DNA from: Nitrospirota bacterium
Lineage (GTDB): Bacteria; Nitrospirota; UBA9217
Length of the DNA: 48,518 bases
Assembly: GCA_043731355.1 (NCBI GenBank)
Contig: JAYTJE010000127.1
Span: forward strand, 1 to 48,518
Reading direction: 5' to 3'
Part shown: positions 1 to 48,518 of the stretch, piece by piece
Numbering within the stretch: position 1 is the stretch's first letter
Layout: each line of letters begins with the position of its first letter
Made by a program: the position numbers and the translations under genes
Notes under the pieces: model-generated
What the model was told of the DNA's origin: nothing
Database searches by the model: none
What the model saw: only the letters and a program-made list of their open reading frames with translations

Positions 1-22
1 CTTTGATCTTTGCAGCTATCAT
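1..22 (-). CDS. Probable 5' end of a divergent gene running off the window (MIAAKIK...)
   Basis: ATG at 22 on the - strand, preceded by a strong SD (GGGGAGGAG, complement of about 30-39). Only 7 codons are visible. Confidence 0.4.
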
Positions 23-160
23 AATGATTTCTCCTCCCCACCCTCTACTCTAATTTACCATAGGGGAGGTGTCCCAGCTATATTGACACAGAGGGCACTA
101 CACGTAAGACAAATACAAATTCCTCTAGAGCAGGACTAGTCCGTGACCGGGTTATTCAAT

Positions 161-1390
161 ATGAATGAAGAGCGAAAAAAAATAATTGCCGCATACGCAC
201 AGCAGCTCGTTTTTATTCTCTTAAGCGGACTATCAATATCCATTTTTTTTTCGGAGTGGGGGGTTAGTCGCTTCTCGATGTGGAGCATTTATGCCCTCCT
301 GGCGTGGAGATACTTGATAAAATATGACCCCGCTGGGTATTTGCCAAAGGCGGTTATCGTTACCTCCGCTTTGTTTATCATCAGTCTTATGATAAGCATA
401 TTTATTTCAGAAAATCAAGGTGTAGCTATGGTAGGGCTCAAAACATACAGGCCTCTCTTGCTCGCAGGTCTGCTCTTTACTGCTCCGATCAGCAACAACC
501 AGAGAAAAACCGTCATCATTATCTATTTTATCAGCGCAGCGCTGGAAGGCCTTGTAGGATTTGTCCAATATTACCAGTCCGACACTGTGCGATCACAGGG
601 ATTTGCGCTCAATCCGATATTTTATGCCACAAAACTTGCTTTTGTTTGCGGTTCAGCGCTGCTGATGCTGATAATCGGAGCTAATGGTCTCACTGAAACT
701 CGGAAAGCCCGGTATCTTCTTCTCACTACCATTTTAATCACGGTTATTGCCATACTGGTTTCCCAAACGAGGGGAGTGTGGGTCGCTTTATTTGCGGCTA
801 CAATTATTACGTTATTCTTGCATGATCGCAGGAAAGCCGTGCTATTGGGCGCTATCATCATATCTTCGCTCATCGTGTTTTTTTTCGTCAACGGGAAGTT
901 GCGGGACCGGGCAATATCGATCGTGACGTCGGCGTATACGGAGAATGAGCTGGGGAGCACTGGCACCAGGATCGAACTCTGGAAGGGCGCAGTATTGATC
1001 GCGCGGGAATCTCCTTTTTTCGGTACAGGACTCTCCGATTTTCAAATAGATATAGATCGCCTTATTCAGAACGGTAAACTGAAAAAGGTACTCGTGACTG
1101 GCCATGCGCATAGTATATTTTTTCAAACATTAGCAACGCAAGGGTTGGTTGGGCTTGCTATTCTCTTGTCGCTCGGCTGGGCATTGCTTCGGTGGGGGAT
1201 GAGAGAAATCCGGACAGGAGGAACCCTCGGCGGCTCTACAATAATTTTCTGCACATTGCTCCTGTTTATCAGCGGCTTGACGGAATATAATATCGGCACA
1301 AATGTGACCGTTGCTGCATATTGTTTCACTCTTGGGCTTATAGGACCTTATAAGGTCAAAGGTAATCCTATCATGCCGCTTTTGCCCTGA
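161..1390 (+). CDS. O-antigen ligase family (WaaL/Wzy_C) membrane protein
   Basis: Many TM segments, SQTRGVW motif, periplasmic loop 'TGTRIELWKGA...PFFGTG' and 'HAHSIFFQTLATQGLVG'. Start is ATG 161 or GTG 143. Confidence 0.85.
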   Translation: MNEERKKIIAAYAQQLVFILLSGLSISIFFSEWGVSRFSMWSIYALLAWRYLIKYDPAGYLPKAVIVTSALFIISLMISIFISENQGVAMVGLKTYRPLLLAGLLFTAPISNNQRKTVIIIYFISAALEGLVGFVQYYQSDTVRSQGFALNPIFYATKLAFVCGSALLMLIIGANGLTETRKARYLLLTTILITVIAILVSQTRGVWVALFAATIITLFLHDRRKAVLLGAIIISSLIVFFFVNGKLRDRAISIVTSAYTENELGSTGTRIELWKGAVLIARESPFFGTGLSDFQIDIDRLIQNGKLKKVLVTGHAHSIFFQTLATQGLVGLAILLSLGWALLRWGMREIRTGGTLGGSTIIFCTLLLFISGLTEYNIGTNVTVAAYCFTLGLIGPYKVKGNPIMPLLP

Positions 1391-1653
1391 TGGTTCTCAT
1401 TTCGCTGCCAACGATCCTCATCGCTGCCTATGGTATGGAGCGTACCATTGATACTGCCGACATAGGCTTGTCTCAATGGATCTACCAGCGGGCGCTGAAA
1501 AAATGGGTCACGGTAACGGGTTCATGGTCATCGTTCAGGCCCATGGCCCCGCTGAAAAACCGCGGTTCCGCGCCAGTTCTCCCGGACGAGGTTGCGCCTG
1601 CGGCGGTTCCCTTGGAACCGGGCAAGAGTCCGGAGGTTGACACTAAATACTGA
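1390..1653 (+). CDS. Small hypothetical ORF or gene remnant
   Basis: TGATG overlap with the ligase stop and a hydrophobic N-terminus. No recognisable family. Confidence 0.25.
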   Translation: MVLISLPTILIAAYGMERTIDTADIGLSQWIYQRALKKWVTVTGSWSSFRPMAPLKNRGSAPVLPDEVAPAAVPLEPGKSPEVDTKY

Positions 1654-1688
1654 TGATCGCATGAAAGGATGGAAACCCAACCTGCCGC

Positions 1689-2540
1689 TCAAGCAGGTTT
1701 CCGCCATCTTACCGCTGTCGTGACCCACTTGTCGTCAACATGTCTTTCCATCAGCTCCATGCCCGCCAGCTTCATTGCCGCGGTAACCTCCTCATCCTGT
1801 CCGGTGAGCATGCCGGAGAGCACGGCAATGCCCGCAGGCGCTAAATGCGCGGCAATATCCGGCGCCAGCTTGATCAGAACCATTGAGATAAGATTCGCGG
1901 CGATAAAATCATATTGGCCGGGTACGTCAGCGACGCTGCCGCTCAGGATCTCCACTTGTTCCGTCTTGTTCACCATGCAGTTCTTGATCGCCGCGTCCAC
2001 GGCAAGCTGGTCAGTGTCCACGCCAAGGACGTGTTTGAACCCGAGCTTTACTGCAGCTATGGCGAGGATCCCCGTGCCCGTTCCAATGTCCAGAAACCGT
2101 TCCTGTGTTGTCTGGGGGGCGAGGCGTTCCATGAGCAGCAGGCATGACCGCGTGGTCCCGTGGTGGCCGGTCCCGAAGGCCATAGCCGGGTCGACGATAA
2201 GATTGATCTTGCCGTTCTTCGAATGTTCCCAGGGCGGCAGCACGGTAAAGCGTTCGCCGATATCGATGGCGGTAAAGGATTTCTGCCAGGTCGCGTTCCA
2301 GTCCTGGTCCGGGACAAGAATAGTGCTGAACGAAACGTGCTCCCGGCCGGACGATTCGAAGAGGGCTTGTATAACGCTTAACTCGCTCGTTATGGTGTCG
2401 ATATCCGCTGTGTACGGGAAATACGCGATCATCGCAGTTCGCTGTTCGATCACTCCGAGCGTGCCGAGTTCGGAGAGCTTCTGGACCAGCGCTTCTTTAT
2501 GGGCGTCGGGTATGTGGATGGTGAACTCGTAATAGGGCAA
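1689..2540 (-). CDS. prmA: Ribosomal protein L11 methyltransferase
   Basis: 'DWNATWQ', 'DPAMAFGTGHHGTT', SAM motif 'LDIGTGTGILAI', 'ANL', 'LSG'. Confidence 0.95.
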   Translation of the reverse strand: MPYYEFTIHIPDAHKEALVQKLSELGTLGVIEQRTAMIAYFPYTADIDTITSELSVIQALFESSGREHVSFSTILVPDQDWNATWQKSFTAIDIGERFTVLPPWEHSKNGKINLIVDPAMAFGTGHHGTTRSCLLLMERLAPQTTQERFLDIGTGTGILAIAAVKLGFKHVLGVDTDQLAVDAAIKNCMVNKTEQVEILSGSVADVPGQYDFIAANLISMVLIKLAPDIAAHLAPAGIAVLSGMLTGQDEEVTAAMKLAGMELMERHVDDKWVTTAVRWRKPA

Positions 2541-2602
2541 GGCAGGCCTTTCTTATGCGGTTTCAGAAATCCAACCTGGCCGGGAGTTGAAAACGCCCTG
2601 TT

Positions 2603-2980
2603 TTATGCTGGTTTGAGCAGCAGGTTGACTGTTTGCAGAAGCTCCCCGGTCTTGACCGGCTTCGAAACATAGGCGTTCGCGCCGAGCGCCATCCCGGCTT
2701 TCCGGTCATCCTCGGCGCCCTCGGTTGTTATAATGATGATCGGAAGGTCCTTATACTTTGGATCGTTCCGCATCATCGAGACCAGTTTAAGGCCGTCCAT
2801 GATCGGCATGTTGATGTCGGTCAGGACCATGGAAAACTCCTGGGCCCTAAGCTTTTTCAGGGCATCGACGCCGTCGTTCGCTTCGACGATCGTGCTCCCC
2901 GGGATCCGCTTCAGGGCGAAGACGATAAGCTGGCGCATCGTGGGCGAATCATCAACTACGAGAAAAGTATAAGCGGGCAT
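2603..2980 (-). CDS. Single-domain response regulator (CheY-like)
   Basis: 'LVVDDS', phospho-acceptor 'TDINMPIMDG', 'TTEG', 'KP'. ATG at 2980 has SD GGGAGG, so the ORF-track start at 3085 is too long. Confidence 0.9.
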   Translation of the reverse strand: MPAYTFLVVDDSPTMRQLIVFALKRIPGSTIVEANDGVDALKKLRAQEFSMVLTDINMPIMDGLKLVSMMRNDPKYKDLPIIIITTEGAEDDRKAGMALGANAYVSKPVKTGELLQTVNLLLKPA

Positions 2981-3083
2981 TTCCGTTCCTCCCTTTATTC
3001 CCTCAACAGATGCAACGTTTCGGACCGTTGTTCGCTGTCTTCGGAGTACGTATGACACGTTGGATGAGAAAAGTAACGTGGTC

Positions 3084-3113
3084 ATTGTAGCAGGCAGCTA
3101 CAGGGTCTGTCAA
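3084..3113 (-). promoter_or_regulatory. Sigma70-type promoter for the cheY-like gene and prmA
   Basis: On the - strand, TTGACA-18 nt-TACAAT with a TG extended -10. Confidence 0.6.
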
Positions 3114-3239
3114 TCAGTCTGTTGGGAAGACAATGCAATCTTGGCCTTTTGTTGCCTGGAAAAGCAGTGCCTCGTTATTATCCTTGATCAGGTTTTCTCT
3201 GTCCCCTGTTTATTTTCCTGGTGAATTTAGTTTTTTCCC

Positions 3240-3269
3240 TTGACATGTCCGCAAGTTACATGGTATGGT
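3240..3269 (+). promoter_or_regulatory. Sigma70-type promoter of rplU-rpmA
   Basis: TTGACA-18 nt-TATGGT with a TG extension and a T-rich upstream tract. Confidence 0.6.
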
Positions 3270-3314
3270 AGCGACTCTTAAAGAAGCTTAGATGGATTTA
3301 TAGGAGGAGTAAGC

Positions 3315-3626
3315 ATGTACGCAGTGATTGGGACCGGCGGAAAACAGTACAAGGTTTCGCCCGGTGATGTGGTGCGAGTGGAAAGCCTTGAAGCCAAGAA
3401 GGGCGATACTGTCGAGATAAAGGACGTCTACATGATCGCCGATGGCGATAAAATAAACGTCGGCAAGCCGATGCTGGCATCAGCAAAGGTCACGGCTGAA
3501 GTGGTTGACGAGGACCGCGGCGAGAAGCTGCTCATCTTCAAGCACCGCCGGCGCAAGGGCTATCGCAAGACCATCGGTCACCGGCAGAACTATACGGCAA
3601 TCAAAATCAAAGAGATCACGGCCTAA
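3315..3626 (+). CDS. rplU: 50S ribosomal protein L21
   Basis: 'MYAVIGTGGKQYKV...GHRQNYT', SD AGGAGG. Confidence 0.98.
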   Translation: MYAVIGTGGKQYKVSPGDVVRVESLEAKKGDTVEIKDVYMIADGDKINVGKPMLASAKVTAEVVDEDRGEKLLIFKHRRRKGYRKTIGHRQNYTAIKIKEITA

Positions 3627-3653
3627 GACAACAGGCTATTCGGAGGATAGAGC

Positions 3654-3914
3654 ATGGCTCATAAAAAGGGAGTTGGCAGTTCACGGAACGGCAGAGACAG
3701 CAACGCACAGCGCCTCGGGGTAAAACGCTACGACGGCGAGCTGATCAATGCGGGGACCATCATCATCAGGCAGCGCGGCACCAAGATCCATCCGGGCACG
3801 AACGTTGGCAAGGGAAGCGACGACACGCTTTTCGCCAAGATTACCGGTCTGGTGAAGTTCGAGCGCAAAGACAAGACCCGTAAAAAGGTGAGCGTGTACG
3901 CGGCAGCAGTGTAA
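3654..3914 (+). CDS. rpmA: 50S ribosomal protein L27
   Basis: '[24 protein letters not shown]...RQRGTK'. Confidence 0.98.
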
Positions 3915-3943
3915 AAACTCATCCTGGTCCCGGTATCCTTTAC

Positions 3944-3974
3944 AAGGCGGCATGAAATTTATGCCGCCTTTTCT
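3944..3974 (+). terminator. Rho-independent terminator after rpmA
   Basis: AAGGCGGCAT-gaaattt-ATGCCGCCTT followed by TTCT. Confidence 0.75.
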
Positions 3975-4062
3975 GTTTGCACGTTCGGACCCTCTATGAC
4001 AGGGGACCGTGGGCTGACGGCCCCACAATGGTCTCCTGACACGCTTTTTCCGCTCATGCTGC

Positions 4063-4091
4063 TTGCATTTTAATGCCGTTATCTGTATATT
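4063..4091 (+). promoter_or_regulatory. Putative promoter of obgE
   Basis: TTGCAT-17 nt-TATATT, about 20 nt upstream of ATG 4111. Confidence 0.45.
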
Positions 4092-4110
4092 TCTCGCAAG
4101 GTTAAGGATC

Positions 4111-5184
4111 ATGTCAAATTTTATAGACAGAGTAAAGATCAACATCAGGGCCGGCCATGGAGGCAAAGGGTGCATCGCTTTCCGGCGTGAGGCCTATGTT
4201 CCCCGCGGCGGCCCCAGCGGCGGAGACGGGGGAAAGGGCGCTGATGTCATCATTCGCGCCGATCTTCAGCTCGGCACGCTTATTGACCTCCGCTATCAGC
4301 AGAATTACTTTGCCAAGGACGGCCGTCCCGGCAGCGGAAAGGAACAGACCGGCGGCGATTCGGATGACATCATCATCCGCGTTCCCGTAGGTACCCTGGT
4401 GTACGATACCGAGACCCCGGGAGTGCTGGTGGACCTGGACGAGGATGGCAAGGAGTTCATTGCCGGCAAAGGGGGAAGAGGGGGCAGGGGCAATGCCTTC
4501 TTCAAGACAGCCACCAAGCAGGCGCCCCGGTATGCCCAACCCGGAGAGCCGGGAGAAGAGCGGACGCTCTTTCTCGAACTGAAACTGCTGGCTGATGTCG
4601 GATTGGTGGGTTTTCCCAATGCCGGCAAGTCGACGCTCATTTCGACGATCTCCGCTGCCAAACCAAAGATCGCGGATTATCCCTTTACGACGCTTACGCC
4701 GGTGCTCGGCGTGGTGAAGCCTGAGGGGAGAAAAGGCTTCGTGGTTGCCGACATCCCGGGCTTGATCGAGAATGCCCACAAGGGCGCGGGTTTGGGCTTC
4801 GAGTTCCTGCGCCATATTGAACGGACCTCGATCCTGCTGCATATGGTGGACGTTTCCGGCATGGCGCCGGGCGACCCGGTCGAGAACTTTGACAAGATCA
4901 ATAACGAGCTTGCACTGTACAGCGACAAGCTCTCGGGAAAGTATATGGCGGTAGCGGCCACCAAGATCGATGCGGCAATTCCCGAGCAGGTAGAGAAACT
5001 GGAGAGCTATTGCCGGGAGCATAAGTATATGTTCTTCCCCGTGTCATCGGCAACGAGGAAGGGTATCGATACCCTGGTTAACTTCCTGTCGGAAAAAGTG
5101 GAAGAGGGGCGTAAGCAGCGAGAAAAAGTCGTGGCTGTTGCACCGCAGGAAGTAAAACAGGAAGTGGAAGAAAAGGATTTATAA
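4111..5184 (+). CDS. obgE: GTPase ObgE/CgtA
   Basis: Gly-rich Obg fold 'GGPSGGDGGKG', G1 'GFPNAGKS', 'KIADYPFTTL', 'DIPG', 'TKID'. ATG 4111 has SD AAGGA. Confidence 0.97.
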   Translation: MSNFIDRVKINIRAGHGGKGCIAFRREAYVPRGGPSGGDGGKGADVIIRADLQLGTLIDLRYQQNYFAKDGRPGSGKEQTGGDSDDIIIRVPVGTLVYDTETPGVLVDLDEDGKEFIAGKGGRGGRGNAFFKTATKQAPRYAQPGEPGEERTLFLELKLLADVGLVGFPNAGKSTLISTISAAKPKIADYPFTTLTPVLGVVKPEGRKGFVVADIPGLIENAHKGAGLGFEFLRHIERTSILLHMVDVSGMAPGDPVENFDKINNELALYSDKLSGKYMAVAATKIDAAIPEQVEKLESYCREHKYMFFPVSSATRKGIDTLVNFLSEKVEEGRKQREKVVAVAPQEVKQEVEEKDL

Positions 5185-5283
5185 ATTGCCATACGCTGTT
5201 GTACTTGCGGTCTTGTGAAATAAGATCATCGTGACTGCGGTTTTGTAAAACCTGCTTTCTTTAGGTTCAATTGGATCTTCATT

Positions 5284-6426
5284 ATGAAGAACGCGTCAGC
5301 TGGTAAAAGAACTATCCTGTCCAAAGCGCGCCGCGTTGTGATCAAGGTGGGTAGCGCGGTCCTGACCTCTTCAGGCGGCGGGCTTGACCAGAAGAGGATC
5401 GAGCAGCTCGCCAAGGAGCTCGTTTCGATCATGGACGCGCGGCGCGAGGTGGTTCTGGTCTCGTCCGGGGCCATTGCCGCCGGCCTGGCCAAACTCGGCC
5501 TGAAGAAGACCAAAGGAATGCCCCTTCCTTTGAAACAGGCAGCGGCAGCCGTGGGTCAGTCAGGGCTCATGTGGATGTATGAAAAGACCTTCGGGGCCCA
5601 TGGCAAAAAGGTCGCTCAGGTGCTCCTTACGCGTGAGGACCTGTCGAATCGCAGCAGGTTCCTGAACGCCAGGAATACGCTCCAAACACTCCTCGAATAC
5701 GGCGTCATCCCCATCATTAACGAGAACGATACGGTTGCCGTGGACGAGATCAAGTTCGGCGACAATGACAACCTTTCTGGGATGGTCGTGCAGCTTATTG
5801 ATGCGGACGTCCTCGTTATCCTGTCGGATATCGACGGGCTCTATACTGCCGATCCCCGGCTTCACCCCGATGCCCAATTCATTCCCCTTGTTGAAAAAAT
5901 AACCGCGGAAATGGAGAGGGGCGCGGGAGACGCTTTGTCCGGTGTCGGTACGGGCGGGATGCGTTCCAAGATCATGGCCGCGAAAAAGGTCGGCGCCTAT
6001 GGGGCGCCGATGGTCATCCTGAACGGCAAAAAAAACGGCCTGCTTGCCGCGTTGTTCGAAGGCAGGGAAACAGGGACCTTGTTCCTGCCCCGGCCCGAAA
6101 AAATGGACAGCCGCAAACACTGGATCGCCTACACGGCCGCTTCGAAGGGCGGCATCGTGGTGGACGACGGCGGGCGCGAGGCCCTGGTGCACAAAGGGAA
6201 AAGCCTTCTGCCGGGCGGTGTGGTAAGTGTTGAGGGACCGTTCAAGGTGGGCGATTGCGTGAATTGTCTGGACCTCAGGGGCGCGGTGTTCGCACGGGGG
6301 CTGGTGAAATATTCATCGGAAGAGCTCGACAGGATCCGGGGCTTAAAGACATCGCAGATCGAACCCGTACTGGGACATAAGGATTACGATGAGGTCATCC
6401 ACCGGGATGATCTGGTGATACTCTAA
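5284..6426 (+). CDS. proB: Glutamate 5-kinase with PUA domain
   Basis: 'VVIKVGS', 'VSSGAIAAG', 'NENDTV...FGDNDNLS', 'GTGGMRSK', C-terminal 'HRDDLV'. Confidence 0.97.
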   Translation: MKNASAGKRTILSKARRVVIKVGSAVLTSSGGGLDQKRIEQLAKELVSIMDARREVVLVSSGAIAAGLAKLGLKKTKGMPLPLKQAAAAVGQSGLMWMYEKTFGAHGKKVAQVLLTREDLSNRSRFLNARNTLQTLLEYGVIPIINENDTVAVDEIKFGDNDNLSGMVVQLIDADVLVILSDIDGLYTADPRLHPDAQFIPLVEKITAEMERGAGDALSGVGTGGMRSKIMAAKKVGAYGAPMVILNGKKNGLLAALFEGRETGTLFLPRPEKMDSRKHWIAYTAASKGGIVVDDGGREALVHKGKSLLPGGVVSVEGPFKVGDCVNCLDLRGAVFARGLVKYSSEELDRIRGLKTSQIEPVLGHKDYDEVIHRDDLVIL

Positions 6427-6440
6427 CGGGGTTGCACGGT

Positions 6441-6950
6441 ATGAAACGAATATTCCTGATCGTAGTGCAGGTAGTGTTGTTCTCTTCGCAAGCCTCCGCT
6501 GCGCTCAAGGTGAATGAACCGGCGCCGCTCTTTTCTCTTCAGGACATGACCGGGAAGGAATTCTTCCTGGGAAACCTTGTCGGCGCCGGCGTGAATAAGG
6601 GCAATGGTGTTATGGTCAGTTTTTTTGCCTCCTGGTGCATTCCCTGCCGGATCGAACTTCCGATCATGAACTCAGTGGCCGGCGAATTTCGGAGCAAAGG
6701 GATCACGGTGGTGCTTATCGACGTCAAAGAACATCCTGATACGATCAAGGCCCTGCTCAAAGAGCTGAAGGTGGACCAACTGATCGTCCTCTCAGACAGT
6801 GATGGAAAAACGGGCGAGAAGTTCGGGCTCCGGTTCCTGCCGACAACATTTTTTATCGGCGCTGACGGGAACGTGAAGGACGTCATCTACGGCGGAATAG
6901 AAAGCGCAAGTCAATTGCGGACCAGTGCGGGGAAACTTATAAAAGAATGA
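6441..6950 (+). CDS. Exported TlpA/ResA-family thiol-disulfide oxidoreductase
   Basis: Signal peptide, 'FFASWCIPCRIE' (CxxC), cis-Pro 'LPTTFFI'. Confidence 0.88.
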   Translation: MKRIFLIVVQVVLFSSQASAALKVNEPAPLFSLQDMTGKEFFLGNLVGAGVNKGNGVMVSFFASWCIPCRIELPIMNSVAGEFRSKGITVVLIDVKEHPDTIKALLKELKVDQLIVLSDSDGKTGEKFGLRFLPTTFFIGADGNVKDVIYGGIESASQLRTSAGKLIKE

Positions 6951-6980
6951 CCATCATGAGCGTTTGCGCGGGAGGACCCA

Positions 6981-8237
6981 TTGGACATCAAACAATACGT
7001 AACCGATAAGGCGAAAAAAGCCAAGGCCGCATCGCGGGCGCTGGCGAACTGTTCGACAGAGATAAAAAACAATGCGCTCTTTAAAATGGCGGCCGGACTA
7101 GAAAAAGAAGCCGGCCTGCTCATTGCTGAAAATAAAAAAGATCTGATCGCTGTCGAGCAAAAGGGCCTGTCCAAGGCCATGATCGACCGTTTGACCCTCA
7201 ATCTGGACAGGATCAAGGCCATGGCTGACGGTTTGCGCGAGGTCGCGGCGCTGCCCGACCCGGTGGGCGAAGTGACCCGGATGTGGCGGCGGCCCAATGG
7301 GATGCAGATCGGCAAGATGCGTGTTCCCATCGGGCTGATCGGGATCATTTACGAATCGCGGCCGAACGTGACTGCTGATACCGCCGCGCTCTGCCTCAAA
7401 TCCGGCAACGGCGTATTGCTCCGGGGCGGCTCCGAAGCTGTCCATTCCAATACCGTGATCGCAAACATCCTGTCACGAGCAGGGGCCGAGGCCGGCATCC
7501 CTGAAGGCGCCGTATCGTTCATCGAGAATCCCGACCGGGCCTGTGTCATGGAAATGCTCAAACTGAACGGTGTCGTTGACCTCATCATTCCGCGCGGAGG
7601 TGAGGGGTTGATCCGCATGGTTTCAGAGAACACGACGATCCCGGTCATCAAACACGATAAGGGCGTATGCCACGTGTATGTTGATTCCAAGGCCGAGCTT
7701 GCCATGGCCGGTGAGATCTGCTTTAACGCCAAGGTCCAGCGGCCGGGTACCTGCAATGCCATGGAGACCATGCTGGTGCATAAAGACCTCGGCGCCTCGT
7801 TCCTGCCTGCCATGCTCGACCGTTTCATGAAGGCGGGAGTGGAAATCCGGGGATGCTCCAGGACGAAGACCCTCGTGCCCGCGGTGACAGCGGCCACGGA
7901 CAAGGACTGGGACACGGAATATAACGATCTGGTCCTGAACGTGAAGGTCGTGGACAGCATGGAGGACGCCATGGAGCATATCGCCCTGCATGGCTCCCAG
8001 CACTCGGAAGCGATCGTGACCGATGATTATGCAAACGCCCTGCGGTTCCAGCGGGAGGTTGATGCCTCCGCCGTGTTCGTGAACGCCTCAACGCGCCTGA
8101 ACGACGGGTTCGAGCTCGGGCTCGGCGCCGAGATCGGCATATCGACCAGCAGGATCCACGCGCGCGGGCCCATGGGACTCGAGGAGCTGACCTCGGCCAA
8201 GTTCATCGTGTTCGGGAACGGGCAGCTCAGGAAATAA
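6981..8237 (+). CDS. proA: Gamma-glutamyl phosphate reductase
   Basis: 'IIYESRPNVT', 'IPRGG', catalytic 'CNAME', 'VNASTR', 'GAEIGIST', 'HARGPMGL'. TTG start with SD GGAGG. Confidence 0.97.
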   Translation: MDIKQYVTDKAKKAKAASRALANCSTEIKNNALFKMAAGLEKEAGLLIAENKKDLIAVEQKGLSKAMIDRLTLNLDRIKAMADGLREVAALPDPVGEVTRMWRRPNGMQIGKMRVPIGLIGIIYESRPNVTADTAALCLKSGNGVLLRGGSEAVHSNTVIANILSRAGAEAGIPEGAVSFIENPDRACVMEMLKLNGVVDLIIPRGGEGLIRMVSENTTIPVIKHDKGVCHVYVDSKAELAMAGEICFNAKVQRPGTCNAMETMLVHKDLGASFLPAMLDRFMKAGVEIRGCSRTKTLVPAVTAATDKDWDTEYNDLVLNVKVVDSMEDAMEHIALHGSQHSEAIVTDDYANALRFQREVDASAVFVNASTRLNDGFELGLGAEIGISTSRIHARGPMGLEELTSAKFIVFGNGQLRK

Positions 8238-8264
8238 GCGCGGCAAGCTCAGACCGGAGGTCGT

Positions 8265-8924
8265 TTGCAACGGAAGATCGGCATTCTCGGCGGGACCTTT
8301 AATCCCATTCATTACGGCCACCTTGCCGCGGCAGAGGAGGTCTGGAAACGGCTGAAGCTTGATCACGTTTTGTTCGTTCCCTCTTTTTTGCCTCCCCATA
8401 AACAGGACGAAGTTATCCCTTCGGCGGCACAGCGGCAGGAAATGGTAGCGCTGGCAATCGCCGGGAATGCCCATTTTTCTCTTTCCGACCTTGAAGTGAA
8501 ACGCCAGGGGAGGTCCTATTCGATCGACTCTGTTGCGGAGCTTTTGCGCCTTCATCCCGCAACGGATTTCTATTTCATCACCGGTCTCGATTCTTTTCTG
8601 GCTATACAGACATGGAAAGAGTGGGAACGGCTGCTTGCTCTCTGCGGATTTGTTGTGCTTTCCCGGCCCGGATATGCCTTTTCCGACCTGGCTTCGATCA
8701 ACTTCATGCGCACGTCCTCCGAAAAGCTGCATGCGCTGGACCGGGGGGAAATACAGCGGGCTGAGCTGGAGGTGGGCGGCAGCACGGTCTATCTGGAACA
8801 GATACCGCTCTATGATATTTCCTCCACGGATATCAGACAACGGGTACGACGCGGGCTTACGATCAAATATCTCTTGCCTGAAAGTGTGGAAGCTTATATA
8901 ATCAAAAACAACATCTATGGTTAA
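8265..8924 (+). CDS. nadD: Nicotinate-nucleotide adenylyltransferase
   Basis: 'GGTFNPIHYGH', 'PPHK', 'ISSTDIR'. Confidence 0.96.
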   Translation: MQRKIGILGGTFNPIHYGHLAAAEEVWKRLKLDHVLFVPSFLPPHKQDEVIPSAAQRQEMVALAIAGNAHFSLSDLEVKRQGRSYSIDSVAELLRLHPATDFYFITGLDSFLAIQTWKEWERLLALCGFVVLSRPGYAFSDLASINFMRTSSEKLHALDRGEIQRAELEVGGSTVYLEQIPLYDISSTDIRQRVRRGLTIKYLLPESVEAYIIKNNIYG

Positions 8925-9294
8925 TTCCCTTGAAGCCGCCAAGCTCATGGCTAAGGCAGCAGACGATAAGAAAGCGTTCGACATTCTGCTCCTCGACGTC
9001 CGGGGTTTGACCTACCTTGCCGATTTCTTTGTGATATGTTCAGGGAGTAATGCCAGTCAGCTGGGGGCGATCGCCGGCCAAATTATGCAGGAGCTTGCAA
9101 GGCAGGGGGTCCATACGTCGCATATTGAGGGTCAGGCAGGATCGGCCTGGGTGCTCATGGACTATGGAGATGTGGTGGTTCATATCTTCGAGGAACAGGC
9201 CAGAAGCTACTATAGCCTTGAAAAACTTTGGCATGACGCACCCCGCGTAAAGCACCGTATTGATGGACGCGCGCCGCAGGGCGTTTCTTCATGA
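8917..9294 (+). CDS. rsfS: Ribosome silencing factor (Iojap)
   Basis: 'DKKA.DI', 'WVLMDYGDVVVHIF', 'RSYYSLEKLW'. Conserved nadD-rsfS-rlmH order. Confidence 0.95.
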   Translation: MVNSLEAAKLMAKAADDKKAFDILLLDVRGLTYLADFFVICSGSNASQLGAIAGQIMQELARQGVHTSHIEGQAGSAWVLMDYGDVVVHIFEEQARSYYSLEKLWHDAPRVKHRIDGRAPQGVSS

Positions 9295-9761
9295 GGTTCA
9301 GCATCCTTTGCATGGGCAAGACCCGGGAACCCTTCATTCAGGAAGGAATACAAAAATATCTTCGGTACCTGGGGCCGTATGCCGAGGTTACGCTCAGGGA
9401 GCTTAAAGAAGAAAAGATCCAGGACCTCCGTGAAGCTCCCGTCATCAGAAAAAAAGAAGCTGACAGGATATTCAAGGCCCTTCCCTCCGGTGGCGTCCTG
9501 GTAGCGCTGGATGAACGCGGAGAGGAATATACATCACACGAGTTCGCCTCGTTGGTGAATGAGCTCCTGGAATCTGGCTCCCGGGAGGTCATGTTCGTTC
9601 TCGGCGGCGCCATGGGACTTGATGAATCGGTCACGGGGCGGGCAAAAAAAGTGATCGCCTTGTCCCGTTGGACCCTGACCCATGAGATGGCCCGGCTGGT
9701 CCTGCTCGAACAATTGTACCGGGCTTTTACGATCATCAAGGGGAAAACATATCATTACTGA
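9291..9761 (+). CDS. rlmH: 23S rRNA m3Psi1915 methyltransferase
   Basis: 'LDERG', 'FVLGGAMG', 'TLTHEMARLVLLEQLYRA...YHY'. Confidence 0.96.
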   Translation: MRFSILCMGKTREPFIQEGIQKYLRYLGPYAEVTLRELKEEKIQDLREAPVIRKKEADRIFKALPSGGVLVALDERGEEYTSHEFASLVNELLESGSREVMFVLGGAMGLDESVTGRAKKVIALSRWTLTHEMARLVLLEQLYRAFTIIKGKTYHY

Positions 9762-9833
9762 GCACGAGGCCGGTTTCAGCGGCGTTTGTGGTTGTTCCTG
9801 GACAGAATAAACCCTCAGAAGAAAGGGCGCCTG

Positions 9834-11141
9834 ATGAGATTTATCGTATCTATTTTCTTTGTCGTTGCGGCAATGTTCATTCTGCTGCTCGTCGAATTCA
9901 ACCAGGGCATGATCACGATCAGTCTCCTGCCCTCCAAGACCTACGAACTATCCAAGGCCTCGTTCTTCCTCATCTCGCTGGCTGCCGGCGCGGGCATGGT
10001 CTTTCTGCTGTATTTTACACGCGATGTTCGGCGGTTCCTGCGAGGCCTCAAGTTTCAGCGGGACCAGAAAAAGCAGGCGCGTATCCAGGACCTCTACACC
10101 AGAGGACTGAATTCCCTGCTGGCCAAGCGGAATCCGGAAGCGACCTCGTTCTTCCAGAAGGTGCTTTCTATTAACCCGAACCATGTTGATACGCTGCTTC
10201 GCATGGGGATCACCCAGCTTCGTCTGAAGAACCCGCCAGAAGCCATCCGCCTGCACCAGAAGGCACTTTCCCTGGACGCCAATAACTCCGAGGTCCTGTT
10301 CTCGCTTGCCGCCGACTATGAAGAGTCTAAACGCTATGATGACGCGCTGAAGGTGTATAAGGATATCCTCTCACGGGATTCATCCAACCTGTCCGCGCTG
10401 ATCAGGATGCGTGACCTTTATCTGCGGTTGAACCAATGGGAGCAGCTCTATGAATCCCAGCGCCAACTGTTGTCCAATCCCTTGTCAACGGCGGAGCAGG
10501 AGGTGGAGCATAGAAAATTTGTAGGCTTTAAGTATGAATTCGGACGATCCATGCTTGAATCGGGTGACTTGGAACGGGCGAAAAAGATATTCCGCGGCGT
10601 GATCAAGCTCGACAAGGACTTTATCCCCGGATATCTCGGTCTCGGCGAGGTCTATCTGGAGGACCATAAACCGGCGGAAGCGGCTGAATTATGGGAAAAG
10701 GCATACAAAATGACCTCCTCGAACCTGCTCCTGCACCGTATCGAGGACCTTTATCTGAAGCAGGGAGAGCCGGGAAAGGCCATCGAGCTGTATACGCATG
10801 CGGTTTCCTGGAGGCCGCGGGACCTGGCGCTCAAATTTTTCCTTGGCAAGCTCTTCTATCGTCTCGAGATGATCGACGAGGCCTTCGACGCGTTGTCGTC
10901 CGTGGACTGGGGCGATAAAGAACTGCCCGATGTCCATAAGCTGCTTGGCAACATCTATCTGCGCAGGGGGTCGCTCGGTCTGGCCGCGACGGAGTTTAAA
11001 AAAGCGCTTGGGTTCCGCAAGCAGATCATCATTCCCTACGTCTGTTCCAGCTGCCGGCTGCGGACAAATGAATGGGCCGGACGCTGTCCGAACTGCGGCA
11101 AATGGAACACCTTTGAGGTCAATTTAGAGAAAAACTGTTAG
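9834..11141 (+). CDS. lapB: LPS assembly protein, LapA-like N-terminus fused to LapB (TPR plus rubredoxin)
   Basis: TM-'N..ITISLL'-TM N-terminus, multiple TPRs, C-terminal 'YVCSSC...WAGRCPNCGKWNT' metal-binding domain. Confidence 0.75.
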   Translation: MRFIVSIFFVVAAMFILLLVEFNQGMITISLLPSKTYELSKASFFLISLAAGAGMVFLLYFTRDVRRFLRGLKFQRDQKKQARIQDLYTRGLNSLLAKRNPEATSFFQKVLSINPNHVDTLLRMGITQLRLKNPPEAIRLHQKALSLDANNSEVLFSLAADYEESKRYDDALKVYKDILSRDSSNLSALIRMRDLYLRLNQWEQLYESQRQLLSNPLSTAEQEVEHRKFVGFKYEFGRSMLESGDLERAKKIFRGVIKLDKDFIPGYLGLGEVYLEDHKPAEAAELWEKAYKMTSSNLLLHRIEDLYLKQGEPGKAIELYTHAVSWRPRDLALKFFLGKLFYRLEMIDEAFDALSSVDWGDKELPDVHKLLGNIYLRRGSLGLAATEFKKALGFRKQIIIPYVCSSCRLRTNEWAGRCPNCGKWNTFEVNLEKNC

Positions 11142-11166
11142 CTTCCGTCGCGTCCGAGGTGCTTTG

Positions 11167-12705
11167 ATGCAGGATAAGACTGTTATTTTGATCGTACTCG
11201 ACGGATGGGGGATCAACGCTCATACTGACGGGAATGCCATTGCTTTAGCAAAGGCGCCGGTCTATCGGCAACTGCTGTCGGACCACCCGCATACCGAGCT
11301 CCGCGCATCAGGAGAAGCGGTAGGGCTTCCTGACGGACAGATGGGAAACTCCGAGGTTGGCCACCTGAACCTTGGGGCGGGAAGGGTCGTGTATCAGGAC
11401 TCCACCCGGATCAGCAAGGCCATCAGGGATGGCGAGTTCTTTCAAAATCCGGTCCTTCTTTCCGCCATGGGGCGGGTTAAGAAAAGCAACGGTGCGCTCC
11501 ATCTTATGGGGCTGCTCTCCGACGGCGGTGTGCACAGCCGCCTGGACCATCTGTATGCCATGCTCGACCTGGTTAAAGCCCAGGGCATCACTAAGGTTTT
11601 TTTTCATATATTCCTTGATGGCCGCGATACGCCTCCGTCGAGCGCTCTCGGCTACATCAGCGCGCTTGAGGAACATTTAAGCGGGATCGGGAAGATCGCC
11701 ACGGTCTCGGGACGGTACTATGCCATGGACCGGGATAAACGCTGGGACCGGGTAATAAAAACCTACGAGGCAATGGTCCAGGCAAAGGGGACACACAGTT
11801 TTTCTGCAGCCGAAGCCGTTCAGCAGAGCTATGCAGACGGCAAAACTGACGAATTCCTTGTCCCCACCGTGATTCTGGACAAAAACTCGCACATGCCGAT
11901 CGGCCCCGTGAACGACGGAGATGGGGTCATCTTTTGCAATTTTCGTTCTGACCGCGCACGCGAGATCACGCAGGCCCTCACGGCATCAGAGTTTCAGGGT
12001 TTCAGCCGGACCAGAACACCTCAGCTCGCAAGTTTTGTCTGCCTCACTACCTACGACGACTCCTTCGAGCTCCCCGTTGCGTTCGCGCCCACGCGCTTGA
12101 CCCACATTCTGGGCCAGGTCCTGAGTGCGCATGGTGTGCGACAGTTGCGCATTGCCGAGACCGAAAAGTACGCCCATGTGACATTCTTCTTTAACGGCGG
12201 GGAGGAGACTCCCTTTCCGCTTGAGGAGCGTATCCTGATACCCTCACCCCGCGATGTGGCCACCTATGACAAAAAACCGGAAATGAGCGCCAGAGAGGTT
12301 GCGGACGCGCTGGTAAAGAACATCCTCTCACGGCAGTACGGTTTTATCCTGGCAAATTTCGCCAATCCCGACATGGTTGGCCATACCGGTGTGATGGAGG
12401 CCGCCATACAGGCCGTCGAAGCGCTGGATGAGTGCCTGGGCCGTGTGCTGCAGGCGGCACAGGATGCGGGGGCGGTGGTGGTCATCACCGCCGATCACGG
12501 AAACATTGAACAAATGAAGGACCCCGAAAACGGCCAGCCTTTCACCGCACACACAACCAATAGGGTGCCTTTTATTCTGGTCGGGGAGAAGGTCCGTTTA
12601 AAAGCGGGCGGACTGCTTGCCGATGTGGCGCCTACGGTGCTCGCACTTAAACACTTTAAAAAACCGGAAGAAATGACGGGTGATAGTCTGATCCTTGACG
12701 CGTAA
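11167..12705 (+). CDS. gpmI: 2,3-bisphosphoglycerate-independent phosphoglycerate mutase
   Basis: 'LDGWG', 'GQMGNSEVGH', 'DGRDT', 'GRYYAMDRD', 'AETEKYAHVTFF', 'DMVGHTG', 'TADHGN'. Confidence 0.97.
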   Translation: MQDKTVILIVLDGWGINAHTDGNAIALAKAPVYRQLLSDHPHTELRASGEAVGLPDGQMGNSEVGHLNLGAGRVVYQDSTRISKAIRDGEFFQNPVLLSAMGRVKKSNGALHLMGLLSDGGVHSRLDHLYAMLDLVKAQGITKVFFHIFLDGRDTPPSSALGYISALEEHLSGIGKIATVSGRYYAMDRDKRWDRVIKTYEAMVQAKGTHSFSAAEAVQQSYADGKTDEFLVPTVILDKNSHMPIGPVNDGDGVIFCNFRSDRAREITQALTASEFQGFSRTRTPQLASFVCLTTYDDSFELPVAFAPTRLTHILGQVLSAHGVRQLRIAETEKYAHVTFFFNGGEETPFPLEERILIPSPRDVATYDKKPEMSAREVADALVKNILSRQYGFILANFANPDMVGHTGVMEAAIQAVEALDECLGRVLQAAQDAGAVVVITADHGNIEQMKDPENGQPFTAHTTNRVPFILVGEKVRLKAGGLLADVAPTVLALKHFKKPEEMTGDSLILDA

Positions 12706-12805
12706 AAAGGCCCGATGTTTCGCATTTGACTTTTTCTGAAGCGTTTCGACAAAGAGCTTTTGTTCTATCCGGGAGCTTCGCACTCTTCGATGAGGAGTAC
12801 AGATC

Positions 12806-13528
12806 ATGCATCTGCTCCGCCGCCTTCTCGATTTTGTATTACCTTCCACCTGTGCCTATTGCAGTTCTCCCATCGATGATTCTTCGGTTCCGTTCTTCTG
12901 TCCCACCTGCTGGAGCGATTTTTATGTGCTCTCCGGACCAATCTGCCCATCGTGCGGCAGACCCTTTGAATCCTCCGAAGCACTAAGCCATAGTCCGTCC
13001 CACGAATGCCACGTCTGCAGGCGGCAGCCACCGCGCTTTGACCAGGCGTTGTCCGTTGGACATTTCGAGGGTCCGCTCAGGGAGGCCATCCACCAGTTCA
13101 AGTACCGGCCCTGTCGCGCCCTTGGCAAACCGCTTGGCGCATGGATGTGTGGAAAGCTTCGCGTGCTGACCCCTATCGATAGCATCATGCCGGTGCCGCT
13201 TCACCGCTCACGGCTCAGGCAGCGCGGATTCAACCAGGCGCTCCTTCTTGCCGATCCGCTCAGCAGTGCCCTTGATATATCGCTTTGCTATGATAATCTC
13301 TGGCGGGTCCGGCCAACGAGGCCGCAGGTTGGGCTTTCCGGCGAAGACCGCATCAAGAACGTTGCAGGGGCCTTCGCGCTTCGGAGGCCGTTCGAAGTGT
13401 CCGGCTTGTCGGTTCTTCTTGTGGATGATGTGTTCACCACCGGGGCCACGTTGAACGAATGCGCGAACGTCCTTAAAAATGCGGGCGCCTCCTCGGTAAC
13501 CGCGTTGACGCTCGCGCGTGCGCTCTGA
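12806..13528 (+). CDS. comF: ComF family protein (double zinc ribbon plus PRTase)
   Basis: Four CxxC pairs, 'PVPLH..R..QRGFNQA', 'LLVDDVFTTGAT'. Confidence 0.9.
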   Translation: MHLLRRLLDFVLPSTCAYCSSPIDDSSVPFFCPTCWSDFYVLSGPICPSCGRPFESSEALSHSPSHECHVCRRQPPRFDQALSVGHFEGPLREAIHQFKYRPCRALGKPLGAWMCGKLRVLTPIDSIMPVPLHRSRLRQRGFNQALLLADPLSSALDISLCYDNLWRVRPTRPQVGLSGEDRIKNVAGAFALRRPFEVSGLSVLLVDDVFTTGATLNECANVLKNAGASSVTALTLARAL

Positions 13529-13580
13529 CCGTGCAGGTGATCGCTGCTTTAGCCCTGCCGGCTAAAACCGCGACGATTTC

Positions 13581-13609
13581 TTGACAATTAGAGCGTGGTT
13601 AGGTATAGT
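13581..13609 (+). promoter_or_regulatory. Near-consensus sigma70 promoter of the envelope gene cluster
   Basis: TTGACA-17 nt-TATAGT. Confidence 0.75.
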
Positions 13610-13725
13610 TTCAAGGTATTGATTACGTGCTTTGTTCCGAAGGCGGGGAATAAGATATAGACTTCAAGTGCTTTAACGCTCATAGTAGCGAATGCCCATA
13701 ACGTTTTTCTACAAGGAGGCGGACA

Positions 13726-14589
13726 ATGGCGGTAAAAAAAATAGCAACGGTATTGGTCATCGTAGCAGTGCTCTTGGTCATTGCGGCAGGTGGAGCACGT
13801 GCCCAGCTCGTCGGCACGATCAAAGATGTGGAAGTATCCGTCGGGACCACGGGAAAGATCGACTTTACCACTGGTGTGATCACCGCGGTCGGTATCGGCG
13901 CACCGCCGGCGAATCCGGCAAACCCGGCCCAGGCCCGGGCCATGGCGGAGCGGGCTGCACAGGTGGTGGCCTATCGGAACCTTCTTGAAGCGGTCAAAGG
14001 CGTTCGGGTGGACTCGACCACGCTGGTCGAAAACTTCATGGTCACCAGTGATGTCATAAAGACCGAGGTCAGCGGGATTATCCAGGGCGCCATGGTCATG
14101 GATAAAAAATATATGTCGGACGGTTCCGTTGAGATAACGGTCGGCATGAAGCTGACCGGCGCTCTTGCCGACGCGCTGCTGCCGAAAGCCTCGGCCACGC
14201 CGCCCGTGCTGATGACGCCGCCCGTCGGCACTCCGGCTGTCGCGGGTCAGCTCTATACCGGACTGATTATCGATGCCCGCGGGCTCAATGTGAAACCCGC
14301 CATGGCGCCGAAGGTCTTGAGCGAGGACGGCAAGGAAGTATACGGTTCAGCCTGGATCAATCGCGATTATGCGGTGCGCGAAGGCATGGTCGGGTATATG
14401 AAGGACCCGGCTGCGGCCCAGGCCAATCCGCGTGTAACGGACAAACCGATGATGGTGAAGGCATTGAGGATTTCAGGCGACGCACGGGTCGATACGGTGA
14501 TCTCGAATGCCGACGCGCTGATGCTGCAGGGCGCTTCGCAGAACCTGACCATGCTGCAGAAGTGCCGTGTCATTATTCTGGTGGACTAA
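13726..14589 (+). CDS. Exported LPP20/FlgP-like domain protein (paralog A)
   Basis: SPI signal (ARA), 'ARAMAERAAQVVAYRNLLEAVKGVRVDS...GIIQGA' LPP20-like core, second domain 'YTGLIIDARG...CRVIILVD'. SD AAGGAGG. Confidence 0.75.
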   Translation: MAVKKIATVLVIVAVLLVIAAGGARAQLVGTIKDVEVSVGTTGKIDFTTGVITAVGIGAPPANPANPAQARAMAERAAQVVAYRNLLEAVKGVRVDSTTLVENFMVTSDVIKTEVSGIIQGAMVMDKKYMSDGSVEITVGMKLTGALADALLPKASATPPVLMTPPVGTPAVAGQLYTGLIIDARGLNVKPAMAPKVLSEDGKEVYGSAWINRDYAVREGMVGYMKDPAAAQANPRVTDKPMMVKALRISGDARVDTVISNADALMLQGASQNLTMLQKCRVIILVD

Positions 14590-14620
14590 CACGCTTTCCA
14601 ATAAAATTCGGAGGTTGCTC

Positions 14621-15778
14621 ATGCTTACTCAGGTAAAACGGATGATGGTTCTTATAGCGGCGCTCGCTGTGGTTGCGACCGGATGCGGCACAAAAATCGC
14701 TCCGTCCACGTCAATCATGGATTCTCCGGAGTATCACTACACGAACGGGTTGAAGTATCTTGACAACGACAAGATAGAAGAGGCCATGAGATCGTTTGAC
14801 CGGGCGATTGCCCTGGCCCCCAAGGCGCCGCTCGGCTATATCGGCAAAGGCCTTGCTTTCGGCAAAAAAGGCGATTTTAAAGCCGCTTTTGACAACATGG
14901 AAAAAGCCAAGGGCCTTGAAGAGAAAGGCATAGAAGCCCGGATAGGCATGATTCGCCTCTTAAGCATGCAGCGAGGCGAAGACTGGACCAGTAAAGCGGA
15001 AAAAGAATTTAAGGCGGCGAACGATAAAGAACCGAGCAGCGCCAGGCTCCATTACTACATGGGCATGGCTTATAAGCTGGCGTTCGATTTCGACAAGGCA
15101 GCGGGCTTGTTCCGTACAGTGCTTGACCTGAACAAGGATTTCACGTCCGAGGCGAACGCAGAGTGGGCCTTGATCCAGAAGATCCAGCGCGCGGCGCCGG
15201 GTAGCGTGATCGGCAAAAAAATCGCGCTCATCGACAAGATCGACCGGGCTGATGTCGCCGCCTTGTTCGACCAGGAAATGAACCTCGAAAAGCTCTTTAC
15301 CAAACGGGGCGTAAAGACGTATGACACCGGCTTTAAGGCCCCCACGGAAGCGTCGGCAACAGCCATGACGACCGAAAAGGTCGTAAAAATGGAAGCGGCC
15401 ACTGACATTGCCGACCACTGGCTCAAACCAAGCATCGACACCATGATCAAATTGCAGGTGCGGGGTCTTGAACCCGGCCCCAACCACACCTTCGAACCGG
15501 ACAAGCTCATCACCAAGGCGGAATTCGCCCTGATGCTTGAGGATATTCTGATTAAAGTTTCAGGCGATGAGAAGCTCGCGACGAAATACATCGGCGCAAC
15601 GTCCCTGTTCCCTGATGTGAGGAACGACCACTATGCGTTTAACGCTGTTATGACCGTCACGTCAAGAGGTTTTCTTGAAGCGGACAAGGCAACCGGCGAA
15701 TTCAACCCGGGAGCCCCGGTGTCAGGAGCGGATGCGCTGCTCTCAATTCGTTCGTTTAAGGATCAACTGAAGTTCTGA
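14621..15778 (+). CDS. Lipoprotein with TPR repeats and C-terminal S-layer homology (SLH) domains
   Basis: Lipobox VATGC, TPRs, SLH motifs 'TDIADHW...FEPDKLITKAEFA' and 'FPDV..DHYAF....VTSRGF....FNPGAPVSGADA'. ATG 14621 has SD GGAGG. Confidence 0.8.
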   Translation: MLTQVKRMMVLIAALAVVATGCGTKIAPSTSIMDSPEYHYTNGLKYLDNDKIEEAMRSFDRAIALAPKAPLGYIGKGLAFGKKGDFKAAFDNMEKAKGLEEKGIEARIGMIRLLSMQRGEDWTSKAEKEFKAANDKEPSSARLHYYMGMAYKLAFDFDKAAGLFRTVLDLNKDFTSEANAEWALIQKIQRAAPGSVIGKKIALIDKIDRADVAALFDQEMNLEKLFTKRGVKTYDTGFKAPTEASATAMTTEKVVKMEAATDIADHWLKPSIDTMIKLQVRGLEPGPNHTFEPDKLITKAEFALMLEDILIKVSGDEKLATKYIGATSLFPDVRNDHYAFNAVMTVTSRGFLEADKATGEFNPGAPVSGADALLSIRSFKDQLKF

Positions 15779-15787
15779 ACAAACAGC

Positions 15788-15825
15788 AAGCCCGCCCCGG
15801 ATTACAGCCTGGGCGGGCTTTTCTT
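15788..15825 (+). terminator. Rho-independent terminator
   Basis: AAGCCCGCCC...GGGCGGGCTT followed by TTCTT. Confidence 0.75.
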
Positions 15826-15902
15826 ATTACCAGCAGCTCCTCGGTTCATGCGTATCCATTGCATTTTCACACGGACAGAGTATTGTGCTACAGGATGGGA
15901 AT

Positions 15903-17282
15903 ATGGGGAAAAAAGTCATCTATGCTCTTGCACTGATGCTCGTCCTGTGTACCGGACGGGCGGAGGCGGGGCTTAAAGTACTCGAAGGCGAACATACCGT
16001 GGTATATGACATCGTGAATCCGCGCGGTGTCGCTTTTATCCCGGATTATTCGAACGAGTCGTTCGACCAGAAAGTGCTTACCCAGGATGAGTTCAGTAAA
16101 CGCGTTCAGGTCACGACAAAGCTTCATCCGCTGACATCGAAAGCTCCTTTCCCTGTCCCTGCCAATGCTGTTCCGCAGTCACTGGCTCAATATCTTGCTC
16201 CGGAAAAGGACCGCCAGGCGAACGATCCGGCACTGATCCGATTGGTGACGGAACTTACGGCGGGCAGCCACACCGCGGCGGATGCGGCAAACAATATTCT
16301 TTCCTGGCTGGCGGACAACCTGACCTTTGATACCAGCATTACCGTGCCTTCCGACGCGCTCTCAGCCCTGAAACATCGGAAAGCCTATTGTGTCGGCTAT
16401 TCAAATTTGGCGGTTGCAATGCTGAGGACCGCGGGCATTCCGGCCCGGGTCGCGCATGGTTACCTTCCTCCCGGATATGAGTGGGGCTTCTCAAAAGACT
16501 ACTGGGGCGTCAAGGTCAATGACGGCGGGTTTCACGCTTATCTTGAGCTTTATTATCCTGACACCGGATGGGTCTTCTCCGATGCCGAACATTCCCATAA
16601 TTTCGTCGATCCGTTTCATATCATTCTCCGGCTTGACGGCATGGACCTGCCCGGTAAATATGACGGCGGATATCTTGATGTCGATAAAGCAACTTTTTTT
16701 ACGATCTTCAGCGAAGTGGACAAGACCATGCTTGCGGATGAACTGGCGCTGCCGAAAGAAAAGCGTCTGGGCCGGCGGATCGATGCCGCTCAGCATTCCG
16801 CGCTCATTACGGGCAGAGTGACCGACCAGGAGGGGACGAAGGTCCAGCGTGGCACACTCGTACTCTGGAAGGATGGCAAAGGAACGCCTACTCCTTTTAC
16901 GGACGGACGCTATTCCGCGGCTGTGCCTGTTCCCGGAAAATATCGCGTTGAACTCAGGGGCGCGGGGTTTGCCAAAACAGCCCAGGAACTGGTGATTGAA
17001 CCGGCGCAGGTCTACCGGATCAACATGACTCTTCGGCCGGGCGGAGTCATCAAAGGCAAAGTTGCTGATGCCAACGGTATTCCTGTTCCTGACGGGGATG
17101 TTTTCTACCGGGAGGGGACCATGAGCTACGGGGTGCCCGTCGAGCTTAATGGTACGTACCGGATCGAGGGGCTTGCTCCAGGGCAGTATTCTCTTTCGTA
17201 CACGCGCGGGGGAAAAAAGGTCTCCCGTGTCGGCCAGACAGTTGCCGGAAAAGAAACCGTCATAAATTTTGTCGCGCCGTAG
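15903..17282 (+). CDS. Exported transglutaminase-like (Cys-His-Asp) protein with two carboxypeptidase-regulatory-like beta-sandwich domains
   Basis: Signal peptide (AEA), 'AYCVGYSNLAVAMLRTAGIPAR', 'FHAY.E.Y....GW...D', C-terminal 'ITGRVTD' and 'IKGKVAD...GTYRIEGLAPGQYSL'. Confidence 0.82.
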   Translation: MGKKVIYALALMLVLCTGRAEAGLKVLEGEHTVVYDIVNPRGVAFIPDYSNESFDQKVLTQDEFSKRVQVTTKLHPLTSKAPFPVPANAVPQSLAQYLAPEKDRQANDPALIRLVTELTAGSHTAADAANNILSWLADNLTFDTSITVPSDALSALKHRKAYCVGYSNLAVAMLRTAGIPARVAHGYLPPGYEWGFSKDYWGVKVNDGGFHAYLELYYPDTGWVFSDAEHSHNFVDPFHIILRLDGMDLPGKYDGGYLDVDKATFFTIFSEVDKTMLADELALPKEKRLGRRIDAAQHSALITGRVTDQEGTKVQRGTLVLWKDGKGTPTPFTDGRYSAAVPVPGKYRVELRGAGFAKTAQELVIEPAQVYRINMTLRPGGVIKGKVADANGIPVPDGDVFYREGTMSYGVPVELNGTYRIEGLAPGQYSLSYTRGGKKVSRVGQTVAGKETVINFVAP

Positions 17283-17393
17283 CAGACGAGGGCGGCCGGG
17301 AGAATGCTTCTTTTGATGCGAGCTTGTACGACTTTCAACCGTTGATCCCGGTGATGGATATCGATGGTATTTCGCGATGCGAGGTGAGTGCTC

Positions 17394-18443
17394 ATGGTTA
17401 AACGGGGTCTGGCATATACCTGTTTTCTGGTCCTGGCAACAGCTGCAATAGCCTCTGCGCAAACCTTCGGCCCTGCAGACGCTGTTGACAGGACCGGTTC
17501 CGGGGTTATCAACTGGACCACCAATGAGGTATATGCAACAGGCATCGGGGTCCCTCCTCTTCATCCGGTCAATGCCGCGCAGGCTCGCGCCATGGCGGAA
17601 CGCGCCGCTTTTGTTGTCGCGCTCAGAAACCTGCTTGAAACGGTCAAAGGGGTGCGCGTTGACTCCGAGAGCGTTGTTGAGAACTTCATGGTCAAGAGCG
17701 ATGTGATCAGAACGAAAGTTGATGGAATCGTAAAAGGGGCCAGGACCGTAAAAACCCAGTACCTGTCGGATGGTTCGGTGGAAGTTCTCGTTGCCCTGTC
17801 GATGAAAGGTGAATTCCTGAATGCGATAGTGCCGGAAACATTCGGAAAGACCTCTGGCCAGTTCATACCCATTAAACCGGTCCCTCAAAACGTTGTCCCC
17901 TCCCAACCGCCCATAACTCCCGGCAAAAAGACCGAACCGGCAAAACCCGGGCCCCGGCAACCGGCCCCGCTGGTTTCTCCTATTCCCTCTGTTCCCGCTC
18001 CGAAAGCTGAACCCGTGAAGCCGGTTCCGCAGACAGAGAAGAAGCCGGAACCCTCGCAGCCTGCTCCGAATATCCCTTCGTCATCCACCGTAGCTTTTAA
18101 GGGCGGAGTTGCCACCGGCATGGTGATCGACGGGAGAGGATTAGGTCTGCGGCCCGCACTCTTGCCCCGCATCGTTGATCAGCAGGGGCAGGAACTCTAT
18201 GTCGGCCAGGTCGTCCCGCGGACGAATGCGGTGGAGCAGGGCGTTGCAGGTTACGCCAAGGATGTTCAGGCCGCAGCCAATAATTTCAGGGTTACTGATA
18301 ATCCGGCAGTCATCAAAGCGGTCAGTGCTTCGGGAAACGCCAGGACCGATATCGTGATCAATCAGGCCGATGCTCAGGCGTTCCGTGACCTGGGCAATAA
18401 AGGCGATTTTTTGAAATATTGCAGGGTCATTATCGTCTATTAG
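17394..18443 (+). CDS. Exported LPP20/FlgP-like domain protein (paralog B) with a long Pro-rich linker
   Basis: Core highly similar to paralog A ('AQARAMAERAA.VVA.RNLLE.VKGVRVDS...VENFMV.SDVI'), about 80 aa Pro-rich segment, same C-domain ending 'CRVIIVY'. Confidence 0.75.
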   Translation: MVKRGLAYTCFLVLATAAIASAQTFGPADAVDRTGSGVINWTTNEVYATGIGVPPLHPVNAAQARAMAERAAFVVALRNLLETVKGVRVDSESVVENFMVKSDVIRTKVDGIVKGARTVKTQYLSDGSVEVLVALSMKGEFLNAIVPETFGKTSGQFIPIKPVPQNVVPSQPPITPGKKTEPAKPGPRQPAPLVSPIPSVPAPKAEPVKPVPQTEKKPEPSQPAPNIPSSSTVAFKGGVATGMVIDGRGLGLRPALLPRIVDQQGQELYVGQVVPRTNAVEQGVAGYAKDVQAAANNFRVTDNPAVIKAVSASGNARTDIVINQADAQAFRDLGNKGDFLKYCRVIIVY

Positions 18444-18473
18444 CGTCTTTTACTGAATAAGAGGGAGTAGGGA

Positions 18474-19862
18474 ATGCAGAGAGGCCTGTTGTTTCTTTTA
18501 GTTCTGTTTCTTGGTTTTGGTTCATTTGGTTGTGTGGCGCCGCGTCATCCGCCTCGCTACTTTGATACCAATAATCCTGTTCGGAATGTCGCCCTTCTTC
18601 CGATGAAGAATGACACTTCTGACGTGGATGGACCGAATGTTGTGAGAAAAAAAATGGCAGCCATGCTGGAGGAACGGGCCTATCTCGTGAAGGACATGAA
18701 AGAAACGGATCAACTTCTGCGCGACCGCATGGGGATCAACCTCGGTGGCCAGCTTGACATGACCACGGCCGAGAAGATCGGCGAGGTGCTTGGCGTCGAG
18801 GGTGTGCTCTATGGGACCCTGATGGATTTTGATGAGACCACGACCGGTATCTACAACGTGAAAAAGGTGCGGGCAACGTTCAAACTGGTCAACACGATGA
18901 CGGGCCAGGCCACCTGGACCGGAAAGCTTGGAGTCAAGAGTGAAGTGCACATGTCAGGACGGACCGGCGCAGTGGCCTCGGCGGTTGCGCGCGGCTCCGA
19001 TGCCAGGGACAAGGAAGTTCCCTGGATCCTTCTTGGAAGCATCGTTATGAATGAAAACAATATCGGAAAGGCTGCCGCCATCAATCTCGGAGTAAAGCTC
19101 TTTACCAAGGCGGTCGGGATCCACCTTGATTACGAGTCCGCGGAACTGGCGAGCCGGGTTACTCAGAACCTCCCTTACGGTCCGGGCCCGGAGTCAATCG
19201 CCATCCGGCCCGCGCCAGCTGCATCGTCTGCTCCGAAGGCCCGGGCAGCCACGGGCGCCATGATGGAGCCGCCATCTTTCGGCTATCTGGATTACGGGAA
19301 GCGGAATTTCTCCGCGGTAATGGTCTCTACCTCACTGGATAAAAGCAGGAACGAATCCCACCGCATGGAGATCCCGCTGGCCAAGGCAGGAGACAAGATG
19401 CGAATGGACATGGACATGAGCGCTCTGGCACAGGACGCCGCCATGCCGGCTGCCATGAGCAAGATGATCGTGCTGCAGCGGGGAGACCAGAAGCTCAGCT
19501 ACACCTTGTATCCGAATGCGAAGAAATTCATGAAACGCGCGGAAAATACTGCCGGTAAACAGGGAGACGCCCCGAGGGTAGTGAAGGTCAAGGTTGGAAG
19601 CGAGGCCATTGACAAACACCCGTCAGACAAGTATAAGGTAACCATTACTTCGAGCGATGGATTGGTGCAGGAGGGTTATATCTGGAACGCCCGGGACCTC
19701 GATAACATGACCATACGAAGCGAGATCGAGAACAATGACATGCGCACTACGACGGAGTTCAGGAACATCGTGCTCCAGACGCCGCCTGCAATCCTGTTCG
19801 AGGTGCCGGCGGATTATACTGAAACACAGAACATCATGGATCTGATGATGGAATCACGGTAA
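18474..19862 (+). CDS. Lipoprotein with a DUF799/GNA1162-like domain and a DUF4412-like domain
   Basis: Lipobox SFGC, 'VALLPMKNDTSDVDG...LGVEGVLYGTL' (DUF799-like), C-terminal 'KMRMDM...VGSEAID.HPSDKY...LFEVPADY' (DUF4412-like). Confidence 0.68.
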   Translation: MQRGLLFLLVLFLGFGSFGCVAPRHPPRYFDTNNPVRNVALLPMKNDTSDVDGPNVVRKKMAAMLEERAYLVKDMKETDQLLRDRMGINLGGQLDMTTAEKIGEVLGVEGVLYGTLMDFDETTTGIYNVKKVRATFKLVNTMTGQATWTGKLGVKSEVHMSGRTGAVASAVARGSDARDKEVPWILLGSIVMNENNIGKAAAINLGVKLFTKAVGIHLDYESAELASRVTQNLPYGPGPESIAIRPAPAASSAPKARAATGAMMEPPSFGYLDYGKRNFSAVMVSTSLDKSRNESHRMEIPLAKAGDKMRMDMDMSALAQDAAMPAAMSKMIVLQRGDQKLSYTLYPNAKKFMKRAENTAGKQGDAPRVVKVKVGSEAIDKHPSDKYKVTITSSDGLVQEGYIWNARDLDNMTIRSEIENNDMRTTTEFRNIVLQTPPAILFEVPADYTETQNIMDLMMESR

Positions 19863-19910
19863 GCGACATCAACGGTCCATGCCGACACTACACCATAGAG
19901 GAGAAAAAGA

Positions 19911-20888
19911 ATGAAAACAGTAAGGCAGGTCACGAACCATGTGCTATTGGCCGTATCACTCGTGCTGACGCTGAGTACGTATGGAGGCTGTGCGTCGATG
20001 TCCGGTTCGGTAAAGGATGATACCACCCGTACGAAGACTTCCCGGGACCTTCCGCAGTCCAGCACTGTTTCCGAATACAAGGGCCCCAAGCTGCGGGTCG
20101 GTGTGGTAAATTTCCAGAATAAAACCCCGTCGCGCGTCCTCGGGATCGGTGAGGCGGCTGCGGACATCCTGGGCACCATCCTGCAGAGAACGGACCGGTT
20201 CATCGTCATTCCCCAGCAGGACCTTGCTTCAATCCTGGCCCAGCAGCGTATGGGGGCAACGGGCGCTATCAATCCGGACACCGCCGCGGAGATGGGGAAA
20301 GTGCTTGGATTGAATGCGATCGTTACCGGCGCCGTCACCGCCTATTCCGAAGCTGAAGAGGGCAGTGATTTTATCGTCGGCAGAAGCAAGACTCAGATCG
20401 CGCGGGTAACGGTTGATTACCGCATTGTCGACACGACGACGGGTGTTCAGCTCATGGCTGATTCCGGTGCGGGTGAATATCGAAAAAAGGTCATGACCGT
20501 GCTCGGCGCGGGCAGCAAGGCCAGCTACGATTCCGACCTCCGTGACGGTGCCCTGAGAGATGCTCTGAATAAGGCCATGGTCAATATGATGCAGAAGCTC
20601 GGCTCCAGGAAATGGACCGGAAGGATCGCCCAGGTTGATGGCGATAACCTCTACATTAATGCAGGCCAAAAAAGCGGTTTGAATGTCGGCGATAAACTTG
20701 ATGTGTTCAGGCCAGGCAAGGAGATCATAGATCCGGTCACAAAAATGAAGCTGGGAACGACCGAGAGCAGGATCGGTCAGGCCCTTGTTCAGCAAAATGA
20801 TATCGGCGATTCGGCGGACCTCTCCCTGGCAGCGCCGACCTCGGGAACCGGATTCAAGGCCGGTGATATCGTAAAGCTTGGCAAGTAG
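19911..20888 (+). CDS. CsgG/HfaB-family lipoprotein with a FlgT C-terminal-like domain
   Basis: Lipobox YGGC, 'KLRVGVVNFQN', 'RFIVI..QDL..IL.QQ', 'GKVLGLNAIVTGAVTAY', 'VDYRIVDTTTG', then 'YINAGQKSGLNVGDKLDV...IIDPVT..KLG'. Confidence 0.8.
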   Translation: MKTVRQVTNHVLLAVSLVLTLSTYGGCASMSGSVKDDTTRTKTSRDLPQSSTVSEYKGPKLRVGVVNFQNKTPSRVLGIGEAAADILGTILQRTDRFIVIPQQDLASILAQQRMGATGAINPDTAAEMGKVLGLNAIVTGAVTAYSEAEEGSDFIVGRSKTQIARVTVDYRIVDTTTGVQLMADSGAGEYRKKVMTVLGAGSKASYDSDLRDGALRDALNKAMVNMMQKLGSRKWTGRIAQVDGDNLYINAGQKSGLNVGDKLDVFRPGKEIIDPVTKMKLGTTESRIGQALVQQNDIGDSADLSLAAPTSGTGFKAGDIVKLGK

Positions 20889-20923
20889 GAGAAGGGTAAC
20901 ATTGCAACGGAAAGGATAGGCCT

Positions 20924-21688
20924 ATGTTGAAAAATATCATCAATGCCGCGGTATCCCTGTTTTCGGTCATCCTGCTCTTTGCAGCGGCAAGCGCTGCTGA
21001 ACCGAATGCGTCCGCAGGCGATGTGCTGGTAACCGTGCTCGAGGGGACTGCGCAGGCATTCACGACGGGAAAACAGCAACCGGTTGTTCTCAAAAAAGGG
21101 AGCAGGATAAAAAAAGAACAGGAAGTCAGAGTGGGGGAAAAATCCCGCGTTGAGCTTTTGTTCCCTGACGGCACCCTTATGAGACTTGCGGAAAAGTCCC
21201 GTTTGAACCTCCGGAAAATAGCTTTTGATAAGAAAACCGAGGAGAAAAATGTCAGTGTGAATCTCGGGTCAGGGAAGCTCTGGGCCAAGGTTAAAAAGCT
21301 GGTCACTCCCGATTCGTCCGTTGAAGTGAGAACAACGAATGCAGTGGCTGGCGTACGGGGGACCGTTTACCGGGTAAACGTCAATGATGACCAAAGCGCC
21401 CTGGTCAAGGTTTACGACGGGTCCGTGTACGTGGCGAATCCGCCCGTAGACCGCTCAAAGCCGGCGGGGAAGTTCACCGCGCCTGTTCCCGTTGCCGGGC
21501 CCCACGAAGTCGCCCCGCCGGTCCATGAGGTCTCTCTGGAGGAATGGCATGTTATTGTGAAGTCATTTCAGCAGGTTTCTATCTCTTCCGCGGGTGTTGC
21601 TTCGCAGCCTCAGGATTTCGATCCAAAGGCGGATGCGGATGATTGGGTAAGATGGAACCAGGAACGGGACAAAGATGTGGTCCTCTGA
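20924..21688 (+). CDS. Exported FecR-domain protein
   Basis: Signal peptide, 'SRVELLFPDGTLMRL', 'G.LW', 'VEVRTTNAVAGVRGT.Y.V', 'VKVYDGSV.V'. Confidence 0.8.
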   Translation: MLKNIINAAVSLFSVILLFAAASAAEPNASAGDVLVTVLEGTAQAFTTGKQQPVVLKKGSRIKKEQEVRVGEKSRVELLFPDGTLMRLAEKSRLNLRKIAFDKKTEEKNVSVNLGSGKLWAKVKKLVTPDSSVEVRTTNAVAGVRGTVYRVNVNDDQSALVKVYDGSVYVANPPVDRSKPAGKFTAPVPVAGPHEVAPPVHEVSLEEWHVIVKSFQQVSISSAGVASQPQDFDPKADADDWVRWNQERDKDVVL

Positions 21689-21720
21689 AACAGATCCCTG
21701 AGAATCGAATGCTCAGCCTT

Positions 21721-21751
21721 GCCGCCCGGAAAAAGCCGGACGGCTTTTTTT
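21721..21751 (+). terminator. Rho-independent terminator ending the envelope cluster
   Basis: GCCG-c-CCGG aaaaag CCGG-a-CGGC followed by T7. Confidence 0.7.
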
Positions 21752-21800
21752 TGACGAATTGACTTGACTCGGGGTTTGCCAATATGGTATACCTTAAATT

Positions 21801-21819
21801 GAAAATGGTTATCAATATC
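21801..21819 (+). promoter_or_regulatory. Fur box upstream of fur-feoB
   Basis: GAAAATGGTTATCAATATC matches 15/19 positions of GATAATGATAATCATTATC. It lies just downstream of a TTGACT...TGgTATACC promoter candidate and 5 nt before the fur ATG. Confidence 0.75.
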
Positions 21820-21824
21820 AAATT

Positions 21825-22274
21825 ATGCGAAAAACCCCCACAGAACATCTCATAGAGTATCTCGCGATCAAAGGGCTTAAATCGACGACACAACGGGATA
21901 AGATCCTGAATGTTTTCGTTGATGCCGGACAGCACTTGAGCGCTGAAGAGCTTTTCCTCAGGGTAAAGAAGCGCTATGCCGGCATTGGATATGCCACGGT
22001 ATACCGGGCGCTGAAACTTTTTGCCGAGGCGGGCCTTGCGAAGGAACAACGATTCGAAGATGGATTCACTCGCTATGAACATGTAAACAAAGGCGCCCAT
22101 CATGACCATCTTATCTGCACACGGTGCGGTACTATCATCGAATTCGAAAATGCACGAATTGAACAACTCCAGCAGGATGTCGCCAGGAAAAATCGATTTA
22201 AGGTTCAAACCCATAAACTGGAGCTGTACGGTCTTTGCGTGGGATGCCAGGGGAAAAAAGCTATTCCTGAATGA
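21825..22274 (+). CDS. fur: Fur-family transcriptional regulator
   Basis: 'T.QR..IL', 'HLSAEEL', 'ATVYRAL', 'HHDHLICTRCG', 'HKLELYGLC..C'. Confidence 0.93.
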   Translation: MRKTPTEHLIEYLAIKGLKSTTQRDKILNVFVDAGQHLSAEELFLRVKKRYAGIGYATVYRALKLFAEAGLAKEQRFEDGFTRYEHVNKGAHHDHLICTRCGTIIEFENARIEQLQQDVARKNRFKVQTHKLELYGLCVGCQGKKAIPE

Positions 22275-22316
22275 ATATGTCAAGGAACGTTTACTGAAAG
22301 CGAGGATGTCTGCCTC

Positions 22317-24302
22317 ATGCATGACCACGATACTACTGATGGCGAGCGCTACCGCAACTCCAGCCTGAAGAAGGTCCTTCTTATCGGCAATCCGAACGTC
22401 GGCAAAAGCGCGCTTTTCGGCTTGCTCACGGGGACCTATGTTACTGTTTCCAATTATCCGGGAACAACGGTAGAAGTGACCTATGGCAACGCCGAATTGA
22501 ACAAGATACGAACGCTCGTTATCGACACCCCCGGCGTGAACAGCCTGGTGCCCATGTCGGAAGATGAAAAGGTCACCCGTGATATTCTTCTTACGGATAA
22601 AGCGGATGTCGTGGTTCAGGTCGCTGATACCAAGAACCTTCGACGAGGCCTTCTGATAACCCTTCAACTCGCTGAGATGGCGGTCCCTTTTATTCTGGAC
22701 CTGAACATGGATGACGAGGCCAGAAGCCGCGGCATCGTAATTGACCAGAACAGGCTCTCGCAGCTTCTTGGCATCGAAGTGGTTAAAACAGTCGCCATAC
22801 GGCGCAGCGGCATTGATAAACTCTTAAAGGGCATCCAGCATCCCCGGCCATCGATCCTCGAGGTCCGCTATGACGAGGCCATAGAAGGGGGAGCTCGGGA
22901 TATTTCAGCGCTCCTTCCCGAAGCATACCTCTCGCGGCGGGCGCTTGCGCTCATGATCCTGTCAGGTGATGAAAGCCTGAGTGGATGGCTCCATGCGAAC
23001 GTGCAGGACCAGATGATCGCTGAGATAGAAAAAATCAGGCAGACAGTCCAGTCAAAATTCAACAACTCCCTCGGCTATCTGATCAACCAGCGCCGAATGA
23101 AAAAGGCCGACGAGGTGCTTGCGCAGGTCCTGACCCAGCACGAAGCCGGTAAGGGATCAGCTGTCGCGTTCAACCTCGGCAAGTGGTCCATGCATCCGGT
23201 CTATGGGTTCCCGATCCTCCTGGCGGTCCTCTATACCGTATATCAATTTGTCGGCGTTCTGGGCGCAGGCACTGCGGTCAATTTTCTGGAAAAGACCGTT
23301 TTCGGCGTTTATTTGAACCCCTGGGCCGTCAAGATCGTTCATTTCGTTCTGCCGATATCGTTCCTGCAGGAAATGCTCGTTGGAGAGTACGGACTCTTTA
23401 CCATGGCGATTACGTATGCCATAGCTATCGTTCTGCCGATCGTGGGGTTCTTCTTCATCGCATTCGGGCTGCTGGAGGACTCGGGCTATCTTCCCCGGCT
23501 CGCCGTTATGGTGAACAGGGTGTTCAAGATCATGGGGTTGAACGGCAAAGCCGTACTGCCGATGATCCTCGGTCTGGGATGCGACACCATGGCGACGCTC
23601 ACGACCCGTATTCTGGAGACCAAAAAGGAGCGCATTCTTGTGACGCTCCTTCTTGCGCTCGGCGTTCCCTGTTCAGCACAACTGGGCGTTATCCTTGGAC
23701 TGGTTGCCGGACTTTCGAGCCTGGCAACATTGATTTGGCTCGGTACACTCCTGGCGGTTATGCTGCTCGTCGGCTATCTTGCGGCAAAGATCATTCCCGG
23801 AGAACCTTCGGATTTTGTTCTCGAACTGCCGCCCATACGGGTCCCGCAATTGACCAACATCCTGGTAAAAACCCTTGCGCGCGTACAGTGGTACCTGAAG
23901 GAGGCCGTGCCGCTGTTCATGCTCGGTACGTTTATCCTGTTTATCGCTCACCAGGTAGGGGCTCTCGCGTATATCCAGAAGATGACCGACCCGATCGTGG
24001 TCAACTTCCTTGGTTTGCCGAGCAGGGCCGCCGAAGCCTTTGTTATTGGTTTTTTGCGCCGTGATTATGGCGCTGCCGGGCTTTTTATGCTTGCCAAAGA
24101 AGGCCTGCTTGACCCCATCCAGATAGTGGTAAGTCTTACGGTCATGACCCTGTTCGTGCCGTGCATCGCCAACTTCTTCATGATGGCCAAAGAGCGCGGA
24201 ATGAAAACAGCGCTCGCTATGACGGCATTTATTTTTCCCTTTGCTTTCGGAGTGGGGGGGGCGCTGAACTGGGTGCTCAGGACGTTCGCAATACAATTGT
24301 AG
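22317..24302 (+). CDS. feoB: Ferrous iron transporter B
   Basis: 'GNPNVGKS', 'NYPGTTV', 'DTPG', 'NMDDE', 'LEDSGYLPR', 'GLGC', 'PCSA', 'LELPP', 'PCIA'. Confidence 0.95.
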   Translation: MHDHDTTDGERYRNSSLKKVLLIGNPNVGKSALFGLLTGTYVTVSNYPGTTVEVTYGNAELNKIRTLVIDTPGVNSLVPMSEDEKVTRDILLTDKADVVVQVADTKNLRRGLLITLQLAEMAVPFILDLNMDDEARSRGIVIDQNRLSQLLGIEVVKTVAIRRSGIDKLLKGIQHPRPSILEVRYDEAIEGGARDISALLPEAYLSRRALALMILSGDESLSGWLHANVQDQMIAEIEKIRQTVQSKFNNSLGYLINQRRMKKADEVLAQVLTQHEAGKGSAVAFNLGKWSMHPVYGFPILLAVLYTVYQFVGVLGAGTAVNFLEKTVFGVYLNPWAVKIVHFVLPISFLQEMLVGEYGLFTMAITYAIAIVLPIVGFFFIAFGLLEDSGYLPRLAVMVNRVFKIMGLNGKAVLPMILGLGCDTMATLTTRILETKKERILVTLLLALGVPCSAQLGVILGLVAGLSSLATLIWLGTLLAVMLLVGYLAAKIIPGEPSDFVLELPPIRVPQLTNILVKTLARVQWYLKEAVPLFMLGTFILFIAHQVGALAYIQKMTDPIVVNFLGLPSRAAEAFVIGFLRRDYGAAGLFMLAKEGLLDPIQIVVSLTVMTLFVPCIANFFMMAKERGMKTALAMTAFIFPFAFGVGGALNWVLRTFAIQL

Positions 24303-24345
24303 AAACAGCTATGTATGCATGCACGCTGATGAGGAGGGTGTAATC

Positions 24346-25053
24346 ATGTCAGAACTTAAAAAAAGCGACGCCCGTGAGGGGAAAGCCGGCCATCCCGCTC
24401 TATGTGTATTGCCTGAGATCGAAAAAGAAGACGAGCTCTTTGAGATCATCTGGACCTTGCGCGAGGAAGATAAACTTACCGTAGGCCAGATTGTGCAAAG
24501 CTGCACGATACCGGAATGCGAAGCCATCCTCTCTGAGCTGTCCAAGGATGGATGGCTTCTCTTAAAAGGTCAAACCATCGAGCTGCTGCCGAAAGGAGAA
24601 ATAAGGGCGCGGGAGCTGGTTCGAAGGCACCGTTTATCGCTTCGCTTGTTCTATGATCTTTTTGCCCTGGATGATGCGGAAGCGGAGGCCTGCAAGTTCG
24701 AGCATATCCTTTCACCCGAGGTGACCGACAGCGTCTGTACTTTGCTGGGGCATCCTCCGAATTCGCCGGACGGCAAACCGATACCGCGGGGTCAATGCTG
24801 CGCCATGTTCCGGCAGGAAATGAAGCCGCTCGTAGCTCCACTTGCCGACCTGATGCCCGGTGAACAGGGGAAGATCGTTTTTATTACCCCGGGTTCTCAT
24901 TCACGTCTCGACCGGTTGTCCGCAATGGGAGTGGTCCCGGGAAGCGTGGTAAAGCTGCATCAGAAAAAACCCTCCTATGTGCTGCAACTGGGAGAGACCA
25001 TGATTGCCGTCGATAAGGACATAACCAAAGAGATTTTTGTGAAAAAAGTCTGA
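24346..25053 (+). CDS. DtxR/MntR-like metal-binding protein with a C-terminal FeoA (SH3-like) domain
   Basis: 'RRHRL', 'EACKFEHILS', 'LGHP..SPDGKPIP', FeoA 'RL.AMGVVPGSVV'. ATG 24346 has SD GAGGAGG. Confidence 0.85.
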   Translation: MSELKKSDAREGKAGHPALCVLPEIEKEDELFEIIWTLREEDKLTVGQIVQSCTIPECEAILSELSKDGWLLLKGQTIELLPKGEIRARELVRRHRLSLRLFYDLFALDDAEAEACKFEHILSPEVTDSVCTLLGHPPNSPDGKPIPRGQCCAMFRQEMKPLVAPLADLMPGEQGKIVFITPGSHSRLDRLSAMGVVPGSVVKLHQKKPSYVLQLGETMIAVDKDITKEIFVKKV

Positions 25054-25111
25054 AAAATCTAGCTCTCGGGTGGGGCGGTCTGATATCGTATCCGAGAAAG
25101 ATATTCAAGAA

Positions 25112-25140
25112 TTGACAGAGAGATACTTTTATGCTTTAAT
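25112..25140 (+). promoter_or_regulatory. Promoter of the DUF4388 gene (probably leaderless)
   Basis: TTGACA-17 nt-TTTAAT with a TG extension, ATG 6 nt downstream. Confidence 0.6.
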
Positions 25141-25146
25141 CACCTG

Positions 25147-25686
25147 ATGAACAATCGTACGATGGGTTTTAATGTGCCTGACATCCTCTTGCTGATCGCC
25201 ATGCAGGGCCTGACCGGCGAACTTGAGTTGGAGTCTGGAAATAATATAGGCAGCGTGCTTTTTTATCAAGGGCGCATCCTTCACGCATTATCTCCTTATT
25301 CGCGAGCTATTGGAGACTTATTGGTGGAAGACGGCCTCGTTACCGAGGCGGAACTGATCGATATGCTGAAGCTGCAGAAGACCCAGGACCATTCGCCCCT
25401 CGGTTGTTTATTCCTGCATTCAGGAAAGGTAAGCTTCGAGATCATTGAAATGATGGTCCAGGCGCAGATCCGTGAGGCAGTAAAGGAGTTCCTCTCCTGG
25501 GAGCGTCCGGCCTTTGGTTTCGTAAAAAAAGAGATCCAGCCCTACGATAAAATTAACATGCTTGTGCACGAATTCATTCCCCCGGCAGTTCTCTCCGCTG
25601 CAAAACGTTACCTTTGTGAAGTTCCGGCAAATCAGCCATTTCCCCAAGCCGCTTCCTCAGCGAAACCGTCCAGGACAAATAAGTAA
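25147..25686 (+). CDS. DUF4388 (PatA_N-like) domain protein with degenerate MshEN-like repeats
   Basis: 'VPDILLLI....LTGEL.L....G.V.F..G.I..A', 'IGDLLV..GLV', 'LSW....F.F'. Confidence 0.72.
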   Translation: MNNRTMGFNVPDILLLIAMQGLTGELELESGNNIGSVLFYQGRILHALSPYSRAIGDLLVEDGLVTEAELIDMLKLQKTQDHSPLGCLFLHSGKVSFEIIEMMVQAQIREAVKEFLSWERPAFGFVKKEIQPYDKINMLVHEFIPPAVLSAAKRYLCEVPANQPFPQAASSAKPSRTNK

Positions 25687-25697
25687 AAATAGTTTGA

Positions 25698-26249
25698 TCA
25701 GCCGGATCTGATCTTCTTCAGTTTGGCCCGCAATAATCCACGAGCGCCATTAAAAAGTTCAATCATGTCGTGCCTGCGAAAATCGGGATAGGTGTGCCCG
25801 AGGGCCACGAACGTCCGGCCTTGCTCCCGGAACTGGAGCGTCACTTCCGCGTAAATACTCCGGCCGATATATATCCGGTGAGAAAAATCTTTAGTTGAGG
25901 CCAGGACCACCTTGGCTTCGGTGATATACCCCGGGTCAATATTGATGCGGCGATTTTTACTTCCGGTATGGGAGAAGCGATTTTCTATCAGGTTTGTCAT
26001 GGTCTTTATGGAGGCAAGCTGCGCGGGGTCCTCCAGCAGGCGTTCAAAGAACATGAAGGTGCGCTGAAGGCCCGTGCCCATCTCCTTTTGGTAATAGTCA
26101 GTCTGGTCCCACGCCATGATCGGGGCACTCAAATCCAACGCGCCAAATTCCGCGGAAAGGATCTCAGCGCATTCGGTAAATAGGGTCGGTTCTCTGAAAA
26201 TCATGCCGACAAACAATTTAACCGGAATGGGTCGACGTAAATCAGACAT
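25698..26249 (-). CDS. DUF4416 family protein
   Basis: 'TDYY.KEMG..L.R', 'IK..TN.IE', 'RRINIDPGY', 'VLASTKDFSHRIYI..IYAE.TL', 'TYPD'. Confidence 0.85.
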   Translation of the reverse strand: MSDLRRPIPVKLFVGMIFREPTLFTECAEILSAEFGALDLSAPIMAWDQTDYYQKEMGTGLQRTFMFFERLLEDPAQLASIKTMTNLIENRFSHTGSKNRRINIDPGYITEAKVVLASTKDFSHRIYIGRSIYAEVTLQFREQGRTFVALGHTYPDFRRHDMIELFNGARGLLRAKLKKIRSG

Positions 26250-26262
26250 ACGCTGTTATCAC

Positions 26263-26952
26263 TTACTCCATAAGGGTGCGGGATAAACCGGTGGGCCCGG
26301 TAAGCGGAAGTTCCAAAATAATATCAATTGAGTCGTCGTCACGTTCCGTTTCACTCGCGACGCTATACCCGTGGATAAAACCCTGTATGCGCCCGGCATG
26401 GGTCGGGTCCCGCATATAGGATTTCATGTCCTGCGTGGAGCTGAGGCGGATGGTTTCAACGATCTTGAGCAGATTCCGCTGCGCATCCGTAAGCGCAGCC
26501 CGTTTTGTCATTTCACGCCGAACTGTGCTGTTGGCGGCCAGCGCAGGCGGCAGCCCATGGCCGACGGCACGGATCCTGCCGGTAGCCCAATCCACTCCTG
26601 CTGCCTCCGTTATCGGCAGCAGCAGAACATTTTGCTCGGTTTTCTGGTCTTCGGAAAGGTTAAGCGGAGAGGTATCCTCCGCATATCCCGGCGCCGCTGC
26701 CTGGATAGCGTAATTACCAGCCGGAAGTTCGCTGAATTCATATTTCCCGTCCGCGCCGATTTGCACGGCAGCTCGTTCCCTGCCTTCAGAAAGGAGCTTC
26801 ACGTGCGTTCCTGGGAAAACCGGTGAGATCTTGCCGGCGACAACCGCTTTGCCGGTTTGAACCTCACTTTTTTTCGATGTTCCATCCTGCTCCTGTGTGC
26901 AGGCAAAGAGTACCAGCATGATCCAGCTCAGCGCAATAGCCGTTTTTCGCAT
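26263..26952 (-). CDS. Lipoprotein with a beta-sandwich domain and an LPP20-like domain (paralog C)
   Basis: Lipobox LFAC, 'GKYEFSELPAGNY', then 'VDWATGRIRAVGHGLPP...KRAALTDAQRNLL', which aligns with paralogs A and B. Confidence 0.7.
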   Translation of the reverse strand: MRKTAIALSWIMLVLFACTQEQDGTSKKSEVQTGKAVVAGKISPVFPGTHVKLLSEGRERAAVQIGADGKYEFSELPAGNYAIQAAAPGYAEDTSPLNLSEDQKTEQNVLLLPITEAAGVDWATGRIRAVGHGLPPALAANSTVRREMTKRAALTDAQRNLLKIVETIRLSSTQDMKSYMRDPTHAGRIQGFIHGYSVASETERDDDSIDIILELPLTGPTGLSRTLME

Positions 26953-26979
26953 AGTGAACCTCATTCCTGAATAAAAATG

Positions 26980-27004
26980 CATACTGTCAGTATAGCACAG
27001 TATG
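26980..27004. promoter_or_regulatory. Inverted repeat (candidate operator) overlapping the -10 of the paralog C promoter
   Basis: CATACTGT-9 nt-ACAGTATG with an internal ATACTG-t-CAGTAT palindrome. The - strand TATACT (26989-26994) lies inside it. Confidence 0.5.
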
Positions 27005-27055
27005 ATTCTTTCATAAATAAGATAGCGCGTGTCTCATTTGAAAACCGATTTGCTC

Positions 27056-27083
27056 TTGACAAGGCTGTGATCTTTGCTATAGT
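27056..27083 (+). promoter_or_regulatory. Promoter of the Rrf2 gene (probably leaderless)
   Basis: TTGACA-16 nt-TATAGT with a TG extension, ATG 6 nt downstream, no SD. Confidence 0.65.
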
Positions 27084-27089
27084 ACAGCA

Positions 27090-27497
27090 ATGCAGATTAC
27101 TCGAGAAGGTGATTACGGGATACGAAGTGTCCTGTATTTGGCGCGCCAACCGTTCAAAAAGATCAGCTTTGTAAATGAGATCTCGGAAGAATATAAAATC
27201 CCCCGGAGTTTTCTTGCGAAGATCCTTCAAAAGCTGGTAAAAGCAAAGATCGTGCGCTCCTATCGCGGGGTGAAGGGCGGTTTCTCTCTTGCGAAGCAGT
27301 CCAGAGACATATCGGTCCTGAATGTTCTGGAAGCGATCGAGGGCAAGGTTGCGCTGAATGTCTGTCTTGCTGATAAAAAGCAGTGCAACTTCTCACGACA
27401 TTGCCCGGTGAGCGCTGTCTGGGCAACTGCTCAGTCCAAGGTTGTCGAAGTTCTGAATAAGTCGAATTTTGAGGATATGGCAAGATACAAGGGATGA
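27090..27497 (+). CDS. Rrf2-family transcriptional regulator with three Cys (probable Fe-S)
   Basis: 'DYGIR', 'IP..FL.KILQ.L', 'S.RG.KGGF.L', 'AIEG', C-x6-C-x5-C. Confidence 0.92.
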   Translation: MQITREGDYGIRSVLYLARQPFKKISFVNEISEEYKIPRSFLAKILQKLVKAKIVRSYRGVKGGFSLAKQSRDISVLNVLEAIEGKVALNVCLADKKQCNFSRHCPVSAVWATAQSKVVEVLNKSNFEDMARYKG

Positions 27498-27528
27498 ATG
27501 GTCCTTGTGCGCGAGAGGTATCCGGCAT

Positions 27529-27574
27529 AAAAAAATCCGCTCCTCAGGCACTATGCCGGGAGCGGTTTTTTTTT
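27529..27574. terminator. Bidirectional terminator between Rrf2 and the cytochrome c gene
   Basis: A-tract, CCGCTCC...GGAGCGG stem, T9 tract, between convergent genes. Confidence 0.75.
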
Positions 27575-27585
27575 GCCCGTACTGT

Positions 27586-27942
27586 TCAGCAACCCACTGG
27601 AGCTTTTTTTACTGCGGAAGGCTTTGTATCAGCGGCGAAACTTTTCAGGTACAGCACGAGTGACTGCATCTCCACTGATTTCACGTCAAGCGCTTTTCCC
27701 TTCAGGCCTCCCGCGATACAGGCATTGATCGTGCCTTCGAGGTCTTTTATTGCGGCTGCTTTTTCCATACCGTTTCCGTCTTTATGGCAGGTATTGCACG
27801 ATTTCCCCGCAGTCCCGAGTTTGGAGTCGTTGAACAGTGCCTTCCCCTTGTCGATCGAGGCTACATGATGCGCAGCGAAAACAAGGCCTGATCCCACTAC
27901 CATAACCAGCAGAACGAGTACAGCGACTTTCAGAGCTTTCAT
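27586..27942 (-). CDS. Small periplasmic monoheme cytochrome c (SoxA/TsdA-domain-like)
   Basis: Signal peptide, 'KGKALF', CNTCH, 'INACI...KGKAL...EMQSL..YL'. ATG 27942 has SD AGGAGG. Confidence 0.85.
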   Translation of the reverse strand: MKALKVAVLVLLVMVVGSGLVFAAHHVASIDKGKALFNDSKLGTAGKSCNTCHKDGNGMEKAAAIKDLEGTINACIAGGLKGKALDVKSVEMQSLVLYLKSFAADTKPSAVKKAPVGC

Positions 27943-27996
27943 AATCTTTCCTCCTGGTATCATAAAATTGATACAGCGATTTTCGGACGTAGTGTA

Positions 27997-28024
27997 AAGA
28001 TAGCATACCTCTCCGCGTTGTCAA
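27997..28024 (-). promoter_or_regulatory. Promoter of the cytochrome c gene
   Basis: TTGACA-16 nt-TATCTT with a TG extension, on the - strand. Confidence 0.55.
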
Positions 28025-28090
28025 CAGAGATCGCGATGTTAGTTTCTTAGCATTTTACCAATTTTACCGTTCAAATCCACTATCTTTGCG

Positions 28091-28119
28091 TTGACAAACA
28101 GCACGTATGCTGGTACTAT
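28091..28119 (+). promoter_or_regulatory. Promoter of the DUF62 gene
   Basis: TTGACA-17 nt-TACTAT with a TG extension. Confidence 0.65.
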
Positions 28120-28169
28120 TCCTGCGAAAATGATTTAGAAAACAGTGTATTATAAAATACGAGGGGAAG

Positions 28170-28976
28170 ATGTCCACCATTATTACGCTGACAAGTGATT
28201 ACGGCACAAAAGACGCTTTTGCAGCGAGTATGAAAGGCGTGATATACAAGGTCAATCCCCAGGCGCAGCTTGTTGATCTTACCCATGAAATCGGCCCCCA
28301 GGACGTATGGGAGGCGGCATTCACCTTGCGCGCGGCGGCCCGTTTTTTTCCCAAAGGCACGGTGCATCTTGCCGTCGTCGACCCCGGCGTCGGGAGCGGA
28401 CGCCGACCGATCATCGTCGTGACCGAAAGCTACTATTTCGTTGGACCGGACAATGGTTTGTTCACCCTTGTGTATCAGGAGGCAGAACGGATCAGGGTCC
28501 ATCATATCACGGCAGCGCATTACTTTCTCCCGAATCCGGGCCCGACCTTTCACGGAAGGGACATTTTCGCCCCGGTGGCGGGATGGCTGGCGAAAGGCAT
28601 ACCCTCCGGCAACTTTGGCGAGGAAATAACCGACTATGTGAAGCTGAACGTACCTGTGCCAAAAGTTTCGCAGAACACGATAGAAGGCCATGTGGTGCAT
28701 ATCGACCGTTTCGGAAATATTATCACCAACATCGCCTATACGCATGTTCAACCGCTGCTTCCCGAGGGAGGGGGGCCCAACACGCTACGGATCGCGCTTA
28801 TGGGGAAAGAGATCAAGGGCCTCAAACAATATTATGCGGAAGCAGCTCCGGGAGAGCTGAGCGCCATCTTTAACAGCTCAGGCGCGCTCGAGCTGTTCCT
28901 GTTCAAACAAAACGCCCGCACCGCTCTTTCAGCAAAGCGAGGAGAGGTTGTCAGACTTTCGGTTACCGGCGCATGA
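28170..28976 (+). CDS. SAM hydrolase (SAM:hydroxide adenosyltransferase, DUF62; chlorinase/fluorinase superfamily)
   Basis: 'TSDYG..D', 'VVDPGVGSGRR', 'GPDNG', 'TFHGRDIFAP', 'IDRFGNI.TN'. The Asp-Arg-His triad is present. Confidence 0.92.
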   Translation: MSTIITLTSDYGTKDAFAASMKGVIYKVNPQAQLVDLTHEIGPQDVWEAAFTLRAAARFFPKGTVHLAVVDPGVGSGRRPIIVVTESYYFVGPDNGLFTLVYQEAERIRVHHITAAHYFLPNPGPTFHGRDIFAPVAGWLAKGIPSGNFGEEITDYVKLNVPVPKVSQNTIEGHVVHIDRFGNIITNIAYTHVQPLLPEGGGPNTLRIALMGKEIKGLKQYYAEAAPGELSAIFNSSGALELFLFKQNARTALSAKRGEVVRLSVTGA

Positions 28977-29025
28977 GCCCCGGCCGGGAGTCATGAACTC
29001 CTCAGCATCGTCCGCACACTACGTC

Positions 29026-29054
29026 TTGCTTACGATAGCCCCCCGGATTATACT
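29026..29054 (+). promoter_or_regulatory. Promoter of miaB (probably leaderless)
   Basis: TTGCTT-17 nt-TATACT, ATG 6 nt downstream, no SD. Confidence 0.6.
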
Positions 29055-29060
29055 GTCGCT

Positions 29061-30371
29061 ATGAAATCCTTCCATATTATTACTTTTGGCTGCCAGATGA
29101 ACGAGCACGACTCCGAGCGGATGGCCGGTATCCTGAAAGGCCAGGAGTACGTCCAGACGGATGACGCCGCGACCGCGGACGTTATCATTCTCAATACGTG
29201 CAGCATTCGAGAAAAAGCGGAACAGAAGTTCTTCAGTGAATTAGGCCGCCTGAGAAGTTTAAAACTGGAGCGGCCCGGGCTTAGAATCGCGGTTGCCGGA
29301 TGCATTGCACAACAGGAAGGGAAGAACATTCTGTCCCGGGCCCCTTATGTGGACATGATCTTCGGCCCCTCGGATGTGGCGCGCGTGTCCGAACTTCCCC
29401 GGCTCGCAAATACCTGGTCCAATCCGCTCATCGAGATCGACGGTGATCCTGACTATCACCGGAAACAGCTGCCGGCATCGCGGTCCGACCGGCTGAAGGC
29501 CTGGGTCTCGATCATGTATGGGTGCAATAATTTTTGCACCTATTGTATTGTGCCTTATGTCCGGGGCAGGGAACGTTCACGGCCGCCGTCCGACGTGGTC
29601 AGTGAGGTCCGCGAGTTGGCGGAACAGGGCTTTAAAGAAGTGACCTTGCTTGGCCAGAACGTCAACTCCTATGGAAAAGGAGGGGGCGGTTCGGTCGATT
29701 TTCCAGGGTTGCTTGCGCTGGTGAATGAGGTCCCCGGCATCGAGCGGGTCAGGTTTGTCACCTCACATCCCCGGGACCTGTCAGCGGAGCTTATCGTTGC
29801 TCTTCGAGACCTGCCCAAGGTGTGCGAGTCCCTGCACCTGCCGGTGCAAAGCGGCGCGGACCCGGTCCTCACTGCCATGAACAGAAAATACACCCGGGCC
29901 GGATATCTGGACCGCGTCAAAGGGCTCCGTGCCGCAGTTCCTCTCATAACGCTTACGTCCGACATTATTGTAGGTTTCCCCGGTGAAACCGATGAGGATT
30001 TCTCTTTGACCCTGCGGCTGCTCCGCGAAGTTGAGTACGATAGCGTTTTTGCGTTCAAATACTCGAAGCGGCCGGGAACTGCCGCGCTTAAACTATCCGG
30101 CCATGTTCCAGCCGCAGTCAAGGAAGCACGGCTGGCCCAGGTGTTGGACCTCCAAAAGGAAATTTCATCCAGAAAAAATGCCGCTGCCGTAGGCACGACC
30201 TTTGAAGTTCTTGTGGAAGGGCAAAGCCGGAAAGGTGGAAAACTCACCGGCAGAACGCGGGGGAATAAAGCGGTTAATTTTGAAGGCACTGATTCCCTGA
30301 TAGGAACACTCGTTATGGTAAGAATTACGGCCGCCGGGGAAAGTTCGCTGGGCGGTGAACTATGCGCTTAG
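29061..30371 (+). CDS. miaB: tRNA i6A37 methylthiotransferase
   Basis: 'TFGCQMNEHDSE', 'NTCSIREKAE', CxxxCxxC 'GCNNFCTYCIVP', 'LLGQNVNSY', TRAM domain. Confidence 0.96.
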   Translation: MKSFHIITFGCQMNEHDSERMAGILKGQEYVQTDDAATADVIILNTCSIREKAEQKFFSELGRLRSLKLERPGLRIAVAGCIAQQEGKNILSRAPYVDMIFGPSDVARVSELPRLANTWSNPLIEIDGDPDYHRKQLPASRSDRLKAWVSIMYGCNNFCTYCIVPYVRGRERSRPPSDVVSEVRELAEQGFKEVTLLGQNVNSYGKGGGGSVDFPGLLALVNEVPGIERVRFVTSHPRDLSAELIVALRDLPKVCESLHLPVQSGADPVLTAMNRKYTRAGYLDRVKGLRAAVPLITLTSDIIVGFPGETDEDFSLTLRLLREVEYDSVFAFKYSKRPGTAALKLSGHVPAAVKEARLAQVLDLQKEISSRKNAAAVGTTFEVLVEGQSRKGGKLTGRTRGNKAVNFEGTDSLIGTLVMVRITAAGESSLGGELCA

Positions 30372-31627
30372 CTTTTGCCACCCTTGGGTGCAAAATCAAT
30401 CAGGTTGAGACAGACTCGATCCGGCGGGAAATGGCGCTGCGGGGAAATACCGTGGTCCCTTTTGACGAGGACGCTGATGTTTACATCATCAACACCTGCA
30501 CGGTAACGGCAAAGAGTGATTATACCTGTCGGCAGGTGGTCCGCGCCGCAACGCGCAGGGGGAAGGGGGCACGGGTAATCGTGACGGGCTGTTATGCCGA
30601 GACCCGTCCCCAGGAGCTTCTCGCAATTCCCGGCGTGGAACGGGTGATCGGGAACAGGGAGAAACTGTCTATTCCTGAATATCTCGCCGCCTCCTCTTCA
30701 GGACCTTCGGTCCAGTCCGCGCCGGACCTCAAGCATGCCGTGCGGGAAAAGACGCGCGGTTTTCTTAAGATCCAGGACGGATGCAACAACCACTGCTCGT
30801 ATTGTATCGTTCCCTTTGCCCGCGGCAGGTCCCGCAGTGCAATCCCCTCAACCATAATAAGCGAGTTTGAAAAAATGACCGATGCCGGATGCCCTGAAGT
30901 CGTGCTGACCGGAATTCATATCGGTACCTATGGGGCCGATCTGCAACCCGGTACAAATCTTACGGAACTTATAGCGAGTCTCGTCAACAAACGCGGCACG
31001 ACGAGGCTGAGACTCAGTTCTATCGAACCTCGGGAACTTACGGCCGGGACCATAGACTTGCTTGGCAAGGGATTGTGCCGGCATGTGCACATCCCGCTTC
31101 AGAGTGGAGACGATACCATCCTCAAGGCAATGAAGAGGAATTATACTTCTGAATTCTACCAGGAGCTCCTGATCGCTATTTCAAACAAAGTCCCGGAAAT
31201 TGCTCTTGGCGCGGATGTAATGGTGGGGTTCCCGGGAGAAGGGGAGCATGAATTTCACAATACCCTCCGGTTCATCGAGGCTTCACCCCTTACTCATTTG
31301 CATGTTTTCAGTTATTCACCCCGCCCGGGCACACGTGCGGCTGATATGGATGATCAGGTGCCTGAATCCGAGAAGAAAATGAGGAGTGAGATGCTGCGGC
31401 TCCTTGCCCAGGAGAAAAACCTTTCCTTTAGAAAAAAATTACTGGCGCGAGAAATCAATGTCGTGGTGGAAGCCGGCACAAATGCTTCACAGGGAAAGCC
31501 TACAGGCCTTACCGATAATTACATACGAGTGGTCATTGAGAACATTGATGACGGCCTGATAGGCAGGGAAATCCCCGTGAGAATTACTAAAGTAGACGGC
31601 AAATCAACGATTTCCGAGGCATTATAA
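30362..31627 (+). CDS. mtaB: tRNA t6A37 methylthiotransferase
   Basis: 'TLGCKINQ.E', 'INTCTVT', 'KIQDGCNNHCSYCIVP', 'LTGIHIG', 'LSSIEP', 'TDNYI'. Confidence 0.93.
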   Translation: MRLAFATLGCKINQVETDSIRREMALRGNTVVPFDEDADVYIINTCTVTAKSDYTCRQVVRAATRRGKGARVIVTGCYAETRPQELLAIPGVERVIGNREKLSIPEYLAASSSGPSVQSAPDLKHAVREKTRGFLKIQDGCNNHCSYCIVPFARGRSRSAIPSTIISEFEKMTDAGCPEVVLTGIHIGTYGADLQPGTNLTELIASLVNKRGTTRLRLSSIEPRELTAGTIDLLGKGLCRHVHIPLQSGDDTILKAMKRNYTSEFYQELLIAISNKVPEIALGADVMVGFPGEGEHEFHNTLRFIEASPLTHLHVFSYSPRPGTRAADMDDQVPESEKKMRSEMLRLLAQEKNLSFRKKLLAREINVVVEAGTNASQGKPTGLTDNYIRVVIENIDDGLIGREIPVRITKVDGKSTISEAL

Positions 31628-31680
31628 CGTCGCTCTATATGGCCATTTTATAAAAAAAGCGGGAAACCGGAATAAAGCCC

Positions 31681-31842
31681 CTATTCATTCATAATAATCG
31701 GGCAAATAGTTGTAACATGTTAATATTAAACAAGTAAATATGATTAATTAATATGCATATTGCATAATATACGCCTACAAAGCATCCCAAAAAATGGTTT
31801 CCACAGAGTTAATAACAGGTTATCCACAGGTTTTGTGAAGAG
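31681..31842. other. AT-rich segment followed by a cluster of DnaA boxes
   Basis: Perfect TTATCCACA at 31820-31828, GTTTCCACA at 31797, TTAATAACA at 31809, reverse TGTGAAGAG at 31834. Only about 10 G+C in 31711-31770. Confidence 0.55.
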
Positions 31843-31961
31843 CTTCTATAACCATACAGTAATTAAAAGATTTTTAACTTTATGCTGCTTGTTGTTCATG
31901 GTATGGCCTGTTCTTTCCAGCAAAATCATCGTTTTTTTATAGTTATCAATACTCATAAGTT

Positions 31962-33047
31962 CTACTGTTCTAATTTTAAGATTGTATAAATGGTATTGCG
32001 CTGAGCAGCGGAATATCCCGCATCCTTAATTAAATTGATGATTTCCTGCTTTGTCATTCGGAAGGTGATTCCTGCCGCAGCGACTACATTCTCTTCGAGC
32101 ATGGTGCTTCCAAAATCATTGGCCCCGAACTCGAGCGCCACTTGCGCAATTTTGGCGCCCTGCGTTACCCAGGATGCCTGAATGTTATCAAAATTGTCGA
32201 GCATAAGCCGCGACACCGCAAGGACCTTGAGATACTCGACAGCAGTGGCTGATCTTCCGCCAAGTTCGGTATTGCCCGGTTGGTAGGTCCAGGGGATGAA
32301 AGCGGTAAAACCCTTCTTCTCGTCCTGAAGTTCCCTGAGTCTCACCAGATGCTCGATGAGCTCCTTCCGCGTTTCAATACTTCCGAACATCATGGTGGCC
32401 GTGGTGGGCATATTAATGGCGTGCGCCGCTCTCATGACATCCGCCCATTCGCGCCAGCGGATCTTATTGGGGCTCACTTTTTTCCTGACACGGTCGACGA
32501 GGATCTCGGCGCCGGCGCCGGGAATTGAGTCAAGGCCCGCAGCTTTCAGCCGCTGAAGTGCCTGGTGTATTGAGATATGCGCCCGCTTTGCAATAGCGGA
32601 GATCTCCGAGGGTGAAAGGGAATGGACCTGAATAGTAAATTTTGACTTGATGGCGGAGAAAAGCTCTTCAAAATACTCTATCCCGAGCTCGGGATGCACG
32701 CCCCCCTGCATCAGGATCTGCGTGCCTCCCTGGGCGATCGTTTCTTCGATCTTGCTGAACAACTCATGCCTTGAAAGCAGGTAGGCCTCGGGACTGTCCG
32801 CATCCCGGTAAAATGCGCAGAACGTACACTTGTTCACGCAGATATTGGTGTAATTGATGTTTCTGTCGATGATAAAAGTGACGATCCGATTGGGATGGAG
32901 CCTTTTCCGAACGGAATTCGCAAGCTCTCCCAGGGTGAGCAGCTCAGCGTACCGCAGTAAATGGAGGCCTTCGGAACTGTCGAGACGCCTGCCCTCGGCC
33001 ACCTTCCGGGTTATGTTGTCCAGCATTTTCAGGGGAAGCTTTTTCAC
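31962..33047 (-). CDS. mqnC: Cyclic dehypoxanthine futalosine synthase (radical SAM)
   Basis: 'DRNINYTNIC...C.FCAF', 'QILMQGG', 'IPGAGAEIL', 'FTAFIPW', 'QASWVTQG', 'GANDFGS.M.EENVV'. Confidence 0.93.
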   Translation of the reverse strand: MKKLPLKMLDNITRKVAEGRRLDSSEGLHLLRYAELLTLGELANSVRKRLHPNRIVTFIIDRNINYTNICVNKCTFCAFYRDADSPEAYLLSRHELFSKIEETIAQGGTQILMQGGVHPELGIEYFEELFSAIKSKFTIQVHSLSPSEISAIAKRAHISIHQALQRLKAAGLDSIPGAGAEILVDRVRKKVSPNKIRWREWADVMRAAHAINMPTTATMMFGSIETRKELIEHLVRLRELQDEKKGFTAFIPWTYQPGNTELGGRSATAVEYLKVLAVSRLMLDNFDNIQASWVTQGAKIAQVALEFGANDFGSTMLEENVVAAAGITFRMTKQEIINLIKDAGYSAAQRNTIYTILKLEQ

Positions 33048-33048
33048 G

Positions 33049-34122
33049 TTAGCCCCAGATCTTTATCTCGTTATACAGAGTGTCCCGTTCCACCGGTATC
33101 CGGTCGGCCTGTTTGATCAGGTACACGATATCCGCCATCGTCATACTCCCGTCAGTGGTCCCGCCCGCGGCTTTGGTAATGCGTTCTTCCACCACGGTGC
33201 CGTCAAGGTCATCAACACCGAAGTTCAGCGATACCTGCGCGATCTTTTCCCCGAGCATGACCCAATAGGCCTTGATATGGTCGAAATTATCGAGCATCAG
33301 CCGTGAAATGGAAAGTGTCTTGAGATCGTCGAAGCCCGTGGTGTAAGCGGACTTCTTTATCTCCGTGTTCTGTGAATGGAAACTGAGGGGAATGAACGCC
33401 TGAAAACCGTTGGTCCGGTCCTGGAGTTCCCGCAGCCTGAGCAGGTGATCAATGCGGTGTTCCGCGCTCTCGATATGGCCATACAGCATGGTGGCATTTG
33501 ATTTAAGGCCGATCCGGTGCGCAGCCTCGATCACCTCAAGCCAGCGGCTGCCGCTTATTTTTTCAGCGCACAGCGTATTCCGGACCGCGCTGTCGAATAT
33601 CTCGGCGCCGCCGCCCGGCAGGGACCCCAGCCCGGCTTCACGAAGGCTTGTGAGGGTATCGTGAAGCCCCAGACCGGATAATTTGTCCAGGTAGTCTATT
33701 TCAACCGCGGTAAAAGCTTTTATGTGGACCAGGGGAAATTCAGCTTTGATCGCCCGCAACATGTCCAGGTACCATGCAAAGGGCAGGTCCGGGTGCAAGC
33801 CCGACACAATATGGAGTTCACGCACACCCTTGTCCGCTTCCCGCGCCTTGTTCAGGATGTCGTCAATGCTCATCTCGTACGCGCCCGGCTCGCCCTTGCT
33901 CCGGCTGAAGGCGCAGAACTTACAGCGGTTCACACAGATATTGGTGGGATTTATATGCATGTTCTGGACGAAGAAGACCTTGTTGCCGTTCTTCTTCATC
34001 GCAACATGGCTTGCCAGGCGTCCGAGCGACAGCAGCTCGGCGGACCTGAACAGTTCAATGCCGTCTTCGCGCGTCAGGCGGATATTGGAAAGGACTTTTT
34101 CTTTGATCGTAGCAAGGGACAT
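33049..34122 (-). CDS. mqnE: Aminofutalosine synthase (radical SAM)
   Basis: 'HINPTNICVNRCKFCAF', 'ELHIVSGLHP', 'HIKAFTAVE', 'SNATMLYGH', 'HIKAYW', 'DGTVVEE'. Confidence 0.93.
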   Translation of the reverse strand: MSLATIKEKVLSNIRLTREDGIELFRSAELLSLGRLASHVAMKKNGNKVFFVQNMHINPTNICVNRCKFCAFSRSKGEPGAYEMSIDDILNKAREADKGVRELHIVSGLHPDLPFAWYLDMLRAIKAEFPLVHIKAFTAVEIDYLDKLSGLGLHDTLTSLREAGLGSLPGGGAEIFDSAVRNTLCAEKISGSRWLEVIEAAHRIGLKSNATMLYGHIESAEHRIDHLLRLRELQDRTNGFQAFIPLSFHSQNTEIKKSAYTTGFDDLKTLSISRLMLDNFDHIKAYWVMLGEKIAQVSLNFGVDDLDGTVVEERITKAAGGTTDGSMTMADIVYLIKQADRIPVERDTLYNEIKIWG

Positions 34123-34199
34123 GGTTATTAATTGACCCCGCGGCAGGGGAGTCCGCGGTTTTTCAGATTCGTGGAGCAGGCGCGCATTGCAAAAAAATG

Positions 34200-35456
34200 T
34201 TACGCAGGGTGGTCGCTGATATAGATGATCCTGCCGTTAACCATGCTCATCATACAGGATTTTGTCTTCATGAGCAAGTCATAATGGATATCGCCGGATG
34301 ACTTCTCAGGGAAGGGGACTGCAATGAGGTCAGCTTTCTTTCCCGGAGCAAGAGACCCGATATCATCCGCCAGGCCAAGAGCCCTTGCTCCGCCTGTGGT
34401 CGCCAGTTCCATGATGGCACACGCATCCACCCCGTCCGCCTTATGAGCGCTGAAGGCATATCTCATTTCATCCCAGAGATTAAGGCTCGGAGAGCTGGCC
34501 AGGCTGTCGGTCCCGAGGCCTACGGTGATTCCGGCATGAAGCAGTTTTTGCAGCGGCATCCTGCCGACGCCTGTTTCGTGATTGCTTCGGGGACAATGCG
34601 CGACAGGTGTTTCCGAGCTTTTTATCAGCTTTATATCCTGGTCCGTGGCCTGGACCGCATGTATTGCCAGAAAACCGGGGCCGAGCAGTCCCAGGTCGCC
34701 GAGATACTCAAAGGGTGATATTGCTGAAGGGGCCCATGCGCGGTCCCAACCGGCCGCCTGATAAAGCTTTTCAAACCCGCTTTTTCCTCCTTGAAGCAGC
34801 TGCAGCTCATCCCGGGACTCCGCCACATGCATGCAAAGAGGCAGGTGTTTACTCCGGGCAATTTTACTGATAGCAAGCAGCGACGCGCGAGAGACCGTAT
34901 GAGGAGCATGCGGGGACAGACCCATACGGATGCAGGCGGTGTCCCGTGACAGGAGCTTGTTTATCCGTGACAACAGTGCCCGTGCGCGGTCCGGAGAATC
35001 CTCACCCTTGCTCATATCGATGATTTCATGAAAGATCCGGGCCCTCATACGCGATCGTTTCAGGACCCCGGGGCTGGCTCCGTGGGTGCATATTTCACCA
35101 ACACAGGTCGTTCCGCTTTCGATAACGCTCTCGACATTTCGAGAAGCCGCCGCAACGTAGTCTTGGTCACGCAGCGCTTTTTTTGCTTTTATCAGGTTGA
35201 GCACCCAATCAGGAAAAGCCTTTGCCCGTATTGAATTGAGCAAGGGCGGCAGCTCAAGGTGGGTATGCACATTGATCAGGCCGGGCATAAGAACAGCATT
35301 GCGCAGGTTTTTGACCGGGTGCTGCGGATACCTTTTTAGCAGGCGGCGTGAAGGTCCGACAGCGATGATTCTGTCGCGGTTTATAACCACGGCGCCGTCA
35401 ACGAGCAATGTTGCTCCTGGTTGCATGGTGAGGATTATTTGAGCGGTTAGTATCAT
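34200..35456 (-). CDS. Metal-dependent amidohydrolase, probable aminodeoxyfutalosine deaminase
   Basis: 'NVHTHLE', 'SPHAPHT', 'HVAES', 'HCPRSN', 'GTDSLAS'. Directly upstream of mqnE-mqnC. Start placed at MILTAQ. Confidence 0.75.
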   Translation of the reverse strand: MILTAQIILTMQPGATLLVDGAVVINRDRIIAVGPSRRLLKRYPQHPVKNLRNAVLMPGLINVHTHLELPPLLNSIRAKAFPDWVLNLIKAKKALRDQDYVAAASRNVESVIESGTTCVGEICTHGASPGVLKRSRMRARIFHEIIDMSKGEDSPDRARALLSRINKLLSRDTACIRMGLSPHAPHTVSRASLLAISKIARSKHLPLCMHVAESRDELQLLQGGKSGFEKLYQAAGWDRAWAPSAISPFEYLGDLGLLGPGFLAIHAVQATDQDIKLIKSSETPVAHCPRSNHETGVGRMPLQKLLHAGITVGLGTDSLASSPSLNLWDEMRYAFSAHKADGVDACAIMELATTGGARALGLADDIGSLAPGKKADLIAVPFPEKSSGDIHYDLLMKTKSCMMSMVNGRIIYISDHPA

Positions 35457-35528
35457 TACGTAATAGGGAACAGACCTCGGAACACTGACATACTCCGGCC
35501 AAAGGCACAAATAATAGCAATTAATTCA

Positions 35529-35556
35529 ATTTGACATAATATACATTATCGGACAA
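35529..35556 (-). other. dif: dif site (XerC/XerD chromosome dimer resolution site)
   Basis: On the - strand TTGTCCGATAA-TGTATA-TTATGTCAAAT, versus E. coli GGTGCGCATAA-TGTATA-TTATGTTAAAT. The core is identical and the XerD arm matches 10/11. Intergenic and AT-rich. Confidence 0.9.
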
Positions 35557-35622
35557 TTTAAAAGCTAAAGTAATACATTGCAAATTGCGATTAAATGCTG
35601 GTTTTAATAGGTGTATGGCATC

Positions 35623-36486
35623 TCAGAATTTAATGCTTCCCATGCCGACTATCTTGTCTGAATCGTCATATCCGGGGGTCTTCTTATTCTGAAACTGAGC
35701 GCCGATGGTCAGGTTTATTCGCTCACTCACCATCCTCAGTCCGTAGGTAATTGCTGAATAGTCCAGTCCGTAGACATTGACGACAGACTTGCCGCCCACA
35801 AATCCGTACTCCAGGAACAGCTGCAGGTTCCTTTGCTTGCTTATGGGCAGCAGTATCCCTGCGTTCATGCTGCCATATCTGTCCCGGTATCTGCTATTGG
35901 TCAGATCGTGAAGAGCCATAGTGGCGTCGGCATAGATGCCAAGGATGTGCTCTTCCCAGGATATTTCACTTCCTGCTGAAACCCCTATATGTAAGCCCCA
36001 GTTCTTTACCTGCGTAAAACCACTCTTTGTGTCTTCTGAGGGAAACAGTGCGGTCAACAGGAACGACACGACCGGCACGGAAGAATACTCCTGCTGCGGC
36101 TTGAAATTCCACTTATAGGCTAACTCGGGATTGCCCACGCCGTGTGATCCTATTTGCGGGCCCGTTCCTGTCTGTTGGCTGAAGTAGGTGGCCCTGAAGG
36201 CCATTTCCATGTCGTGGCCGATCCCGGCAGCGAGCACAACCGGGGATTCATTCAGCGTATAGGCCGGTATGGCGCTGTCTTCGGATAAGGAAGCAAATCC
36301 GGCCTCAACAACGCCCGGAGCCAGGGTGTACGGCGTCGTGGTATAGAGCAGTCCCGTAAGACCATTCAAATTGATCGGACGGTTCACCATTTCGAGTTCT
36401 TCGGCTTGCAGGCCGGTTGACGGCAGGAGGGGTGTCGCAAACAGGACAGCCAGGATGACCAGAATAGCGCGATAAAATATGATCAT
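35623..36486 (-). CDS. Putative outer-membrane beta-barrel protein (paralog 1)
   Basis: Signal peptide, 'VNRPINLNGLTGLL', amphipathic beta-strands, 'GVGNPELAYKW', C-terminal Phe. ATGA overlap with the phosphomannomutase stop. Confidence 0.65.
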   Translation of the reverse strand: MIIFYRAILVILAVLFATPLLPSTGLQAEELEMVNRPINLNGLTGLLYTTTPYTLAPGVVEAGFASLSEDSAIPAYTLNESPVVLAAGIGHDMEMAFRATYFSQQTGTGPQIGSHGVGNPELAYKWNFKPQQEYSSVPVVSFLLTALFPSEDTKSGFTQVKNWGLHIGVSAGSEISWEEHILGIYADATMALHDLTNSRYRDRYGSMNAGILLPISKQRNLQLFLEYGFVGGKSVVNVYGLDYSAITYGLRMVSERINLTIGAQFQNKKTPGYDDSDKIVGMGSIKF

Positions 36487-37934
36487 GGGATGTTCGCCTC
36501 ATCCTTTATCAAGCGGTGAACAGCTTCTTCGATCAGCGTCTGTATCGTTCTGAGCGAGTCCTGAGAATTGGCTTCAAAACGCATCACGAGCACCGGCTGC
36601 GTATTTGAGGCCCGGACAAGGCCCCATCCGTCGTCATACACAACGCGAATGCCGTCAACCGTGATAACCTCCCGAGGTTTCATAGGGAGGACATTATCGT
36701 TGCCGGTAAAGAGCTTTTTCGCCCTCTCAACGACCAGAAACTTGAGGTGGTCAGGACAGGCGACGCGAATCTCGGGTGTGTTAAAGGTCTTCGGCAGGTC
36801 CGCGAGCAGCGAACTTAGCCGCAGGCCGTTCCCCTGCTCCCGTTTGTATTTTTTCAGGAGCTCCACCAGGCGGCAGGCCGCATAGATGGCATCGTCGTAG
36901 CCGAAATACCGGTCGGCAAAGAACAGGTGACCGCTCATTTCCCCCGCCATGGCCGCATGAAGCTCTTTCATCCTGGCCTTGATCAGCGAATGGCCTGTTT
37001 TCCACATACAAGCGACGCCCCCCCTTGCCCGAATGTCGTCATACATGGTTTGCGAACACTTCACTTCAGATACAAAGGTAGCGCCCGGCAGGTTTTTCAG
37101 GATGTCCCTCGAAAAGAGCACCATAAGTTGATCGCCCCAGAGGATATTCCCCTGCTCGTCAACAACGCCGATCCTGTCGGAATCGCCGTCAAAGGCGAGC
37201 CCCATATCGGCATGGGTATTCCTGACCGTCTCGATGAGGGTCGAGAGGTTCTGCGGAATCGTGGGATCAGGATGGTGATTGGGAAACCTGCCATCGGGTT
37301 CAGAAAAGAGTTCTATTGTTTCACAGCCCATGGCGCGTATAAGCTCGGGCGCGGCAAGGCCGGCTGTTCCGTTCCCCGAGTCGAGTACGACCTTGAGCGG
37401 TATCTCACGGTGCTCGGGGAATTGATCCCTAAGATACGCGATATAATCGGGCAAAATAACTCGATGGTCGATCCGGCCGAGCGGGTTCTCCCCTGCCCCC
37501 GGTTTGCCTGCGGGAGAGGGCGTCAGCTTTTCCTCATTTTCCATGATCCGTTTCAGCTTCTGGAGCTCTTCGCCATAGATCGTATCGTGGCCAACGCAGA
37601 GTTTAAAGCCGTTGAACTCCGCCGGATTGTGACTGCCGGTGACCATCACTCCGGCCCCGGCTTTCAGATGAAAAAGCGAAAAGTAAAGGGCCGGCGTGGG
37701 ACAAAGTCCGAGGATCGTGACATTCATCCCAGAGGATGATAATCCTTGCACGATCGCATTGCACAGCCGTGGTGAACTGGTCCGGGCATCATAACCCACG
37801 GTCACGGTGGTGATACCCTTCGTCGAGAGGGAAGCGGCAAAGGCGCGTCCCAGAGCCTCTATAAGGGGGGAGGTAAGGTCCCGTTCCGCGATACCGCGGA
37901 TATCGTATTCTCGAAAAATTTCAGGATTTATCAT
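36483..37934 (-). CDS. manB: Phosphomannomutase/phosphoglucomutase (AlgC/ManB type)
   Basis: 'IFREYDIRG', 'TGSHNP', 'DGDSDR', 'GEMSGH', 'VRASNTQP'. Confidence 0.92.
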   Translation of the reverse strand: MINPEIFREYDIRGIAERDLTSPLIEALGRAFAASLSTKGITTVTVGYDARTSSPRLCNAIVQGLSSSGMNVTILGLCPTPALYFSLFHLKAGAGVMVTGSHNPAEFNGFKLCVGHDTIYGEELQKLKRIMENEEKLTPSPAGKPGAGENPLGRIDHRVILPDYIAYLRDQFPEHREIPLKVVLDSGNGTAGLAAPELIRAMGCETIELFSEPDGRFPNHHPDPTIPQNLSTLIETVRNTHADMGLAFDGDSDRIGVVDEQGNILWGDQLMVLFSRDILKNLPGATFVSEVKCSQTMYDDIRARGGVACMWKTGHSLIKARMKELHAAMAGEMSGHLFFADRYFGYDDAIYAACRLVELLKKYKREQGNGLRLSSLLADLPKTFNTPEIRVACPDHLKFLVVERAKKLFTGNDNVLPMKPREVITVDGIRVVYDDGWGLVRASNTQPVLVMRFEANSQDSLRTIQTLIEEAVHRLIKDEANIP

Positions 37935-39400
37935 GGTTTTTCCGTTCTCACCGGAGGCAAGGGACGACGGTTCTTTCTTTCGTGTCGTTTATAATCATCG
38001 TCAAATCGGACGATATCATCTTCTCCCAGATACTCTCCGCTCTGGATCTCGATGATCTGAAGGGGTACGAGGCCGGGATTTTCCAGCCGGTGTTTTGCCG
38101 ATATTGGGATATAGGTGCTCTCATTCGGGTGGACGTCATAGGTCCTGTCGTTGTTGGTAACGCGGGCGGCGCCGGCCACCACGACCCAATGCTCACTCCG
38201 ATGATGATGTGCCTGGTAGGAAAGTTTTGCGCCGGGATTGATCTCAAGACGCTTGATCTTGTATCGCTCCCCTTCCTCAAGGACCGTATAGCTGCCCCAC
38301 GGGCGGCGCACGGTGCGATGGAAAAGGTGTTCTTCCGCCTTGCGTTTTTTGAGCTCCTCGACGATCTTTTTAACGTCCTGTGCATTCTCCTTGCCGCAGA
38401 CAAGGGTCGCGTCAGGCGTGTCCACAACGATCGCATCACGCAGGCCGATGGTGGCCACCAGTCTTTTTTCGGCATAGATAACCGAATTGCTGCTGCCCAG
38501 ATCGATGACATTCCCGGAGATGATATTGCCTGATGCGTCTTTATCCAAGACCTCATCGAGAGCGGCCCAACTTCCCACATCCGACCATTCAATGTCAGCG
38601 GGAACCATTGCCGCCTTATCGGTTTTTTCCATCACGGCGTAGTCAATGGAGATCGATTTGAGCTTCTGGAACACCGAGGTCACCACCTCGGTTTCCCGGT
38701 CTGTGCCGATGCTGTTTTGAATCTCCATCAGTCCCTGATACATCGCCGGCTGGTGCTTTTCAAGTTCAGCCAGGAAGGTCTTCACCTTCCAGACAAACAT
38801 GCCGCTGTTCCAATAGTAGTTCCCATTCGTGAGATAGGTTTGGGCGGTTTTTTGGTCCGGCTTTTCAACGAATGCATTGACGGCGTACACGCCCTTGATT
38901 CCAGGGTCTTCGATCAAAGCTCCGGCCTTGATGTAGCCATATCCCGTTTCGGGGCGGTTCGGCTTGATGCCGAGCGTCACCAGGTAATCCTGTTGCGCCG
39001 CCGCGGCCGCGACACGGATCAGGCGCAGAAACTGTTCTTCCCGGCGGATAGCGTGGTCCGCGGACAAGACGACCATGACGGCATCGGGATCTATTCTGTT
39101 CAGATGCAGCGCGGATAACCCCAGTGCCGGAGCCGTGTTCCGGGCCAGTGGCTCAAAAATGAGGTTCGAATCCCAAGCGCCGCCAAACCGGGAAGAAAGC
39201 TGTTGGTCAAGGTCGTCCGCCAACCCGTGGTTCGTAACAATGAAAACGTCCTCCCGGGGGATAAGGGGAAGTATGCGGCCCACGGTCTCCTGGATGAGCG
39301 TATCATTGCCGCCGAGCTTCAGGAGCTGTTTAGGCATTGTTTCGCGGGACAACGGCCAGAACCGCGTTCCCGAACCACCGGCCATGATAACAGCGAACAT
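37931..39400 (-). CDS. manC: Mannose-1-phosphate guanylyltransferase/mannose-6-phosphate isomerase
   Basis: 'MAGGSGTRFWPLSR..PKQ', 'FVEKP', 'WNSG', 'SIDYAVME', cupin 'RPWG..HHHRSEHW'. Confidence 0.95.
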   Translation of the reverse strand: MFAVIMAGGSGTRFWPLSRETMPKQLLKLGGNDTLIQETVGRILPLIPREDVFIVTNHGLADDLDQQLSSRFGGAWDSNLIFEPLARNTAPALGLSALHLNRIDPDAVMVVLSADHAIRREEQFLRLIRVAAAAAQQDYLVTLGIKPNRPETGYGYIKAGALIEDPGIKGVYAVNAFVEKPDQKTAQTYLTNGNYYWNSGMFVWKVKTFLAELEKHQPAMYQGLMEIQNSIGTDRETEVVTSVFQKLKSISIDYAVMEKTDKAAMVPADIEWSDVGSWAALDEVLDKDASGNIISGNVIDLGSSNSVIYAEKRLVATIGLRDAIVVDTPDATLVCGKENAQDVKKIVEELKKRKAEEHLFHRTVRRPWGSYTVLEEGERYKIKRLEINPGAKLSYQAHHHRSEHWVVVAGAARVTNNDRTYDVHPNESTYIPISAKHRLENPGLVPLQIIEIQSGEYLGEDDIVRFDDDYKRHERKNRRPLPPVRTEKP

Positions 39401-39486
39401 ATTAGATCTCCTTCGATTCAGGGATTTAGGGCGCTTCTGTCAGGACCGTTGTTTCAGCAAACAACGCTGTTCTTGTACACGCTGCA

Positions 39487-40434
39487 TCAAGCTCCCTTGA
39501 TGCCATGATCCAGATACCACGCGTAGGTCTTCTCGATACCCTGGTGAAGAGACACTTTCGGCGACCAGCCGAGCTGAAGTATTTTGCCGACATCAAGAAG
39601 TTTTTTGGGAGTTCCATCCGGTTTTGAAAGATCCTGTTCGAGTTCGCCTTCATAACCCACCACCGTTCTGACCAGCTCCGCGAGCGCTCTGATGGTAATG
39701 TCCTTGCCGGTCCCGATGTTGATGAATTCGCCGATATCGCCGCAGCTGTAGTGTTCTATCAGAAAACAGCAGGCTTCTGCAAGGTCGTCAACGTACAGAA
39801 ATTCGCGAAAGGGTTTCCCGGTGCCCCAAAGCGTTACCTTCGGCTGGTGCGACAGCTTGGCTTCGTGAAACCGGCGAATGAGCGCCGGCAGCACATGGGA
39901 GGTTGCCGGATCGAAATTGTCATGAGGACCATAGAGATTGGTGGGCATGGCCGAGATGAAGTCGGCGCCGTACTGTTCATGATAATACCGGCAGAGCTTG
40001 ATCGCGGCTATTTTCGCAATGGCATAGGGTTCGTTCGTCGGCTCCAGCAGGCCGGTGAGGAGATGCTCCTCCTTCATGGGCTGCGGGGCGAATTTCGGGT
40101 AGATGCAGGATGAACCGAGATTGAGGAGTTTTTTTACGCCGGACCGGTATGCCGCGTCGATGACATTCGCCGCGATCATGATGTTATTGTAGATGAACTC
40201 CGCCTTATAGGTACTGTTGGCCAGAATACCGCCTACTTTTGCCGCTGCCAGAAATACGTATTCCGGTTTTTCCTGCCTAAAGAAGGCTTCCACATCGGCC
40301 TGGCGCCTCAGATCCAGTTCTTTGCTGGTCCGGGTAACCACCCGGGTGTATCCCGTTGTCTGGAGCCTGGTAAGGATCGCTGAACCGACGAGTCCGCGGT
40401 GGCCGGCGATGTAGATTTTTGAATTCTTAATCAC
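39487..40434 (-). CDS. fcl: GDP-L-fucose synthase
   Basis: 'GHRGLVGSA', 'AAAKVGGI', 'LGSSCIYPK', 'YAIAK', 'PTNLYG', 'REFLYVDD', 'PDGTP'. Confidence 0.95.
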
Positions 40435-40443
40435 GGGCGGCCT

Positions 40444-41574
40444 TTATATTTGTTTGTTCTTTGTCCAGAGAATACCTTTGTTCTTCAGAATCTGCATTCC
40501 TTCACCCGGAGAAGGAAGATGGAGCGCTTCCAGATCGGCATCTACCATGATCTTCACCAGTTCCTTGAAGGTTATTTTCGGCGTCCATCCCAGTTGCTTC
40601 TTTGCTTTGGAAGCATCGGCAAGCAGGTAATCAACTTCAGTAGGACGGAAATAGCGCGGATCGATCTCGAGCAGGTGCGCGCCCGCTGCAAGGTGAGCGG
40701 AGTGAGCTGCCCTGAGAGAACGGACAACGCCTTTTTCCTCGGTGCCCTTCCCCTTCCACTCAAGCTCAATGCCCGCATACTGGAAGGCCAGCTCCACGAA
40801 TTCCCTGACCGTATGGCTTTCACCGGTGCCGATGACAAAGTCTTCAGGTTTTTCCTGCTGGAGCATGAGCCATTGGCATTCAACATACTCAGGCGCGAAT
40901 CCCCAGTCCCGTTTTGCGTCGAGATTGCCGAGGTACAGCCTGTCCTGCTTGCCCGCAAGAATGGCGGCTACTGCCCGGGTGATCTTTCTGGTCACGAAGG
41001 TTTCCCCTCTGCGGGGCGATTCGTGGTTAAAAAGAATGCCGTTGCAGGCGAACTGCCCATAGCCTTCACGGTAATTCACGGTCAGCCAGTAGGCATACAC
41101 TTTTGCGGCGGCATAGGGGCTGCGCGGATAAAAAGGCGTGGCTTCATTCTGCGGCGGCCTGGTGGCGCCGAACATCTCGGACGATGACGCCTGATAGTAC
41201 CTGGTCTTGATGCCGCTGTGCCGGATGCTTTCAAGAACACGAGTGGCCCCCAGGGCAACGATGTCGCCCGTATATTCCGGTATGTCAAAGCTGACCCGCA
41301 CGTGGCTTTGGGCCGCGAGATTATAAACTTCATCGGGTTTGATGTTGTAAATGATATGCGTTAACTGACCAGAGTCGGCAAGGTCGCCATAATGCAGAAA
41401 GAGCCTGGTCCCCTGGATGTGCGGGTCTGTGTAAATGTGGTCAATTTTACCCGTGTTGAAGGTGCTTGCGCGGCGGATAAGGCCATGGACCTCATAGCCT
41501 TTTGAGAGCAGAAGCTCCGCGAGATACGAGCCATCTTGTCCGGTGATGCCGGTGATGAGAGCGGTTTTTTTCAT
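40444..41574 (-). CDS. gmd: GDP-mannose 4,6-dehydratase
   Basis: '[10 protein letters not shown]', 'AAQSHV', 'QASSSE', 'PRSPY..AK', 'FNHESPRRG', 'RDWG', 'RPTEV'. Start placed at MKKTAL. Confidence 0.96.
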
Positions 41575-41656
41575 GGGTGATGCGCCTCCCGGGATATTGT
41601 TGTTTGTGTTCATCATAACATAACCTGTCTGCGGCATTGCGGATAGCGCTGGGGGC

Positions 41657-42757
41657 TTACCGTGAATAATTCTTTTCCATCCAGTTCAGGTATTCCTTGC
41701 TCCTGATGCTGTTTACCCAGGCGCTGTTGTTCAGAAACCAGGCTATCGTATCGCGCAGCCCGATTTCAAAGTCGTGTTTTTGGGTCCACCCGAGCGTATT
41801 CTTGATCTTGTCGCAATTGATGGCGTAGCGGCGGTCGTGGCCGGGCCGGTCTTTCACAAAGGTGATAAGCTCGCGATAGTGCTTGACCTGCTGGTTGCCC
41901 TTCAACGGCCGCATTGTTTCGAGCAAAGCGCAGACCTCATCAATGAGCTCGATGTTCTTTTTTTCACATTCGCCGCCGATATTGTACGTTTCCCCTGCTT
42001 TGCCCTTTTGCAGGATCAGCCAGATCGCCTCACAGTGGTCCTCGACGTAGAGCCAGTCCCGCACATTTTTCCCGTCACCATAGACCGGAAGGTCCTTGCC
42101 TTCCACGGCATTCAGGATCATCAGCGGGATGAGCTTTTCCGGGAACTGGTAGGGCCCGTAATTATTCGAGCAGTTCGACAGCGTGACCGGCATTCCGTAG
42201 GTATGATGATAGGCCCTGACAATATGGTCGGACGCCGCCTTGGACGCCGAGTAAGGGCTTCGGGGGTCATACGGCGTGGTCTCAAAAAAATACCCTTCCG
42301 CCCCGAGTGAGCCGAAGACCTCATCGGTGCTGATATGGTGAAACCGCACATCGGTCCGTTCTTTCCAGAATTGCCGTGCGGCTTCGAGCAGCGTAAAGGT
42401 GCCGTTCACATTGGTTTCGATAAAGTTTTTGGGACCGACGATGGACCGGTCAACATGGCTTTCCGCGGCAAAATGCACGATAACGTTGATCTCGTGGGTC
42501 TTGAGCAATTGCTCCACCCGGGTGTGGTCGCAAATATCTCCCCGCTCAAAGACGTACCGGCCGGGGCCGAATTTTTTATTGATATCTTCAAGGTTCAGCA
42601 GGTTTCCCGCATAGGTCAGTTTGTCAAAATTAATGATCCTGCCCTTGAAATCCGTCTGATTCAGAACGTATCGGATGAAACAGGAGCCAATAAAGCCGGC
42701 GCCGCCGGTCACCATGATATTCGCCGAAGGCAGGAAGTTCGCACTGGCCTTAGTCAT
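41657..42757 (-). CDS. rfbB: dTDP-glucose 4,6-dehydratase
   Basis: 'TGGAGFIG', 'DKLTYAGN', '[10 protein letters not shown]', 'STDEV', 'YSASK', '[14 protein letters not shown]', 'DRPGHDRRY'. Confidence 0.96.
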
Positions 42758-43607
42758 GAGCACTATTCCTTTCACGGATAAATGATGCGACCGCCTCCTG
42801 CCACGCCGGGATGCTCAGGTTGAGCTGACGGCATAGGTGTTCATTGCTCATTGCGGAGAACCGGGGGCGTTGGGCGGGCAGCTTGAAACTGTCCATGGAC
42901 ACCGGCCGGATGAACTTTTGTACGCCCAGTTCGCGGAGAATGCATTGTGCCCATTCATAACGGGAGCAATAGCCGCTGTTCGTAAGATGGTAAAGGCCGA
43001 AAACGCCCTGTTCCAGCGCCTTCATGGTCACCTGGACGACCGTATGGGTAGAGGTCGGCACGGAGAACTCGTCACAGGCGATTTTCAGGAAGGCATTATT
43101 CCGCGACCACTCGGAAAGTTTATGAATAAAATTCTGCTTCCCTTCGCCAAAGACCCAGCTCAAGCGGAAGATGAGCTGCTTGTCCGTCCCCTCCTGCACC
43201 AGCCGCTCCCCTTCCCGTTTGCTCTCGCCATACACGTTGAGAGGATGGACCGGGTCCTGCTCCGTATACAGACCGTTTTCCTTGGCCCCGTCGAAAACAT
43301 AGTCCGATCCAAAATGCACCAGGATCGCGTTGTGGGTTCTGGCCGCCGCAGCGAGTATCCCGGGGCCTTTTGCATTGACGGAGAATACTTTTTCACGCTC
43401 CTGCTCAGCCTTGTCCACGAGGTTATAGGCGGCGCAATTGATGATCACGTCCGGTTTATAGGAACCCACCGCCTGAAGCACGGCGGCGCGGTCCGTAATA
43501 TCAAATGCGGACTCGTCAGGAGCAACGAACTCCGTTGTTCTTCGATGGAATTCCTGCTGAAAGGCGCGCGCAAGCTGCCCGTTCTTTCCGGTGATAAGGT
43601 ATCTCAT
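42750..43607 (-). CDS. rfbD: dTDP-4-dehydrorhamnose reductase
   Basis: 'TG.NGQL', 'NCAAY..VD.AE', 'SDYVFDG', 'P.NVYG.SK', 'RP.FS'. Confidence 0.93.
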   Translation of the reverse strand: MRYLITGKNGQLARAFQQEFHRRTTEFVAPDESAFDITDRAAVLQAVGSYKPDVIINCAAYNLVDKAEQEREKVFSVNAKGPGILAAAARTHNAILVHFGSDYVFDGAKENGLYTEQDPVHPLNVYGESKREGERLVQEGTDKQLIFRLSWVFGEGKQNFIHKLSEWSRNNAFLKIACDEFSVPTSTHTVVQVTMKALEQGVFGLYHLTNSGYCSRYEWAQCILRELGVQKFIRPVSMDSFKLPAQRPRFSAMSNEHLCRQLNLSIPAWQEAVASFIRERNSAHD

Positions 43608-43610
43608 AGG

Positions 43611-44165
43611 TTAGAGGGTAAAGTTATTGTCCGCATTCTTGAGCACGGGATGGACAATGTCCTTTTTGGAAAGGAGCGGATCGGGAAGCGGCCAGGCAAT
43701 GGCCAGTGCGGGATCGTTCCAGATGATGCCGCGGTCGGCTGCGGGATAATATTCGGACGTGCATTTATAGAGCACTTCGGCAAAAGCAGTGAGGACCTGG
43801 AAGCCGTGCGCGAATCCTACCGGCACATAGAGCAAATGATTGTTCTCTTCCGTGAGCTCTGCGCCGACCCATTTGCCGTAGGTGGGAGAGCCCTTTCTGA
43901 TGTCCACTGCCACGTCAAAGATGCTCCCCTTTACGCACCGGATCAGCTTGCCCTGGCCATGGGGGGCCTTCTGATAATGGAGCCCCCGCAGGACGCCCTT
44001 TTCCGAGCGGGAGTAGTTGTCCTGGGTAAAGTGCTCGGGGATGCCCGCTTCCATGAACTCGGAATGCTTGTAGGTCTCCAGAAAAAAGCCCCTTCCGTCC
44101 GGGAAGACCTTTGGTTCGATGAGTTGCACGCCGGGGATCGGGAGTCTCTTAAAGGTAAACGGCAT
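43611..44165 (-). CDS. rfbC: dTDP-4-dehydrorhamnose 3,5-epimerase
   Basis: 'D.RGFF.E', 'QDN.S.S..GVLRGLHYQ', 'DVAVDIR', 'GFAHGF', 'LSKKD'. Confidence 0.95.
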   Translation of the reverse strand: MPFTFKRLPIPGVQLIEPKVFPDGRGFFLETYKHSEFMEAGIPEHFTQDNYSRSEKGVLRGLHYQKAPHGQGKLIRCVKGSIFDVAVDIRKGSPTYGKWVGAELTEENNHLLYVPVGFAHGFQVLTAFAEVLYKCTSEYYPAADRGIIWNDPALAIAWPLPDPLLSKKDIVHPVLKNADNNFTL

Positions 44166-44236
44166 AGCGGGTAATGGTCCTTATGTGATGAGTAACTGCT
44201 CGGGTATTCAGGCTGAAGAACGAAGGCTGACAGTGC

Positions 44237-45163
44237 CTAAAACTGATAACTGCAGGTGCCGGTCCACCGGATGGTGTCTTTATACCCAGTCGTGTCTTTT
44301 TGCAGGAACTGCGCGCCGGCCGTAATGCTCAGGGTGTCCGTCACATAGCGAAGGGCCGGTGTGATGCCCAGTTGGTTGCCCTCGGCAAGGGCTGTCGTGC
44401 CCATCGTTTTTTTGATGGTATCGCTCAGCTCCAGCATGGCCTGAAACCGGTTGTTCGCGCTGATCGGCAGCAGGAGACCGGCGTTGAGGACGCCATAGCG
44501 GTCCTGGGTGCTTGTTTTGGTACCCGCGGAGAAGCCGTCAATGAACACCATCTGCGCTTCCAGGTAGATGCCCAGGAAGGAGTTGTCCAGAATTTTTGTC
44601 TCCGATGAAGCCAGCGCCATGAGCTTTGCGCCCCAGTCGGTTACTTCGTTTATGCCCTTTGAGGTCCCCTTTGCATCGCTTCCCGTGGGAAGCATCCCCA
44701 CCATGCCGAGGGCCAGTTCAGGAAACGTGGTACTATGCGTGTTCAATCTCCATTTAAGGGCCACTTCAGAGTCGCCGAGTCCCTTTTCCTTGTTCTTCGC
44801 GTAATTAATATATTTTGCTTTCACGCCTGCTTCAAGGGTATCCGTTATGCCGTAGGTGAGCGTGATGGGCACCTGAATGACGCTGTAATTGGGGGTTTTG
44901 CTGTCCTCGCCCAGCGCGGATGCGGCCACGGCCAGGGTGCCGACTCGCCGGGTGAAGGCGGAGTTCATTATCAAAAGGCCCGTGAGGCCCTGGATATTGG
45001 GCGGGCGGTTCACTGCCTCGACAACCTGTTCCGCGCGCTTTTCTCTGCTGTACAGATCGCCGTCCAGGTCATAGGTCTGGGCCAGGGAGATGCTGTTCGT
45101 TCCGAGGAACCAGCTCATGCAGAGGAATAAAAGAATGGTCCTGAGCGCTATTCTGTGTGCCAT
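44237..45163 (-). CDS. Putative outer-membrane beta-barrel protein (paralog 2)
   Basis: Signal peptide, 'VNRPPNIQGLTGLL', 'GLGDSEVALKW', 'DRYGVLNAGLLLPIS', C-terminal YQF. ATG 45163 has SD GAGGTG. Confidence 0.65.
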   Translation of the reverse strand: MAHRIALRTILLFLCMSWFLGTNSISLAQTYDLDGDLYSREKRAEQVVEAVNRPPNIQGLTGLLIMNSAFTRRVGTLAVAASALGEDSKTPNYSVIQVPITLTYGITDTLEAGVKAKYINYAKNKEKGLGDSEVALKWRLNTHSTTFPELALGMVGMLPTGSDAKGTSKGINEVTDWGAKLMALASSETKILDNSFLGIYLEAQMVFIDGFSAGTKTSTQDRYGVLNAGLLLPISANNRFQAMLELSDTIKKTMGTTALAEGNQLGITPALRYVTDTLSITAGAQFLQKDTTGYKDTIRWTGTCSYQF

Positions 45164-45225
45164 GTATTTCACCTCATGATGATACTATGGTATTTGTATC
45201 AGATGTTCAATGAGTTGCAGCACGT

Positions 45226-45254
45226 ACTATAGCAAAGGCGCCAGGTAAAATCAA
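45226..45254 (-). promoter_or_regulatory. Promoter of the beta-barrel/rfb/gmd operon
   Basis: TTGATT-17 nt-TATAGT with a TG extension, on the - strand. Confidence 0.6.
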
Positions 45255-45290
45255 TAAGTTAATTTCCGCATAACTGCAAACAGTAGCGGA

Positions 45291-46280
<990 letters not shown>

Positions 46281-46333
46281 CTAAATACAGTGAATGGTGA
46301 ATATGCCCTTCTTCACCCTTCCCAGTCCCTACC

Positions 46334-47701
46334 CTACATCGCGCCCTTGCCCGTAAGCACGGTCCTGATGGTCCGGATAAAGATGATAAGGTCCAGCGTT
46401 ACACACCGGTTCTTGATATAGTAAAAATCGTACATCAGTTTTTGGCGCGCATCTTCGACCGAATTCCCATAAGGGTAATTGATCTGCGCCCATCCCGTGA
46501 TCCCGGGCGTTACCATGTGCCGTTCCGGATAATACGGGATCGCCCCGGTGTACAGCTCCACGAGGCTCAGCGCCTCGGGCCTCGGGCCGATCAGGCTCAT
46601 TTCGCCCTTCAGAACATTGATCAACTGGGGCACCTCATCGAGCCGCATCTTGCGGACCAGCCTACCGATCCGCGTGATCCGGGCATCATGGTCCGTGGTC
46701 CAATGGACATGGTTCTTGTCCGCGTCAACAACCATGGTGCGGAGTTTCCAGACGCGAAACGGCATGAGCAGCCTGCCAACGCGAAACTGGGAATAAAATA
46801 CCGGCCCGCGCGAATCAAGCTTTATCAAAAGGGCGACGAACGGAAGCAGGAGCAAGGCCAGGAAGAGCCCGACACAGGAGATCGCGACATCAAAAGCGCG
46901 TTTGGCAAGCCAGAAATAATGCTTATCCGCCGTGCTTAATTCAAGGACAAACCAGTTGTCATTGAGATATTCAATCGGTACTTTGCCGGTAATGTCCTCG
47001 ATCACCCTTCTAAAGTCGGAAACCTTGATCTTTCGTTGCATGCACTCCACCAGATGCTTGATCAGGTCATTGTCGTCCAGGATGGGGACCGCCACAATGA
47101 CCTGATCAACGGCCTTATTCTTAGCGATCGAGACCAGGTCCTGTATGTTCCCCAGATGGGGCAGCTGGCCCTCTGCCTGGTTCCCGTTTCCCCGGGACAC
47201 ATAGCCGACGACTGCTGTGTGAAGATACGGCCGGGAATTGATCAGCTGCGCCACTGCGGAGCTTCTTTTCCCATCACCGACGATCAGGACCCTCCAGTAG
47301 ACCGAGGAAAGCGCATGTTTGTTGATGAGGTAACGGAACAGGACGATAAGACAGAATGCGCTTCCAAAAAAAAGAATGAACACCGCTCGCGGGACCGTGT
47401 CCCGGAATAAAAAGAAGATGAACGTCGACAGGATCGAGCTTCCCAGCAGGCCAAAGCCGAGGACCAGCGCCTGCTGGGCAAAACGGTGCGGTATTTTGTG
47501 CAGGGTATAGGCGTCAAAAAAGAAAAACAGGAGCACGGTGGAGAAAAAGAGGGTCACAAAGCCCCAGTGATGAGCACACAGGAGGCTTACCGCGAAAGGT
47601 TCCTTATGCCCCAGAGAAAGCGCGATGATGAAAGAGGAGAACATCGCCACGCCGTCACTGATCAGCAGGAGTAAGACCTTTTTTTTAATAGCAGTTTTCA
47701 T
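46334..47701 (-). CDS. Priming undecaprenyl-phosphate glycosyl-1-phosphate transferase (WcaJ/WbaP-like)
   Basis: Four N-terminal TMs, Rossmann-like segment, 'KRAFD', 'KLRTM', 'D.RIT..G...RK..LDE.PQL.NVL.GEMSLIGPRPE', 'PGITGWAQ'. Confidence 0.92.
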   Translation of the reverse strand: MKTAIKKKVLLLLISDGVAMFSSFIIALSLGHKEPFAVSLLCAHHWGFVTLFFSTVLLFFFFDAYTLHKIPHRFAQQALVLGFGLLGSSILSTFIFFLFRDTVPRAVFILFFGSAFCLIVLFRYLINKHALSSVYWRVLIVGDGKRSSAVAQLINSRPYLHTAVVGYVSRGNGNQAEGQLPHLGNIQDLVSIAKNKAVDQVIVAVPILDDNDLIKHLVECMQRKIKVSDFRRVIEDITGKVPIEYLNDNWFVLELSTADKHYFWLAKRAFDVAISCVGLFLALLLLPFVALLIKLDSRGPVFYSQFRVGRLLMPFRVWKLRTMVVDADKNHVHWTTDHDARITRIGRLVRKMRLDEVPQLINVLKGEMSLIGPRPEALSLVELYTGAIPYYPERHMVTPGITGWAQINYPYGNSVEDARQKLMYDFYYIKNRCVTLDLIIFIRTIRTVLTGKGAM

Positions 47702-47863
47702 GGGTTCAATTGCGGGCTCATCGTCGGATCAGTGTATAGTAAAATGCGGGTATTTGCCATCACCCGGTCAGGGTATTTTAAGGGTAGCCGATACTGCCGG
47801 ATCTATAACAGGGAACTGAAAATAAACAAAGCGCTCTCCCCCTGAGTAACGCGCCGAGGCGCC

Positions 47864-48235
47864 TCATTCGTTGTGCAGAAAATCCGCAACGGAAATATGT
47901 TCTATCCCTTTATAGCCGCCCTCGATCATTCGATCCATTGACACTACCACTTTTCTAAAATTGTCCTTGATCTCCAGTAAATTGCCGAACTCCCGGTCCC
48001 GTGTCTTTTTGTCGGGCATGATATAAGCGGTTTGGACATACAGCCGATCACCTCGTTTTTCGCAGACAAAATCGATTTCCTTCCCACTGCGACTTGAGAA
48101 AGTCACTGATCTTTTTCGCCGAGACCATGCTTCCGATATTGTCCGCGAGGTATTCCACCAGTCGTTAACATCCTTATTCAGGTAGGGTCTCAGTTTATCG
48201 AGGTACAGAGGACGGCTGATATACGTTTTAATCAT
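47864..48235 (-). pseudogene. Internally deleted AAA_14/DUF4143-type ATP-binding protein
   Basis: N-terminus 'I.RP.YL.K...Y..KDV', out-of-frame middle piece 'RLVEYLADNIGSMVSAKKISDFLKSQ', C-terminus 'EIDFV....YVQ..Y...REFGNL..I.DN..K.V.SMD'. Walker motifs are absent. Confidence 0.75.
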
Positions 48236-48241
48236 AGTTAT

Positions 48242-48270
48242 ACTATAGCAAAAATTTCATCATCGTTGAA
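48242..48270 (-). promoter_or_regulatory. Promoter of the ATPase remnant (leaderless geometry)
   Basis: TTCAAC-17 nt-TATAGT with a TG extension, ATG 6 nt downstream. Confidence 0.5.
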
Positions 48271-48518
48271 CTATAATTAAATCGTTCCGGAGGGCAAATA
48301 GTTACCGTCGCATCCGATCTGTGCTGGTTATTTTCACGTCGGAAACATTGGAAGGTGATCACCGAGAACATTGCCTTGCATCGGAGAGCGGAGGGAGGAT
48401 GCAGTATCCCTGCTCAAAAAACGGGTCTTCTCCATGTCGTGTACATGAAATAATGCCAAAAATGATATAGCGTCCGCTCTGGGAGCGGATTTAATGATTG
48501 TTAGTGAGGCATAAAAAG

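Follow-up and report, generated by a model that had tools for sequence, protein, structure and literature searches.

An array of DnaA-box-like sites conserved in Nitrospirota and linked to dif and the replication terminus: a candidate DnaA control site

Why should DnaA-box-like sequences cluster in a non-coding gap a few kilobases from dif? Sites outside the origin that control DnaA are known mainly from E. coli (datA, DARS1 and DARS2) and B. subtilis (the DBCs), and they are placed near the origin or in the middle of a replichore. The locus touches on an old open question, namely how cells signal to the next round of replication that the last one has finished. Literature searches covering titles and abstract openings gave, among the papers listed, none on DnaA boxes beside dif and, for oriC and DnaA boxes, none naming Nitrospirota. 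Here we describe the locus in a contig of 48,518 nucleotides from a Nitrospirota bacterium (the window), its counterparts in related genomes and its likeness to known systems.

Layout of the locus between mtaB and mqnC

A first-pass annotation of this DNA had reported three DnaA-box-like 9-mers in direct orientation (starting at 31797, 31809 and 31820, the last one perfect) and an inverted one at 31834, located in a 334-bp gap between mtaB and mqnC, beside an AT-rich, palindromic stretch and about 3.7 kb from dif. We confirmed the letters and coordinates of the four sites, and the gap by coordinates and by profile matches of the flanking genes. The features of the locus, including the match to R1, a sequence model built from the four-site array, are as follows.

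30362-31627, + strand: MtaB (tRNA t6A37 methylthiotransferase); NCBIfam TIGR01579, 417 bits, cut-off 357; Pfam UPF0004, Radical_SAM and TRAM
31628-31961: intergenic gap between MtaB and MqnC, 334 bp
31710-31751, + strand: left boundary of the conserved element, formed by the motif TTGTAAC and then an AT-rich run; GTAAC and the AT-rich run can be aligned across genera
31752-31766: inverted repeat TATGCA-TAT-TGCATA, with a conserved core TGCA-N3-TGCA at 31754-31764
31771-31794, + strand: spacer of fixed length and varying sequence, carrying a small palindrome of the form GC..GC (ACGC..GCAT) and, at 31789-31794, an A-run
31785-31852, + strand: extent of the match to the array model R1 (63.5 bits, E = 3.5e-17), the sole match in its own genome
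31797-31805, + strand: site 1, DnaA-box-like 9-mer GTTTCCACA, two mismatches to TTATCCACA; counterpart of DARS box III'
31809-31817, + strand: site 2, TTAATAACA, three mismatches to TTATCCACA, within the palindrome GTTA-A-TAAC; counterpart of DARS box III
31820-31828, + strand: site 3, TTATCCACA, a perfect DnaA box; counterpart of DARS box II
31829-31833: spacer GGTTT, 5 bp, fixed in length and variable in sequence
31834-31842, - strand: inverted site TGTGAAGAG, three mismatches, reading CTCTTCACA on the - strand; counterpart of DARS box I
31962-33047, - strand: MqnC; TIGR03699, 512 bits, cut-off 428
31962-35510, - strand: block of MqnC, MqnE and an amidohydrolase, standing between the array and dif in the source genus
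35529-35556, - strand: dif, candidate Xer recombination site, 28 bp, 3.7 kb from the array

Successive 9-mers are thus separated by 3, 2 and 5 bp. The stretch beside them is indeed AT-rich (21% GC at 31690-31770, compared to 54% in the window) and contains the inverted repeat at 31752-31766. The distance of about 3.7 kb to the dif-like site also holds, as a figure particular to the source genus. In the intervening block, MqnE scores above the cut-off of its family (TIGR03700, 517 bits), while the amidohydrolase reaches 220 bits against the aminofutalosine-deaminase family, below the cut-off of 320.

The frequency of boxes inside the source genome is not above chance. Specifically, the window holds six sites with at most one mismatch, against 7.76 ± 2.67 in shuffled sequences, 82 out of 100 shuffles reaching six; the 2.87-Mb genome holds 14 perfect boxes, with about 15 expected by our own arithmetic from base composition; and the array ties for fourth to seventh place genome-wide by an ad hoc cluster score. 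The concern, raised in the first-pass annotation, that the boxes might occur at chance frequency was therefore borne out within the genome; the case for more than chance is made because the array is conserved in relatives.

Conservation of the element and its link to the 3' end of mtaB

A core of fixed length, about 120 bp long and mostly single-copy, is conserved across the Nitrospirota family of the source genome, and measures exactly 120 nt in 24 of the 29 sequences; the whole conserved non-coding element spans about 160 bp, the array forming its right half. The core pattern matched 39 of the order's 64 genomes, almost always at one place per genome; two or three of these 39 matches are chance ones that do not align. 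Matches to R1 were obtained in 21 of the 27 family genomes sampled and in 53 of 151 genomes of the phylum, and a pattern scan over 185,579 species gave 37 loci, every one of them in a Nitrospirota MAG.

The first-pass annotation had named conservation in relatives as a check, and the boxes passed it: among 39 distinct sequences from relatives, the four sites are free of indels in 38, and the 5-bp spacer is likewise kept in 38. In site 1, T4, A7, C8, A9 and the following G are invariant in all 39 sequences; in site 2 the invariant positions are T1, T2, T5, A6, A7, C8 and A9; in site 3 they are T1, T2, T4, A7, C8 and A9, positions 3, 5 and 6 being variable (relatives read TTnT[C/T/A][C/A]ACA). 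The invariant alignment columns of the inverted site (T51, G52, T53, A56 and A58) correspond to box positions 9, 8, 7, 4 and 2, so that site 3 and the inverted site have T2, T4, A7, C8 and A9 in common, with position 3 free. Some relatives come closer to the box consensus than the window does. Site 2 reads TTATCAACA, TTAGCCACA or TTTTCAACA in other families, nearer the consensus; the inverted site is TGTGGAT in family f3 and TGTGGATAG in genome G093, in which each of the four sites lies within one mismatch of the consensus. On the other hand, the best-conserved stretch, ACAG.GTTA.TAACAGGTT, is not a canonical DnaA box, which counts against reading the array as a DnaA site. Position 4 of site 2 deviates from the box, and at position 6, where E. 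coli DnaA requires C, A is present in many sites.

To the left of the four box-like sites, conservation is lower in the adjoining AT-rich part than in the boxes themselves. The core of the inverted repeat reads GTGCAATTTGCA in the family alignment, and in family f11 a related block, GCCTA..TTGTnCA.TTT, was recognised by eye, likewise 60 nt from the boxes. Some of the pairs flanking the GC..GC palindrome, also judged by eye, change on both sides.

Products other than DNA were considered for the element. A peptide gene was rejected, as the small ORFs of the gap are not conserved in relatives and no frame stays open through the core in all 29 sequences. A hairpin around GC..GC, seen by eye, found no support from RNAalifold, which returned no consensus structure for 28 sequences (0.0 kcal/mol for one strand and -0.7 kcal/mol for the other), and a search of Rfam with positions 31300-32300 gave no match at E <= 1. 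That the element acts as DNA, rather than as a structured RNA or a peptide, is the best explanation of these data.

The element also keeps close company with the end of mtaB. An MtaB-type gene lies upstream of the array in 27 of the 28 family loci, and also in G027, G036, L145 and L146; its stop codon precedes the pattern by 87 nt in 20 of the 28 loci, and similarly in L145 and L146. In most genera the TAA of the TTGTAAC motif is itself the MtaB stop codon, and in the source genus, where the stop lies 88 nt earlier, the motif is nevertheless kept. The left-edge motif TTTTGTAACTA, which partly overlaps the MtaB stop codon, bears a possible resemblance to the E. coli Ter core. The invariable link to the 3' end of mtaB counts against a DnaA site, a reading that leaves this link unexplained.

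Position of the array relative to the terminus and dif

The candidate site at 35529-35556 fits dif: it is 28 bp long, conserved and single, and its counterparts in relatives map to the terminus, across the chromosome from the origin. Its 22-mer was found, mostly in identical form, in 55 of the 64 genomes of the order, and in 107 of the 151 genomes of the phylum; it maps to the cumulative GC-skew maximum in G004 and G021, and in G036 and G076 its distance from dnaA amounts to 49-51% of the genome. In relatives with large contigs the array shares this position with dif, mapping to the skew maximum itself in G004 and close by in G021. In the window, long ORFs are on the + strand in 25 of 30 cases left of the gap and on the - strand in 13 of 14 cases right of it.

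The distance between array and dif ranges from 3 bp to 424 kb across genomes. In the source family and in families f3 and f6 it runs from 3.4 kb to 424 kb, with values of 3.7 to 424 kb in the 15 genomes of the source family in which one contig carries both element and dif. The position of the array is therefore not strictly conserved, and this too counts against a DnaA site. As for the window, the first-pass annotation had asked for a misassembly between 31.9 and 35.5 kb to be considered, and none was seen: two genomes of the same genus with Mb-scale contigs show the identical layout, and in a second assembly of a probable source run (X1), which is not independent data, one contig spans 31305-36500 with 0 differences and so argues against misassembly.

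In 17 genomes, from six other families plus two unplaced MAGs, the array abuts dif. Here the interval between the end of one 9-mer and the start of the 22-mer is 23 nt in 13 genomes and 24 nt in the other 4, always on the same side of dif and in a single orientation, with the inverted 9-mer ending about 3 bp from the 28-bp site, an interval too short for any gene. At 12 dif loci chosen regardless of R1 matches, the array was present at seven and absent at five (families f5, f10, f12 and f20). Extra copies of the array in G056, G076 and G062 lie away from dif. On the reading preferred below, the array would have been ancestrally welded to dif and is still near the terminus in the source genome. 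A further candidate, an XerD half-site within the array, was set aside: the 9-mers have a few letters in common with the outer portion of the dif arm but, by eye, do not co-vary with it between families.

Two readings of the array are affected most directly by these positions. One is that it serves as an accessory or architectural arm of dif, on which a bound protein, DnaA or another, would touch XerC and set the timing or direction of Xer recombination; in the source genus such an arm would have been severed from dif and retained for a secondary role. Its one-sided, single-orientation placement in the 17 genomes and its presence at seven of the 12 unselected dif loci speak for this, and so strict a register of 23-24 nt would be more readily expected of a site involved in Xer recombination than of a free-standing DnaA regulator. 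There is a resemblance to cer and psi, whose accessory sequences lie on the XerC side: in the plasmid layout and in the 17 related genomes alike, an array stands beside one arm of the Xer core in fixed order and orientation. However, the array motifs resemble DnaA boxes and not sites of PepA, ArgR or ArcA; in the window 3.7 kb separate the array from dif; and accessory arms are not known from chromosomal dif sites. Moreover, the arrays at 3.4-424 kb from dif in the source family, f3 and f6 have the top R1 scores (E down to 1e-19), and because the array is distant from dif where it is best conserved, a function in contacting dif cannot explain its conservation; the extra copies off dif and the five dif loci lacking an array point the same way. 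We regard an accessory arm as unlikely. The other reading, a replication origin, a second origin or the relic of one, was among the suggestions of the first-pass annotation, together with an origin next to dif, and has a next to negligible probability. The box-like sites do adjoin a stretch of 21% GC, and the dnaA-upstream region of the family has just one box pair, but the locus lies at the skew maximum and not at the minimum, dif is found there, genes converge on the gap, dnaA maps to the skew minimum (G021) or opposite dif (G036 and G076), and in all five relatives checked the element and dnaA are on separate contigs.

Likeness to DnaA control sites and the proposed role

The region upstream of dnaA offers a comparison within the phylum. 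In the source genome a single box pair was found there, CTATCAACA-CC-TGTGGATAA (C123:12138-12157), with one site inverted, and no larger box cluster at dnaA; in six of six family genomes dnaA is preceded, at a distance of about 45 nt, by a pair made of a TT[A/G]TCCACA box and a box of the TCAACA type. Elsewhere, TTNTN[CA]ACA sites number five in the 340 bp before dnaA in G036, three within about 220 bp before it in G027, and six at or just before its start codon in G166, the last one overlapping the codon. Judging from the sequences, the array and the dnaA-upstream clusters of the phylum use identical box variants, an agreement that could in part come from base composition (families f4 and f11 have 37-39% GC, the source genome 55%). 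The array and the dnaA autoregulatory pair likewise share 9-mer variants and one inverted site; they differ in that the pair has opposed boxes 2 bp apart and stands before a gene, whereas the array has 5 bp between its opposed sites and stands between two gene ends. The DnaA of the source genome is 41% identical to that of E. coli and keeps the domain IV stretch GG[KR]DH[ST]TV.H, which has a role in base contacts.

The closest likeness in geometry is to the DARS cores. From the K-12 sequence, E. coli DARS1 reads TTATCCACT-N5-TGTGGATAA-N3-TGTGTATTA and DARS2 TTATTCACC-N5-TGTGGATAG-N3-TGTGAAGAA; the element reads, on the - strand, CTCTTCACA-N5-TGTGGATAA-N2-TGTTATTAA-N3-TGTGGAAAC. The excerpts of Sugiyama 2019 (PMC6868365) describe DARS boxes I and II as opposed across a 5-bp space, boxes II and III as pointing in the same direction, and box II of DARS1 as a full consensus. 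By the K-12 sequence and these excerpts, DARS1 and DARS2 are, like the element, non-coding and outside oriC, with a three-box core and an optional fourth box III'; in both systems boxes I and II face each other with their CACA ends across 5 bp, and box III is codirectional with II at 2-3 bp. This core geometry occupies 31809-31842 of the window, and the counterpart of the middle box, site 3, is the strongest consensus match. The gap between II and III is 3 bp in DARS and 2 bp in the element, and a preference of DnaA for box pairs 2-3 bp apart is reported by Stringer 2024 (PMC11317965). DARS is present in more than one copy in E. coli, and so is the array in some genomes of the source family. 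The likeness is one of geometry, and we claim no homology of sequence. The IHF and Fis sites of DARS2 are without a recognised counterpart in the left half of the element, with its TGCA-N3-TGCA and A-run.

In location, the known systems differ from the element. According to the excerpts of Frimodt-Moller 2016 (PMC5010248), the known loci that control DnaA are most effective when close to the origin or in the middle of a replichore and lose their function when moved to terC, which, within the compass of those excerpts, counts against the array being a DnaA site. Specifically, in that text DARS1 and DARS2 map at 17.5 and 64 min and not at dif, and DARS2 is weaker near terC, while datA and the DBCs are origin-proximal and nonfunctional when moved to the terminus; the element is terminus-proximal. 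It also has just four sites, one of them inverted across 5 bp, and thus differs from the origin-proximal, high-affinity clusters that datA and the DBCs represent. An IHF site is essential in datA.

With these points on both sides, the reading that we tentatively prefer, with a confidence a little short of even, is that the array is a predicted DnaA-binding control site tied to the terminus. Among the proposals of the first-pass annotation, a terminus-located site of DnaA titration or reactivation is the best supported, by the conserved boxes, the DARS-core geometry, the dnaA-type variants and the tie to the terminus. DnaA would first occupy the consensus site, and further protomers would then be recruited in the arrangement of the E. 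coli DARS1 and DARS2 cores: head-to-tail at the two sites upstream, head-to-head at the inverted one. In this way the array may alter how much DnaA is competent for initiation, whether through nucleotide release, in the manner of DARS, or through sequestration, in the manner of datA and the DBCs. Since it lies near the terminus it would be replicated last, so that its dose and occupancy would change only at the end of a replication round, and initiation of the following round would thereby be tied to termination.

The same 9-mers might instead be bound by a terminus protein other than DnaA, acting as a polar fork barrier or terminus organiser, their likeness to boxes being partly coincidental. 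The best-conserved letters, GTTA.TAAC and ACAGG, do exceed the DnaA box, the array is one-sided and oriented relative to dif, and a fork passing mtaB reaches the array before dif. Nevertheless, the positions that never vary coincide with those of the DnaA box, the 9-mer variants recur in clusters before dnaA, and the spacing agrees with known DnaA oligomer sites. A Tus-Ter or RTP-Ter fork trap was rejected, as profiles PF05472 and PF02334 gave 0 matches in the source genome (92.7% complete) and matched the E. coli and B. subtilis controls. We regard such a protein as quite improbable. A role in transcription, as a 3'-UTR or terminator of mtaB, as a promoter of a small or antisense RNA, or as a roadblock shielding dif from mtaB transcription, would account for the fixed 87 nt to the mtaB stop in 20 of 28 loci and for the GC..GC palindrome followed by an A-run, with its few two-sided changes seen by eye. 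This role is very improbable, given that neither strand has a consensus RNA structure or an Rfam family, that promoter-like sites are at chance (2 against 2.3 expected) and terminator-like sites number 0, that the small ORFs between the element and MqnC are not conserved, and that the loci joining array and dif leave no space for a gene.

Returning to the predicted DnaA-binding control site, a DARS-shaped array conserved across so distant a phylum would, if true, be the first indication of great age and wide distribution for this geometry. In addition, that the array is joined to dif in six families, always in a fixed register, suggests that the end of replication, or dimer resolution, is coupled to the initiator in a way not yet described. 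A rather unlikely extension is that array and dif form a composite switch, in which DnaA, predicted to be parked on the four sites, would be stripped or remodelled by FtsK and XerCD when these load at dif as the septum closes. Completed segregation would then release or recharge the initiator, a direct link from termination and division to initiation, and in the source lineage the two halves would have drifted apart, leaving only the link through replication timing. The coupling is directly testable, because a MAG labelled Thermodesulfovibrio, a genus of which some members are in culture, contains one of the composite array-dif loci.

The array is conserved 3' of mtaB

The genome comprises 194 contigs (2.87 Mb, 92.7% complete), and the window is one entire contig, C127. 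Re-reading of its sequence bore out both the letters and the positions of the four DnaA-box-like 9-mers listed in the first-pass annotation. On their left lies an AT-rich stretch (31690-31770, 21% GC).

Features of the window around the array
29061-30371, MiaB, preceding MtaB (NCBIfam equivalog over cut-off)
30362-31627, + strand, MtaB, left of the gap (NCBIfam equivalog over cut-off)
31628-31961, intergenic gap of 334 bp between MtaB and MqnC, holding the array
31752-31766, inverted repeat TATGCA-TAT-TGCATA, inside the 21%-GC stretch
31797-31805, site 1, GTTTCCACA, two mismatches to TTATCCACA
31809-31817, site 2, TTAATAACA, three mismatches to TTATCCACA
31820-31828, site 3, TTATCCACA, no mismatch
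31829-31833, spacer between site 3 and the inverted site, GGTTT
31834-31842, inverted site, TGTGAAGAG, three mismatches to TTATCCACA
31962-33047, - strand, MqnC, right of the gap (NCBIfam equivalog over cut-off)
33049-34122, - strand, MqnE (NCBIfam equivalog over cut-off)
34200-35510, - strand, amidohydrolase matching the aminofutalosine-deaminase family below cut-off
35529-35556, - strand, dif-like site of 28 bp, which we take to resemble E. coli dif

MiaB and MtaB (29061-31627) are adjacent, paralogous tRNA methylthiotransferases with a 10-nt overlap. An ORF of 287 aa immediately beside dif (35623-36486, - strand) is given no family by Pfam or NCBIfam.

Taken within the own genome alone, the boxes are at chance level and carry no meaning. 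Specifically, the window holds 6 sites with one mismatch or none, compared to 7.76 +/- 2.67 in shuffles, the genome holds 14 perfect boxes for about 15 expected by our own arithmetic, and the array is tied for fourth to seventh place among the genome's box clusters by an ad-hoc score.

The first-pass annotation had asked whether the boxes are kept in relatives, and they are. When 41 genomes (the own and 40 relatives) were searched at the DNA level, the flanking genes matched and, unexpectedly, so did the gap itself in other genera, at 83-86% identity across some 50 nt; the adjacent MqnC coding sequence reached less in the same search (72-75%). The conserved core is present in all 14 aligned gap loci, and a 20-letter core pattern with up to two mismatches occurs in 39 of the 64 genomes of the order, all in one family (f1, the own), nearly always as a single copy. 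Among 30 loci fetched for the best pattern matches, L060 and L068 failed to align and are chance matches, and a third, L063, is doubtful on alignment; the core alignment comprises 32 loci, two of them added from the DNA search. From the ATG-proximal block to GATAAGCC the core measures exactly 120 nt in 24/29 sequences (119 nt in three, 121 nt in one, and one cut by a contig end). The pattern starts 87 nt after the MtaB end in 20/28 loci and 175-176 nt after it in the four loci of the own genus, and a convergent gene, mostly of about MqnC length, comes next in 27/28; its MqnC-family identity was confirmed, by Pfam or NCBIfam, in the window, L203 and L198. Finally, a degenerate 26-letter pattern, searched across 185,579 species with one genome apiece, returned 37 loci, all titled as Nitrospirota-type MAGs.

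To the right of the inverted site (31843-31870), AAAG...GATAAGCC or ATGTAAC recurs at a constant position in the family. Judged by eye, this block could be what is left, in worn form, of the dif arm adjoining the array in other families.

No reading frame stays open across the core in every sequence, no small ORF common to relatives was found between the element and MqnC, and an Rfam search of the element region gave no match at E <= 1. Likewise, RNAalifold returned no consensus structure for 28 sequences (0.0 kcal/mol on one strand, -0.7 kcal/mol on the other). These results rule out a gene or a folded RNA. Sites resembling promoters or terminators are no more frequent than chance predicts. 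A fixed-length, non-coding and unstructured element with invariant short blocks and variable spacers would suit a multi-protein DNA-binding site.

Box grammar and DARS-like geometry

Column invariance was read from A1, an alignment of 39 distinct array sequences. Site 3 is invariant at T1, T2, T4, A7, C8 and A9 and varies at positions 3, 5 and 6; the invariant columns of the inverted site correspond to box positions 2, 4, 7, 8 and 9. Site 1 keeps T4, A7, C8 and A9, and site 2 keeps T1, T2, T5, A6, A7, C8 and A9. The relaxed DnaA-box consensus leaves positions 3 and 5 free. The weak sites are nearer to consensus in families that are more distantly related: every site of the array in genome G093, ATATCCACA-ggg-TTAGCCACA-ct-TTTTCCACA-gatcg-TGTGGATAG, has at most one mismatch, and the array of family f3 carries TGTGGAT at its end.

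Judged from the sequences, the same box variants recur upstream of dnaA, where DnaA binding is expected. About 45 nt upstream of dnaA, [C/T]T[A/G]T[C/T][A/C]ACA, 2 bp and TGTGGA[T/C]AA are found in all six family genomes checked, with no larger box cluster there; in the own genome (G000:C123:12138-12157) this pair reads CTATCAACA, 2 bp, TGTGGATAA, followed by GCATGTTTGTAACC, and the others are loci L147-L151. Outside the family, five TT[A/T]TTAACA sites occupy the 340 bp preceding dnaA in G036, three sites fall in the last 220 bp or so in G027, and G166 has six at or just before the start codon, the last overlapping it, in which TTATCCACA is mixed with TTAT[T/C]AACA. The own DnaA shares 41% identity with E. 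coli DnaA and retains the domain IV stretch DH[ST]TV.H, which has a role in base contacts.

In E. coli K-12, as read from sequence, DARS1 consists of TTATCCACT, 5 bp, TGTGGATAA, 3 bp, TGTGTATTA, and DARS2 of TTATTCACC, 5 bp, TGTGGATAG, 3 bp, TGTGAAGAA. The element, on the - strand, reads CTCTTCACA, 5 bp, TGTGGATAA, 2 bp, TGTTATTAA, 3 bp, TGTGGAAAC. In all three, an imperfect box opposes a consensus box over 5 bp, and further same-direction boxes come next; the 5-bp gap is retained in 38 of the 39 sequences of A1. This arrangement, an imperfect box opposed to a consensus box over 5 bp with same-direction boxes following, is precisely what Sugiyama et al. 2019 (PMC6868365) give for the DARS core; they propose a head-to-head DnaA contact across the gap and treat box III' as optional. 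E. coli DnaA prefers box pairs spaced 2 or 3 bp, according to part of Stringer et al. 2024 (PMC11317965).

Other box pairs were noticed in the own genome. The top-scoring one is a tandem of CTGTTTATCCACAG (G000:C1:8370-8410), that is, two perfect boxes 14 bp apart, between divergent ORFs of 302 aa (-) and 1152 aa (+) that no search named. A pair of boxes with the same direction and a 3-bp gap, one box being perfect, lies at G000:C154:18308-18328 in an AT-rich region directly upstream of the start of an SMC-like gene, read by eye from its translation. In addition, contig C1 of the closed genome G036, from a related family, has six more weak Bac_DnaA-domain matches (153-266 aa) scattered over the chromosome; five share the same score, and all six resemble copies of an ATPase gene belonging to a repeated element.

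The locus lies at the terminus and is linked to dif

The first-pass annotation had considered a relic or secondary origin, or an origin next to dif. None of the three is supported: GC skew, dif and gene orientation place the locus at the terminus. In G004, a genome of the same genus with a 2.35-Mb contig, cumulative GC skew climbs for 200 kb to a maximum at 1.03 Mb and then drops, with the element at 1,025,296 and dif at 1,030,290. In G021, with dif at 713,098 and the element at 740,235, the skew peaks near 710 kb; as a control, its minimum is located at dnaA. In G056, whose dif is 317 kb distant from the element, no skew switch was seen up to 200 kb from the element. Within the window, the + strand carries 25/30 of the long ORFs to the left of the gap and the - strand 13/14 of those to its right, and cumulative skew rises until about 31 kb and is flat afterwards. 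The own dnaA and dnaN are on a different contig, C123, and are likewise separate in all five relatives checked. The dif 22-mer occurs, mostly identical, in 55/64 genomes of the order and, in relaxed form, in 107/151 of the phylum; dif and dnaA are separated by 50.6% of the circle in G036 and 49% in G076. A left-edge motif (31706-31720; TTTTGTAACTA in most genera) presumably resembles the E. coli Ter-site core; Tus and RTP were not found in the own genome.

Element-dif distances in the 15 family genomes with both on one contig
g1 (own genus), 3 genomes: 3.7, 5.0 and 3.7 kb
g17, 6 genomes: 25.6-27.4 kb
g12, 1 genome: 40 kb
g6, 1 genome: 74 kb
g19, 2 genomes: 92 and 317 kb
g10, 1 genome: 115 kb
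g11, 1 genome: 424 kb

R1, a sequence-only model of the four sites, matches in 53/151 genomes of the phylum, with 34 matches outside the family. Eight of these 34 matches (in G027, G036, G112, G123, G141, G156, G159, G180) lie at most 60 bp from dif on the same strand, one (G166) lies at 0.6 kb, and seven (six f3 genomes, one f6) lie at 3.4-3.8 kb; for the others, dif is on a different contig, has no match in the genome, or is elsewhere. The array also adjoins dif in two species-scan loci, L145 and L146; the label of L146 is uncultured Thermodesulfovibrio sp. To avoid selection by feature, 12 further dif loci from other genomes were picked irrespective of R1: in seven the best R1 match of the locus immediately precedes dif and shares its strand (E 1.3e-4 to 0.06, 21 kb searched), and in five (f5 twice, f10, f12, f20) the R1 search found no array before dif.

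In all 17 composite loci, where the array abuts dif, a TTNNNNACA 9-mer ends 23 nt (13/17) or 24 nt (4/17) before the dif 22-mer; this register leaves about 3 bp between the inverted site and the 28-bp dif. A further 9-mer stops 34 or 35 nt short of the 22-mer in 14/17. An MtaB-type gene lies upstream of the array in G027, G036, L145 and L146. The ancestral order was likely mtaB - array - dif, menaquinone genes having later come between array and dif.

Proposed DnaA control and a possible Xer accessory role

DnaA-box clusters outside oriC are an already known kind of site; a DARS-shaped array in Nitrospirota, or its fusion to dif, was not found among the titles and abstract openings returned by the literature searches. 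We tentatively favour a DnaA-binding control site tied to the terminus. DnaA, predicted to bind the array, would occupy the consensus site and then form a small oligomer, as on a DARS core, with reactivation or sequestration of DnaA as the possible outcome. As the array is replicated last, its dose and state would change solely at the end of a round, and for this reason the next initiation would be linked to termination. The array complex may also contact XerC or FtsK.

Several points speak against DnaA control: box position 6 is frequently A, site 2 deviates at position 4, and the best-conserved letters reach past the box. Moreover, part of PMC5010248 reports that datA and DARS2 are less effective near terC in E. 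coli, and the constant link to the mtaB 3' end is left without explanation by this reading. The strict dif register of the composite lineages suits an Xer accessory role better than DnaA control.

The conserved element consistently stands 3' of MtaB at a fixed distance. In some family genomes, one to three additional and diverged copies of the array lie elsewhere (L205 = G056:C2:2658014, L112, L207, L189, L206, L208). One is flanked by genes for a response regulator and a hemerythrin, and one type is nearly palindromic, with an R1 match on both strands.
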